A stretch of 64,000 bases of DNA, taken from contig CM119371.1 in assembly GCA_051294905.1 (NCBI GenBank), positions 8,186,001-8,250,000 of the forward strand, given 5' to 3'. The stretch is from Botryllus schlosseri. Its lineage: Eukaryota. The notes under the pieces were generated by a model that saw only the letters and a list, made by a program, of their open reading frames with translations, made no database searches and was not told the origin of the DNA. The translations under genes were made by a program, and so were the position numbers. Below are positions 1 to 64,000 of the stretch, piece by piece. How positions within the stretch are numbered: the stretch's first letter is position 1; each line of letters begins with the position of its first letter.

Positions 1-183
1 CACATTAAAATGGCTCATCTACTGATCGACAAGAGTGGGCTTCGTCGTAAAGGAACATCCGTAGTGGCTCGCTCGTTTCAGTTGCAACCAAACGACAGGC
101 GATTTTCCACACATCAGCGACATGTTCTTTCTCCATACTCGAACGGGTTACCACGCAGTCGACATTTGAAGTCAGACATTTAT

Positions 184-425
184 CTATCTCAGCACACGTT
201 TTATCCGCTCGATAGTATCATTGTCAAGATTGCAGAGATCAAAGCTGAAATCATCCCCCACGAACGTCTTGTTCGTGGAGTCCATGACGAAGCAAGATAT
301 GTCCAATAGCGTTTCAATGTTGGTAACTTTTGACAATCTCGCCGCCAGTCGAACAAGCACGTGCGGCACATGTGAAAGTGGTGTGGCAGCACGGTAATCA
401 ACTCCACCCGACCCAGTTGTGGAAT
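184..425 (-). CDS. Terminal exon of an AF9/ENL (MLLT3/MLLT1)-family protein; ANC1-homology (AHD) domain
   Basis: Translation ..HVLVRLAARLSKVTNIETLLDISCFVMDSTNKTFVGDDFSFDLCNLDNDTIERIKRVLR* parallels the AF9 C-terminus as recalled ([56 protein letters not shown]), notably FxFDLCxLDxxT. Acceptor taacAG at 427-426, phase 1. Confidence 0.72.
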
Positions 426-1288
426 CTGTTATTATCTCATAGTAAAAGTTTGCAGTTTATTTAGCTGATAAGTAGGGCAAGTTTTTGTTGCAGTTAAATC
501 CGTGGACAGTCGCATTTATTTTTGACAAAAGTTGCTGTAAGAAGTTGCGCTAGAAGACGACATTTTGCTCGGTTGACTACAAAAAAATGAAGAAGAAGGT
601 CAACTTCTCAGTTCCACTCCCGAAATACAGCTTTCTATCAGCATTCTCTATTGATTGACTAAAAAAAAGGTCAACCTTCCGGCTCAGCTCCCGAACTACC
701 CGTAAGAGCGTTACTTCAGTGCAGTCGAATTTGGCAGTACATTTTACCAAAATTAAAAATACGTTCATGAAAAATAGAAAAACATGCAAAACTTGCAAAA
801 ACTTGCTTTATTGATAAGATTTATAAATTATCAATTACAGAATTATTAATCTGATCATGACCCGAGTAATAAAAGTACAACGTACATTGTGCAAATGAGC
901 AGTTCATAATTACAGTGTCGGTTGGCTTAGCTATACAGTGTACATTTCTTTTCGAACTGATGATCAAATCCACCACCATTGTTGGATTCTATATTTCTAA
1001 TAATTTAAATCATTATTGATTCCAATTCATCGCTAATAAGAAATAAGTCCGGTAACGTTTGGTTCATAGTACTGCGTTAATAATGCCAGTGTCCAGTAAA
1101 GCGATAAACATACATTTACAAAGATTATAAGATTGGTTTATATCAATGATTCAACCTTGGCTCCGTAACGGGTGGAATCGGGGTGTGTACATAAGGCTCA
1201 AGCTCAGATGGTTGGTATAAAAACCCTGAATGTGATTAATACATTAAAAGTAGCAGATGGCTAATTAGTCGAGCGGCCGAGATGGATG

Positions 1289-1483
1289 CAATGTTCCCTG
1301 TAAGCTGCGCACTTGCGCAAATGCGCAGTGCTGACACGATCTATGTGCACAGAAAATCTACGCTGCGCACAAAAAATCCCAAGTGATATCCTTTTTATTT
1401 AGTTGTTGCGCACTGATGTTCAAGGGACTGCGCAGTGAGTTGGTGAGTGCGGGCATACTCGTGAAAAATTAACGGGAACATTG
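1289..1483. mobile_element. hAT-type MITE (CAATGTTCCC terminal inverted repeat family)
   Basis: caatgttccc...gggaacattg termini; near-perfect 8-bp TSD gatggatg/catggatg; related copies at 14290-14467, ~12976 and ~41783. Confidence 0.75.
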
Positions 1484-1663
1484 CATGGATGGCTCTGAAT
1501 TTCTATATATTCATTGTGACAAAGATATCGATATCACGTGTATGTAGCACCTTATGAATGTCGCGATATAATGGGGTACTAAATTCGAGATCTCCCTTAT
1601 GACTCGCGACCCGATCTCGTCACGAGTCACCACTGGCTTACTGATATGCTTTCGTATCTTTAC

Positions 1664-1776
1664 CTTTTTGTCGTTTCCCGCGATCAAGGCCGCTACCGTC
1701 ATCGTTGATGTTGCTACATGTTTCCTTCAATGCACGAAACTTCATCAACCGCGAAGAAGAGCGTTGTTGCAAGTCA
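1664..1776 (-). CDS. Probable internal exon of the AF9/ENL-like gene (low-complexity linker)
   Basis: ttttaatAG acceptor, open frame DLQQRSSSRLMKFRALKETCSNINDDGSGLDRGKRQK, G|GTAAAG donor; ends in phase 1, compatible with the 184-425 exon. Confidence 0.45.
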
Positions 1777-2318
1777 CTATTAAAACGCATGGTTACGAAA
1801 ATAAATAACTGAACTGTTCGTAAAACAATCACTACTTCTGTTATAAATCCAATTCATACTGGTGCATTTAGGCCTACATATCTTGGACCTCGGAGAATGA
1901 ATTACACGACCTAAAACGCTGAACGTAACCCTACACTACCAACCAGCACCAATCGAGACGGGCTCACCAATTGGCATTTGTTGATTTGTCACTCGACAAT
2001 AATTACTCGTGATCTAATGGGAGTCCCGCATCACATGTCAAATAATCACTTAGAATGTTATGAAATCAGCAACTTGCATGCTGAAATGCGTTTTGAGGCA
2101 GGGTATATAAGAAACACAATGTGATTAGATGATTTCCTCGGAATCTGTTAAAAGATTTTGTTGCATGATTGAGAGCCGATGTGTTGACGTGTTGTGAAAT
2201 TTTGGAATATACCTGACTCCAGATGATCGAGTCAGTAAATATTACAAAACTACTAAGGCGACAAATATTTTTTCATCGCAGGAATTGTGAAACTGGTCGA
2301 TAAAAATAGCAATCTCAC

Positions 2319-4961
2319 TATCGGAACGCCATTTCGCATCTCAGTGTGAGGTCTTGGTCGCATGAACTGCGAGAGCAACCAAAGTGAATTGAGTGCATAT
2401 TGAATGTATTATACGTAAGAGGTCAGCTATGTTAAAGGCTCTGAACCCTCCTTTTCTAAATCTCAAAATTTATTTAGGCTGGTAATGGCTCATTTACCAG
2501 TCCAATATAATATTTTTATTTTATAATGGTGTAAACACCATCACGGTTCTTCGGGATATGCACCGCTGAACGACTGAACGACGAATATTGGATTTCATAA
2601 TGCGTAGATTAATCAGAGAGAAAAGCGAACGTGGCGAAGTCTTTATTACAATACACTTTTCTAACCCACATTCTGTTTCTGCTCATCGGTGAGTAATGGA
2701 CTCCGTTGCATGGAAGTGACATTCCTAATTACATATTCTACTTACAAATATAGTCATCTAAATGCAGATTGTTCGGTAGCCTGCTCGCAACGCCGTTAAA
2801 ATGTAGGCTATAGTAGAGCAAAGTTATGTTACCGCCGAAGAATTTGAGAATTGAGTGGTAAATTTAACAGAATGATGTCGGACCCCGATGGTCTCCGCCG
2901 CTGCGGTTTTTATTTGTGGCTTGGAGCAACCAATTGAAGAGCGCGTCACTGTCAGTAGTGCCATTGAGATATGGCTACTCAGGCGCGTACTGCACGGATG
3001 CCGTGGATAGCGGTGGTATTAATTCGCACGTATACTGTTGTCCGCGGTTGTTTGTTTAGCTTTGAAATGTACAGTACATCTTGATCGCCTTCAGTTTCAG
3101 AAAATAACATAATTATGGCTCTAACGGAGGTAAAATTAGAAATAAACTCGGCTAAAGTGTCATATGCTCAACTGTAGGCTTACCATACGTCCTCTTTTAA
3201 GAGGATTTGTCCTCTTTTTTGACTTTTTTGAAAGTGTCCTCGGAGGACGCCCTTTTGTCCTCTTTTTTGAAAATTTAGGTCAGATATAGAGGAAATTGCG
3301 AGTGATATGCCGCAAATTAGCGCAGAAGTGAAGCTCCGGCGGGTATCTCGGAGGGAAAAGCGGTGATTTCAGGTCTGAGCGAAATGAAGACCTTTTTTTT
3401 TTTTTTTTAGTCATCCACCTAGCAATGTGGAGTGAAAAACGTGTTTTTGATCTCTGAGCGGAAGTGATGACCTTTTTTTTTTTTAGTCAACCGATCATGA
3501 AGTGGGAAAAATTTACCGGTTTTTGAGAATTCTTCTCCAGTTTTGCATGTCTGAAATTTCTGAAAAAGTGTCCTCTTTTTTCATTTCCGAAATATGGTAA
3601 GCCTACTCAACTGTCGTTTTTCACTGTGTCGCCTGCTCAAATGTAACGCAACCCGCTTAATAGGTGGGGGCGTTGTAACATCACTTCATTGTTCACATAG
3701 CAAATATGGTGCGCACGACGAATCCCATGTATGCCTTCGTTCCTCGGTGACGTCATGGATCTTCAATTGCGACGAAATTATTGCCATTGATGTATGGCTT
3801 ATTTGGAAATACAATTCGAAACTTCGGGTCAATATGGGTCTTTTGTTTAAAAATGTCCCCGATCCGTTATATAGTATCTGTATCAGATGTCTATCTTTCT
3901 GCTATATTGAATACAATAATTCTGAGTCGATCCTACAACATTGCGTAGCATTTCATGTTTCCTCACGTCTGCACATATAGTGAATTCAAACGTATAATAG
4001 CAATTTTCCCTAATGAAACGACATGGTTTATGAGACGCGTAATACGTACGTTGTATTTTCGAGTACAACCATTGGGAATGAGTACACTCTGTTTCCGCTA
4101 AGGGTCTATGGATCTACTGAGGCTTGAACCAAATAAATGGCCTGAAAAGTACAAAAGCAAGTGGATTGATCCGAGAGGTAGCAGACCTTCGTTTCTTAAT
4201 ATTGTCTGTGATGACCTTTCGAAGTGCAAGATAAATCAACGAGATAACCATCGAGGACTATTGACATGCGATGGCATGTTTTCTTACTTATATCAAGTTG
4301 ACGTTGTGTCGGGTTGTTTACATGTTTGATTGATATTCATATGGTCTTTAGCCAACATTGGCCTATATTACATTTTTATTCCGTAGTTAACGATTTGTAG
4401 CATTACCCACCTCTTTGGTTTTGTAAGACAGCGCTTTCACGACTCGCCTTGCGAGTAGCAGCGTGGATAAACCGTAGGAATTTTGAAGTCGAACTCGATA
4501 GGACTCGAACCCAGCATTGGTGTTGCAGCTGTGGATCATACCACTACGCTATCTCGCCACAATCGGGTGGATGTTATATGACAATTTCATTAGGAAATGA
4601 TGCAAATTAATACTAAACTGTTCGGAGTAAATCCTATTAAAAAAGAAATGAAAGTGATTGAAAAATACCAATAATATGAGCATTGAAGAGTCATCGTACT
4701 TCAAGAATACAAAGCCTAATCACGTACCCGCATAATCTATACATACGAAGTATAGCCTACAAAAGAGATCTTGCTCTATTTACGACCGTGTAAAATTGTC
4801 GGTTCCAGTCGAAAGTAGATTCTGTTTTGTAGATCCACTATGAAATGCTCATATAATTTCGAGACCATCTGATGTATGACTCACCCAATGTGAAGTGTCA
4901 TTTTGACGTAAAGAGGATGCAGTCCGATGTCGGCGAAGATTACGTCAAAACTTTTCTGCAT
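2319..4961 (-). CDS. Putative 5' exons of the AF9/ENL-like gene, with a degenerate YEATS-like domain (possibly pseudogenised)
   Basis: 4961-4885 reads MQKSFDVIFADIGLHPLYVKMTLHIG|GTGAGT (cf. AF9 VQVKLELG). ~3877-3730 reads ILTRSFELYFQISHTSMAIISSQLKIHDVTEER (cf. VRFDYDLFL..LTFNNPTED). Small phase-compatible exons lie at 2671-2724 and 2319-2366. I could not assemble a fully open path. Confidence 0.3.
3175..3605. mobile_element. hAT MITE (TAGG(C/G)TTACCATA family)
   Basis: TIRs taggcttaccata/tatggtaagccta; perfect TSD CTCAACTG; subterminal gtcctc repeats. Confidence 0.9.
4375..4560 (-). mobile_element. tRNA-derived SINE
   Basis: Minus strand ggcgagaTAGCGTAGTGGTA (A box) ... GGGTTCGAGTCC (B box); no complete cloverleaf; 3' end approximate. 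Confidence 0.55.
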
Positions 4962-4981
4962 ATTTCCTGTTGTGACACAGC

Positions 4982-5444
4982 CAGGGTTGTAATGACTCGA
5001 GTCGCGATTGTTGGTGACTCTTCTTGACTCGAGTCATATACTTAAAAATGAAAATGACTCGAATCGAGTCAATTTGTGTATTTACTCGACTTGTACTCGA
5101 GTCATTGCGCATGACACGGGCCAAGTCATATGACCCGAGACTGCGGGTCTACCAAGACAGGCATTTCATTGTAATTTCAAAAAATAGGGGTTATCACACT
5201 ATTATTGTTAATATTTCGTCTATCAGTTCCAGTACTTGAAAATATTACCAGAAACTGTGTAAAGTGAGGAAAATTAGTATAATATGAATGCGAAGCATTC
5301 GATATCACGGAACAGGGTTGCAAAAAGTAAGTTTCATATGATAATACCTCGGAATTGAAAAGTCAACACAATGACTTGGACGCGGACTTGACTCGAGACT
5401 AAACTATAAAAGAGCGATTGACTTGTAGCTTGGTTACAACCCTG
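4982..5444. mobile_element. hAT MITE with GACTCGAGTC subterminal repeats
   Basis: TIRs cagggttgtaa/ttacaaccctg; perfect TSD GACACAGC; fragments of the family at ~26550-26651, ~31800-31920, ~33980-34102, ~40430-40582. Confidence 0.9.
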
Positions 5445-6139
5445 GACACAGCCCCCCAGCATGACTTGCATCTTAATATCCAGCAGGCAAAATAGTTTCA
5501 ACATGTACTGAGTAGAGGAGCGCACAATGCGTAGTGCCGACTTATTCGTTAATTTACTTCGAACGTGATCACGTACTCGAATATTTCAAGCTGTGTTAAC
5601 GAACGCGGTGGTCATTTGGAAGGTTCATGTCGATATAATGTCTTATAACTTCCGCTTCAAAATGCCGATTCACAGATATCGCATCGTGGCATTTCCCCGA
5701 AATGATGCGTACCTATTTACAACTGTCGAATGTATTCCTTACCCGCAAGACGCCTCAGGCTGAAAGATTGCGACGATGCTGCTGTCAAATATCCTTTTCT
5801 GTGCCAATCCAGTAGCCTGAAATTACTTGATCATCGGTTACTTGATCACCGTTGCATGAATTTCGCCTCGAAGGCACGCTCGAGAACAGCGAGACATTTA
5901 GCCTCAACATAACGACACACCAGAAAGAGAATAGTTGTTCAGCAAATGTTTATTGTACGACACATTTCAAATCACATTCCATGAAAAAATCGCAACACGA
6001 TCCAATTTCATCACAAAACACGCGCTTCTTCGTCGGCGTAAAAGCTTCGATATTTTTGTCCTCATGCGTTCAGGTCATAAACCGTTTGTAAAAGTTCCCA
6101 GAGTTTTCTACAGTATCAACGTACATTTGCTGCTCACGA

Positions 6140-6375
6140 TTACTCGATTTCTTCGGATTTGTCTGGCGCCAAGGTCGGCTCATCCATCCTGGATTGGTTG
6201 AGCATGGTCGTTGTGTCGTCGACATGTCCTGACTGGTCATCATACCCCTGGATGGCTCTGGCGAGTAATATTCCGCCGATGACGCACACACAGCCAAACA
6301 CTGCGCATATCCATTGTACAGTTGTGTTGGAAGGCATTTTCCACCCCGCTTTCTTTCCATCGTCCTTGGGTACGT
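6140..6375 (-). CDS. Terminal exon with a hydrophobic (transmembrane-like) segment; probable last exon of the CRADD-like gene
   Basis: gttcAG acceptor, phase 1; VPKDDGKKAGWKMPSNTT-VQWICAVFGCVCVIGGILLA-RAIQGYDDQSGHVDDTTTMLNQSRMDEPTLAPDKSEEIE*. The phase matches the donor at 8504. Confidence 0.6.
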
Positions 6376-6677
6376 CTGAACATCAACATACACAGGTGAA
6401 AAGGGGCCAAGAACAAAATTTACATACTATTGAAGCACTGGTTCTAAACCTAGGGGTCACGATCCACCAGGTATCGTTTTCCTATGCTCTCAAAGTCGTC
6501 AATACGAAGACTATGCGAATTTCGATTACTAGAATGCCAATTACCGGGTTCCAAAATACAGAATATAATTTTCTAGGATTGTTAACCACGCAGCAACAAG
6601 GATACAGATCAGTCGAATAGTTATTTCAAAGTGCCAGCTAATGAAACGTAAGAGTGGTGTCTGGACATCACTATGAC

Positions 6678-7805
6678 CAGTAATTCCCGAACTGTGGTAT
6701 GCGTACCACTAGTGCAGTTGTTCCCAACCTGCGGTACGCGTACCACTAGTGGTGCGTGATATTATTCCAGATGGTACGCGAGTAGATTGTTGTTGTTTTT
6801 ATGACAGAAAGGAGGTATTATTTCGGGTTGGATTGATTGAGTTTTTGAAGACGTTATCGCCGTGGGTAGGGGCAATCACAGTAATGACGGAATACGGGAA
6901 AGAGATCTTGGTCGTAAAGCATTGGGATTCTTACCCAACCAAATTCCGTTTCAATATATTTGACCATAGAATTTCTAAATAGATCAACTACAGAAATCAT
7001 ATAGGTCTACTGCGCCTTGAAATAGGCAGTTTATATATATTTTTCGCTGCCTTCGACAGCTCAACACGCTGGAAACATTTTTACCGCCGTCGGGACGCGT
7101 AACTTCAGTGGGTGGAGAAAGGTTGTGAAATACTGCACTAGTGGTACGCGGGATGATGTCAAGGGTTGGGGGAGTAGCTTCAGCGATCCTATAAATTTCA
7201 GAATCGATTTCTAATTTGCTTCGTATTCCAATAACACCATGCACGCCTATTAAAGATAGATTGTACAAGGTCGGGTAGATTAGCTCCATTACTCCAGTAA
7301 CTGAGAATCTTTAACAATGAATAAATGACGATAACAATCTAATACATAAATAGCCTATTTCAGATTGCTCGTGGTTAAATTACGGCTGATGGTTGAAATT
7401 AATCGGGCGTGCAGCGATGGTCACCATTGTGCAACCGCGCGGAAAGGTCTGATCAATATACTTTCAAAAGCTCGCGAAGCGTATTTTACAACAACTTCAA
7501 GGACCTTCCAAACAAATAGAAAAATCTCTTGGCGCTTCGACGCGATTTGCCGTAGCTAAAATTTTCAATAATCAAGCACTGTTGCAACTTCATAATATTT
7601 CATCAAATAAGCGCACCAAAGATTGCCTTCGCAACAATCCATTTGTGCTAAACTGATCTTGATATTATCTACTTTTAATCAAGCCAAAACATTGGCTTTC
7701 GGCGCTTTGAGCAAGTAACCTCCGTTTCGGTCGATGTAACGACGTGGTTCGCGTGGTTAGTAAAACAGTTGAAATGGTACGCCGATAGAAGTTTCTGAAG
7801 CACTT
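6678..7805. mobile_element. Decayed hAT MITE (GTACCACTAGTGGTAC family), host of a same-family copy
   Basis: Starts cagtaattcccgaactgtggtatgcgtaccactagtg, ends tggtacgccgatagaagtttctgaagcactt; TSD actatgac/aatattac (6/8). Confidence 0.55.
6715..7135. mobile_element. hAT MITE nested in a copy of its own family
   Basis: cagttgttcccaacct...aggttgtgaaatactg; perfect TSD CACTAGTG. Confidence 0.85.
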
Positions 7806-8504
7806 AATATTACGATTAGAGTCTCGGGTGCATGAAGTCGTAGGAGGGAACTTCTCCTTGGAAAAAGAGTTGAAGCAGTATTACCGTCCAAATGTATATT
7901 CAAGGGCAACATATATGAACCCTCCTATATGCAAGTTGTAGCCTAAATCTAAACGTCATATTTTGCCAACGTATGAGGTAATATTTATTCTAATTTGCTA
8001 AGGTGGTGACGAAACATTCTTCTATGAGTTGCTGTAGCTTATATTAAGGTACACAGCAAGACGAGTTGGAACATCCATGAGTTTGAGCGAATGTCTGAGG
8101 GCTCCGGGTCGTGATCCTTGGACCCAACCGGAGAGGACCGATGATACGTTCGCGCAACAAATTTTGAACGTTCATAAATATCTGAGAAAGCGGGTATTCA
8201 TGAATATATCCGCAGTAGGTGGAGCTTGAAGCAAAGTGTTGGGCCAGCAAAAGATCTGCTGTTATAGGCTGAACATTTGGGGGACAGAGATCATTTTGTA
8301 ATTTTTGATCCATCCGTACCACATCTCCCTTACTTGCCTGACAATCGCTACTAAGTACGATATAACTTCTACAGGATATTACTTTTACCCCAGCTCGAGT
8401 CACAGCGATACCTACATTGACAACCTCAGAGGAGGTCAACGTACTAAGGAAATGCTACGTTAACTACAGCAAGGTCGTGTATAAAAGGGATAATAACCAC
8501 TTAC

Positions 8505-8886
8505 AACAATCAGCAGAAGAGGTCTTGCCAACTCCCTCGGTAGCCTCAGCACTACCCGGCAGCACGCCGAGGATACGTTCATACTTGGTTCTGGTCTCAT
8601 CCAATTGAGCGCGATACAATGCGAAGGGCTCACAACAATCAGCAGAAGAGATCTTGCCAACTCCCTCGGTAGCCTCAGCACCAACCGGCAGCACGCCGAG
8701 GATACGTTCATACTTGGTTCTGGTCTCGTCCAATTGAGCGCGATACAATGCGAAGGGCTCACAACAATCAGCAGAAGAGATCTTGCCAACTCCCTCGGTA
8801 GCCTCAGCACCACCCGGCAGCACGCCGAGGATACGTTCATACTTGGTTCTCGTCTCATCCAATTGTGCACCATACAATGCGAAGGG
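8505..8886 (-). CDS. Exon made of three 129-bp (43-aa) tandem units, in the CRADD-like gene
   Basis: ttttctgttgcacAG acceptor and T|GTAAGT donor; (PFALYRAQLDETRTKYERILGVLPxGAEATEGVGKISSADCCE)x3. Several inter-copy differences are synonymous in this frame (GCA/GCT, GAT/GAC, ACG/ACC) but not in the alternative open frame. Confidence 0.65.
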
Positions 8887-9116
8887 CTGTGCAACAGAAA
8901 AAGCTATCGAAGATATCAAACTTAGGTACAACTTGTTACTAAAGGTCAGCTAAGTATGTTTAAGTTTGTCAGGCCCGCATTTATGCTGCGCAGGCCGAAG
9001 AAATATTGGAGCACATTTTCAAAAAGTTCTTTCACATAATACATATTTGTCGTAATGTACTTTCCCCGTCAAGTGCTTCATACAATCGTAAAGCCAGATT
9101 ATTTCACCTAACGTTA

Positions 9117-9216
9117 AAAAAATTTCACCACGTGGGGTATTTCTTCCAGTCGGGAGCCACTGAACTTAAAAATTTCACCACGTTGGGTATTTCTTCCAGT
9201 TGAGAGCCACTGAACT
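9117..9216. repeat. 50-bp direct tandem duplication (intronic)
   Basis: aaaatttcaccacgt(g/t)gggtatttcttccagt..gagccactgaact occurs twice, 50 bp apart. Confidence 0.9.
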
Positions 9217-9406
9217 AACGATGACTCTACACAGATAGGCATAATTGACGAAAATATATCAAGACACGTTCATTCAAGGGATACCTATAAAATATATCAG
9301 GATACCTTGCACCAGCCATGACAATTTATCTCTTGAAAGTGACGCAATCATAAACCACTGACCTAGTTTCTACATAAGATGGAAGTGTGAAAGTACATAA
9401 TTTGAC

Positions 9407-9816
9407 CAAATGAAGACCAAGAATGGAAGGGAGTAGTTTCAAAACTCCATTTCCCAAACGCTACTACAACATCAAAAGATTCATGAACATCACGACATGT
9501 CTTTAAATATCTGGGCGGGCAGTTACGGCTTAGATGCAACATCGTCTCGTGAATAAAGGACACATTCCCATATCGTATAGCATAGCAGCATGTTTCCGAT
9601 TTGACCCATTACAAACGTCGCAATTCCATGTGCTACAGGGCAGCAGTACGTTTCATATTTCGGCGATCGAATGATGCAATCAATATGGCGGAAGAAGGCA
9701 AATTTCTACAAATTCCGCGAGGTCACAGTTCCGTCGTGTTGCAGCGAACACAGAAGACACGGTGCCCAAGTCCCAATGATCAGAGCACAAGTAACTATGA
9801 GAACGAGAATTTCTAT
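9407..9816 (-). CDS. CRADD: Death-domain exons of a CRADD/RAIDD-like adaptor
   Basis: 9510-9407 reads YLKTCRDVHESFDVVVAFGKWSFETTPFHSWSSF, against the RAIDD death domain as recalled, [37 protein letters not shown] (shared C..H, VVxAFxxW, (S/T)(W/F)xS(F/L)). Upstream candidate exons 9816-9710 and 9632-9613 are phase-compatible; exact junctions are uncertain. Confidence 0.5.
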
Positions 9817-9970
9817 CTAAGACAGGTAGAGACTACTCTGATGTGGAAGGGTAAAGTAGAGGTGATTCGTTACTGACCCTCGCTGGTGCTTATGAATTTA
9901 ACGGTCTAAGGTGATCGAAGTGAATAATAGCGACCGAAGATAAAAACGAGACTGCTGAAGCAAGACATAC

Positions 9971-10370
9971 CATTGGGTGCCGGCACGACTCGGTCAATAC
10001 TGTGCGACTTCGAAGGTTTTTCTTCGCAATCCCTACTAAAATCCGAGGTTTCCCATCCCGATCCATCTTCAATCTTTTCTGAAGAAAATGTTGAAGGTTT
10101 CAGCGGAAGTAGCCTATTTGATAGTCCTAGTGTAGGGGAAAATCATGGAAGACTGTCGTTTGTGCATAGAACACCTCGCATCAAATGCGATTCTTCCGGG
10201 CAATTAATATTGTCAACATCGACTGTTGAAAACAGGTTTGCGGACCCACTGAACTCCTTACAATAACCATGTTTTACCATCTACAGCTTTGTCAGAGAAG
10301 TCCATGTCGGGCGAACTGCAGCCGTGATCACTCCCAAATCCTGCGTCGATTTCATCAAACGATATTTCCA
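9971..10370 (-). CDS. Three acidic/Ser-rich linker exons (10370-10278, 10222-10175, 10078-9971) of the CRADD-like gene
   Basis: All have GT-AG boundaries, are phase 1-1, and have lengths 93/48/108 nt: VEISFDEIDAGFGSDHGCSSPDMDFSDKAVD / VDVDNINCPEESHLMR / EKIEDGSGWETSDFSRDCEEKPSKSHSIDRVVPAPN. Confidence 0.55.
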
Positions 10371-10569
10371 CTGAAAACATTAAGGACACATTTTAGAAAT
10401 TGTCGATAATGAGGGCACCGGGTCCGATATTCGTGAATGAACAGTTGCACAGTTGAACACGTTATGCAACGAATGGTGTTGGCCTGCGTAGCAGTACAGG
10501 ATTACCCGTCCTTGAACTCCGAAATCGGTATTGTTAGGACACGTCATCTGTCTGATCATTAGTATAGAT

Positions 10570-11281
10570 CAGTGGTCGGGAACCTATGGCTCGCGAGCCA
10601 TATATGGCTCTGTTGGGTATAAGATATGGCTCTTTTAGAAATGTTCAATTTTTTAGGTAATTTATCAATATTGCAGCAACTTTATGGTAAATTTTCCTGT
10701 CATTTTTAGCATCGCCGTAAAAATGTCAGTTCGTAACGTTACGTTACGCCGAATATATTAGCAGTCGATTAACACTTGATTTTCAGAATCAGCGCGGCAA
10801 ATATATTTGATTAATACCAGTATTTATAATTTCCAAGCTATTTCCGATAAGTTGCGCTGTCATAGGCGAGGCTTGCCCAGGCTGTTTCTCATCTGAGTCT
10901 TACCTCTCCTTTCGCGATTTTAAAACAAATATGAAGATTCCGTGATTTTGGGAATTGAAATGTTTAGAATCTAGTCATTCATAAACATCGATAGCAGATG
11001 CCAATAACCATTGAAGAGTTCACAATATCCCTGACTACGTCTGAGGTGCTTCCTCACTATCACTTGCCTTCCCTAACCCTACGTCACTGACGTATCACAC
11101 GGTGGGCATGTACTGCTGTTGTGACCATGCTTGGCTCCACCTACGCATGTGGCAGAAAAACGTGGCAAACACTACGTCCCCCATATATAAGTGCTTCCAA
11201 TACGTCACAGATGCTCCATTGTGACGTAACAGGTGATTCACATGCATAACTCTTTCCGTCGAAAAAGGTTCCCGACCACTG
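10570..11281. mobile_element. hAT (Charlie-like) MITE, CAGTGGTCGGGAACC family
   Basis: TIRs cagtggtcgggaacct/aggttcccgaccactg; TSD gtatagat/ctatagat; sister copy at 44052-45468. Confidence 0.9.
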
Positions 11282-11420
11282 CTATAGATAATCGACTTCA
11301 AATTCATCGAAGTAAGAAGGGAATAAGTCAAGATCAGATGTGGAAGATTTGAATTATCGGTACATAACACGTTGCGCAGTATAACAATTAGGCTAATAGT
11401 CGTTTAAACACGCTAGAAAC

Positions 11421-11991
11421 CATTGAAGTTCGAGGCGGCGACAGCTCGTTCACTTGTCTTTGTAGTACCATCCTAACATTGCCTGACAATTTCAGCATTA
11501 TGCACACTGAACCCTAGATAGTAGATCTAACTGCACTGAAATGGAAATTCCATACTATATCTGACCGTCATTGACTTTAATGATGGGTATTCCGTTGTGG
11601 ATCCGTTCCACAATTGCCTGGACAAGCATGCGACCATATCTCTTCTCAGATTTGATTGCAACTTCTTGTTCTGCAGATTGACTACTCATCCTTCAAAGAT
11701 CGTACCTGTCATCAACAGATCAACATCATACATGGCGCCGAGAAGAGTGTCATCGACTAACATAGAAACCAGTACCAACCTTTTCAATAATAACAGTAGG
11801 CCTACGTCCTAATCAAATGAAGCTAATACCTAGCACAAATTAAGCATAGGGTGAGTGCGCGTTGGAGTTCCTGAGACTATATAGTGTGCGGAATTAAATA
11901 AGCGCAAATGCGCTTAATTACCAACTGATTTCTGCAAGATACAATTGTCTTCTTCTGACATCAGTGCATTTGAAATGAGTCCTACTTCCAT
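11421..11991 (-). CDS. CRADD: N-terminal CARD-like exons of the CRADD/RAIDD-like adaptor
   Basis: Exons 11991-11922, 11756-11706, 11670-11566 and 11506-~11421 join in phase as MEVGLISNALMSEEDNCILQKSV/VDDTLLGAMYDVDLLMT/EQEVAIKSEKRYGRMLVQAIVERIHNGIPIIKVND/VCIMLKLSGNVRMV. The pattern resembles the RAIDD CARD ([37 protein letters not shown]..). The junction to the linker exons is unresolved. Confidence 0.5.
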
Positions 11992-12300
11992 GGTAAACGT
12001 TGAGAACGTAATTCACGAACATGAGAAGGAACCCATAGTTGGTCAGAAAGAGCCAAATTATTAGGCTCTATACGTGCGCTACATAACCTTGTACGTCGAC
12101 ATCGCATATAACACTGGCCAACAAAATGAAGAAAAAAAATGTTTGCCGTGATATCTAGGAATCATTGCGTACAACGTTTTTCCATTATTATTCCACTCTA
12201 CTTTTTGAGTCAGAACAAATGCAGCAATGCAATGCGACCCTGCGTAACTATTACATACTCGAGGTATAACAACCATTTACATTATAAAGGTGTAGCATTG

Positions 12301-12600
12301 GCTGGAGAGATAACTTAGTGGTGACGATAAGCGCCAACTAATCGGGCGACGCCGGTTCGATTTTCGTTGGAGGTTTATCTGGGCTCCTCTTCCCCCGACG
12401 TCGCCGTTCTTACGACGACAAAAAAGCTAAAATAAAAAGACCCGACGAAAGCAAGTAATCACGATGTGGATGTCAGTTTAAAAGACCGCAACAGCGCGTC
12501 GTTCAGCATCCTCCTATCTGTTCATTCCATCGCATTGTTTATTATCGCATTGTACAAATGTACATAGTTTGTGTCTTGTTCAGATGAACATATAACTCGA
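12301..12600 (+). mobile_element. tRNA-derived SINE (degenerate)
   Basis: gctggagagaTAACTTAGTGGT (A box) ... cGGTTCGATTTTC (B box); 3' end approximate. Confidence 0.45.
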
Positions 12601-14289
12601 CGATTATTATTAAACAGTCAATAACTAGTTTTAGGTCAATTTTTCAAACTCTTCACTCAACATATGCACTTTTTGGCACATTAATCATATCAAACGAAAC
12701 CACAAAATGTGCAGTATCAACTCGAACTAGGTACCAGAAAGTAAATAGAAAGAAAAGTCAAACGAACACTAAACACCTGATTGTTATAGCTGTTGAATAG
12801 ACTTGAATTGTTTGCACTATAACAGAGCTTCCTAACTCAAGTCAATGAAGTTTCTGCTGAATTCATTATTCTCTTAACGAATCTGGGAAAAATCGGCTTC
12901 AACAGTAGCCGTTGAGGGAGAGACTGTTACCAGTCCCCACAAAATGTTTTCAGAGCTTCAAAATCGTTGGAGGGCAATGTTCCCTCTAATTTTTCACGAG
13001 TCTGCGCAAACACGTTAACTCACTGCGCAGGCCCTTGGACAATAGTGCGCAAACATAGGTCCCCCCATAAGGTGATAAACCGAACTTCTGGAGGGCTTCG
13101 CCCCCAAGACCCCCCCTCGGGCTATGCGCTTTTTGCCGATACTTATCATCTACAGAGGGGGCATGTTTGATGGTTGTGTAGCAAGAACGCGCGAAGCGCG
13201 AAAATTTTATATGATTCGTGATTGAATCGGTCAATATGATCGGCAATTGCATATATCTATTGCTATCCATTTTTATCCTCTCTCTGCTCACATAATCAGA
13301 TTTACCGGTAAAGCTGATCGAGTGAGGTGTGTTAAGGTAGGTCATCTAAATAATAAGTAAACATTTTCGGGCGCACCCGTTGGTATAATGACTTCGTTAC
13401 ATGATGCTATTTCGTGACCTCCTATCTGCTATGTCAAAAAGACATTGAAATCGCTCAAACGTACTAAACTAAAAGACGAGCACGATTGAAATTTGCTATT
13501 TCTCTACTGGCAAATAATATGTTACATCGACATGGCATTTGTCTTGTTGTGGGACTCGGATCGCCAGCACATGAACATTCAGCGCCAGCCATTTACGCGC
13601 CTATGGAAAATTAAACTTATATGTATAAATCGAAGTTTTCGGTCAAGGGCACTCCTTTCGGCCAAGGTTTTCTCGCAGCTGATCGTTTTGGCGAACTTCT
13701 CGGAGTCGCATGTCACATAGCCTATAACTTCATATGTCTTGGTGCGTCGGGGCAAGGTAATGACCGACGCCCAAGTGCCCATTTCTCTTAATCACGCGTA
13801 TTTTTTGTTGTGGGAAGGGTACCCAATAATCAAGATAGCCTATTTGACAAAATTAATTAATTATTTTGAAATATTCCCAGAAAATACACCATGATTTATG
13901 ATAATTCACGAAATAATTTTGGGCCCCCTTCGATCTCGGCCCCCTAATTGGCGGTTTGGGGTGCGGCAGTTACGGGCTTGAGGAAATCTTACGCAATGTT
14001 CATGCCACGCGGAGAAGACTATGCGCTAGTTTCTCGCAGATTACTTCGAGCTAGCCCATTGTTATTTATAACTTTGTTAAACTATGTTATTTCGCCATTC
14101 CCAGAAAATAATGCGCTATTGAAATGATATCAGTATCGCTCACGCGTACGACACTACTAAAAGAAAAGATTTTTCGTTAGGCGCACGTGGTTGCAAAGTC
14201 TCATTTCTTCACGGAGCGCAATATTTACCTTTGCGGGCCGCATTTGTACCTCGGTGTCAGACTTCAGCGATAACACTATTTGCCCCTGG

Positions 14290-14467
14290 CAATGTTCCCT
14301 ATAATTATTCACGAGTTTGCGCGCCTGCGTGGTCCCTTGGACAACAGTGGGCAACGACTTTAAGAAACATCACTTCCGATTTTTTGTGCGCAACTTAGAT
14401 TTTCTGTGCGCACAGACCGCTTCAGCACTGCGCATTTGCGCACGTGCGCAGCTTAGAGGAAACATTG
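14290..14467. mobile_element. MITE, CAATGTTCCC family (inverted relative to the 1289 copy)
   Basis: caatgttccct...aggaaacattg; interior is the reverse complement of 1289-1483. Confidence 0.75.
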
Positions 14468-14469
14468 TT

Positions 14470-15050
14470 GGAGGGTTGAAACGGCTTCCAAGCTTCATGA
14501 AAAGGGATCACTTCGCTAGTGCCATCGATCTCATCGCGGAAAGAATTTTCTTCCCGATACTTTTCCAGGAGTTTCCAGTGTTGCCTTTCAACACATTCCT
14601 TATTTTGTAGCTCGACCATGCCATCTATTTCAGTCTACCGATATATTTTCGGGGGACTTTTATCACTTCAGATGGCTTTAATTTTACCAACTCACGCACG
14701 CGGAAGAGTCCTGGGAAATTTAACTAGTTTAAGAACACCGGATTTTCCTTCCAGCTCAACACGGTGAAGTGTTTTTTTCAATCCACCAACCAGACCAATA
14801 AACAAGTCCGCCAATGCTAATTCAACACCATGTATCAACCAAACGGGGGCATGTGGTCTTGATTTCCTTGATAAGATTTTGTTGACGTATGAGGTGTCTA
14901 ATCAAGACGCACATATCGTTGATGAATGCTTCATTGAGAAGCTTTTTATATTGATATTGCATCACCAGATCAACTTGATGCAAACCACACTAAACCCTGA
15001 TGATTTCGTGATTCGCTGCTTGTTAAAACCTCCTACCGGCGCATGAAACG
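14470..15050 (-). pseudogene. Decayed transposase-like coding remnant, probably hAT (ZNF862/KIAA1586-like)
   Basis: Broken frames include SRPHAPVWLIHGVELALADLF (cf. hAT VHCxxHxLELAxxD); many stops. Confidence 0.35.
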
Positions 15051-15640
15051 TTACTGGTCATTGTTTGCTCACCATCGCTAGAGAAAGCAATCAATGAGTT
15101 TCACCAGTTTGGAACAAGGATATCAAGAACTTGCACAGATAAGTTGAATAGTTGCTGTTCTCCCTTTTCCCCGGGATTGGCACAACCCCAACATAGAAAA
15201 TTTGCAGTTTCCCTTCCAAAAGAATCGCACGCGAAGATCCAAATAGTTTGTTCCACTCTTGTATTCGCAGTGATTCTCACCGCTTTAGCGCCACTAGTGG
15301 ACGGGTAGCTGTGTTGATTTTGCCTGCATACGGCTAACATTGTGTGCTGTTCTATTCTCGTTGTTTTTAGCTTCTGGAGAGATGTAACTGCGAAGGTGTG
15401 AGCTGCTAGGTATTGGAACACTATTGGTGACAGATTTTATGTAATCTCAAGAGAAATCATTTCCCTACTTATTCACGAGACGTTTTACAAGCCTAGCATT
15501 TCGGCACTATACTTTTGCATCACTGAACTGAAAGCATTGTCTTCCAGTGTCAAAAATAGCAGAATCACTACACGAAGTTGAATGCACCATCTCCAAATCT
15601 GCTTCAGCAAGGCACAGCACCCTGCATCAGGCGTGCACAT

Positions 15641-17292
15641 TAGGGTTGTCCAAAATTTGGAAAATCTTAAAAAGTCTCCGTGATTGTGTCTCATTCTGTA
15701 GATTATTGATGAAAAACAACAATTAGCCTGAAAGAAGCTTACAGGAAAGCCGTTAAGATTTCGGTCAAAGCGTTTGAAAGTAGCTGCTCAAGAATGGGCG
15801 TGCCACCGACCATAGAACGGCGAGAAGACTAGTAATCAAATAACCACGGCTCTTGATTGGCTAATCGGCTATGCTCCAATGATCACGGCAGCAGCAGCTT
15901 GCTGATTAGGTGTTCAAGAAGTCTGCTACCGGCGGGGATTCTGAGTGCGCATTGTTAGTATTTTGGCAGGTGATGATTTAAGATTAATTCAGGACATGTT
16001 GAGTTGCGAAATACATGATGAACAAACAACACCTGCTTCACAGAAGCTTTTACAGCATGACTGCTTTAGTGTGAAGGAAACGGCTGAAACCTACATGCCG
16101 TGTTTTCATCGAGATAAAGCAAAGGCGCTTAACCGCTTATGCAAGTGTTAAGCGAATTCATCGTTTCAGTACGGATCCATCATCAGTGAATACAAATATA
16201 TAAAGCTTAACAATGACACTATACTAAGTTGTGTGATGTTATTGGGCTGACGCTATAGTATATAGGTGACGTTTTGAATGCTCTAGGGATCGGCGGAATC
16301 AGCAAGTTATGCTTGGCACTTATCAGATGCTTACAGCAAATTGAATGCACTTGTAGGCGTTGTTAAAGTCATTAATGATAATGCAGAAAAGAGGTGGTAA
16401 TGTACGCATACTCGCACTGGCTATGCTCGATATGGTATGCCAAAGTCCTTATTGATCCCGCTGAAAAGAGGTGTGAAGAAAAGCACAGACTATGCTGCAT
16501 ATAGTATCGAGCATAGTTTGGATATCATATCCAGCATAGCCTGTGCTTACCTTACACCTCTTTTCTGCAGCATCATTAAGGACTTTGACAACTCTTATAA
16601 GTGAATTCAATTTGCTGTAAGTATAACTGCCAAGCATAACCGGCCGATTCAGTCGATCCCTAGAACCTTCAAAACTTCAGCTATATACTACAACTTGGGT
16701 CCAACAGGATCACACAAAGTATAGTGTCACAGTCAAGCTTTATATTTGTATTCACTGATGATGTATCCCTTCTTAAACGGGGAATTCGTTCACCACTTGC
16801 ATAAGCGCCTTTGCTTTTCCTCGATGAAAGCACGGCATGTAGGCTACAGCCGCTTCGTTCACAATAAAGCAGTCATGCTGTAAAAGGTTTTGTGAAGCAG
16901 GTGTTGTTTGTTCATCATGAATTTCGTAACTCAACATGTCCTGAATTAATCTTAAATCATCACCTGCCAAAATACTAACAATGCGCACTCAGAATCCCCG
17001 CCTGTAGCAGACTTCTTGAACACCTAATCAGCAAGCTGCTGCTGCCGTGATCATTGGAGCATAGCCGATTAGCCAATCAAGAGCCGTGGTTATTTGATTA
17101 CTAGTCTTCTCGCCGTTCTATGGTCGGTGGCACGCCCATTCTTGAGCAGCTACTTTCAAACGCTTTGACCGAAATCGTAACGGCTTTCCTTTAAGCTTCT
17201 TTCAGGCTAATTGTTGTTTTTCATCAATAATCTATAGAATGAGACACAATCACGGAGACTTTTTAAGATTTTCCAAATTTTGGACAACCCTA
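15641..17292. mobile_element. 1.65-kb foldback (almost wholly palindromic) non-autonomous hAT element
   Basis: tagggttgtccaaaatttgg...ccaaattttggacaacccta; perfect TSD GTGCACAT; arms ~15641-16444 and ~16517-17292 are reverse complements (mirror ORFs 15945+ and 16988-). Confidence 0.95.
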
Positions 17293-17360
17293 GTGCACAT
17301 GCAGTACACTCATGTCATAATTTTTCTGAATCACACTCCCTCCATCCTTTACCTTGACAC

Positions 17361-17500
17361 CAGGGATTCGGAGCAGCCGTAAATTTGCATTGCTCCAGCT
17401 CCGGCTCCGGAGCTTTCTTCTATCATACATTAGCTCCGGCTGCAGCTCCGGAGCCGCATTATAACCACTGCTCCGGCTCCAGCTCCGGCTCCGGCTCTGA
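17361..17500. repeat. MITE end with (GGCTCC/AGCTCC)n repeats; same family at 22141-22277
   Basis: cagggattcggagc... followed by ctccggctccagctccggctcc arrays; the 22141-22277 piece ends ctccaaagccctg. Confidence 0.6.
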
Positions 17501-17526
17501 AAACTATCGAAGTTGTCTGTCCATAT

Positions 17527-18209
17527 CAGGGGTGAGCAACCCGCGGCCTGCGGGTCATATGTGGCCCGCGAGAAGACTTTGAGTAGCCCGCGAGCTAATT
17601 TCTCATTATATTATCGAAATTGAATTGCTCAGATTGTGAACTCGCTAGGCGAACCAAAAATATGATTAGTCTGGCCGCGACACTTGAGATGTTGATGACT
17701 GGACTAAAATATCAGTTCCGACGCATTGGCAGATCCAGGGTCCAGTCACATTTTAGTAAATCGTCGTTACATTACAATAAACTAAAAAAGTAGTAAAATT
17801 TTTCTTCACGCTTCACGTGTTTAATTGTCACACGATTTCTTGCTTTGTAGCCTACCCACCCCAGAAAATGAAAAAACGCCTGATTTAGCCGATTGAGTAC
17901 AACTATACTCGCAATTACGAGAGAAAGTATTTTCGCGTTTGCGCTCGCAGAAAGATCGTCGACGATGAAATGTAGGCACAAAACGATTGTCATATATTAG
18001 CGGAAATCTTCGATATCGATATGTCCAGATGCCGAATAGTCCTGTCCTTGCAGACTGAGCCCAGCGGGCGGTATACAGTCGACACCCAATATACCCAAGT
18101 AATAATAATGTCAACTTAGAAAATTTTACGCCCCTGGCGCGGCTAGTATGCAGCGCATTCGTTCGTCAATTTGATGTGGCCCTTAACCAGAAAAGGTTGG
18201 CCACCCCCG
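17527..18209. mobile_element. hAT (Charlie-like) MITE
   Basis: caggggtgagcaacc...ggttggccacccccg; TSD gtccatat/atctatat; interior homologous to 52094-53001. Confidence 0.85.
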
Positions 18210-18250
18210 ATCTATATCGATTACTAATTTACCCGTAGGTTAGTTATCTA

Positions 18251-20980
18251 CAGAGGTGGTCAGTAACGAAGTACTTCTACTTTTTCGAAGTACTCAAGTA
18301 GTTTTGCTCTACTTGTACTACTTACTCAAGTAGATCTGACCTTCGCTACTTCTACTTCTACTTCACAAAATGCAGTGACTTACTTACTTACTTTTCGCTA
18401 TTTACAGTTTGTCAAGTAGAAGTATTATGCTACGGTAAGGTCATTTCCGTTACATCGAGGTCGTCCAGTCATCACAAAACACGACAGTGCACGCGCTGCG
18501 TAATATTCATCACACCTGACTGAGCATCCTGATATCGATTATGACGAAATAAAGACTCACGTGTCAAACCATCGTGACATTCAGGACATTCATCTTATCT
18601 CCACTCCACTGCTGCTGTGCTTCGCACATGTCGTTTTTTTGGCGGGGTATTGGTCTTTCTCGGTGTGGTTTGGAAAACTTGCTGCTGACTTACAGTTAAG
18701 TGTGATAAGCATAACTTCGCACGCAGTGGTTTGGGAGCATGGGTTCGCGGGCTGTCATGTTTAATGGGCACTCTTGTGTAGGGTTTCCCATCCCATTTAT
18801 TGCTCTTACACTGTATGCGATGGATAGAAGTAGCTGTTCGCTTTCACATTCATTGATCGTTCTAACCATATTTGTGAGAGTTGAGTAGAAATGTATTAAG
18901 TCTCAAAATGATAATCCAATGTATAGAGCTAAATTCTGTCAGGCCTGCTCAGCATGGTACGGTATTGTTTCAAATCACGCAAGGCAGTTGACTACCGGTA
19001 TCCTGTGAAAAATATGCTATACTGCCTAATACATAACGTGGACGGACAGAACACTAACCGGATTAACAATGGTCCTAATTTTTGACGGGTGTATACTAGA
19101 TGCATTCCGTGGGTTTCTAGAGTGGTATGATGTCAATACTGAGAATTATACTGATATGAATTTTCAGATTGTGTTATGAAGTTGCTGCATACGTATGTAC
19201 ATGTACACGTGGTTATTGCTATTAGTAGTAGAGGATTCTTCATGTGACATGGACGCCAATAATGATAATCCATGGCCCTATTTGGAGCCTTTGTTTGAGT
19301 TCAAAGCACGACAGGGAAACTCGCTGAAGTTTGCATGTATAAAATGCCAGCCGAAGAAAACGGAAATCTCTGCATATTGCAATTCCCCTTCCAATTTAGG
19401 GAAGCATATTATGGTAAGATATGATTTGTCTATTTCCAGTAATTTATTCGATTGTTGATATGAGTTATTTCCAACACACATGGTTTAATATTTCTTATTT
19501 TGAGCAAATCAATTTATAAAATCCAGTAACTATACCGGTATTGCTGTATGTATTAATGACCGAATATCTGATTCACTTAGGCTACTACCCTACTAGTTGT
19601 GAAGCATCAACATATTGTGCTCAGAAATTATCTTTAAGCTTAGAAGTAGATCGTTTTTTTACCTTAAAAGGAGAAGATTTTGACATTTGTTGACCTTAAA
19701 AAAGTTAATTTTGACCTTGTGTATGTAGATTAGGTGTTTTCCCACATAATGTTTGAATTGTACTACTTATGTTAATTTCTGGTTGGAACTGTCCGTCCAT
19801 ATATGTTTTTTGTCCTGAAAACTGACAAATGTTTACATGAAAAAACTTCTATTTCAACAATCTGGACCTATGAAGAATTCCAGTAGTTACATCACGTATT
19901 GTGGTAGAGATAATTAAAATTTGTTGTAGTTGAGCGAAAGATACTCTCCTACATTCTCGGGTAGAAAGTGTATATCCTTATAATAAGTAGTTTGCAAAGA
20001 AGGCAGAAAGAACGTTCAATAGCAGCATGCAGTTGTTGACTGGTTGCGTACACTGCTGGTGACACACCGCGTTGCTTCATTCTGACAATGTTGTCTATAC
20101 ATCACCATTATTCATCATGCGCTTATTGATAATAGAAGCAGTGCCCACGCAGTCTTGCAGACTTGGACAACTAGAAAATTTTCAGCTTTTCTGAATTAGA
20201 TTAGAATTAGAATTTGAGCATGAAAACATTTCACAAATTAGATTAGAATTAGAGCATGGAAACATTTCACAAATTAGATTTGAATCAGATTACTGGCATT
20301 TCGCTCTAATTTAGTGAAATTAGACAACTAGAATTCGCTGCACAATAATTAAGCTAAATTTGAACTTAAATTTGAGGAGGTCCACAGGGATCCATGACGG
20401 TCCAGAAGTGGTCCGCAAAGACATATAGGTTGAGAACCACTGTAGTAGAAAATTCAAAAGAACATAGTTTATCAACAATCGTATCGTCGTTAAATGTACT
20501 ATTTTAAGATAGTACACGAACTCCTTTTATTAACACAGCCTTGGCTGGTGTATTTGGATAAAAGTCGACTCCTAGGCACAATACTCGGGTTCATTTCAAT
20601 ATGATATACTATTCAAATGTGTATTGAAGTTCTGTACCTCCAGGAAGCTGTTCAAATAAGTACATCTTCAAATCGAAACAAAGAAGTTGCATTCATTGAA
20701 CATTAGTGTGGTTGTGTATCAATGATATGACACCTCATTTGAGTGACAGAATCGTCATCTTAAGAGTTAGTTTTATAGACAGTCAACGAGAGCGTATATT
20801 TGACTTTTCTGAAACTACTTACTTACTTGAGTAGATTTAAAGTCAGTAAAAAGTACTTCTACTTCAAGTAGTTTTAGGTTGCTTACGGAAGAAGTACTTC
20901 TACTTGTACTTGAGTAGATTTTTTCTTCGCTACTTCTACTTCTACTTGAGTAGCTTTCTTGACTACTTTGACCACCTCTG
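18251..20980 (+). mobile_element. Internally deleted hAT (Ac-like) transposon with TACTT subterminal repeats
   Basis: TIRs cagaggtggtca/tgaccacctctg; perfect TSD GTTATCTA; carries a BED-finger exon and nested fragments (19650-20160 matches 62037-62600). Confidence 0.92.
19249..19413 (+). pseudogene. hAT transposase N-terminal BED zinc-finger exon (remnant)
   Basis: MDANNDNPWPYLEPLFEFKARQGNSLKFACIKCQPKKTEISAYCNSPSNLGKHIM|GTAAGA: W..F..CxxC..SNLxxH pattern; no catalytic domain seen downstream. Confidence 0.8.
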
Positions 20981-22379
20981 GTTATCTATAGTAATCTAGA
21001 GTCTGTCAGCCGTCAGTAACATCTGATGCAGCAACGAAGACATGGGTGCCGCCGTGCCGGCCTGTGACGACATAATGAATACTTGTCAATTGTCGATAAC
21101 ATCATAGTTGCACTAGAACGCACTATACTCCGTGCCATTGCTGTGTCCAGCATTAAAATTCTGATGCGGCGTTTTAACACTGGCACTGTACTCATTAACA
21201 TTAAGTCATACAGCTCAATTCAATATTCAAATGTGCGATTATTATTCAACTGTAACTGTAGTAAGAGCAAAATGGCCGGATATAACGACGGGATCAATAG
21301 AAATTCGATTTGTACCAAATGGCCAATGGCTTGACGTTCGATATTGGTGCACTCGTTACCAGTCCATCCGGCGTCGATCAAGTTTATCGGAATAATATTT
21401 TCCCGTTGAAACGGATCGAATGATCGAATTAAACACTGTCCCATGCACATTGCGCCATGCCCATAACGAATTACACTATGCAGTGGGCACATTGCACATT
21501 TACAAGTTTACGAAACAGATGATTACAAATTGGAAATCGCGCATCAAATCAGTAATTTGTCTCCAACATAGATACCATGAGGTTTGTGGCTATTCTTCTG
21601 TCATCCCCTATTTGAGCTCGAAAATCCTCACTAGAGTGAATGACAAGGATGCGCAGTAATGAATTGCAATTAGCATGCATAATTGCCTACTCGCAATAAT
21701 ACTGTCCAATTTCGCGGGCCGACTAAAGAACTATCACGAGTATTTGCTCATCCGAATTTCTCGGCTCGTGCTCGTCATATCGACATGTACAACGAAATCA
21801 CGTTTTTAACCTCTCTCCCATTTCGCGTATTACATAGTGATCATTATTTTCGAACCGTCTACAGTTGGCCAACAAGGTTGTGCTGATGATGAAATTGCGG
21901 GTATGCCGAATACCCACAATATTCACAGGCATATTTCGCATACCGAGGTTCGGCATTCATGTATGAAAATTGAACATCGAACATACGACTGCTCTGCTGT
22001 TAAACCCCCAGAAACATGGTTAGTCGGAAAAGGTAGCGCCAAAGAGGAAAAGATTCTTAATTTCGCGAAGGCCTGCTGTTGAATTATGTGAACTCAGCAG
22101 ACATGGTTGTTGCATATATAATAGCATCTTATGAAATACGTCGGAGCCGGAGCTACCCCTCAAATACCTGGCTCCAGCTCCGGCTCCGGCTGAATTTTAT
22201 GTGAAGCTCCGGCTCCGGCTCCAGCTCCGGTAAAAATGCACGGCTCCGGGGCTCCGGGCTCCGGCTCCAAAGCCCTGCTTGACACCTCCCAATTTTGTAA
22301 ATACCATCTATTGCTGTTACACTCCGTTCATTGAAAATTTGATACGTTTTCAAAGGTAGCATCATTTCATGTTAACAAG

Positions 22380-23797
22380 CCTCATCTACTACTGATATCT
22401 CAGAAAATGTCCTTGAACTGGGCAATAAATACTTGATGGTGGATACTGAATATTTCACTAAGCGGGTCGAAGTGTACCCGATGAAGGACCTTCGAGTTGT
22501 ATTAGCAGCCGATATTCTTGTGACGGAATTATTTTGTAAGTTGGGCGCACCGAATATTATCCACACTGATCAAGGAGTGCAATTTGAATCCACGTTATTT
22601 CAAGAAATGTGTGAATTGTATGAAATTTTTAAGACTACATCTACTACTTTTCTACCGCAATCCGATGGGTTAACTGAGAGAAATAATATGTCCATTTTAC
22701 AGATGTTGACCAGTTATGTGAATGAGAGTAGATCTGATTGGGAAGTTCATCTGCCACATTTATTACAAGCTTGTCGTTCAAGTGCTCATGATTCCCCTTA
22801 GTACTCTCTTAATAAGTTATTTCGTGGTCGTGAGGTTTCCTTGACGAGTGATATTGTTTATGGTAGACCTGCGAAATGTACGTCGTGCAAATGTTACACT
22901 GAATATGTCGAATAGTTTTCTGCGGCCAGTGTTGATGCTTTTAAATTGGCACGTGAGAAATTGCGTAGATCTGCTGTGAAACAGAAAACGTATTTCAATC
23001 GTTATGTTGATTCGCATGAATTTTATGTCGGCTCTTACGTTTGGTTTTATCAGCCGCTGAGCATAGGGAGTTTTCCTCTGGTTGGAATGGTCCATGGCAA
23101 GTTGTCGAGAAATTAGAAAATATCGTGTATCGCATTCATAATATCGACACTGGCAATTTTCGCATAACCCCTGTTGATAATCTCCATCCCTTCATTGTTG
23201 AAGGTGAAGAGGATTTACCACCAGTCACCGGCAGAGTCTGCAAATTATGAAACCGTTGTCATACGTGCTGCCTCTTCCAATTGTGAAGTTAATGTCATGC
23301 GCAGACGTAATCGTATTCGACCATGTATATTTGATTGACTATGTGACAGACTTCAGTTGATCCACCTATTTCATGTGATTGCTTTTTCTGTACATATTTT
23401 CATTTTTATTTATTTTTGCTCCGGCCTTGCCGCCTGTCAGTGATCTTTCTTCCTCCTAGCTCACTCAAGTTGGGAGGGGAGAGGTAGCCTATAACCACCC
23501 GGATCCGGAAGCTTGGTGATCCCCGGTTGGGAGGTCACGTCGGCGGAAAAAAGGAGAACTGTTACTGGTTTGCTTCTTCTGCTACGCAACTTTATAATTG
23601 ACTGCTGCTTTTGAGCAATACACAATGTGAGTTTGCACTCGATCGAACCTCTCATTTCAGTCTCGAACCTGAAAGAGAGTGGCATCATCTTCTGTGAGGT
23701 AGATAGATTATTAGAAGAACAGAAGACAGGACGGCCACAATACATAGAACTGACCTTTGACTGACTGCACTGCTCCAGAATCTGATCGCCGTTCACA
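22380..23797 (+). mobile_element. Gypsy LTR-retrotransposon 3' remnant (integrase core, GPY/F module, PPT, possible LTR)
   Basis: EYFTKRVEVYP..GAPNIIHTDQGVQFES..PQSDGLTERNN..DWEVHLP; then WNGPWQVVEKLENIVYRI after stops/frameshift; purine tract gggagggggagagg at ~23471; candidate LTR ends ...gttcaca at 23797. Confidence 0.85.
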
Positions 23798-24174
23798 GAC
23801 TTTTAGACCAAACTTAATTTCATGTTTGGGTTAAAAGAGAGTCACTTTAGGCATTCAGAACACAAAACATGCAATCTTAGGTGAGTAACTGCATGGAGGC
23901 AAATTACAATACCATGATTATAAAACGTCCATCAATATAAACAGAGCTCCCTACTTAGTTTTGCTCACACAATATTTTTCACTCACACACTTTTCCCCTT
24001 TACACTACACCCGCTTGCTGAATGGAAACAACGTGCGAACCTAATCTGCCGCTCCCTAAAGAAACTCAACCGGTTGTTAATATGTAGTATATCCATTATT
24101 CAATGCCACTCATCATTCAACCTACGGTACAACTTCGATATCCGAGTACCGGTATATCTCGTTAGGCTCTAGAC

Positions 24175-25455
24175 CAGACCTGGGCAAAGTGCGGCACGCG
24201 AAGCTATTCTGTGCGGCATGCGAAAGGTTGCTTGGAATTCTAAACATGAAACTTGCTTTGTGAATGACTAAAACCATAGGCTGTATCAACTTAACATGAA
24301 AGTCGTTTACTTTGAAGCCTGTTCATTAATATGCCACGATTACGGTGCCTATACGTACCTCGCATGCGCACTCCAGATCCAAAATAAGGGCAAAGTGACA
24401 AACTATGAGTAGCAATTGAAGTCACAAGAAATCACTCCTTCCATATAGTTTAATTTAAACCTTATTTGTTGCCATTGTCACATTGCGTATTTTACGGTAT
24501 GTGTTTCAAATTGTTTCGTGATACGTTTCCAAATCCCTAATTCCTGAAACAAGTCAATCAGTGCCCGCGATTACTATATGACTCATCATATCTATCACCC
24601 ATAAATGGTTAACGGGCATGCCAAAAAAGCCGAAATCTGAAATTCAAAGAAGGTTTAGATTTATGAGCACTAAATATTTGGATTCAGGGGTGAACCCGTC
24701 ATTTTAGGTTTTGCCTGGCATCACGCATAGGTTAAGGATTTTAAATAGAGTAGGTCTCAAGGGAGGGCGAGGTTCAGAAAAAATGAAATCTTCGCTCAAT
24801 ATCAAGGCTATGTTTAAGCTGCACACTGCTCAGAAGGCAGCGACCAAGAACATAAGCTCTATTACATTGCATATACATTTCAATGTAGTGGTTCTCAAAC
24901 TGAAGGGGGCGTGAAAGCATCAGAAGGGGTGCGAAGCCTAAGTATACTGAATTTTTGTTTTTCGCGCGATAAACCCCCCAGCTTGTAGTTATTGCTCCGT
25001 GTATAGTCCGACTTTAATATTTCAGAACTCTCTCATCAACAGTCATAACCTTTCATACCATTAAACTATCAGTTAAGATTGCTAGCATTCTAGTTGCACA
25101 TTTTAATATTTGTGGTAACATGATAAGGAGGGGCGCAGAATTTTTCTTTATAATAGAGGGAGGCGTGCCTAAGAAAGTCTTAATAGAAGAACGTGCATAG
25201 GGGTTTAAAGAGAGCGAAAAATGCATCGGGTTTAACATTGTTTCGAATCATGACGGTAAAAAATATATATTCTTTAAATCAAACGTCACTTTCTCGTTAC
25301 CTAACATCAGCAGATTCGCTGAGCAGAATTTATTACCCATGTAATTTAGAAATAAAATTAAAATACGCCGGAGAGTAAAGCTAAAATTTTCCACTCGCCC
25401 CGCCAACGTTTTTCTACTTTTCATTTGACCAGAGGAAAATAATTGCCCACCCCTG
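24175..25455. mobile_element. hAT (Charlie-like) MITE with nested fragments
   Basis: cagacctgggcaa/ttgcccacccctg; perfect TSD CTCTAGAC. Confidence 0.85.
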
Positions 25456-25860
25456 CTCTAGACTTCAAGGCGTTGAGATGAGAACTGGAATGCTTTCTTT
25501 GTGCCCACTTGGTGCCATACCAAAACTTCATATGCTTTCACCAGTGTCTTAGATGGTGTGAACACAGCGAGATTGAACGGCTCACTGCATTTGATTAAGT
25601 CATACTTTCCATTTGTCCAAAGGCAAATTAACGACCGTTTTGACCGGCTTGCTGAGCGCTAAATATGATAAAGCGGGTATTAATGGAAAGCTGCTGCTGC
25701 ACTGATAACGTAAATATAAATTGTATAATGCTCTTGGATTTGGAACCCCACAAAATCAGCTTCGAAATTTGCATTGTGATCGAGTTTGACATTGTGACGC
25801 AACAAGACTGTCTGGCAAAACGAGACTGTAGCTCAGGAGAAAGAGCCAGACAGTCTATTG

Positions 25861-26394
25861 CAGGGGCGGGCAAACTAAGACTCGCGGGCCGCATGCGGCC
25901 CGCGACACCGTTTTGTGCGGCCCGCCAAAGGCCCAAGAATCGTATATAGAAAAAATGCGCAGTAAAAATCTAATTGCTGAAGGGACTCGATTAAACTTTG
26001 TCTCATTATATTTCACCATGATAATTATAAGTTATATTCTAACTAGTATATTTTTATTTCATTGCTGGTGCGACAGCCCGACCTCCAGGCCCACGTATTT
26101 CAAAAGGTTACAATTGCTAAACATTACAGAAAGTCAAAATACGAATGACTTTCGGATCAAGAGTGTAATTTTACATTGGCCATTCCAGCAAGTTTATTAC
26201 TTTTAGTGCTGCACTTGGAAAAACCGATTCGTACGTGTGGTAGGTAGATTTGTTCTAAAGTTTGAGAACAACTGCTATATGATTAAATAACAATATTGCC
26301 TTTTGGCTGATAATCTCAATTTAATATAGTGCGGCCCGCGAATGAATTTGAATGTCGAATGTGGCCCGCGAGCCCAAAAGTTTGCCCACCCCTG
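25861..26394. mobile_element. hAT (Charlie-like) MITE, GCGGCCCGC family
   Basis: caggggcgggcaaact/agtttgcccacccctg; perfect TSD GTCTATTG. Confidence 0.92.
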
Positions 26395-29059
26395 GTCTAT
26401 TGGCAGGCCTTGTTATTTTTGGCATATACCAAAAATAGCTTGTTTTTGGCTTTTTCAATTTTTTATTTTTGGCAGTTTCGGCATCTGGATCCTAAAATTC
26501 CAAAAATTACACGGCCTTCTCATAGGCTACTTCTAAAATTCAATTTCACTTGGATTGTGACTTGACTCGTGACTTGGCTTGACTTGATTTGACTCGAGTC
26601 AAAATGTGAGAGGACTCGTGACTCTAAGGTAGTGACTCGATCCCAACACTGTTGTCGACACCAAGGAAAATGCGAACGCAGTTTTTGATCGGGGACGTGG
26701 ATCGTTTTCGCTCTCGAGGAATCCGTAGTGCAATCTAGTTAATATTCCCGAGACTCAGCGCGGAAATTAGCGCCAGTGGCGCCCACTGCTGTAACGCAGC
26801 CGAACTCGGATTCAATGGGGTGTTAGTTGCTAGGATAGATATAGTTTTGTGGTAAGGGGAAGAAACCATGCTTAGTGCTCTGAATGCCTGAGTGAATGAA
26901 CTCAACAACTTATGGGTAAATGACGAAAGCAAATGGTGGAACGTTGCAATAATCAGTAGGCCTACCTAAGAAGTAGTTATATGACATGTTGTGCACATCA
27001 ATTACAAAGCAAAGAATACTGATGTAATCATTGTTCAAGCACGCATTGCCGGCAGCAACGTTGGAATCTAAGCAAAACTAAAGTTTGTTGTACGTTTTTG
27101 TATACTACAGGAACAAGTGACGAGAATGAAAAATATAATTTTTCAGCACATTTAGTTTTAACAAAAGTTGATATCAATTTTCGAATTTACGAATGATGTT
27201 AAACAAATTTTGAAATTGATTAACATAGGACTGCCATATACAACGTTTAAGCTTGAAGTTAAAATTAGAATATCGCCAACAGGTTGATGTGCTGACCATC
27301 CCACTAAAAGATGAAATTATTTCAAGCACTTTCCTGATGGGATTGGCTGAACACAATCAGTGCATCAATGGTATAAGATAGATAGGCTTTACGTTCCACA
27401 AACCATATAAGTACGATTACGCTAAAATATCAATATCAAAGGTTTCCACCAATGTGCAGCGGTATATTTTGACTAGGGTTTACCGCGGCCGACCTTTCTG
27501 GCTCGTGGTGCCGCATGTAAGCTGAAACTTTATGTTACTGCAATGCAATGGACGACACCGAAATGCCTTTGCCTATCAGTCCCTTACCCGCAGGTTGCAC
27601 AGCTCCAGGTTAAAGCGTCCCAATGCTCCCCGGTTTTGTCAAGCGATACCAGAGCACATCGATCTTTAAAATTGCGAATTAAGTTAGATTCATGTCCGAA
27701 AAGTAATCTATTCTTATTTTTCATGAATGAAGAGGGGGTTTGGGGGTACGCCAATATCAAAATTAGTAAATGTAGCAAAGCGCAAAGTAAAACGTTAAGT
27801 TTATTTATTCGGCCCCAATTACTCTCCCTCTTTCGATATTGCTTCCGTTACTAAGGGTTCGAAGTGTGACAGTTTCGGGACACTCTTCATTTCCTCTACC
27901 CAGTGTTGCTCGTATAAGTATAAGCTTTCCAGGGAAAAAAATTCAGGCGAATCCGACAATGAAATCAAACCGATTTCTGTAACACAATGAGCAACACATC
28001 TTTAATAACAAGCCATTATCATGATAACTTTTCTGACCGTATCACTCATTTCAACTAACACAAACACATCAGAATCACTACCGGTCTCGGCTCAAACTTA
28101 AACTCTTCGTGACTCATGTTTGGATCACGACCCGTTACTCAAGAACCCGTAGTATAGCATTCCAAAATGATCAACACGGAATGTCACAATCAAACATCGA
28201 AAACATCATTATTCTTTGCTCTCTTATAGCTGCGTGTAAAATAGTACATTCACGCATTTTTGATGTTCTTTATTAATAATGCTGCTTTTATGTTTATTTC
28301 TAATTGGCGATTTTTCACTGGACCAAGACTCACCAGTCTTTAATCCAGTGGCTTCCAACCTTTTGGCTTTTGCGGACCTTCTTTGGTCGTCACAGACCCT
28401 CATGGAGCCCTCTCCCCACGTTTAAGTTCGAAGTTCGCTCAATCATCGTGTAACCGTCATCTGGGTGTGAAGATATTAACCGTAGACTTGGTGATAATGA
28501 TTCTGCAATGTTGAGCGAGCCCATGATACTTCATCTGGGGATGACCATGAAAATTCTTCACTTCGATAAATTTGAAATCGGATGTGTTCATCAATTTTGG
28601 ATTAGGTTTTGGTGGCCCATTAATTAGTTTTGGCCAATTGTCCTATCAATACCAAATTAGGAGTTCCAAGACGTAATCCTATACACGTATGTAGGGTAGG
28701 GTTGTTTAGAATAAGTATTCAATATTCAGTGGTATTCAGTCCGTTTCCTATTCCTTATGCATTAACAACGTGTTCTAGCTACTTTTTTCTGTAACTCATC
28801 CCTTGCATCTGTGCAGTGGTCTAGCAGCCACTTGGCGGTTATGGCTCTACGCCAGGAGCGGCAGGCTCCAAGTAGGCGGCAAAATGAGGCTTCACAGTGT
28901 ACACAGCCGGCTAAAAGCAGCGTAATTAGTGGTCCTAGAGCTGGTGACCAAACTGCTCTCAATCGAAAGCTATTGTCGCACTGATTCCGAAATCACAAAT
29001 CAAAACGTGAGCATGGCAATGGAACCACTCCGAAATAGCTGCAAATGGCGATTCTTCCG

Positions 29060-30560
29060 AACATTAGCAATTTTATCAGTCAATACACCACAAAATGCGA
29101 TACAAAGAAAAGATAGGAAGGTGTCGCAGCGACTTGGAGTAGTCTATGTAATCAGACACCCACCTTGGCCTAGGCGATGTAAAGAGGAGGCATGCACACC
29201 GAATGAAAAGTAAAGAAGATAGTATAGAAAAAAGCAAACGACAAAAAAGGGGTGGGTGGCATGTCATGGAAGGCGAGATCGATAGATCAGTCGTGGTCAG
29301 GCAATCTTGAGGATGGACAAGTATTTATTTAGTAGTAATTGCTTGTATTTCGACTTCAATGTGGACAGGCTCGTCGACTGTCGGATGGCCGACGGGATAC
29401 TGTTCCACACATCAGGTCCGGCAGATTTGGAGCGATGATCTTTTCGATCGATCATATGATATTTGGACGACGTGGACGCGCGCTTTTGATTCAGAGGTAA
29501 AAAGTCATTGGAATATTCGGGGCAACGACCGCAGTGGAACTGATACATAAAGTTAGCGATTTCTAGTTTCCGCACATCTTCTATGTTTAGGACACCGAAT
29601 CTCTTCAGCAGCGACTTGTTGGATGGACAACCAGGCCCCTGTGGGGCTCTAGCTATGATACGGAGTACCTTATGTTGTAGTTTTTGCACTGGATCGAGTG
29701 CCAATTTATTGGCAGCCCCTCAACAAAGGATGCCATATTGTATCTTCGATTGGATTAAGGATTTAAAGAGTATCAGAATAACCCTGGCTTGCATGAAGCG
29801 TCCAAGGCTGTAGAACAGGCGCACTTCGGTGATAGTTTAGTGTCTAGGGACAGAATATGACTCTTCCAGGACATGTTCGAGTCCAGTAAAACCCCGAGAA
29901 ATTTGGCATTATCGGTGTTGGAAACAGGCTGACCAGCGACGTTAACGGTTAGGTTATTTTTTGAATTTACTATCAGCAATTGGGATTTCGAGTCGTTTAT
30001 GCCAAGGTTATTTTGGGCAGTCCACTCGTGCACTTTGGGCATTTGGTCACCAGTCAAGGCATCCAGCTCTGCCGTTGAAGATGCAGAAGAGAGGAGGTGA
30101 GTATCATCAGCGAACAGTGTGGTGTTCAATGAAGAGGTTTCAAAGAGGTCGTTGACATATAAGGTGAAAAGGGCCGGTCCAAGTACTGAGCCTTGGGGTA
30201 CACCACAGGTTACCAGGTGAGGAGAGGACAAGGTGTTTGAGATTGCAATTGCAATTGGAAATGAGATGCACGGTGCGATTCCTGAAACGTCGAAATCTTT
30301 CTCGTTCATTTTCTGGGCAGTTCTTGGTGTTTATTCGGTTATGCCACCGGTTTCGTTTACGGATAAGTTGAATCAACTTTGTGGTCATCCACATATTTCG
30401 CTTCAATTTTTGTTTACTTCTCAATATGCGCTGCAGAGGTGCAAATTGTTCCAGCAGTGATTTGATAGCAGACCTAAACTCTACATATTGTTCGTCAAAG
30501 TTGCTTATCGAGAGGGTCCTGGGTGTTAAACTGTCCAGTCCTAGGCACGTTCAAGTTGGT
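29060..30560 (-). mobile_element. CR1/L2-group LINE remnant (reverse transcriptase and 3' UTR, internally deleted)
   Basis: GVPQGSVLGPALFTLYVNDL..LFADDT..KFLGVLLDSNMSWKSHI; C-terminal LQHKVLRIIA..GPDVWNSIP; upstream WMTTKLIQLIRKRNR joined directly to the late RT region, so the early RT is missing. Confidence 0.9.
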
Positions 30561-32210
30561 AATAATTGTCAACGTTTAAATGACAGATTGTGCTTACATT
30601 TATGCAAGTGTTAATTTAGACTCGATAATGACACGTGTAAAAGAGAGTGCAGCTTTTTCTTTGAAAGAAAAAGAAAGCAAGACAAGCTGAAATAAAAAAA
30701 AAACAAGAGGCGGCCATGTTAAAATTTGTAACCTCTTCATGTTCAAATGCCAAAGAACGATTCAACTGAAAATTTAGACAATAACGCTGTGCTACTGAAT
30801 AGATCAGCTTATCTCAGAAACGGGAAAAACAGGGTTAACCGATTAACCAAAAGTACTAGTCCTACCAATGAAATCAATTTTGCATCGCCAGCTGCATATG
30901 CAGACGAAAGTCAAAATAACGACTAAGCAGCTGCAGTAGTAAACAATTGACCCAATGATGTGGCCTCTTGGTCTGGAGCAATATAAAACATTTGAGACGC
31001 GGCATATTATTAGTAATTATATTTGGTGAAGATTGCTTGAAAATCAAACTGCCGAAATTTGCTGCGGTCTGCTTAAGGGGGGGGGGGGGGGGCGTCATTT
31101 TCAACGAAAGCCATGGGCGGCAGCACATGCTGCTACGCCACTGCATCCGAGCGCATGTGCATGTTGAGTTGGAAGAATATCGGCTGAAAATGAGGTATTC
31201 CCCTAAAATTTGAGTGCCGAGATTTTACCTAGCTTTCTGAAATGCTTTATAGGCTATGCCAGGGTTTAAAAAGCTGTTGTGGTTTAGGGTGATGCAAAAA
31301 CCTAACTGGAGATATTTTTCCGAGTTGGGGACACCATTTTCATATTGCACACTGCTGTTAAAATCCTTACCTAAAACTTTGCATAATTCTGCACGATGCA
31401 CCACGTATAAGAATATACCTGTAAATGCACCATCCAATTGCAGAGCGACATTGCAAATGTATTGTTATTCAATGGAACTTGTGAATACAACGGGGAAATG
31501 GATAATGAAGCGAAACTGTGACAAAGCAAATCTCTCAGTCGGTGATTTTTATTGTCACGTTTTTGCCTTTTTGGTTCTGCTTTTCAATCGGTCAACTATA
31601 TCTCCCAAAACAACGTTGGCTAATTTTGTAGAGTTTTTTATGCTGATTCTAATATTATGCATACTGCCTTCGAAAATTAAGTGTTTTTTGAGATATCTCA
31701 GCTCAAACTGGCGACTTCTGAGAAACTGCTGTAAAATCAGCACCCGTGACGATGACGTGCAACCAGGAGGTTTTGTCGATACATGGAAAACTGGATGGGA
31801 TGTCTCAGTCAGACTCTAGTCACCTTTTTCGTATGACTTTACTGGAATCGAATCACTTTGCAAAAAGACTTGACTTGACTCGGCGGATCAAAAATGTGGA
31901 TTGACTCGTGACTCGGAGCAAAATTCATAAGTTAATTCCAAGTCATCAAATAGTCGATGTCGATAAAAATCACTATATCTTGCATATGGTCGGATTGTTC
32001 GCGAAACGCTTGTGTACCCCGTGAGAGCGACCCATCATTCAATGATCGTGCGTTTTACTGAGCCTCCATTGTTCTCTTACGAATAGATTGACAACAAACG
32101 TAGTGATCGAAGCTTACAGCTTGAATTGTCGTAAACTAGTAGTGAATTAGGATAATAGCAAAATATGTACCATAAGTTTTATTGTAATTGAATTCGAATA
32201 TAGTTTTTGT

Positions 32211-32624
32211 TAGGGTTACCATATTTTGAGATCCGAAAAATAGGACAATTTTTAAAAATTCCTAAAGCTCCAGCACAGGACAAGATAACTGGTGATTTTG
32301 AAACTTTTCGACCCATGGCAGTGTGTTGACTGAGAAAAAAAGGCCATCACTTCGGTCTGACTCCCGAATTACCCGCTTTTAAATAATGTGTGGTGTTGAC
32401 TAAAAAACGGACATCATTTGACTCGACTGCTGTTTTGCCCGATTTTATACGAAACTCTGACGTTCTGACGTCGTATTCGGCTTTTTGATCGCATTTTAAA
32501 CCTTTTTCACTAAAAAGAGGTCAAATCCCAAAAAATGAGGACATTTAAGCGTATTCCGAGGACACATTCAATTTATTGAAAAAGGTGGACAAATCCTCTT
32601 AAAAGAGGACTTAGGGTAACCGTA
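32211..32624. mobile_element. hAT MITE (TAGGGTTACC family)
   Basis: tagggttacc/ggtaaccgta; TSD gtttttgt/gtttatat; interior is related to the reverse complement of 3175-3605. Confidence 0.8.
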
Positions 32625-32833
32625 GTTTATATAGGCCTACTCATCAACCATTGGCGCAGACTCGAATTCTATCAAATGAGTATCTAAGTGGGTAAAGTTT
32701 TGCATCTTATCGATTCGTTTCTTTATTCTCTATTTAGGCTGGTAACTATAAACAGAGGCTATGCAATTACATACGTAGTATAACAGTTCTACGTATATGT
32801 GAACGATACAGCGCCTTCTTGCGTGTATACTTA

Positions 32834-33605
32834 AGCCTGGAATAGACGATCCGTACGGAGCGCATGCGTTTAGTGGGATTGGTGAGATAGTGAGATTGCG
32901 TCATCGTAAGGGTAGTAAACAACTTGCGCTCAGCCGTGACTTTCACGTATCGATGATCATCACCTGCACAGTACACAGTTGGGATTGTTGGGAATATTCA
33001 CAAATGTTTATTGAGCCTGACATTATTGTCGCTTTGGTGTTTGAGATTAAGGGTATGTTGGTTTAGATTTAGAAGTATGCTCCGTTCCAAAAAAGTGGTT
33101 AAAATCTCAAGCCTTAGGAAGAACAATGCTAAACTTTTAGGTGTTCTTGCTGACTTTATGTCTTCCCCCGTTGGATTCTGAATGTTGATGTGTACAATGC
33201 CGAGCATGGAAAGACTCCTCATACTTTACATATCTTCAAGTCCATATCACAGAACAATATCACGCCAAATTGTGTTCATGGCTACCTTGTTATAGTAGTC
33301 TGGATTGGTGTGATTGTACAGCTCTATACACAGCGGCAATTAGATTCTCGTCTTCTATATTATTCATTTTGTTTTGCAACTGAAATTAGCATAAAATCGC
33401 ATGATTAATCACTGCAACTTCAGAAAGTGCGATGTCCGATCACTACAGACCTTCCAACGCAGCTGAGCGGATGGAAAATACGCATGAAAGCTCTTTCTGC
33501 TCCTCATTTTTTCCTCGTCCCTCTTCTCTCTCGCACGCATCCGTTTGAGAATGGAAATAAGGAGAGAAAGAGACGGACGCGTTTACGCATCGTCTATTCC
33601 AGGCT
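32834..33605. mobile_element. PIF/Harbinger-type MITE carrying a decayed LINE fragment
   Basis: TIRs agcctggaatagacgat/atcgtctattccaggct flanked by TTA on both sides. Confidence 0.75.
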
Positions 33606-34342
33606 TTAGATCTATTTTCGTTCATTGTATCAAAATAGCTATGTTCTTGATCTTGCTTGAATAATAACTCATACGACGAGTTTGCAATATGAAATCAGTA
33701 TATTTTCAGCAGAATAACTGTAATACAGGCAACACGATCCAGAGTGCATTTAAACGAAAAACGAGTATACAGCAGAACACAGGGTATAAATACGAAGCTC
33801 GGCCCACGAGGAAATAATGATTGGCGGTAATTACTAATCCTAGATAAATAAGATAGAAACGAAACCCACGTAAAATGCACGAACACAACAAAAATCCATG
33901 ACTACTGAATCTGTATTTCGGACAGCCACCAAAATGCAATGACGTAATCATGCCTCATTCTGCGAAAAGGCAACTTGACAGGAATTGTGACTTGAATCAA
34001 GTCGCCATACGGAAATCGATTGTCTTGACTGGACTCAAGTCAAAATGTGGAATGACTCGAAATGATGTGTGATTCTAATGTATTGACTTGATCCTTACGC
34101 TGAGTAAGACACGAACTTACTTTAGTTATTCTCTTTCTCTTGAAGTAGTTTTGACATATATTAGAAATTAGAACTTGGAATTGTAAATGATTAGAAATGT
34201 GAAGAGTTACTTTAGTTGAGCATCAACGCTGATCAATTCGAACCCCTCTGGTTCATAGTAAAATATTACGGTAGATCAGAAACCGGCATGAAAAATGTAA
34301 TGGCTGTTATAATCAGAACTTCTGAGATAGTGTACCGATGGT

Positions 34343-34633
34343 ACCGAGCGAGATAGTGAAATGGTTATGCGTCCGGCTTCTCGAGCGGTAGGTCGTGGGT
34401 TCGATCCCCGGCCGGGTCATACCAAAGACTCGAAAAATGGTATCCGCAGCTATCCTGCTAGGCGCTCAGCAATCACGGATAGCATGGAGGAGAAAAAAAA
34501 CGGGGGCGCAGACTCGATGACCTCATGGGGACGTATCGCAACTCCGTCGCCAAAGCATCTCGATGGTGCAGGCGAGAAAGAATATCATATCTCTTTCTCT
34601 GAGGCGCTTAATCATACGAAACACAAACACAAA
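34343..34633 (+). mobile_element. tRNA-derived SINE with a Meta-like central domain (MetaSINE)
   Basis: A box TAGTGAAATGG, B box GGGTTCGATCCC, then gggtcataccaaagactcgaaaaatggtatcc..cctgctaggcgctcagca (matches my recollection of the Meta domain); (aaacac)n tail. Confidence 0.75.
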
Positions 34634-34966
34634 GTCCCGAAACCATTTGAAAACCTCAGTGTAACTTAATCAAGAGTCATTTTTGGTTCTTATATAGACG
34701 ACGCCCTTTATATTATAACGATAACCCAAAAACCATTCAGAAGAAAAATAGTTTCGCCTGTGGGGTATACACTGTCGGTAGACATTTCAAACGAGAGCCA
34801 CCTAAAATAAATAAACAATTGATAATAAATATGTAATAATTTTACAAGGCAAGTAAACATCTCAGGAGTACAAAATGTTGAACAAACCTTCCAAAGTTGT
34901 CTCTACTTGGTGCTTCTCGGGACGTCTTGGTGTTGTGGGAAATTTTACGGTGTTGATCCCGTAACA

Positions 34967-35764
34967 CAGGGGCGGGCAACTTCTACAATCGGCTGATGGC
35001 CGGATATAGAAAAATTAAGTACTTGACGGGCTGGGTTGCTGAATCGATACATTCTTCGCCCATTTATCCACATATACTAGGAATAAATCGTATTTAATTA
35101 ATGTATTTCAACAACAGCAATGTCAGTTCAAAGGCATTTCTCGCCGATAATGACGACGATATAATGTGGATTTGAGAACATCATTGTCATACAGGCGCCG
35201 ACATGTCTGCTTCTCTCTGATCATAGTGTCCTATATGGTGTGGACACAAGCAAATCTCGCGACTCACTGAAATTAGTCTACGTCACACTTTCCATTTGAT
35301 CAAAGGCAATTTGACGGTAGTTTTTGGCCGACTTGCCGAGCATTAAATTTGATAAGACGGGTATCAATCGAAAGCTACCGCGGTGCTGGTTGCGAAAATA
35401 TGAATTTTATTCTGCTTGTGGTCCTGGAACCCCCGCAAAATCAGCCTCAAATGTTGCATTGTAACGTAGTTTGGTATTGTGACGCAGCGATGCCGTCTGA
35501 GCAGCTCAGGAGCAAGCGCGCACGAGAGTAAGAGCGTGAATGCTCAATCAAGGGCCAATAAGCTTGCGGTTTACTCTGCTCCTCACTTGATCCCAGACGG
35601 CATGGTTGTATCACAATACCAAACTCCGTTACAATGAAACATCCGAAGCTGATTTTGGGGGGAATAGCGTAGTGTAGCGGGGAATCTCGGCAGACTGTCG
35701 CCGCGGGCCACATTATCATATAAGATGGAAAACTGTCCGCGGGCCATATTGTTGCCCGCCCCTG
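34967..35764. mobile_element. hAT MITE
   Basis: caggggcgggcaac/gttgcccgcccctg; perfect TSD CCGTAACA. Confidence 0.9.
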
Positions 35765-36231
35765 CCGTAACACTATATCCTGCATATTCTTAGCATGGGA
35801 TTCTGTTTCCTTTGCTTAGCTGTTTCAACACAGCTCTTGTACATTAAATTGATGTGATATAGTACTAGCTAGTCATTTATTTTTGACTTACCAACTGTGA
35901 CTTATTGATTTCAGGAATGATATTGGTATGCTTTGATGAGCTGCTGCTCATTTGAGAAGAAAGAGATGGAACTAGTTAGCTTGAAAGTTACATTTAAGAG
36001 TCTCAAAGAAGACGTCACACAGTTCTTGCATCCAAGTGCCACCTTAATATAAGGTGAACAGCGGACATCCAGGCACCATCTGTATATGTACTGGTGTAAT
36101 TGCCTGCATTTAACCAAGCATGACATTACTGCTACCTTTGCTCATTTATATTTGTACTTAAGAAACCTGTAAATAAGTGATATTGCTGACATCAGCTACG
36201 CAGTTTTTACATTCTGTATTTGTCAGTATCG

Positions 36232-36539
36232 TAGGGTTACCATATGTCCTCTTTTAAAGTGTCCTAGCAGAATGCCCAAATGTCATGTCCACTTTTTGAA
36301 AATTTTGAGTAAATGTATGTTAAAATTGAACTGCGATAAAGGAAATCAGTGCTCAAGTACCGGTTAGGTGGGTCTTACGGAATATTCATAGAAACTGTGT
36401 AATTCGGAAGTTTAGTCGAAAATATTACCTTTTTTTACAGTCAACAAACTGCAAACTCGTAATATGTTCACCAATTATACCGGATGTTACTGCTGTATTC
36501 TAAGTCCTCTTTTCAGATTCCCAAAATATGGTAACCCTA
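36232..36539. mobile_element. hAT MITE (TAGGGTTACCATA family)
   Basis: tagggttaccata/tatggtaacccta; TSD CAGTATCG, with the right copy displaced to 37654-37661 by the next insertion. Confidence 0.88.
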
Positions 36540-36542
36540 CAG

Positions 36543-37648
36543 CAGGGGTGGGCAAACTTTTGAGCTCGCGGGTCGCATTGAACATCTGAATCCATTCGCG
36601 GGCCGCATTATATAAAATTGGGATTATTAACCAAAACGCAATATTGATATTTGATTATATAGTGAGGAAAAGGAGATAATATACGTAAGTGCTTATTTAA
36701 AACAAGCAAAACATTGCTTTGATGATATCGTACACGCGTCAGAAACATATAGTGGCGAGATTTCATAGGCTGGCGGACCTCAATAACCAATTTGTCAAAA
36801 TTATAGAGATGAAAGTCGGTTGGCCCGATTCTTAGAACAGGATGGAAATTTAAATCTGTGAGCAGCGATATGTACATATATTTACTAATTCTACTTTTGT
36901 TTCAGTTCCAGGACACACAATGCTGACAGCATCATAACCATGTTAGCTTCAAACACGCTTCTACTATGTGTAGATAAAATATAAATACCCCTATTCTACG
37001 CATACAAACGAATCTACCTAAGACACGCCCGACTCGTTTTTTATAAGCACAAGACTGAAATAATTTGAAATGGAGTGGCCAATCTGAAATCCCACTCGTG
37101 ATCCAAATTATGTCAATCTCGTTGCAGCTATCCCGCTTTGATATAAAGTATTTATCTTACATCAGTGATTCTTAAACGTTTCAAGACACGCCCCCCTCTT
37201 ATGATGGTAAAAGATTTCGCGGCCCCTTATCGTCATATCACAAAACGCAACCAGGATGCTAGCAAAACTAACGGGTAGTTTGATGTCATGGAAGGTGACG
37301 ACTGTGGATGAGATATTTTTAAATATGTAATGGAGACTAAATACAGAGCAATAACTTTAAAATGTATATAAATCGCGCGTAGCGCGAAAAAATTTTTCAG
37401 TTGCGCTCAGCTTCGCTTCAGATCCTTTCACGCCCCCAAGGGAGGCGTGCCCCCCAGTTTGAGGACCACTGTCTTAGAATAATCATGGTGAAATATACCA
37501 AGAAATAGTTAATTAAGTCCCTGCATTAATTCGATTTTTAGTACGCATTTTATAAATATTTAAAAATAGTTTCTTTAGACTCTCGCGGGCCGCAAGAACG
37601 GTGTTGCGGGCCGCATGCGGCCCGCGGGCCATAGTTTGCCCACCCCTG
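36543..37648. mobile_element. hAT (Charlie-like) MITE containing a third MITE at 37163-37471
   Basis: caggggtgggcaaact/agtttgcccacccctg; perfect TSD CCCTACAG; inner cagtgattctt...aggaccactg with TSD tcttacat/tcttagaa. Confidence 0.9.
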
Positions 37649-39149
37649 CCCTACAGTATCGTGAATTGGTTTATGGTAAAGTGTTTCAAGTTTTTACTTG
37701 TGATGGTGCTAACACCGGCTACGCAGTTTCTTCACTTTTTATGTATCAATATCTTGCCATTAGCTTGCTGCAAAGTGTTTCTTCAAGTATCCCAAATTAA
37801 TGGAGGAATTTTTCCATTACTAATGTCCTGTCAATCCGCACACATCTAGGTAAAATGCAACAATAATTGCTAGTCAAATTTGTCGTACCTCTGTATTGCT
37901 GTCTGAGGTGGTAAAAGTCGTATGCGTTGTTGCAAAAGTAGAACTAGCAATATCCAGGTCATTCTAAATTTACTTGTTAAATTTACTCCAACTAGGAGTT
38001 GAAAATGAAGGTATGGAAAGTACTTGAGCAGGTAGTTTGAAAACTTCGATTCGGACCAGGTGTCGCATTCTTTTAGCAGTTGTAAAGTGGTTGCCACTTT
38101 CGAAATTGCTGCTTCGTGTTTGTGAAAAATATGATGCTACGTCCATTTTTCGAGAATATATAAATTCAGTTGCTAACATTGTTGTTATACTGATTCTATT
38201 TTGACCGGTCAGTGTGAGAACGACAACCATGTTCCAAAACTCATTTAAACATTACAAAATCCGAAATGTAAAAGTAGGTAATTTTTCTAATAACTCGAGA
38301 AGTAGAAGTGGTATAACATCACCGCTAGAGTAGGTAGTGCAAGTAGGTAAACCCGAGTACTTAACAAATCAACTGTATACTTAGTTAAACACCTCTGGTT
38401 ATTATGAAAGTGTGTCTTATATTTGGAATATTGCCGCCATAGTATTTTGTTATGTTGTTTTATACCTTGATATGGTAGTCCTGTGATTTTTATCTAGTTG
38501 TATGAGGGGGTGTCTTCTGTAATATTTCAACTATACCTCCGAGCTCAGTACCTCAATTATACAATATTGCAATTATTGGTGTTGGAATATTTTGCACAAT
38601 GCCTGCTGCCTTTTACTCTTTGCACCATTATGAGTGTGTGTAGAACTGGGCCTAACGACTTATTATCTCTTATTGGCAATAAACTCATTGTTCCTGAATT
38701 ATTGTGACTCAGTATTATTACATTAGGGGCGGTAGTTTGAAAAGCAGCATTTAGCAAACGTGGTTCAGAACCAAGGTGGTTAAGGTTAGCCTTTCAGAAA
38801 CGTTTACTGATCGCTACAAATCGTCCACAGAATGTCGCGATTGTAACGTCAGCGCCAAACGTTCAACGTGCAAGAGTTGACGCGTTTTTCACGCGTCCGT
38901 CACGTTATCTTGTTTGCGGGGTTGGCGTTCCTCTGTTATCTTGCAAAAGTTACTAAGCAAACCAGCAGTAAGTAGGTAAATATACTGACTCACACGGAAT
39001 AAATTATGTGGAGTGTTCCCTTTTCATGACCTAATAGTCACACTGACCTTAATCAGGTAGATGTTGTTATATGGATATTGCGAAGTCACGAAGCAAGGGA
39101 TGGTCACTGAAGGTACAGACATAGAACAAAATTTTCTCTTCACCTCATG

Positions 39150-39421
39150 AAAGTGTTAGGTTGTCAATAGATACGATAATTACCAAATTTGTTTCAATTC
39201 CAACCAGTGGAAGCAGGGTTATTGGCTTGTTGCCGTCGAAAAATTGTGATTTGAATAAAGTAGTATTTACGGTGGGCACCACTATGTTAAATAATTGAAG
39301 AATTGACCACCGTAAATACTATTTTATTGATGATCCAAATTTTGCGGCGGCAGTATATCCGCTTCCACTGGTTGAAATTGAACCAAACTTGGTGAAGACC
39401 GCCGTTTCTATTACCTAACAA
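39150..39421. repeat. Imperfect ~270-bp palindrome (old foldback MITE)
   Basis: accaaatttgtttcaattccaaccagtggaagc pairs with gcttccactggttgaaattgaaccaaacttggt, and tagtatttacggtgg pairs with ccaccgtaaatacta, around a centre at ~39290. Confidence 0.8.
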
Positions 39422-39718
39422 TTTTTCAAGTAGTCAGTATACTCTGTACGGTTCGAGAAAAAAAGTCAATTTTGAACACTCCATACTCTTCATAGCGTCG
39501 TTGGCACTCTCTTTGATGACAGTATTGCTGCATTTCGACAGATATTGTTGAAGGGTTCCTTCATTGCAGTAGCGTATACTTCACATACAGTTTCGAATAG
39601 CTGCATCCGATTTAGTTCATATGGTGAGTCAGTAAGCAATCTGAAATATAGTTTCGGAGCCATGATTCCAAAGCCGATAACCTTTCGCTCTCAGCATACG
39701 TTCATTGTTCATGGATAG

Positions 39719-40139
39719 CAGAGATGAGCATGGATTAGGATTAGGAGTTGAAAAAACAGGATTTGTGAAATTTTTTCGGATTTGGATTGGATTAGGACTA
39801 GAGATTTTTTTCTGAACGGATTAGGATTTGGATGGGATTTACCGATTTTCAGGGAGATTGATTTGTCGTGTGGCGAATAGCGACAAACTTTATTTAGATC
39901 AGCTATTAATTTACTCATGGTTACTAAGTTATCTTGAATCGAGGGGATAGTTGGTAGTGAAAGAAAAATTTCCAATCCCTCCCTTCCATAAATTAGGATT
40001 TTTTCTGAATTTCCAGTTGGAATCGGATTAGGATTGGACATGGACTTGAATATGAAAAAGTTATGGATTAGGATTTGGATTTGAAGGTTCAGATTTGGAT
40101 TGGATTAGGACATAGAAATTCCAAATCCGCTCATCTATG
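39719..40139. mobile_element. hAT MITE with GGATT(A/T)GGATT repeats
   Basis: cagagatgagc/gctcatctatg; perfect TSD ATGGATAG. Confidence 0.9.
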
Positions 40140-40258
40140 ATGGATAGATGCGGTTCAATTCATCTTCACAATACCAAACAGTATACATTGTACTACAAAT
40201 GTCATCGGCAAGACGCATAATATGTTCGTCACGTCTATACATGGTCAATGGTCTAGGT

Positions 40259-40935
40259 CAGGGCTTCTCAACCCGCGGCCCGCAGACGTTTGTTTATCTT
40301 GCGGCCCGCAACATCTTTAATTATGAACGCATTTACTACTGGCACATTATTGTACTGGCCCGGTAAATCGCACAATCATTGACTCATTGGTTGGCAGTCC
40401 GAAATTACACAAGATACAGCGATTTAGTCGGTATCGATCAATTGATGACTCTAAATCGACTCGTAAATTTTGCATCGAGCCCGGAGTTAATCTGCATTTA
40501 TGAAGCGTCGAGTCAAGTCAAGTCATTTGTCCAAGGTGACTCAAGTCATGCGAATAAGGTGACTGGAGTCATCCCAACACTGATGGACGAAAACGTAGGT
40601 AGACACGAACAGAGCAAGTAGATTAATGTCCATCTTTTCAGATTGGCAAACTTGAATTGATTCTGTGACGCATAAAATTTGTCATTACTTACAAAATAAA
40701 ATTTCACTTTCAGAGTAAGAACTCTCGGCGGGCCGGATCCGACCCGCGGGACGTATGTTGTCCGCCCCTGCTTTAGAATGCATAAAAATGTACTAAACAC
40801 CCGTATAGGCCTACGACTCGTAAATAGGCTACAGTAGCCTAAATTTATTGGTAACCCGCAAATAATGTTCTGCGGCCCGCGTCGTCTTTTGCTGGTAAAA
40901 TGCGGCCCTTATTCATGGGAAGTTGAGAACCCCTG
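40259..40935. mobile_element. hAT MITE with nested fragments
   Basis: cagggcttctcaac/gttgagaacccctg; TSD gtctaggt/gtctatgt. Confidence 0.85.
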
Positions 40936-40947
40936 GTCTATGTAAAG

Positions 40948-42218
40948 CAGTGGTTCTTAACTTTTTTCCTCCTGCGCCCCCTTTCAAAAATTATCGTGCT
41001 CCAGCGCCGCCCAACCTCATATTGTAAGGAATGTAATGAAGACAATGAGTAAGAGGGAGAGCCGTAACAGCACTTCGTCAACCATCTAAAAACGATTGCC
41101 TTGCACACCCATAGCGTGATAAACCAAACTTTTGAGGGATTCGCCCCCAAGAACCCCGTAGCGTGATTTCGATGGTCAGCAAAGTTTGTGTGGCCTGGTC
41201 GCCCTAGGTACCAAACTTTTCTATAATGCATGAATGAATAGGTGGTAGTTACATATATAAGCCGCTATAAACTTTTTATCCACTCAGCCCACGAAATCAG
41301 ATTTACCAGTAGCGCTGAGTGAGCTATTGTATGGGAAAATAAAGGACACATAATTAATAATTAAACATATTTGGGCGTGCCCGTAATAACAATTAATTCG
41401 TTACTAGGGACGTAACAGCACTTCCTCAGCCCCCCAAAAAACGTTGGTATTGGTCCCCCATCGCGTGATACACCAAACTTCCGGTGTCTTCGCCCAAAGA
41501 CCCCCCTTCTGATATCCGCTATTTGCTGATACTAGTCATCTACAGTGGGTTTCCACTGTCCATTTACTAAGCCAGCTATTCTCATCTAGACGCGTGAAGC
41601 GCGAGAAGTCTTTTGCCACGAAATCAGCTGTATACTGTTAGCGAGCCAGTGCGAAGCGCGAAAACTTTCGATAATTCATGATAAAATCGGTCAGTAAGAT
41701 CGGAAATTGCATATATATTGCTATGTATTCCTTGTCCTCTCTGCTCACGTTACCGGATTTACCGGTAGAGCTGAGTGAGGTACATTGTTCCCTCTGAGTT
41801 GCGCACGTGCGCAGTGCTGTCACGGTCTCTGCGCACAGAAAATCTACGTTGCGCACAACAAATCTGAAGTTATGACCTTTTTTAGCCGTTACGCACTGTT
41901 GTGCCTGTACCTCTTCTGGGGTTCAGATTGCCAAGACAGGAACATTCGGTGCCAGTCATTTAGGCGCCCATGGACAATTAAACCTATATGTCTTTTGTAG
42001 GCTATATATAACGAAGTTTTCGGTGTTACTTTGCTCTGAATACCCATTAAGGATATGTCCTACCACCACATCATCTACTGCGAATCAATTTTTCTCCAAC
42101 GCCCCCCATACCGCCCCCTGTGCCCAGCGCCCCCCATTTTGCCCCCTAAGCGTTTCCGCCCCCTGCAAAATCGCCAGCGTCCCTTGGGGGGTGCTGGAGG
42201 CAAGGTTAAGAACCACTG
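40948..42218. mobile_element. hAT MITE with an internally duplicated module
   Basis: cagtggttcttaac/gttaagaaccactg; perfect TSD ATGTAAAG; ~41060-41390 is repeated at ~41410-41780 and is related to ~13060-13400. Confidence 0.88.
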
Positions 42219-44051
42219 ATGTAAAGGCTTCCGCCGCCCTGCCGACCAATCCGCATGTTCCTTTCCGTGTGTTCGATAGTGAACCTACCGATACAAACAA
42301 TATATAGCCTTTGTCTTTTCGTGTTTCATTATTCCGCTTAATAACTTCATTAACCAGTGAAGTAATAAAGGCCCGTATTGATCACTCACATCCAATGCAC
42401 TTGGGCAATGGCTGATTATTGCGATTTTTGGCGTGCTTATGTCGTGCCTACAGTAGTGCATGCTTCATTGAAGGAGACTGTAACGCCCGCAACACTGGAT
42501 ACCGTCAGGTCCAGTGCATATAGCATGCTTGATTTTGGGACGTATTCGTAGGTTTAACTTCCCTTTTGTATATTACGGGATTCCAAATCACTGAATATGA
42601 ACAATGAACATTCTTCGTTGCAAAGTTCGGACTTGCCACAACACCCTCAACCCGCCCACTCTACGAAACAAAAAAATCATTAACACATTTCGCTCAGTGA
42701 CTTGCGCAGACGAATATTTTGTTGAGACTGTTCTACATGTACAGATCAATGAGTTACAGTATTCATATTTATTACGTTTTTAAGTTATCAGCAGCTGGAT
42801 TAGGAGCAGATTTGTTTATTCATGTAGATAGCCATAACGGAAAGAACTATATATTCTTACATTAGATATATATATATTCTGAAGTTAAGTTCTCTACCGG
42901 CACAATGGAGTCCGTTGACGGAAGTACTGAATTGATTACTACGGTAAAACTATAGCTTGTATGTTTTGTAGCCTACTCCGCGCCCTTCGTGTCGGTCAAT
43001 CTTTAATTCGAGTAATTGCACGTAGATACAGATATTCTAGGAAGGACGTCAGTTACAGTAATCTTACTCAATCTTCGATTATGACTTATTCGAATCAGCA
43101 CCGTGTACATTTATTTTCCGTTATCCCAAATTCCTATCGAGTCAGCTGCATATCGAAAAAATACCTAGTGAATTGCATAAGAAAGATTAAAGAGATCTAG
43201 TGTGCCGAATTGATACGAATAAACGTGCATTTTCAGAGATGTACCAGAAATTATTGTATTGAATTCTAAGAAATTCGAGAAGCATCACATCGTTTCCAGT
43301 AGAGGAAAAGGTCGAGCTCTTGTACTAGTAGATTAGCTATTGCTATAGTTATTGGCGGATCTCAACTCGAACCGTGTTTCCGAAGACAAAGATTCAAGCC
43401 ACGTTGTTTTAGTGGCAATCATCTGCTTGGTTATTAGCGGAACCATATTCTATTCGAGTCCTACAGGATCATAAGTGGTTCACATCGATTTCGAATCTGT
43501 ATTTTATTTTGCTCATCCTTACTTCCATGCATCATCTGGTAGTGGTCAGGGGAAAAGTGATATCAGTCACACTATTCCCCGAATGTATGATGAATGCGTG
43601 CTCACATAAAAACAATTAGCTGGGACTTCAAAATCTGTGAATCAATTTATCAAATATATTCGAGCCATTATGTGATAAGTCGCGTGATCTGCAAAGTTAT
43701 TACTACCTTCGTAAATAAATATTGTCAGCCTGTGCGCTTCTCTGTCATCTACCAGGACAAACAAACGTTATCGTTGGATGACTTGCAATAAAATCAGTTT
43801 TGTTGACCGAGCTGCTTTCGCGGTCCAAAAGTCGCAATGTCGTAGTTGGAGTATTTATTGCTATTCACTAATGTTAACCAATAGAAATTATTATTACGCT
43901 AACTTGTACACAACTGATATGTTCAATATGGTATGTAAGACACGAAGTCATTGCATAATTCCTATCACAGGCTGTCCACTTGTAGACGAATGGCGGCCAT
44001 TGGTTTCATCCAGCTTTTAATTTCGTGGCTCCGTGTGATGAAGCTATATAT

Positions 44052-45468
44052 CAGTGGTCGGGAACCTTTTTCGTCCGAAGAGCCATATTGCGCCTATATT
44101 TTTCATTTTAACTCCAAAAGAGCCATACATCTCGATCAACTATTACGTCACAATTGAAAAATGGTGACGTCATAGTAGCACCAATTCGAAATCACTACAC
44201 GGGATACGTCGTTTGCACCTATTTCCTCGGTAAAAACTCTTACTAATCATGCTGATCGTCATATTTGAGTAATGATCATACCAAACTTGAGTTACATAGA
44301 TCTTTTGCAAGTTATATATTTCTAATCGTATTGCACTGGGTGGCCTGTGATATTTTTCGAAGCCCAAGACAATTAACATTTAAAATTCCAACATACGTAG
44401 TAGCAGTGAATATACTTTTACAAGCTTTTTACAGTTAATGCATCCGTCCGGTGTTACATGTTATTCCTGATGGCTTTGTAGTCTGGTTGATAATTGTTGT
44501 TCATACAAAATTTGAGACTTCCTTCAGTTATACGATATCGTAGGTTCGTTTTTGATGCCTCTCTTAGATGCGAGGACCCATGATGACATACGTAGGTCGA
44601 GCCAAACATGGTTACTATACAGCAGTATACATACCCATTGTAATGTGTGATGTGTCAATGACGTGGGGTCAGGGGAGGCAAGTGAGCCAGCGCCTCACCT
44701 GTCTACTAGATTTTGAACATTTCTACTACCTAATTGTTCGACAATAAAGCGTGAAAGTAGAGGTAAGGCATATGTGAAGCACGCCCGGGCCATGCCTTAC
44801 TTGTGATAGCGCAATTCGTCGGAAATATCTTAGAACTTATAATAACTGATATTAATCGAATGTAATCGTCGCACTGATACCGATTCGATTTCTCAATTCT
44901 CAAAGTATTCGGCGGTAACTTAACTTTGCGGCACACATCCATATTTCAAAAGCGACTACAAAGCGACACGTTGTCAATCAATAACGTGGATTGCTATGGT
45001 GTTGCTTGTAATTTGAATTTGTAATTGTGAATGTCACTTCAACCCACGACAATTTATTTCTCGCCGTAGATCAGTAAGAAAATATATATTTGAAAACTGC
45101 ATTGTGATACAGGCGCCGCCATGTCTCCTATAGGCTCTCTGATCAATCAACGTATCGTACAATCCAAGATTTCGTGGCGGGTATATCGAAATCCAGAGTG
45201 ATATTGGTCGCCGGCGATACATCAGCTTAAATTTGGGGATTTTGAAAAGGGGGTCCGAGCCCCAAACCCTGACTACGCAACTGTATAAACCTCTCAAAAA
45301 CATGTTTATAGTACCACAAGAATAATTATACTGGCGGTGCTGAAGATTTATGAACAAGTTGCTGCAGTTTTGATAAATTAAGCACACAAACAAAAATTTC
45401 GAAAAGAGCCATATCTTATGCCCATAAGAGCCATATATGGCTCGCGAGCCATAGGTTCCCGACCACTG
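44052..45468. mobile_element. hAT MITE, CAGTGGTCGGGAACC family
   Basis: Perfect 16-bp TIRs; perfect TSD CTATATAT. Confidence 0.92.
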
Positions 45469-47436
45469 CTATATATGCAAGCCTCTCCAAAAGTATTTTC
45501 AATGGTGAACTAAAAATTTGGTAATTGCGCTTACGCGAGAAGCACACATATGTTATTATATATGGACTCGCAGTGTGGGGAACAATGAAGAAAATGTATA
45601 TATTTTGCCCTAAATTGCATTTAAATTTGTATTTCGTCATCTGTAACCGTATTGTGAAGCATTTGGCCTCCAACTCACCCAGTACTAATACTTGGATCAT
45701 TGTAGCGCATTTGACGAATCCCATGTAGTTTACTTCTATGACAACTTCACTAATAGTTTTTTTTTGTGACTTTACGGTGAATTGGAATTAGTTTATGGTC
45801 CCTTGTATAATCGTTGGAATACAGAGTTAATATATTTCATTTAGCGAAAAACTTTAAAACGAACCCAAAGCTGAACTGACAGTCAAGAGTAAAGCACGAC
45901 CGATTTGATTTTGGAGCAGATACCGATAAAACATATACCCGCGATATATTCAGCCGATATCCAAAATGTAGGTTAGGGATCTTTTCCAATTTTATACGAA
46001 AAAAATAAGGAATCTCAAATTTCTTTGCATTTCCTCATCATTCCGTTCCGTCCAGATTTCAATTGAGCTGAAACATTTTAAAACCGTAATCGTAAGTATG
46101 ACTTCGCTCTTTACGTTAGGAATTGCAAGTGACAAAATTGTAGTTATATTCCCTGCATATCAACATTTTATTAAGAACAAGGTGATCATGCTATTATACA
46201 TACTACCATAGAAATGTAGGCCCTATTTGCAGCTTCATGTTTAAAACAAATAAAATAAAATACCCAAATCAGTTAATATTCAATTTACACGTAAAGAAAG
46301 TTATTTCATCACTAAGTCGCCCGATCAAACACTATAGCTCTGATATATTCCTAATGTTAAAGTCATATACCGTTCAATGGAGTTTTTTCCTGTCTCTATT
46401 TGGAAATGCAGACAGCATTGCTATATTTCTAGAATAGCTTCAAGAGCCACATAATATTTCTAAAGCGGATACTGGCTGACGACTCTAAATTGGGAGCCAG
46501 CGAATACCACTGCACATAAAATATGCCGTGGTAACACTGTCGCCGATTCTTCAGTGGTTCGCATGGTTCCTAGCTTAAATATACAATTCTCGAATCACAT
46601 GATCCATACCCGCACCGGGTACCGTATTTGTAGTGACAGCTAAATTTGGTACATGATTTCACCTCTTCGTGAAATAAATCTAGGTAATAGAAAACTGATA
46701 TGTGCTGCAATTGGTGACAGAGGTACATGAAAAATCTTCCACAACATTTCCTATGGTCGATTAATTGATGAGATTTTAAAAAAAGAAGTGAAATGAAACG
46801 ATATCGTAAAGCCTTGGATAGTTTAAGTGATATGGTCCGCGATATGTATCATGTCGCAACCAAACAAGCAGAATGCTTGATCGCTGTATCATAGTGTATC
46901 AAAGTACGGAAAGTTTTCTAATTGTAAATAAATAACGGTCACATTGCGATATTGCTGATTGCTTTAGAATCTAACATTGTGGACTTTATGTTAAGTTGAG
47001 CCGTTACAGATTGACAATATATATGAGCATGGGCAAATACGGTCGATAGTAAAAGCGTATTTTCAATCCAAAATATGTCTGTGCGAGTCAATTATCACAT
47101 ATATTTCAGTAAGAAAGAGCGCTATTATAATAAAATCAAAAAACGACGTCGCATTGAGGCGCTCGCAGCGCGAAGAAAATTTAAACTCGGGAGTCAGTTC
47201 GTATAGATTCAATTTTCATGTCGACGGCCGTCAACACGTTATAATTGAATTACGTGACCACGACCGCACAAATTTCCAGCTACGGCCGCAGGTTGGCCAC
47301 CCCTGACTTAGATGTAAGTTATCATAACAGCTTAGAATATTTATTCTTGTGGTAGCTAAGACAAAGTCTATGTGAAGTCACAACAGTGGTGAACCCATTT
47401 CAAAATCCTGATATTTAGGTAAAATTGAATAATATC

Positions 47437-49905
47437 TTCATATTGAAATGAGCCCGAATATTTTCGGCTGACACTCGTCAAGGGTAATCGTCAGCAACTA
47501 GTAGAGAATTGGAAAGAATATTGCATTAATGTATATTAGGGCGGTTCAAAAATAACCTTTTTTCTTTAATCTTGCGGGTTACTTGATTAAATCGTTAGGT
47601 TGCTTTAAAAAACGACGCACAGCAAATTTGAATTCATTCCAACCAATATTCGCGGATTTCGTAGAGTTTGAAAATTTTGAATTTGCCTAAAAATGCAAAA
47701 AAAATTGTATATCGACAATCGTATCACAAAATATGACGTCACCAGCATGAAAGAGAGAGCGTTCAATGTACTATTTTTAGGTGGTACACGAACTCCTTTT
47801 ATTGACAGAGTTTTGGTCGGTGTATTTTGATAAGAGTCGACTCCGAGGCACACAAATGGAATTGTGAACGGTCGCGCGCAACTATTCGAAATCGGTCGTC
47901 TCGATAATTATTCGCACTAATCGGATTATGTAACAGATGTTTGCCGATGGCATAATTAATGGCCTTTGATCAGTCAGCATCAATCTTAAGCGGATGAGTT
48001 AGGGTGTACCAGGTAAAAATAGTACATTGAACCAGCGTGTACTCAAAGGTGGTGTTGCCACTCGGAAAATCACGTGACTGTCACGCCCAGATGCATTTGA
48101 TGACTTTGCTAGTATCGATCCGTCTGCAGCAGTAATTAAAGGCGAAGTCGCTATTGGTCTTTGTAGATTTTGACTGTGTTCCATATCGAGTTGGGTGACA
48201 GGATTTGGTATGGTATATTTTGATGCTGTCATCCAGCACTGTACCTCGTTTCAAGGCTGTGACTCAATGATTAGCGTAATAATTTATCTGCCAAAGTCGA
48301 GTATCTGGTAGATGAGCGCGCACCGATACATTGCCGACTTTGATAACGGAATTACTATGTTAATCATTGAGGGACAATCCTGAAACTTACTGCGAAGTTG
48401 TATAACACAACCAAGATATACCATACCGAATTTCGTCATCCATCTCGGTATGGAACACTTTGAAAGGTCACATATACCAATATCAAATTTCGCGAAAATT
48501 CCTTTATGCGGTAGGCTCAATGCCAAATCAGCGCACGCACACCCTGGAAACTAGACTTCGATAACGTACTTACTACTGTAATTATCGAGTCGCAGCCTTG
48601 AAACTTGGTACAGTGTTAGATTCCCTCACCAAGATATATAATAGCCTACGAAATTTTGTTATCCATCGCCGTATAAAATTCATTCAAATTGTACACATAC
48701 CAATACCGGCTTTTGCGAAAAATCTTATATGCGGTATAGGCTGAATGCCAGATCAGCGCGTACCCTGACATACTCGACTTTGATTACGAAATTGCTACCG
48801 TAATCATTGAGTTACAGCTTTAAAACCCGATACAGATCTATATTACGAAATTCTGTTATCCATCGCGAAATAAAATACATTCAAAACTTACATATAGCAA
48901 TTCCAGCTTTTGTGAAAAATCTGTCATGCGGTAGGCTGGATTTCAACTCAGCGGCCAACCTGATATACTCGAATATGATATCTAAATTACTATCCTAGTC
49001 ATCGACTCACACCCTTGAAAATTGATTCAGTGTAAGATGCAATCATCTGGCCTTCAGCCTACCGCATAACAGATTCTTCGCGAAAGACAGTAGTATTAAT
49101 ATGTGTATATTTTGATTGTGTTCTATATGGCGATGGAAAACAAAATTTCGTATTATATACCTTGATGAGGGAATCTAAGACTGTACCAAGTTTCAAGGCT
49201 GTGACTCGATAATTACAGTAGTATGTACGTTATCGAAGTCTAGTATCCAGGGTGTTCATGCGTTGATTTGGCATTGAGCCTACCGCATAAGGGAATTTTC
49301 GCGAAATTTGATATTGGTATATGTGAATTTTCAAAGTGTTCCATACCGAGATGGATGACGAAATTCGGTATGGTATATCTTGGTTGTGTTATACAACTTC
49401 CCAGTAAGTTTCAGGATTGTCACTCAATCATCAGCTTGGTAATTCCGTTATCGAAGTCGGCAATATATCGGTGCGCGCTGATCCAACAGATGCTCGACTT
49501 CGACAGCGAAATTACTTCGCTAATCATTGAGTTACAGCATTGAAACTTGATACAGTGCTAGATGACAGCATCAAAATATACCATACCAAATCCTGTTACC
49601 GAACTCGATATGAAACACAGTCAAAATCTACAAAGACCAATAGCGACTTCGCCTTTAATTACTGCTGCAGACGGATCGATAATAGCAAAGTCATCAAAGG
49701 TATCTGGGCGTGACAGTCACGTGATTTTTCTAATGTCCACACCACCTTTGAGTACACGCTGAATAAACGCTCCCTCTTTCATGCTGGTGACGTCATATTT
49801 TGTGATACGATTGTTGATATGCAATGTTCTTTCCAATTATCTACTAGTCGACGATTACCCCTGACGAGTGTCAGCCGAAAGTATTCGGGTTCATTTCAAT
49901 ATGAA
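47437..49905. mobile_element. Older palindromic element hosting the 48033-49761 foldback
   Basis: 47437-47527 pairs with 49819-49905; 47709-47790 pairs with 48003-48032 plus 49769-49825; fragments of the family at ~20470-20660, ~52690 and ~55800. Confidence 0.75.
48033..49761. mobile_element. 1.73-kb foldback element with degenerate internal subrepeats
   Basis: cagcgtgtactcaaaggtggt/accacctttgagtacacgctg; arms ~48033-48750 and ~49040-49761 (mirror ORFs 48232-/49562+ and 48526-/49268+); TSD degraded. Confidence 0.9.
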
Positions 49906-50288
49906 TATACTATTCAATTGTATATTGCAGTTCTGTACCTCCAAGAAGCTCTGCAATACCGGATGAAATCCTGAAAAAATGGTAATTTTTTCTCAATTCG
50001 TGTTCGATTGACTAAAATAAGGCCAACTTTACGGCTCATATCTCGAAATAGCCGCCGGAGCGTTCGTTACTTCAATGCTGATTTACTGCATGTCAGTCAA
50101 ATTTTTTGCATACAACATTCTAAAAGAAGAGTACATAGGGGCATCCTCTGAGGACACTATCAAAAAAGTAAAAAAGGGGACAAATCCTCTTAAAAGAGGA
50201 AGTGTGGTACCCCTAACATAGAATGTTATTATATATTTTCAGTATTGTCATATACGCTAGCTAATTAGTATACCACGTTATCAAGACC

Positions 50289-50364
50289 ATGGCAGAAGGA
50301 TGTAAATATAACAATTCTGATGTCGCTGATGTCAAGGCTACATCAATATCGCCCGAAATAAGCG
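50289..50364 (+). CDS. NLR gene, first coding exon
   Basis: accATGG context; MAEGCKYNNSDVADVKATSISPEIS; G|GTGAGT donor, phase 1. Confidence 0.6.
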
Positions 50365-50585
50365 GTGAGTATCCCAATGTCTGTATTGAGCTCAGACTAC
50401 TTAAAATACATGATTATATTATCCATCTAAAACAGCTGAGAAGTAATTCAAATACCGTACATTTTGCTCGTTGCGCAAATAATATTCCGAAGTATATCGA
50501 AGAAAATAAAAGAATTCATATTATTTTCTAATAAGGCTGTGTATGGAACCTGGCAAGCAGAGCAATAATAATGTGCTTTTCATAG

Positions 50586-50732
50586 GATCCGCAACTTTGG
50601 CCGAAGGAGAAAATGTCAATCTGAATTTCACAATGAGCTCTGTTAATCTCGTGGCCAGAGATCAAATCAATGCGAACAAGATCGTCTACAATATTACAAG
50701 AGCTGAAGGAGAAACACCTTCCGGGATTATAA
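50586..50732 (+). CDS. NLR gene, exon 2 (N/Q/V/I-rich N-terminal motif)
   Basis: gcttttcatAG acceptor, A|GTCAGT donor, 147 nt, phase 1-1: GSATLAEGENVNLNFTMSSVNLVARDQINANKIVYNITRAEGETPSGII; joins exon 1 and the NACHT exon in frame. Confidence 0.6.
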
Positions 50733-50889
50733 GTCAGTATAATGCTCTTTCATACAATACGGTGTGCATATTTAAGATAATGATCTGCTGAAAGTGCCTT
50801 TTCAATGAATTTCTTATGAGAAATAGCAATGATTGGGAGAGCGTGTCATCCAAGTTACAGCGATGTCATATCGATATTGAGCTCTGGAA

Positions 50890-51330
50890 GACACAAAAAT
50901 CGTCTCAAGTTAGACAAGGATAAAACTGAACTCATCATTTTTACGCCAACCAGACGCCCCATCGACCGCAATCTATTCACCATCAGATTTGGGCCAGACA
51001 CCATCCAAACCAAGACCTGTGTACGTAACCTAGGTATTCACTTTGACGGCATGATCTCAATGGAAAAACATATCGACTATACATCAAAGATCTGTTTCAT
51101 GTATATCCACAAGATCAGTCGAATCAGGAACTACCTATCTGAGGATGCATGCAAAGCCATAATCTGTAGGTGGTGATATCACGGCTTGACTATGGAAATG
51201 CTCTACTTTACGGGGTAAACCAAAATTGCATCGACAGGCTACAAAAGATCCAAAACATCGCTGCTGGTTTGGGAACTCGGTCAAAGAAGCGTGATCAGTG
51301 ATCACGTAACGCCGATTTTTGTTGCATTTG
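50890..51330 (+). mobile_element. L2-clade LINE C-terminal fragment in an NLR intron
   Basis: NRLKLDKDKTELIIF..VRNLGIHFD..ISRIRNYLSEDACK, frameshift, ISRLDYGNALLYGV..LQKIQN..HVTPI. Confidence 0.85.
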
Positions 51331-51974
51331 GAAAGTTGCAGTAAAGATTTGCATTTATAATTTTTTGATATATCAGGGTATTAGATACTCGAAAAGTTTA
51401 AGATTTGCAGGGTGTCTGTTTTTTTTTAGCTTCTTTGTTCGTTATTCAATGAATCATGAATACCATTTTATGCTGTCAAATATGGTAATTTCTTATTTCA
51501 CGAACGGCCTGGCGAGACCGCTGAAACTCACATGTCTTGCTGGTACGCAGCAAGAAAGTAACGCAACACGCGGAAGTAATTTTCCGCGAAAATCCATGCA
51601 TATCCATAAAACAAGTCAAGTATCACGCACCTGAAACCCCTAGATTTGCAAACTTGACCCAAGGCATTGCAGCAATACGCAGTGTTCACGACTTCAACAA
51701 AATCAATATCCTGAAAAGGTAACCCAGTGAAAGTGTCATTGTCAGCGGTCTCGTTTGAGCGTCCGAATTGAAGGACGTCAGATTGAAACGAAAGTGAATA
51801 AATCAAGCGATTTATTGTATATATATAGAGAGAGAGAGATCAGGCACTGTCGTCTTTGGATGTGGTTTTTCAACTTCTTGGTGCAAGCCGTTGCGCCGTA
51901 GATATCATTAATATGCAGCTAATCCATCACATAGCTCTTTGTTGAGCAAATCGAGCAGAACTGATACTGATACT

Positions 51975-53130
51975 GTTACTGACTATCGATCTCGTTTTCA
52001 GTGAAATGCCACTCCATTTTTTCGCTTGCTTTTTTTCTGTACTACTTTAACATCTCATTCAGTGTATATGCCTCCTCTTTACATCGACTAGCCCAGGGCC
52101 GGCCAACCCGTGACCCGCGCGAAGGTTTTGAGTGGCTCGCAAGGCAATTCTTGAAATTACTTATAATATCAAAAAATGAATTAGCCAGGTAATTTATTGT
52201 AAACTTGCAAGAGCAACCGAAAATATGATTAGCCTGGCCGCCGATATTGGGACGTTAATGACTAAAATATCAGTTCCGACGTATTGGCGTAGCCAGGGGT
52301 CCTCCACATTTTCGTAGATCTTCGTATATGACCATCAACTAGAATATTTCAGATTTATCAGATTTATTTGACTTAATATTTTACAGCACTGTGTGCGATC
52401 TATTGCTTTTAGTATTGTTGCCTTCTCATGGAAATCAAAACTACGCCTAATTTACGGAATTGAGTGTAACTATATCGGCAATTATGCGAGAATGTGTGGT
52501 CCGACATTCGACTTGGCGACTGCGCTCCCGGAAAGATCGTCAGCGATGAAAATTTGCACAAACTGACAGACGCACGTTCACTTAATCCTTCGATATTGAT
52601 ATGTCAAGGCGCCGATTAATCATGTCCTGGCCAAATGAGCCCAGCAGTATACAGGAACGACCCACCACAATATATACAACTAACATTATTTTGAAGAGCT
52701 TCTTGGAGGTACAGAACGTCAATATACAATTGTATAACATTATTTTATTGACCTATCTTTCATTACTTTTGAGAAAATTCGCGCATGGCGCGGCTACGAC
52801 ATGTACAATTGTACATATAGTGTTCGTGACATAAGTGTTACCATATTGATTTTTTTGTTTATAGTATATAATTCCTTTTTACCTTTACCTAATCCGATTC
52901 GCTCTTATCAGACGACTAAAAGGAAATCAACATACAAGTGGCCCGCGCAATGCTTCGTAAATATTATGTGGCCCTTTAGCCGAAAAGGTTGGCCACCCTT
53001 GGCCTAGGCCAAGGTGGGTGTCTGATTGCAAAGACTACTCCATGTGGTTTCGACACCTTCCTATCTTTTTACTGCGTCGCAATTTTATGGTGTATTGAAC
53101 TGATAAGAATTGCTAACAAACCGAACCGAA
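51975..53130 (+). mobile_element. 3' UTR fragment of the 29-30.5 kb LINE family, split by a hAT MITE (52094-53001)
   Basis: gcctcctctttacatcg..|..cctaggccaaggtgggtgtctgatt..ggtgtattgaactgataa matches the reverse complement of ~29065-29290; MITE cagggccggccaacc/ggttggccacccttg. Confidence 0.8.
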
Positions 53131-53239
53131 AGAGAACCATACCAGAAATAGTTTTATAGCATGTTTTTTTAAATTACTCCTTTAAATTTTGAGCAATACT
53201 TGATAAAAGTTACAATAATTTTTTTTTCTGCCGGCGTAG

Positions 53240-54778
53240 ATTACTGGAAATTGATAAAGGTTATAAACGACCATACTCTACAAGAAACGGCAAATGGCAT
53301 TCGCGAAGACTTCAAGAATGAATTTCCTCACGAACCTGACTTCGAAGTTTTCCCGCAGATGAAAAAGTTTAATGCTGATGAATACTACAAAGGCCGTATT
53401 CACGAACAAAAATCTTCAAATGATGAATCTGTTCTTGAATCTAGAAAGAAAGCTTTTAAAAGTCAGTTGATAGAGGAAATCGGGTTTTACCGTCAATCCG
53501 AAAATTACGGTAAACCGATAACAATGGAAGAGATAATGGAATGGCTGTCAAAGTCCGAGAAATTACCTCATGACAACAAAGTTGGTTACACTGCAATTGT
53601 CGCTTCTGCGGGATCGGGTAAAACTACTCTCGTGCGTAGAATTGCACAGAAAGCGCTCGTAATTCCCTCCGCGAAGGAAAAGGATGAAGCGGTTCCGTTA
53701 AGGAAATCTAATCTCTTCCGTAGACTTGTCCGCATGACTCTCCGAACTTCTTCTGGCATTGAAAAAGGTAAGCAATCTTCTTCCGAACCGAAACCGAAGC
53801 AAAAAATGATACATTACGTCGAATTGAAGAACATGAAAGAACAGAACTGTATGAAAGCATCCAAATTCATATTCGGCGGTCTGTTTGAAACTGAGTATGA
53901 AGAAGATGAATCTTTCAAATGGCTGCTCGAGAATCAATCCAAAGCAATTATCATTTTTGATGGGCTTGATCAAGTAAAGTGGGATTTTGAGGAGTCTACC
54001 GTACGAAATATAAGGACGTTTGAAAAAGCGACTACGTCGACCATCATGTACAACATCCTATCACGCAGAATTCTTCCCCATGTCAAAATCATCGTGGCGT
54101 CACGTGAATTCAAAGTCTCCGAGTTACCGGCGGAGGCACGTCCGCAAGATATTATCACACTTACCGGTCTCACACTGCAAGACGCTTCTAAACTGTTTAC
54201 TTGTCTGCTCTGTGAGAACGGGCAGCGTCTCTGGAAAAATATTGAAATCATGTCACCGCGATTAATACAACTAGTATCGCTCCCGGTTTTCCTGATTTTG
54301 ATAGCAGTGGTGATGGGAATTGATCCAGATAGACCTCCTCCGTCTACCGTGACAGAATTGTACAGCAGGATCATGTTAGTATTACGGAGTGTGGAAAATA
54401 TCCGAAACCGTAAGCAAATCCTCTCGATTATCAACAAATTGAAGGAAATGGCGTTTAAAGGCATGAGAGAGGGACGAGTCGTATTCTACAAGGCAGATTT
54501 GGATCGGTTTAGAATATCGGCGGACGAAGTACAGGATTTGATGACGAAAGTGCCTGGCAACAACATCCTAAGCCGTCACTTGATGGAAGGCGACTTCACA
54601 TTCTTCTTCTGTCATCAAAGCATGCAGGAATTTCTGGCAGCTAGTTTTATCTCGGAAATGGAGCTCGAAATGTTCATTCGCTTTGATGGCCAACATCTAC
54701 ATGAGAAACGATGGTCCGTGGTTCGAAGATTCGTTACAGGCATCGTTTACATGAAATCTAATTACGATCTTCACAACG
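53240..54778 (+). CDS. NLR gene, NACHT exon (NBD-HD1-WHD-HD2)
   Basis: Walker A ASAGSGKT, Walker B IIIFDGLDQ, sensor-1 IIVASR, LPVF, WHD FFFCHQSMQEFLAA, WSVVRRFVTG; ttttttctgccggcgtAG acceptor and G|GTGAGT donor. Confidence 0.95.
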
Positions 54779-55301
54779 GTGAGTAATTATGGTTTTCCAT
54801 GGCTATTCTGCCGCATCACCGATTGATTATTATGGTCGCTTATGGTTTATCATGACTTTGATGGTATTGTCACAATGGAAGGGTGAAATAGTCGAAAGAT
54901 CTTAAATTCATACAAGGCTGGTAAATAAGTCTTTACATTCAGTCGGCTAAATATAACTTATATATCTAAAATTTGCATAAATTCGCAGATTATTGAACGT
55001 GAGCGCTACCAGGGCCCATCGATGATCACTATGTGACATTGTTTGTTTGTTTGTTTCGGGTATATATGGTGTCTGTCGACTAAAGGTGTCATTTACACCA
55101 GTCCTATTTTTGCATTTTTGAATTTGCATCCGCCGACTTGTAGCACGGCCCACTTCTAATCTTTTTGAAAGATACAGCTTCCGGAGGGTGAGCCTAAATA
55201 AACCTCCAACACTTAGGTATGAATTCTGGACCCGATCTTAGTCGAACATGCGATATTGATGCGCATGAAATGCTCTTGTTATTGTGAACTAGACATTAGA
55301 G

Positions 55302-56753
55302 CAGCGGTTCTCAACCGGGGGTCCGCGGACCCCTGGGGGTCCGCGAAGCAATTTCAGGGGGTCCGCGAGACCTCTAAATTTTCAAAATGGTTGATAACGT
55401 AATTTATATTTTATTTTTTAATTTGAGAAAGCATGAGGCAGTTTCGCACCACAACTGCTAAAACCTCATGACTCATATCATCATAATAATCGTCTGACAT
55501 GAACTATCGTAGTGTGGAAATTCATTTTCATTGCCAATTTTCCAATAACTTGCTGATACAAACATATTGCTGTTTAGAGACGTTTTGATGGGGCTTATTG
55601 ACAAAATAAAAATATGGAGATAGTAACGTCAATCAGGGTGACTTCGTAATGTCTTGTCGATTTGAAGTTGTCAGTCTCATCAAATTAGTGAACAGTCGTT
55701 TGAAATAAAAATTTCCGAAGTATTTCCCTAATTTGTCCCAATGCAGGGATTGAAACCTCGCCACGAAATCCATTTTGTCCTGTGATTACATAACCACTAT
55801 TTGAACAGTTTCTTGGAGGTACAGAACTTCAATATACAATTGAATAGTAGATTAATATTGAAATGTGCCCGAATATTTTCATAAATAGGACGATGATAAA
55901 CCTGCTCTTGAAGCTCGGCTATCAGATTTGGCGCATTCTTATTGCGGATGCCCTATCGACAAAGCTGATTTTTTTTATGAACAATAAGGGGTGTTTCGTT
56001 GCTATCAAAGCATTACGCTCCAACCCTAAAATTCATGTCACCAGTTATATTGGTATGCAGCCTTGTCTTGTTAATGTTCAATTGTTAATGGTCCAAAATG
56101 TTTGCTCGTAAATATATATGTAAACCCGAACAGAACAAGTCGTTTCGTGACAGTCTTTCTCAGGTTGAAAAACTTGGTTCCATTATTTGGCGCATAAAAT
56201 TTGTCTATACTATTAGACTAGGATTTCACTTTGACGGTGGAAACTCTCTGCGGGCCGATCAAAATGCCGTCGCGAGCCGTATGTTGCCCGTCCCTGCGCT
56301 AGATGCAGGACGTGATATCTTCATAAAATATATGTTTCTTAATTTTGGTGCCATAAATGCTGCGATCACACCAAAAGTATCGTCGGAAGCGTTATGCGTT
56401 AATACTGCATTAGCCTCCATCTATCTTTGCGGAAATGGTTTTGGGCACTCCTCGTTCATATCAAAACGAAGACGCGGATTTTCAAGACACGACCACGTAC
56501 TTCAAGAAATACAGCAGCAAAATTAGCTTTGAAATAATAAAAGTCTATCCAATTTCTACATAAATAGGATGATGTTATTTTCAAGAAAAATCGTGATTTT
56601 GCTGTTTATCACAAGCCTACAGTTAGTATTTGCACAAGACAGATGAAGGTTGCACCATAATAGAGCTAAAATTGAACAAAAACTTGAGGGGGTCCGCGAG
56701 GGTCCGTGACGGTCAAAAGGGGTCCGCAAAGCCAAAAAGGTTGAGAACCACTG
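55302..56753. mobile_element. hAT MITE (GGGGTCCGCG family) in an NLR intron
   Basis: cagcggttctcaacc/ggttgagaaccactg; perfect TSD CATTAGAG. Confidence 0.92.
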
Positions 56754-56883
56754 CATTAGAGCTTAATGACTCCATCTGAACCCTGCCTCATCACAGTCGC
56801 GTGAATTATTCAATTGTTACGTAAACGATTAGGCAAGAAACATTACGAATACCGGTACAACGACATTGTGTATTGCTTGACAG

Positions 56884-57188
56884 TGACGGATCAAACACAG
56901 AAGCAACAAGCTTTATCTCAATCGGTCCTTTCACAACTTCACGATAACGAAGACAGATATGTTCGCATGGAACTATATACAGCAATCTACGAATCGGGCG
57001 ACGACAATCCTATGAAAGATCTTTCCGTCATCGACGCATCTTATATCTCATTGAATCGCGATGAAGCTCATATCGTTGGATCGCTCGCAGCAAGGAACCA
57101 AAGCCTTCGTTCTTTGAATTTATTCAACTGCAGTATCGACGACGAGCTTTTGAGCATCATTGCAAGGTGTCTGGAAAATAGAATACGA
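56884..57188 (+). CDS. NLR gene, HD2 end and first LRRs
   Basis: ttgacAG acceptor (phase 1), CGA|GTGAGT donor (phase 0); MELYTAIYES..LSVIDASYISLNRDEAHIVG..SLRSLNLFNCSIDDELLSIIARCL (ribonuclease-inhibitor-like LRR). Confidence 0.88.
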
Positions 57189-57606
57189 GTGAGTCATACT
57201 TTTTCAAATGATTCATTTCGTGGGAAAACTATATTATGTGTTATTCTGGAATTTTTCTAATTTGGAAGCCTCCCCTCTTCAGATATGATATGGTGCAATA
57301 TTCACATCTTTTCGCGGCGATGCACTGTTCGTAGCAATCCATTCGGGGTCATAATTTCACGTCGGTTAGGCCTATTGCGGGAATCATAGCAATTTTCAAA
57401 ATCATATTCGATGGGAACGATATAGTAGCAACCTGCTCAGTGAACTATGAACATACATGATATGTGAGTATATCAGGAGTATTTTCATCGATATCACGAA
57501 CCCGACAGCGATGGCTTAAGGTATTACTTCGAAGATCAGCTACTCCACATAGTGATTTGCCATAGACATCAGCTGTTATCCCAAAAAGACTAATTCAGAC
57601 TAATTT

Positions 57607-60378
57607 AATAGGCCTTTTGCAGGACTTCGATCACGTGACTAGATACGCATAGCAACCACAAATTGGTTAGCAAGCCACTTTCTCGCGCACCTGCTTCAGT
57701 GCTAAATATCGCATAGTGTACTGTTGATTTCTGGTTGTAAACGTTTCGGAAATTTGTTGCAGAAGTCATCAGAGATTTACCTATGCTAGATGTCAATCCT
57801 GTACAAAGCACATAGAATGATATCGTCAGAATTACGCAGAAATCCGTCGTTAACGTAGCCGTATGTCTGATACAGTATATTACCGTTTCCGTGCTGTAAA
57901 CGTTTTATATAAAACGCAAGTGTCATGGAAATGCGCAAGGATTCAAATATGTTGGATGTCTTTGATTCATGAACTATGTAAACTCCTTGCGTCAAAATGA
58001 TCGACATTGTAGCCGTTATTTGGTAGTCAACTATGATTTTCTGACACAAAACTCGACATTGCAGGACATTGACTGCGTGATATTTATTGCAGCATTAAGT
58101 TAGGTGTGGATAGTATACTATACTATAGTTGTATTGTAGTTGTAGTTGGTAATCATTCCAGCATTTTGATGATTGATATCGATTGCAATATATATATGAT
58201 ACTGCTATTTTTAAGCCTATAGAGACAATGACTGGCAGTGCCAGTACGTTGATGTGTCATGAATTCATGCAATGTGCTACATATTAACCATCATATGCTA
58301 TTGTATGGCTTCTCAGTTGAACAATTCAAAATATTTAGACCTCTACACCTATATTACAAGTTATTGATCATTCTGTCATGCTGCCAAGTGCCACTACCCG
58401 AAGAAAAATGATCATCAGCTCCAATTGAGGGTGCAACAAACTGTCCCGAGGCCTCGATTACTTGATTGATTGCCTGGATTGGATTACTTCACTCTATGGC
58501 ACAGTGCAAATATCTTGAGTTTCAAGACATGGCTATAGCACATGTATACGAATTAATGATCTGATGGATTATCTCAAGAGAGTCGAACATAGGCCACTAA
58601 GAAATTGATGATGCCCTCGTCAAGAATTCAGCCTGGAGCCAATTATTATCACCCCATAAAATTCGGTCATGCGGTAGAAGGCAGCGTGGTTTCATGCCAA
58701 CAGAAAATGTCAGCAGATGATCTGACCACTGACTAACTGTCCTGAACTTCTTTCCCGATGTTGATGTCTGCTTTGAAAATGATATTTCATTTGTGTACAG
58801 CAAGACAAGCGCTCTTCCGTGGATGCTATGAATATGTCTAGACAAGTGGCTATGGAGGTAGAGGAAATTACATAGGCATAAGAGTCTCGGCAGTTATTAA
58901 ACTTGATAAGGTTAACATGCATTTTTCTTCAACTATTTCTTATGCTCTGGGTATCGAATGCACAAAAATTAATAAATTGCACTTCTTTGCAAGTTTATTT
59001 GTAAATTCAATGAATCAAATAATATCATAAGTTCAGAATATTACGGAGTCAATGCAAAAGAAATAATGTTAGTCGTCTTTAGAGGATGTTTCTGAGTTCG
59101 TCGAACCAATACACAGAGGGGGTCAGCAACGAAGTACTATTTTACCTGAGTACTAGCGTCATTATGAGTTTAGGCTACTTCCACTTCTACTTGACACTTT
59201 TAGGTAGTACTTTTTTGTCAGGTTTGAAATTTTTTCAACTAGAAAGTAGCTTTGGCGCATGATTGCATCCCCTTCAAGCATGAGGTTGTCATAACAACTG
59301 GGCAAAATAGCCCCAGTACCACGATAACTAAATAAATTTTTGAAAATTGCACCTATTTGTGGTTTCATCACCCTTTTGCGCTGATCAAGAAGATGCAACA
59401 TGCAATGTTTACAGTTGTCGCATGGCACCAATTTCTAAAACTAAGTGACCCTCAACCAAATCTACTTCATGTAACGAATTTCTTGATTACTTTTCAGAAA
59501 TTCATTTCTGCTTCCACTTGAAGTACTTTGGACATGTCCTGAAAGTAATTAGTGCTACTTGTACTGGAGTATAAATTAAGGCATTACTTCTACTCGGTTC
59601 CCAACAATGACCACGTTGACCACCTCTGGGTATAGGATGACCGATCTTGTCACTGCGTTTGAGCTGCTCTAAGAGTTATTGGATAGTTACTTCCCTTAGT
59701 TCGCTAAATAGCGCACATATGTGACATCAACTATTTATCAAAATCGCGTGTGATTTGCCAAATCCACTTCAATCGCAGTTGCGAAGTAGTGCTAATAAAA
59801 TCGGCATTGTATCATGCAACAATAAAGTGTCACATCGCTTTGCTTAGTCTTGATGGCAGGTTCTCCCAAAAGATACTTCCGATGTGTTCAGCGACATTTG
59901 TCTTATAGCAGTACGCCAGCACCCAGACCAGCAGACAGTATATCCTGATCCTTGCGGGTCCCGGCTGCTTCAGTCATATCTTCCATCCAATATGAGGCTC
60001 CACAACAGACAAATAGTACTGCTTGAACTAACAAATACTCTTACCAGAATATAAACCAATCGCTTTACTTCAAATGCATAGATTTAAGTAGGCTACATAT
60101 GATCAGAGTTGAGTACCGTAATACGACTACGTTACCGATGGATTTCTGCGTAATTCTGACGATATCATTCTAAATCCTTTGTACAGGATTGACATCTAGC
60201 ATAGGTGAATCTCTGATGACTTCTGCAACAAATTTCCGAAACGTTTACAACCAGAAATCAACAGTACACTATGCGGTATTTAGCACTAACGCAGGTGCGC
60301 GAGAAAGTAGCTTGCTAACCAATTTGCTGTTGCTATGCGTATCTAGTCACGTGATCGAAGTCCTGCAAAAGGCCTATT
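57607..60378. mobile_element. 2.77-kb non-autonomous DNA transposon with ~250-bp TIRs (possibly PIF/ISL2EU group)
   Basis: aataggccttttgcaggacttcgatcacgtg... at 57607-57862 is the reverse complement of ~60125-60378; no intact ORF; superfamily is a guess. Confidence 0.8.
59114..59628. mobile_element. Short derivative of the 18251-20980 hAT family
   Basis: cagagggggtcagcaacgaagtact...ttgaccacctctg with tactt repeats. Confidence 0.75.
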
Positions 60379-61040
60379 GCCGGGTGGCGAAAACTGGCTA
60401 ATCGGAGACATTCATACACTTGGGGGCGCCAAAAGCTCGTCCTGGTGATCCATTGTTTACATTGGATACCGAAAGAAACGTCGTCTTGATTTGTTGTCTT
60501 TTGACATCCCTAGTTTTGCTAGTTGGAAGTCAATTCCGCCCACACGGTAAAGGATGACCTAATAACACCGACCTTGCAGGCGCGTATCCGGGGTTTGCGT
60601 TACGATACGATCATTCGTCTCCACGCCATGGCGAATATTTACGATATATTATGGTTTAATATTAAATAGAGATTTGCGGTGAGTGGGAGATGTACGAATA
60701 CGATACAGACATTGCCTGAAAATCGCGTTATTTTACGGTATGATTGAAAGAAATTCGTAAATGCTCACATTCAGTCATGAACCGGCAAACACCGCCCGTC
60801 TTCAAGCGCCTAGTTCCGGCCAGAGATGCGCGATTTTGTTTGACGAAATTATGCGCACGGCCGGAAGTATCGCAGCGGACGAACAAGCGCGGATTAGGGC
60901 GGTTGCATAAACGAGGGCGATCGTGATCGCCACAGAGAGGTGTGGTGTGAACACAGTGTACGTCGCACACGAATTGTGCTTCTCGATGGCTTTACTAGCC
61001 GTACGGCTGAGCGTCTAGTACGCGCGGAGATAATTAGACC

Positions 61041-61120
61041 TTAATTGTAAGCACGCAAGTCAGTCAATTAATACAGAGCATTAATTGCAAGCACGCAAGT
61101 CAGTAAATTAATGCAGAGTA
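61041..61120. repeat. 40-bp direct tandem duplication
   Basis: ttaattg(t/c)aagcacgcaagtcagt(c/a)aattaat(a/g)cagag(c/t)a occurs twice. Confidence 0.9.
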
Positions 61121-62036
61121 CACACTGGGATAATAAGTAGATCACAGAGAAGCTTGTCAGCCGATATAATTGGGTTAACTTTACTACTAGGCCTACTCAA
61201 TTCTCCCGTTCAGCGACAACATAGGCCAGTATTTAGACGACAGCAAGTCACCTAACAATCGGGAACGTGGATTGCTAGGCTTGTATTTTGAAATGTGAAT
61301 GTCAATTGTAGGCTATTTCTCGCCAATAATCGCGAAGACAATGTGGATTTGAGAACAGCATTGTCGTACTGGTGCCGCTGTGTCTGCGTCTCGCTGATCA
61401 ATCAACACGCGCCGCCCCTACCCCCTGGATACGCCACTGAACACCTGAAAAGTATTTTCCATATTTGATGATTGCTGCAGATGGTTATTATCTGAAGAAA
61501 AATCACAGATGGTATGCCCAAGTACAAGGCCAAATGACTTGCGCTTGTATGAAACTATATGTTGTTTTATGTATACATTTCGTAATGTGCACATGGAAAA
61601 TATAGAGTTTGACCCATAATTTGTTCCTAAATTTATGATTCTGAAGTTTCAAAAGTTAAAGTTCTACGAAATGTATTGGCGTCCATTTTTGGTGGTCAAG
61701 ATTGCGACACCGCAAGATGAAAAACTGAGAACCGCTGAATGCAATGTAGCATTGAATACAATTTTTAGAGCAAAGCCGTCCCTGCCGTCGTGGTGATCAT
61801 TGTTATTATCTAATTCCATGATTCTTTCTGTTGATTACGTAGTCTACCTATATATTGGGAGTTTTTATGTATCTCGTTTAGTAAATGAAAACAAAACTTG
61901 CGTCTAGTTAGTGATATGTTTTCTGTTCAGTCATCAAATCCAGTACAGTGATATTCCGGTTTATTACGGCGGCATCTAATATTGAGGTGGGAGCAAGAAA
62001 ATCCATTCAACACTAAGAGTAATCAATCATTATCAC

Positions 62037-62906
62037 TAGGGCGGTTTTTTTTTACCTAAAAAAAATAAAATTTTGACCTAAAAAATCGAAATTTTGACTT
62101 TTTTTGACCTAAAAAAACTGAATTTTGACCAAATTTTGACCTAACGTATGCAAATTAGGTGTTTTCCCACATAATGTTAGAATTCTACCACTTATCTTCA
62201 TTTCTGGTTGGAACTGACTGTCCTAACGAAGTAGTTTGGCCTGAAAAACGTTTTTGGCTTAGAAACAGGCAACTTTTTACATGGAAAAACAACATTTTAA
62301 TGAAATCTGGCCCTATGAAGAATTCCAGTGGTTACAATATGTATTAGGGTAGAAATAATTAAATATTTTGTAGTACAACGAGAGATACTTTCCTTTGGGT
62401 AGAAAGTGCACGTCCTTACTAAGAAGCTTGCCAAGGATGTTCAACAGCAGTAGTTGTTGGCTGACAACACTCAAGTTGTGCGTACACTGCTGGTGCTGGT
62501 GACACACCGTGTTGCTTCATTCTGACAATGTTGTCTACAACACAATTTTTCATCATGCGCTTCTTAATGTAAGAATGATGCAATGCACAAGAAGTCTTTC
62601 TTCATTTAGGATATTGCGGTACGTTGACCATAACACCATGTCTACCTATTATTTGTTTTGTTTGACCGTTTATGATTCACAATGGGCAGACGATTAGCCG
62701 TTTACAACGGTAGGCCTATAAAAAACGCTAAAAGCGGTAAAATATCAAATTATAAGTTCACCGACAGTGCAAAATCTACAATACAAGCAAAATCAAGACG
62801 TCAAAATTTTTTGACTTTTATGAAAAATTTTGACAAATTTTGACCTAACGCTACAATTTTGACAACATTTTGACAAATTTTGACATGTCAAAAAAAAACC
62901 GCCCTA
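62037..62906. mobile_element. hAT MITE with TTTTGAC subterminal repeats
   Basis: tagggcggtttttttt/aaaaaaaaccgcccta; perfect TSD ATTATCAC. Confidence 0.92.
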
Positions 62907-63403
62907 ATTATCACTAACCAATTCCCGTATTTTGAAACCAATGTAACACTCGCATTAACGATAATTCGCCGAATTATCTCTGTTTATTGTAGGTTAGAAC
63001 ACTGCAAATACATACTAGCTCTACGTTATTACCATTCACCAAAGCCAGCTATTCCCAATTCAATGTAATTTTGCTTAAAACCTTCATTTTTCAACGCTTT
63101 TCCATTAGCGCTCATAGTAAACTTGCCCGGCCTTGTACTTTGTTTACATCGTGCTGCAACCTGATTGGCTCGTATCAAAGGTCACGTAAGTGTCTATTAA
63201 AGAGTACGGTGTATTCCTAGAATTGATTGAAGCCGTTTGAATGGATTAGTAAAAGACCGTGGCTCTAAACATTGGATCGTTTGCCTTTATTATGGGGATG
63301 GCAATTATGTTCCAAAATATGCCCTGAATAAGCATGTGCAAAGCTCTGTTAGTTTGACATCATATTGGCAGACATTGTATTCATGTTTCATTCATCATTC
63401 CAG

Positions 63404-63508
63404 GTGAAGAAAGTGGATTTGCGTCGCAATAATTTCTCAGCAACAGCAGTACGTTCACTTCTCGGGCATCGTCGGATTGAATCGCTATCTGGAAAATTGG
63501 ATTGGGAA
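63404..63508 (+). CDS. NLR gene, further LRR exon
   Basis: ttcatcattccAG acceptor, phase 0, matching the 57188 donor; VKKVDLRRNNFSATAVRSLL (LxxLxLxxN). It ends either at the GAA|GTGAGA donor or reads through to TGA at 63526. Confidence 0.75.
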
Positions 63509-64000
63509 GTGAGATCGACTCTATGATTTAGTTGTGTACTAATAAGCCCGTATAATTTTATGTGGGTATGCGGAGACTTGTGACGAGATTGGTGACGCCA
63601 TAGTCGTGATAGAAAGCATTATACATACATTATCTGCATTAGGGCTGTTGAAAAAACCTTCACACTTCTTCGGCTATGTTATAAAATTGTTAGGTTGGCG
63701 AGAACATTGCTGCACGCCAACTTTGGGTCAATTGCAACCAGTAGAAGAGATTTTCTTGCAGTAGAAAATTTTGGATTTATCTTTAAAAAATTAAATTTTA
63801 AAATTTTTCTGTCAACAACGTAAAACTGTTGGGCTGTCAGTAGAGACGATGCACAACAAATGTGACTCAATACCAACCACTACAAGCAAAGTTATTGCGA
63901 TAAAAAATTTTGGATTCGAATAAAATAATTTTACGGTAGCTACGGCAGTTACGGAAAATAAAAAGAATATCGGCCTGGTGTAAATGACCATAGTAGTCGA

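Follow-up and report, generated by a model that had tools for sequence, protein, structure and literature searches.

The locus described here raises the question of what serves as the N-terminal module of an NLR when a short Asn/Val/Ile-rich exon lies ahead of its NACHT exon and no death-fold domain is recognised at that place. A tblastn search with 12 relatives identified this gene as the single NLR in the window (the whole stretch of DNA that was analysed, 64 kb). Its assignment as an NLR in a preliminary description of the locus was supported by Pfam matches of exon 3 to NACHT (3.4e-16, 60 bits, cut-off 26.7) and NOD2_WH (9.1e-6, 26.1 bits, cut-off 23.1), and the sequences G-S-G-K-T-T and D-G-L-D-Q, corresponding to Walker A and B, were present in the NACHT ORF. 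The post-NACHT/LRR part was covered by tblastn with the Styela protein P0013 from 56877 to 57242 (E = 6.5e-8), and a match to LRR_6 in the exon 4 region remained under the Pfam cut-off (E = 0.014). Among 20 matches in the search for the closest named proteins, 19 were NLR-like proteins of Styela clava with 30-34% identity over 93-98% of the query, and the 20th was an unnamed ENA protein. One further Styela protein matched partially (43% identity over 26%), three more were added by the closer-relative search, and 15 unnamed single-exon NACHT ORF calls from public assemblies shared 31-48% identity with the NACHT exon. The host is a tunicate, since the gene is related most closely, among named proteins, to NLRs of Styela clava (~34% identity for the best named matches); this agrees with the invertebrate chordate proposed in the preliminary description.

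The predicted gene model is given in Table 1. When exons 1 to 3 were spliced by script, the joined frame was open throughout with zero internal stops, all splice sites were canonical and the phases compatible, as had been claimed for the joining of exon 1, exon 2 and the NACHT exon. The joined translation also bore out the N-terminus of ~75 residues ahead of the pre-NACHT region. An in-frame stop is located just upstream of the ATG at 50289, because the stop-to-stop ORF begins at 50265. Exon 2 is bordered by the acceptor TTTTCATAG/ and the donor TAA/GTCAGT, its translation (window 50588-50731) reads SATLAEGENVNLNFTMSSVNLVARDQINANKIVYNITRAEGETPSGII and contains the peptide reported before, and exon 3, preceded by a T-rich tract and GCGTAG/, opens at 53240. 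The motif exon and the NACHT exon (50586-50732 and 53240-54778) are both symmetric phase 1-1 exons, and these modules can therefore be gained, lost or skipped with the frame kept. For the same reason an isoform without exon 2, in which exon 1 runs directly to the NACHT exon, would also be in frame. Within intron 2, the plus-strand segment 50820-51176 forms an open frame of 118 aa with zero Pfam matches at E <= 10, which, judged by eye, looks like the tail end of an ORF from a non-LTR retrotransposon; the family profile found no further copy of the motif within this intron.

Table 1. Features of the predicted NLR gene in window coordinates; slashes mark exon boundaries.
Feature	Position	Strand	Description	Basis
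Exon 1	50289..50364	+	76 nt, 25 codons + 1 base; phase 1 donor GCG/GTGAGT	Sequence and script
Intron 1	50365..50585	+	GT..AG, 221 nt	Splice-site consensus and reading frame
Exon 2	50586..50732	+	147 nt, 49 codons, phase 1-1; motif and short T-P-S-G-I-I tail	
Motif core, L4-T37 of the exon-2 peptide	50597..50698	+	LAEGENVNLNFTMSSVNLVARDQINANKIVYNIT	Alignments A1 and A3
Intron 2	50733..53239	+	GT..AG, 2507 nt; contains ORFs, e.g. 50820-51176	
Exon 3 (pre-NACHT, NACHT, winged helix)	53240..54778	+	1539 nt, phase 1-1; donor AACG/GTGAGT	
Exon 4 (post-NACHT helical part, putative first LRR)	56884..57188	+	Acceptor TTGACAG/, donor CGA/GTGAGT; keeps frame	

The lack of a recognisable CARD, DD, DED, PYD or TIR, as stated in the preliminary description, was reproduced with zero matches in 282 scanned window ORFs. 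None of these domains was detected in the 143 ORFs of at least 75 aa on both strands of the whole window (Pfam, E <= 0.01) or in the 139 plus-strand ORFs of 30-74 aa from 38 to 53.3 kb (E <= 0.05), and tblastn with P0008, a Styela paralogue with a Death domain, retrieved the NACHT exon only. In P0008 the Death domain is N-terminal (E = 4.5e-5, above cut-off), and this position is therefore where the NLR family puts its adaptor module. The body of NACHT, winged helix and, putatively, LRR is common to the tunicate gene and to vertebrate and invertebrate death-fold NLRs. In contrast to those receptors (CARD, PYD, DD, DED), the tunicate gene is without a death-fold match in the window and its N-terminus is limited to the ~75 residues given above.

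Exon 2 was found to be conserved well beyond the window. A phmmer search with its 48 residues against 1.84 billion representative proteins returned four matches at E <= 0.001, namely P0039 as the best (3e-11, 76% identity) as well as P0040, P0041 and P0042 (E = 1-2e-5), and a profile of these ORFs and the window peptide (five ORFs) run over 371 candidates added P0043 (5.5e-16), P0044 (2.1e-14) and P0045 (1.2e-3). All seven are unnamed, short and exon-sized; each ORF call, 60-124 aa long and located on a contig of 0.9-1.6 kb, represents the exon read through into its introns. Similarity to the window begins exactly at the acceptor-encoded G-S-A, and the flank upstream of it is unrelated. In four relatives, as in the window, the exon measures 49 residues when counted from G-S-A through its last residue. 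Beyond the exon, five of the seven ORFs run on as [QE]-[GS]-E-C-[NS], which, as far as protein letters can tell, would be the product of a G/GTGAGTG donor.

Closer examination of the alignment A1 (the window peptide and four relatives) revealed 19 invariant columns out of 48 across the five sequences, with G7, N9, N11, S17, N20, D25, Q26 and N30 as invariant polar positions. The family core S-x-V-N-V-V-A-G-D-Q-I (NVVAGDQI) appears in the window as S-S-V-N-L-V-A-R-D-Q-I (NLVARDQI), with R in place of the family-conserved G and, later, A in place of a second G that is carried by only two of the other four members. Conservation in relatives, on which the preliminary description had made its proposal depend, was thus observed in seven other short ORFs (E = 3e-11 to 1e-3), and the symmetric phase 1-1 exon it had pointed out has been conserved in its entirety at seven or more further loci. 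We regard exon 2 as not being due to chance. For both P0040 and P0045 the longest contig measures 1619 bp, and the two may belong to one locus, which would mean two motif exons together.

Exon 2 is, in our assessment, probably a real coding exon of this tunicate NLR gene. It would be spliced to the NACHT exon, which is located 2.5 kb away on the same strand and in matching phase, and no other gene was found between the two by Pfam scans of the ORFs or by tblastn. E-P-D-F-E follows the P-S-G-I-I tail of exon 2 at a distance of 36 residues, and in six of 20 Styela NLRs P-S-G-[IV]-[LR] was present 45-51 residues ahead of this landmark. The M-A-E-G-C start of exon 1 resembles M-A-D-Q-C (P0004) and M-T-D-Q-C (P0005) of Styela, a likeness of five residues only. 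None of the seven motif ORFs was on a contig of a size matching those of the 15 NACHT ORFs, and linkage of the two exons in other loci is therefore unproven.

Transcript data were sparse at this locus. A search of sequencing runs for 50250-54800 gave no matching RNA run. In four bulk RNA-seq runs (X12, X14, X16 and X17), 6-13% of each of which was sampled against 46000-60000, depth in the bins of exons 1 and 2 was 0-0.41, the NACHT-exon bin 53472-53938 was at 0 in all four, and the other bins overlapping this exon ranged from 0 to 2.18. The confirmation of the junctions 50364/50586 and 50732/53240 that had been suggested earlier was not obtained, as zero reads spanned either joint and the exon bins were near-empty in four runs at this sampling, a result that says nothing either way on expression. 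Reads piled up on repeats (47401-47867, 49736-50202, 55340-56740 and 57675-60000); 85-99% of the matched reads continue into unlike sequence and therefore derive from repeat copies elsewhere. Runs X16 and X17 also contained loose ends at 57693/57698 (+) with a template-switch-oligo-like adaptor, which mark cDNA 5' ends inside the putative LRR part of the gene, probably derived from the transcript of a repeat family.

The empty junctions and the exon 1-2 depth near zero would also be expected if exon 2 were outside the NLR mRNA, either as part of another transcript, as an optional or decayed exon, or with other 5' exons used in its place, and if the phase match were coincidental. The donor of exon 2, which is weaker than the other donors, the frame-neutral joining of exon 1 directly to the NACHT exon and the related NACHT contigs of 5.7-8 kb in which no motif ORF was found point in the same direction. 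We consider this improbable, however, given that the peptide is conserved in seven other loci with similarity from the acceptor onward, that exon 2 and the NACHT exon share strand and phase over 2.5 kb with no gene detected between them, and that the P-S-G-I-I tail is placed as P-S-G-[IV]-[LR] is in the six Styela NLRs; a phase shared by three arbitrary pieces would occur by chance in about 1 of 9 cases. By sequence comparison, we thus treat the product of exon 2 as a real, conserved and lineage-specific N-terminal module of a tunicate NLR.

The composition of the motif was analyzed for 259 core residues of eight sequences. Relative to general background frequencies, N was enriched 3.9x, V 1.9x, I 1.4x and Q 1.3x, R, L and K were depleted, G was at 0.98x and P was absent (0/259), which agrees with the N/Q/V/I-rich sequence without core proline described earlier. 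Features that define NLR-associated amyloid motifs as a class (N-terminal position, increased N, V, I and Q, reduced P, K and L, conserved G, N and Q, and beta propensity) were all found with the exception of glycine, which is not enriched. AF2 modelled the 48-residue peptide, with eight sequences, at a pLDDT of 49.5 and with zero secondary structure. According to this model the motif is non-globular as a monomer; the prediction gives no support to a beta-solenoid, yet a fold that depends on assembly would be compatible with it.

Strands were predicted at residues 11-14, 19-23 and 31-36 by a crude Chou-Fasman window. When the alignment columns were compared with themselves at 22 offsets, similarity peaked for a shift of 17 residues (z = 2.9, p = 0.004 uncorrected), which pairs G7/G24/G41, E8/D25/E42, N9/Q26, V10/I27, N11/N28, N13/N30 and V19/I36. 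This periodicity fails Bonferroni correction (~0.09) and was noticed by eye before testing, and we take it as a hint. A complex prediction with four copies of residues 26-74 of the exon-2 ORF scored 0.01 in a run without controls and is evidence neither for nor against self-association.

Comparison with known motif families gave no assignment. The exon-2 peptide matched 0 families in an hmmscan against Pfam-A at E <= 10, the RHIM and HET-s models included, and no relevant match was obtained for the five A1 members at the same threshold, with the sole match being that of one member to DHOR (E = 0.085); HMMER filters discard most matches above E ~0.1. Scoring against the RHIM profile, as had been suggested, and against that of HET-s thus left both the peptide and its relatives without a match in Pfam. 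The five-sequence profile searched against all PDB sequences at E <= 10 retrieved four unrelated chains, the best being a ribosomal protein (0.28), and a search of the ESM Atlas with the exon-2 peptide gave no usable match. According to the accessible part of the preprint by Dyrka et al. (10.1101/2020.01.06.895854), G-phi-Q-phi-G is a signature common to RHIM, PP and BASS3. It is absent from the family, which reads A-G-D-Q-I-x-[GA]-N, and from the window copy, which reads A-R-D-Q-I-N-A-N. Compared with the signature, Asp is found at the first phi, the second G is spaced differently, and neither glycine is present in the window copy. The '(A/G)RDQxN/I' core that the preliminary description had given for known motifs was not found in that part of the preprint, where the signature quoted is G-phi-Q-phi-G. 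Judged by the sequence tests applied here, with no Pfam or PDB match and no G-phi-Q-phi-G, the motif belongs to neither RHIM nor HET-s, and its earlier designation as non-RHIM stands.

The motif does share features with those of fungal and bacterial NLRs. In the same excerpt, BASS motifs are described as ~25 aa long, beta-prone, rich in Q, N, G, V and I, poor in K, P and L, and with conserved G, N and Q (10.1101/2020.01.06.895854). Like the fungal motifs (HRAM/HET-s with NWD2, sigma and PP) and bacterial BASS1-10, which span ~25-35 residues, the tunicate motif is N-terminal in a NACHT/NB-ARC receptor. It shares with them the richness in N, V, I and Q, the scarcity of P, K and L, conserved N/Q/G and beta propensity, and possibly, on weak grounds, a pseudo-repeat. 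Unlike them, it has no profile match, its glycine is not enriched and it is carried by a spliced phase 1-1 exon. In contrast to the fungal and bacterial systems, no effector with the motif is adjacent in the genome.

A closer parallel in architecture is provided by amphioxus. The available portion of Kajava et al. 2014 (PMC4262963) reports many amphioxus RHIM proteins in which the RHIM is located where CARD-like domains usually sit, among them BF82280 of Branchiostoma floridae with a RHIM-NACHT architecture, and states that tunicates appear to lack RHIMs. As in the tunicate gene, a short non-globular motif there takes the place of a CARD-like six-helix domain in a chordate NACHT protein. Homotypic amyloid-type signalling has been proposed for the amphioxus RHIM-NACHT, whereas the tunicate motif has neither a RHIM match nor a G-phi-Q-phi-G core. 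The animal NLR with an amyloid motif replacing the death fold that the preliminary description had proposed thus has a precedent in the amphioxus protein (PMC4262963). No account of the present motif was found in the literature on tunicate NLRs, NLR amyloid signalling in metazoa or ascidian RHIM, and the accessible sections of PMC12261475 and PMC8662601 contain nothing on the N-termini of tunicate NLRs. The general arrangement is therefore already known in animal NLRs, and the motif described here would be a non-RHIM and undescribed form of it.

A partner that shares the motif, as anticipated in the preliminary description, was detected neither in the 64-kb window with the family profile nor by phmmer among the 1.84 billion representatives, where only the seven exon-sized ORFs were recovered once the profile was included. 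Within the window, the profile recognised its own exon at 3.9e-30 and the next match had E = 2; no second copy of the motif is present, and the gene therefore has no adjacent effector such as is seen in fungal or bacterial systems. The missing partner, the lack of an AF2 fold and of a match to any known amyloid-motif family, and the resemblance of M-A-E-G-C in exon 1 to the Styela starts M-A-D-Q-C (P0004) and M-T-D-Q-C (P0005) would all fit a real NLR exon whose conserved motif has a role other than amyloid formation and is simply a short linear or disordered segment. Docking of a globular adaptor, an autoinhibitory peptide acting on the NACHT-LRR part or a localisation signal (e.g. with Cys5 of exon 1) are possible functions of such a segment, and the absence of two family glycines from the window copy is easier to accommodate in a tolerant linear motif. 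This is quite possible, although 19 invariant columns in five sequences are unusual for a plain linker, as are the many conserved Asn, Gln and Gly residues together with the strong N/V/I bias and zero proline, and the exon occupies the place of an effector or adaptor module. Most likely, the motif serves in homotypic assembly or in the recruitment of an adaptor.

The N-termini of the Styela NLRs were included in the comparison. Long N-terminal arrays of short tandem repeats without a recognised effector domain were observed in P0004, P0005, P0006, P0010, P0015, P0016, P0035 and P0036. They consist of a 33-aa unit in up to ~12 copies (P0004), a 66-aa unit in four copies (P0015) or, as a third type, H-A-x-x-I (P0016, P0035 and P0036), and are covered by no Pfam family. 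Between the isoforms P0005 and P0006 there is a difference of exactly 66 aa, suggestive of cassette exons. AF2 with 12 sequences modelled residues 1-370 of P0015 at a pLDDT of 21-43, which amounts to no confident fold for this array; the model lends no support to a beta-solenoid here either, and a fold that depends on assembly would again be compatible with it. Like the window gene, these closest named NACHT relatives (P0004, P0005, P0010, P0015 and P0035) are for the most part without a death fold, and their N-termini are composed of short units rich in N, V, I, Q and E that in six of 20 are followed by P-S-G-[IV]-[LR] and then the pre-NACHT helix. The window gene has a single unit, as opposed to arrays of 2 to ~12 units in Styela.

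Whether the motif is homologous to these repeats was examined as well, and this candidate was set aside as unproven. The phmmer comparison with 12 Styela N-termini of more than 60 residues yielded at most 13.4 bits, an HMM of 14 distinct units scored the exon-2 ORF at E = 3.2, and the HMM of the exon family performed no better than shuffles for 14 of 16 N-termini, with P0006 and P0007 marginal (0-5 of 100 shuffles reached the real score). We therefore assign little probability to the motif being a single-unit relative of the tandem arrays, that is, a tunicate repeat-type multivalent scaffold or spacer and not a templating amyloid. The arrays do have an N/V/I/E/Q/T-rich composition, the same position, the same P-S-G-[IV]-L landmark and a NACHT of ~34% identity, and the HMM, narrowly built on the 33-aa unit, ranked the exon-2 ORF third of 2846 window ORFs. 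That rank corresponds to E = 3.2 only, however, phmmer over the 1.84 billion representatives gave no Styela protein, and in view of these weak scores and the shuffles the similarity may be compositional.

Our preferred reading, with a probability of about 0.3, is that exon 2 and the 25-residue exon 1 together make up the entire part of the receptor on its N-terminal, effector side, where other tunicate paralogues have a Death domain or tandem repeats, and that this part acts by beta-assembly. The lineage-specific, non-globular, Asn/Val/Ile-rich motif of ~35 residues would be a homotypic assembly motif that forms beta-strands. Oligomerisation of the NACHT domain would bring several copies of the motif together, the gathered copies would nucleate an ordered beta-sheet assembly, amyloid-like or beta-arch, and this assembly would recruit a downstream protein bearing the same motif. 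Self-association of the motif and all later steps are what we infer. The mechanism would be analogous to that of the RHIM on amphioxus NACHT proteins and of the fungal and bacterial NLR motifs, and would operate outside those sequence families. Amyloid-like homotypic templating by the motif is plausible but of fairly low probability. We rate as rather unlikely the more far-reaching possibility that tunicates evolved their own non-RHIM amyloid or beta-arch motif (NVVAGDQI, possibly with two 17-residue pseudo-repeats), carried on a shuffle-ready exon in an expanded NLR family and templating an effector with the same motif.

Signalling of NLRs through functional amyloids, established for fungi and proposed for bacteria, is in animals, to our knowledge, known only via RHIM. 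If the motif does act in this manner, it would constitute, independently of RHIM, a second functional amyloid family linked to animal NLRs, and a synthesisable peptide of 34 residues offers a concrete test for the existence of more than one animal amyloid signalling family. Should it not be an amyloid, the motif still gives a tunicate NLR subfamily an N-terminal module that is new. The Styela NLR-like proteins bear the automatic NCBI names 'NLRP3-like' and 'NLRC5-like', a domain annotation that misdescribes these tunicate receptors.

Other elements were identified elsewhere in the window. Retroelement fragments are located at 22376-23247 (+) and 29776-30330 (-), with matches to rve (2.9e-7), Integrase_p58_C (1.5e-4) and RVT_1 (4e-15). 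At the left edge of the window, an ORF at 187-456 (-) contains an ANC1 homology domain (AHD, 7.9e-9) and is, judging from this domain, an exon of an AF9/ENL-type gene.

What the first reader, a model, noticed from the sequence alone, without database searches (positions are those of the whole stretch)
50586..50732. Animal NLR with a candidate amyloid signalling motif in place of a death-fold domain
Seen: exon 1, exon 2 and the NACHT exon splice in frame, leaving only ~75 aa before the pre-NACHT region and no CARD/DD/DED/PYD/TIR that I can recognise. Exon 2 encodes GENVNLNFTMSSVNLVARDQINANKIVYNI: alternating hydrophobic/polar strands, rich in N/Q/V/I, with no proline in the core. Known: fungal and bacterial NLRs signal through short N-terminal amyloid motifs (HET-s/HRAM, sigma, PP, BASS), several with a (A/G)RDQxN/I-type core as I recall; the animal counterpart is RHIM. 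Inference: this is a non-RHIM, prion-like NLR signalling module in an invertebrate chordate, packaged in a symmetric phase 1-1 exon that could be shuffled.
Basis: partly seen in the sequence, partly recalled or inferred. Interest (0 to 1): 0.8.

Follow-up and report, generated by a model that had tools for sequence, protein, structure and literature searches.

The report
Short repeat motif heading tunicate NLRs
A small, well-conserved exon gives a large family of sea-squirt-type immune receptors a short, repeat-built head piece where a death domain would normally sit; whether it signals by forming amyloid remains untested.

Summary
Exon 1 (50289-50364), exon 2 (50586-50732) and the NACHT exon (53240-54778) join in frame with canonical splice sites, and no death-fold domain was found. 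Exon 2 is no accident. Its peptide has 116 open-frame matches in this genome, 73 of them upstream of a NACHT exon. Its core is under purifying selection (pN/pS 0.28). It aligns with a distant paralogue where the introns do not.

New points:
- The genome is probably a tunicate, not amphioxus. All 19 annotated relatives are Styela clava NLRs, and GH6 hits are present.
- The exon is built from about 2.5 copies of a 17-residue unit.
- The Styela NLRs carry tandem 33-residue repeats in the same position. These align weakly with the motif (hhalign P 0.003), and a Death domain takes that place in one paralogue.

The amyloid reading is neither shown nor excluded.
- Against it: no RHIM or HET-s profile match, the G-phi-Q-phi-G signature is absent, no motif-bearing non-NLR partner was found, hydrophobic/polar alternation is not significant, and the Styela repeats are highly charged.
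- For it: position in the protein, Asn richness, conserved Gly/Asn/Gln and the pseudo-repeats.

No transcript evidence was obtained. Best reading: a lineage-specific N-terminal interaction module of unknown assembly mode.

The parts
50289..50364 (+). Exon 1: start codon plus 25 codons and 1 nt (MAEG... leader), phase-1 GTGAGT donor
   Evidence: A matching exon (MAEG.., 25 codons + 1 nt, GT donor) lies 162-225 nt upstream of the motif exon in 12 of 20 loci, the window's own included. Styela clava relatives start similarly (MADQC.., MTDQC..).
50586..50732 (+). Exon 2: 147-nt symmetric phase 1-1 exon encoding the N-terminal motif module
   Evidence: 116 genomic matches, conserved splice sites, exon-only conservation against L039, and core pN/pS of 0.28.
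50588..50638 (+). 17-residue unit R1 (residues 1-17 of the exon peptide)
   Evidence: Self-similarity of the family profile. Offset 17 has z 3.88 and is reached by 1 of 2000 column shuffles; 26 offsets were tested. The best segment pair is reached by 11 of 1000 shuffles.
50639..50689 (+). 17-residue unit R2 (residues 18-34)
   Evidence: This is the part that aligns with the Styela 33-residue repeat.
50690..50731 (+). Partial unit R3 and variable tail (residues 35-48)
   Evidence: layout. Tail codons 38-47 have pN/pS 1.29. Alignment columns 46-51 are mostly gaps.
50733..53239 (+). Intron 2 (2.5 kb), differing from close paralogues by insertions
   Evidence: window 50812-51315 has no counterpart in L021, L022 or L026.
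53240..54778 (+). NACHT exon (513 codons, phase 1-1): conserved pre-NACHT segment, Walker A GSGKT, NACHT, winged helix
   Evidence: The pre-NACHT segment is conserved in 12 paralogues and recognisable in the Styela proteins.
55302..56753 (.). 1.45-kb repeat insertion in intron 3, absent from paralogues L021, L022 and L026
   Evidence: The stretch has high read and contig depth typical of a dispersed repeat.
56884..57188 (+). Exon 4: helical linker and first LRR
   Evidence: acceptor ..ttgacag|TG in phase 1, donor CGA|GTGAGT. LRR_6 E 0.014, below cut-off. Conserved in paralogues.
63398..63532 (+). Possible further exon of the same gene (uncertain)
   Evidence: The only evidence is a 78% nt match to the distant paralogue L039 downstream of its LRR exon. 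It was not analysed further.

Best explanation
Exon 2 is a genuine coding exon. It supplies the N-terminal module, at the effector position, of a large lineage-specific NLR family in a tunicate-type genome. The module is short (about 40 conserved residues), unfolded on its own, and built from about 2.5 copies of a 17-residue unit. Each unit carries conserved Ala/Gly, acidic, Asn/Gln and aliphatic positions.

The module is packaged as a symmetric phase 1-1 exon, and that exon has been duplicated within genes. It is probably related to the 33-residue tandem repeats that head Styela clava NLRs.

Inferred mechanism: the ligand-bound NACHT-LRR part oligomerises and brings several of these heads together. 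The heads then associate with one another, most likely as beta structure with one unit per rung. This builds the platform that passes the signal on, taking the role that Death, CARD or PYD domains play in other NLRs.

Shown: the exon, its conservation, its position, its repeat build and the absence of a death fold. Inferred: self-association, beta structure and signalling. Whether the assembled state is a self-templating amyloid is open.
For: - Gene model and absence of a death fold.
- Family size and linkage to NACHT: 116 matches. 13 of 20 ten-kb loci show the NACHT exon downstream. 73 of 116 matches pair with one of 124 NACHT loci within 40 kb on the same strand, median 8.9 kb. This is a lower bound, because only 84 of 217 and 94 of 224 NACHT candidates were scored.
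- Selection and exon-only conservation.
- 17-residue periodicity.
- Conserved A2, L4, A5, G7, N9 and the V-N-V-V-A-G-D-Q-I block.
- AF2 monomer with a 64-sequence alignment: mean pLDDT 56 and no secondary structure. This is compatible with a segment that folds only on association.
- Relatives: all 19 annotated relatives found are Styela clava NLRs. Their N-termini are tandem peptide repeats placed directly before the same pre-NACHT segment. Copy number runs from 2 to about 12, and isoforms P0026 and P0027 differ by two repeats.
- hhalign of the family against 17 Styela repeat units: P 0.003, 28 columns, 36% identity.
- The Styela paralogue P0029 has a Death domain in that position (E 4.5e-5, 23.9 bits against a cut-off of 22.6).
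- Exon duplication: 8 NACHT loci have two motif exons.
Against: - No transcript evidence for this copy. There was zero depth on exons 1-2 and at most 0.8 on the NACHT exon in about 1.9 and 1.5 Gb samples of two bulk RNA runs, and no joint at either junction.
- Self-association is not shown by anything.
- Beta character is weakly founded. Hydrophobic/polar alternation and the hydrophobic moment at 160-180 degrees are not significant.
- Paralogues carry indels inside the second unit (12-15 of 64 lack alignment columns 31-33). That sits uneasily with a fixed rung.
- The link to the Styela repeats has hhalign probability of only 10%. A plain HMM search of the 19 Styela proteins gave nothing better than E 0.1.
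- The Styela repeat has 9 charged residues in 33, which does not look like a stacking beta rung.
- 43 of 116 motif exons have no NACHT assigned.
Confidence: 0.45

Rival explanations
1. The module is a prion-like amyloid signalling motif. NLR oligomerisation nucleates a cross-beta fold, and that fold templates the same motif on a separate effector protein, as with NWD2/HET-S or BASS/Bell pairs.
For: - It sits at the N-terminus of an NLR, is short, and is unfolded as a monomer.
- It is Asn-rich.
- It has conserved Gly and Asn/Gln at fixed places in a 17-residue pseudo-repeat. This recalls the two-rung HET-s build and the multi-copy BASS and RHIM arrangements described in 10.1101/2020.01.06.895854 and PMC4262963 (passages read).
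- Tunicates were reported to lack RHIM (PMC4262963, section 4), so another motif could fill that role.
- Four motif exons on contig 8 lie 4-8 kb upstream of NHL-repeat genes.
Against: - No motif-bearing non-NLR partner was found. Every motif match sits in a short separate open frame of 39-156 aa.
- The NHL gene in L081 has its own ATG, and its first acceptor is out of phase with the motif exon's donor. The four copies are tandem duplicates, so they are not independent evidence.
- In Styela clava, the only 2 proteins under 917 aa that carry the related repeat both have NACHT.
- 0 of 64 members hit RHIM, HET-s_218-289, NACHT_sigma or Ses_B in Pfam at E<=10. No RHIM or HET-s chain appeared in the PDB profile search at E<=10.
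- Indels occur in the core, and the Styela repeats are charged.
Confidence: 0.15
2. The module is a flexible array of short linear motifs, or a regulatory leader. It stays unstructured and binds a globular adaptor or enzyme multivalently, or it controls localisation or auto-inhibition. There is no self-templating.
For: - Variable copy number and alternative isoforms in Styela.
- Indels and a fast-evolving tail.
- Charged, low-complexity relatives.
- No predicted structure.
- No partner sharing the motif.
- A parallel case exists: exon-encoded ~30-aa N-terminal peptide repeats of unknown function in zebrafish NLR-B30.2 proteins (PMC4852459, passages).
Against: - About 25 consecutive positions are conserved, with pN/pS 0.28. 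That is more than a typical 4-8-residue linear motif needs.
- The 17-residue periodicity suggests a structural repeat.
Confidence: 0.25
3. The motif is a very divergent RHIM, like the RHIM-NACHT-repeat protein BF82280 reported from Branchiostoma floridae.
For: - By eye, V-x-x-G-D-Q-I-x-x-N-K-phi resembles the RHIM alignment printed in supplement 1 of PMC4262963. A Gly two residues before an invariant Gln-Ile is shared.
- The architecture is the same as BF82280.
Against: - The G-phi-Q-phi-G signature is missing in 64 of 64 members. Asp replaces the first phi, and no member has Gly straight after Q-I.
- There is no Pfam RHIM match.
- Tunicates were reported to lack RHIM.
- A profile-profile test against RHIM could not be run.
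Confidence: 0.04
4. The segment has no function of its own. It is a neutral leader carried along with a recently amplified gene family, and this copy may be silent.
For: - Many copies are recent segmental duplicates with 86-90% identical introns.
- No reads fell on exons 1-2.
- The introns are full of repeats.
Against: - The core is under purifying selection while the tail is not.
- The exon is kept, with splice sites, in paralogues whose NACHT exons are only 45-50% identical.
- A related repeat sits in the same position in another genus.
Confidence: 0.08

Closest known systems
N-terminal 33-residue (and ~66-residue) tandem repeats of annotated Styela clava NLRs (P0022, P0025-P0028; P0031, P0032, P0036)
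   Same: They occupy the same place, between an MA[DE]x.. start and the same conserved pre-NACHT segment. They have the same N/T/V/I/Q-rich style. They align with the second unit of the motif (hhalign P 0.003). Copy number varies, and no Pfam family covers them.
   Different: They form long arrays of up to about 12 copies, against about 2.5 short units per exon here. They are much more charged. Homology is likely but not established (probability 10%). I found no paper describing them (searches).
NLR-associated amyloid signalling motifs of fungi and bacteria (HRAM/HET-s with NWD2, sigma, PP, PUASM, BASS1-10)
   Same: A short, non-globular, N/Q/G-containing motif at the N-terminus of a NACHT receptor, in place of an effector domain. 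Pseudo-repeats are present.
   Different: The defining pairing with the same motif on an effector was not found. There is no profile match. Amyloid formation is untested. Here the motif sits on more than 70 receptors of one animal genome.
RHIM, and the Branchiostoma floridae RHIM-NACHT-repeat protein BF82280 (Kajava et al. 2014, PMC4262963)
   Same: This is an animal NLR-type protein with a short amyloid-type motif where a six-helix death-fold domain would be. The general idea is therefore already in print.
   Different: The G-phi-Q-phi-G core is absent in 64 of 64 members. There is no Pfam RHIM hit. The lineage is different, and the same paper says tunicates appear to lack RHIM.
N-terminal ~30-aa exon-encoded peptide repeats of zebrafish NLR-B30.2 (NLR-C) groups 2-4 (Howe et al. 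2016, PMC4852459)
   Same: A hugely expanded chordate NLR family whose N-terminus is made of short peptide repeats, with one exon each. The repeats are shuffled between family members, can stand in for death-fold domains, and have no known function.
   Different: No sequence comparison was possible. The fish proteins have a FISNA domain, and no FISNA match was found here.
Effector-associated domain 10 (EAD10, PF19954) of bacterial conflict systems
   Same: It is an adaptor shared between STAND NTPases and effectors. 3 of 64 members gave weak hits.
   Different: The best hit is E 0.01 and 16.3 bits against a cut-off of 24.1, which is about what chance gives over 64 queries. EAD10 is described as a mixed alpha+beta domain of 77 positions (PMC7159879 passages).

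Membership tests
NLR (NACHT-LRR receptor) | NACHT NTPase domain with Walker A | tested here: met
   PF05729 E 3.4e-16, 60 bits against a cut-off of 26.7. NOD2_WH E 9.1e-6. GSGKT is present.
NLR (NACHT-LRR receptor) | C-terminal leucine-rich repeats | tested here: inconclusive
   LRR_6 E 0.014 and LRR_1 E 0.092, both below cut-off, in the one downstream exon examined. Later exons were not mapped.
RHIM | Central G-phi-Q-phi-G signature (as stated in 10.1101/2020.01.06.895854) | tested here: not met
   Family columns 24-29 read G-D-Q-I-(N/H/Q/L). 0 of 64 members have Gly directly after Q-I, and Asp or Asn replaces the first phi. The window copy reads R-D-Q-I-N.
RHIM | Match to the Pfam RHIM profile PF12721 | tested here: not met
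   0 of 64 members at E<=10. HMMER filters drop most hits above about 0.1. The genome-wide search with the 22-position model found nothing, and its control rang nowhere, so that search is uninformative.
HET-s / HRAM prion-forming motif | Match to PF11558, or to solved HET-s chains | tested here: not met
   0 of 64 in Pfam. The PDB profile search at E<=10 gave only two unrelated chains.
HET-s / HRAM prion-forming motif | Pseudo-repeats, each forming one rung of a beta-solenoid | tested here: inconclusive
   A 17-residue pseudo-repeat is supported statistically. No structure was predicted, and the repeat length differs from the 21-26 residues given for HET-s.
NLR-associated amyloid signalling motif (class) | Short motif at the NLR N-terminus in place of an effector domain | tested here: met
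NLR-associated amyloid signalling motif (class) | Same motif on a separate effector protein | tested here: not met
   All 116 and 110 matches lie in short separate exons. 73 of 116 are assigned to NACHT genes and the rest are unresolved. The NHL adjacency fails the phase check. In Styela, 2 of 2 shorter repeat-bearing proteins have NACHT. The search is incomplete: there is no annotation of this genome, and Styela proteins of 917 aa or more were not screened.
NLR-associated amyloid signalling motif (class) | Beta-arch or amyloid propensity, and fibril or prion formation | not testable with these tools
   No ArchCandy or comparable predictor, and no experiment. Simple alternation and moment tests were not significant.
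EAD10 (PF19954) | Profile match above the gathering score | tested here: not met
   Best 16.3 bits against 24.1; 3 of 64 members at E<=10.
Styela-type NLR N-terminal peptide repeat | Profile-profile similarity and the same position in the protein | tested here: inconclusive
   The position is identical. hhalign gave P 0.003 but probability 10.4%. hmmsearch gave a best E of 0.1 over 19 proteins.
Fish NLR-B30.2 (NLR-C) | FISNA domain before NACHT | tested here: not met
   No FISNA match in the NACHT exon, or in four pre-NACHT segments, at E<=10.

The most novel reading that the evidence does not exclude
A tunicate lineage that lacks RHIM has evolved its own prion-like signalling head. It would be a HET-s-style beta-solenoid built from 17-residue rungs, carried as a shuffle-able exon on more than 70 NLR receptors, and expanded to long arrays in Styela. 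Receptor oligomerisation would nucleate a self-templating polymer. This would be the first non-RHIM amyloid signalling module of an animal NLR.
Probability: 0.15. Interest if true: 0.85.

Novelty: new variant of a known kind. Interest (0 to 1): 0.5.

Why it matters
Expanded invertebrate NLR families are usually catalogued by their death-fold or TIR heads, and receptors without a recognisable head are set aside as 'NACHT-LRR only'. Here, more than 70 receptors of one genome share a conserved, selected, exon-packaged head of about 40 residues. A related repeat heads the NLRs of another tunicate genus. So a whole branch of chordate innate immunity probably signals through a module that no domain library knows. 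If the module self-assembles, it gives a simple, testable peptide for asking how far amyloid-like or other proximity-driven signalling extends in animals beyond RHIM. If it instead binds an adaptor, it points to an unknown downstream pathway. It is also a clean example of a symmetric exon being duplicated and moved within an immune gene family.

Tried and rejected
- RNA evidence. No RNA holder was listed for the stretch. Laying two contig sets and two raw bulk RNA runs gave no reads on exons 1-2 and no splice joints, so nothing can be said about expression.
- Homo-oligomer prediction of four copies: no verdict, score 0.01, and the alignment was not used. It is not evidence either way.
- AF2 of the pre-NACHT 135 aa: mean pLDDT 43.8. 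This is too poor for a fold search, so none was run.
- ESM Atlas look-ups: no usable hits.
- Word-based search with the 48-aa peptide among longer proteins: none.
- Profile search of 1.84 billion representatives: 18 hits. 13 are 40-124-aa prokaryote-style ORF calls that read through the same exon into intron. 5 are long repetitive proteins; of the four examined, three carry Ig-like or prealbumin-like beta-sandwich domains and one only DUF4347, and the fifth (P0018) was not examined. No true relative outside this lineage was found.
- My first assumption that the genome is amphioxus was wrong and was dropped.
- NHL-repeat genes downstream of four contig-8 motif exons looked like a motif-bearing partner. 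The NHL gene has its own ATG, tiny introns of its own and an incompatible acceptor phase, so this is rejected as support and kept only as a lead.
- Downstream context of three other unassigned motif exons (L082, L083, L084): nothing recognisable within 6-7 kb.
- A genome search with the alignment was not accepted for this genome.
- Cys5 of exon 1 as an acylation site: it is Gly in most paralogues, so rejected.
- N-glycosylation sequons (N-F-T, N-I-T) were noted, but there is no signal peptide in exon 1, so this was not pursued.

Full report
**The observation**

The sequence is as described. An ATG at 50289 sits in a strong context and opens a 76-nt exon ending at 50364 before GTGAGT. After a 221-nt intron, an AG at 50584-85 opens a 147-nt exon (50586-50732) that ends before GTCAGT. 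After a 2.5-kb intron, the acceptor ..gcgtag opens the large exon at 53240. All three junctions are in phase 1.

The product is 25 residues, a junction Gly, then 48 residues that contain the quoted peptide, then the NACHT-exon product. I extended the model. The NACHT exon ends at 54778, giving 1539 nt, again phase 1-1. The next exon is 56884-57188.

Pfam finds NACHT (E 3.4e-16) and a NOD2-type winged helix in the large exon, and nothing in exons 1 and 2 even at E<=10. I scanned 74 of the window's 78 listed ORFs. The 4 left out were the NACHT and LRR ORFs and two antisense ORFs under the NACHT exon. The set included every plus-strand ORF of 60 aa or more in the 10 kb upstream. Only transposon domains (rve, RVT_1) and weak chance matches appeared, and no death-fold family.

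**Is it more than chance?**

Yes, clearly.

- The 48-residue peptide has 116 six-frame matches in the window's own 495-Mb assembly. About 66 have E<1e-3, and none is interrupted by a stop.
- In the copies I read, the acceptor (..yttag|GATCyGCA..), the phase and a GT donor are kept.
- An alignment of 64 copies gives 58% mean column identity. Five columns (A2, L4, A5, G7, N9) are conserved at 90% or more, and there is a conserved V-N-V-V-A-G-D-Q-I block.
- Close paralogues are segmental duplicates whose introns also align. Against the distant paralogue L039 (NACHT exon about 50% identical), only the exons align, and exon 2 aligns at 74% nt identity.
- Among 13 close copies (78 non-independent pairs), pN/pS is 0.28 for codons 1-37 and 1.29 for the tail.
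- A matching exon 1 (MAEG.., 25 codons + 1 nt, GT donor) lies 162-225 nt upstream in 12 of 20 loci, the window's own included.

- Hydrophobic/polar alternation is not beyond what the composition gives. 541 of 5000 shuffles reach the observed count, and there is no hydrophobic-moment peak at 160-180 degrees.
- Proline is tolerated at one core column in 12 of 64 copies.

Asn enrichment is real: 7/30 against 22/514, p 2e-4.

**What the exon belongs to**

- In 13 of 20 ten-kb loci around paralogous exons, the NACHT exon follows on the same strand.
- I paired the coordinates of all 116 matches with 124 distinct NACHT loci found by two genome searches and one fetched locus. 73 of 116 have a NACHT exon within 40 kb downstream on the same strand, median 8.9 kb. 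This is a lower bound, because only 84 of 217 and 94 of 224 NACHT candidates were scored.
- Eight NACHT loci have two motif exons upstream. In L016 both copies keep splice sites and phase 1-1. The symmetric exon has therefore indeed been duplicated within genes.
- A second search with a divergent member found 110 matches, several at new places. All lie in short open frames of 39-141 aa. The motif never sits inside a larger exon.

**Which organism**

I first took the genome for amphioxus, and that was wrong. A search with the NACHT exon among longer proteins returned 19 hits at E<=1e-20. All are annotated Styela clava (tunicate) NLRs at 30-43% identity, and none is from amphioxus. The genome also has two loci with a GH6 domain above the Pfam cut-off inside 531- and 545-codon open frames. 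From my own knowledge, not from a call, GH6 occurs in animals only in the tunicate cellulose synthase. No tool named the organism, so 'tunicate-type' is an inference.

**The relatives change the picture**

- The Styela proteins begin MADQC../MTDQC.. (compare MAEGC.. here). They continue with tandem copies of a 33-residue repeat, 2 to about 12 copies. Isoforms P0026 and P0027 differ by two copies. In other members the repeat is about 66 residues.
- A Pro/Ser linker follows, and then the same conserved pre-NACHT segment as in the window (..EPDFEV.P..).
- No Pfam family covers the repeats.
- One paralogue, P0029, has a Death domain in that place (E 4.5e-5, just above cut-off). This supports the framing 'in place of a death-fold domain'.
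- hhalign of the 64-member family against 17 distinct Styela repeat units aligns 28 columns at 36% identity, P 0.003, but with probability of only 10%. A plain HMM search gave nothing better than E 0.1.

I regard the relationship as likely, not established.

**Internal build**

The family profile is similar to itself at an offset of 17 residues. The z-score is 3.88, reached by 1 of 2000 column shuffles, with 26 offsets tested. The best segment pair is reached by 11 of 1000 shuffles. Laid out at period 17, the exon gives two full units and a partial third. The Ala, Gly, acidic, Asn/Gln, aliphatic and Asn positions fall on top of one another. Two units make 34 residues, close to the 33-residue Styela repeat.

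**Tests of the amyloid reading**

Profile tests are negative.

- 0 of 64 members match RHIM, HET-s_218-289 or any other amyloid-motif family in Pfam at E<=10. HMMER's filters weaken this.
- The only repeated weak match is EAD10: 3 of 64, best 16.3 bits against a cut-off of 24.1.
- A profile search of all PDB sequences at E<=10 gave two unrelated chains.
- The signature G-phi-Q-phi-G, said to be shared by RHIM, PP and BASS3 (10.1101/2020.01.06.895854, passages), is absent in 64 of 64. The window copy reads R-D-Q-I-N.
- By eye there is a resemblance to the RHIM alignment printed in supplement 1 of PMC4262963: a Gly two residues before Gln-Ile, and an Asn/Lys and an aliphatic residue further on. 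I could not test this with profiles.

Structure prediction is uninformative. The AF2 monomer with the family alignment has mean pLDDT 56 and no secondary structure.

The partner criterion, the same motif on an effector, was not met.

- The only lead was four motif exons on contig 8, each 4-8 kb upstream of an NHL-repeat gene.
- That NHL gene has its own ATG and three tiny introns. Its first acceptor is out of phase with the motif exon's donor.
- The four copies are tandem duplicates, so they are not independent evidence.
- In Styela, the only 2 proteins under 917 aa that carry the 33-residue repeat both have NACHT. Only the 8000 candidates sharing most words were scored, and proteins of 917 aa or more were not screened.
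- The Styela repeat has 9 charged residues in 33, which does not look like a stacking rung.

**What it most likely is and does**

Shown: a selected, exon-packaged, repeat-built N-terminal module of a large tunicate NLR family. It sits where effector or adaptor domains sit and has no recognisable fold.

Inferred, from the established logic of NLR and STAND signalling in which N-terminal domains are brought together by NACHT oligomerisation: the module is the signalling head, and it most likely works by proximity-driven self-association, possibly as beta rungs of 17 residues.

My odds:

- About 0.45 for that general reading.
- 0.15 for true prion-like amyloid signalling with a motif-bearing effector.
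- 0.25 for a non-assembling linear-motif array or regulatory leader.
- 0.04 for a divergent RHIM.
- 0.08 for no function.

**Comparison with what is known**

The idea of an animal NLR headed by a short amyloid-type motif is already in print. Kajava et al. 2014 (PMC4262963; passages, section 4 and supplement read) report many RHIM proteins in Branchiostoma floridae. These include BF82280, with RHIM-NACHT-repeat architecture. The same paper notes that tunicates appear to lack RHIM.

Howe et al. 2016 (PMC4852459, passages) describe ~30-aa exon-encoded N-terminal peptide repeats in zebrafish NLR-B30.2 proteins. These are shuffled between family members, and their function is unknown.

A 2026 survey of cephalochordate NLRs lists CARD, Death, DED and HEPN_DZIP3 heads only (PMC13012124, passages).

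I found no paper describing this motif or the Styela repeats in six full-text searches. Those searches cover only CC-licensed PMC papers and bioRxiv.

I therefore rate the finding as a new variant of a known kind. It is a new, lineage-specific N-terminal NLR module whose assembly mode is open.

**Limits**

- There is no transcript evidence for this copy.
43 of 116 motif exons therefore remain unassigned.
- No amyloid predictor and no profile library of amyloid motifs was available.

Noticed in passing
G000 contig 8, 3.86-4.02 Mb (L081:3714-4702 and three paralogous places): This is a tandem cluster of four units. Each unit has a motif exon followed 4-8 kb later by a six-blade NHL-repeat gene. 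That gene has its own ATG and three very short introns of about 50-60 nt. The four NHL copies are each other's closest relatives (79-88% identity) within a family of at least 56 NHL matches. Whether the motif exon is ever spliced to anything there is unknown.
   Followed up: partly
window 55302-56753: A 1.45-kb insertion in intron 3 is absent from paralogues L021, L022 and L026. It is present in the opposite orientation near L032's gene. Contig and read depth are very high, with many loose ends at 55810-55846, as for an abundant, transcribed dispersed repeat.
   Followed up: partly
window 48284-48550 (-) and 49244-49543 (+): Two copies of the same ~90-aa ORF-bearing element lie in inverted orientation about 0.7 kb apart, just upstream of exon 1. 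Neighbouring ORFs at 47999-48250 (-) and 49562-49762 (+) also mirror each other. No Pfam match was found.
   Followed up: no
window 22376-22798 (+) and 29776-30330 (-): These are retroelement fragments: an integrase core (rve, E 2.9e-7, just under the cut-off) and a reverse transcriptase (RVT_1, E 4e-15).
   Followed up: no
window 50200 / 56125: 14 read pairs of RNA run X13 join 50200 to 56125, skipping 5924 nt, with ends AG..AA and a short side of only 22 letters. This is not a canonical splice. It probably reflects reads from another copy of a repeat shared by both places.
   Followed up: no
Styela clava proteins P0026 / P0027, and P0031, P0032, P0036: Annotated isoforms of one Styela NLR gene differ by exactly two 33-residue repeats. 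A second NLR subgroup carries arrays of a ~66-residue A/E/V/S/T/N-rich repeat. Neither repeat type has a Pfam family.
   Followed up: partly
G000 contig 9, 15025585-15068854 (-): Two loci match the GH6 glycoside hydrolase family above the cut-off, inside 531- and 545-codon open frames. This fits a duplicated tunicate-type cellulose synthase.
   Followed up: no
G000 contig 3, 21.62-21.79 Mb (+): Four divergent motif exons lie 40-85 kb apart, with no NACHT hit assigned. Nothing was recognisable in the 7 kb downstream of the first (L084).
   Followed up: partly
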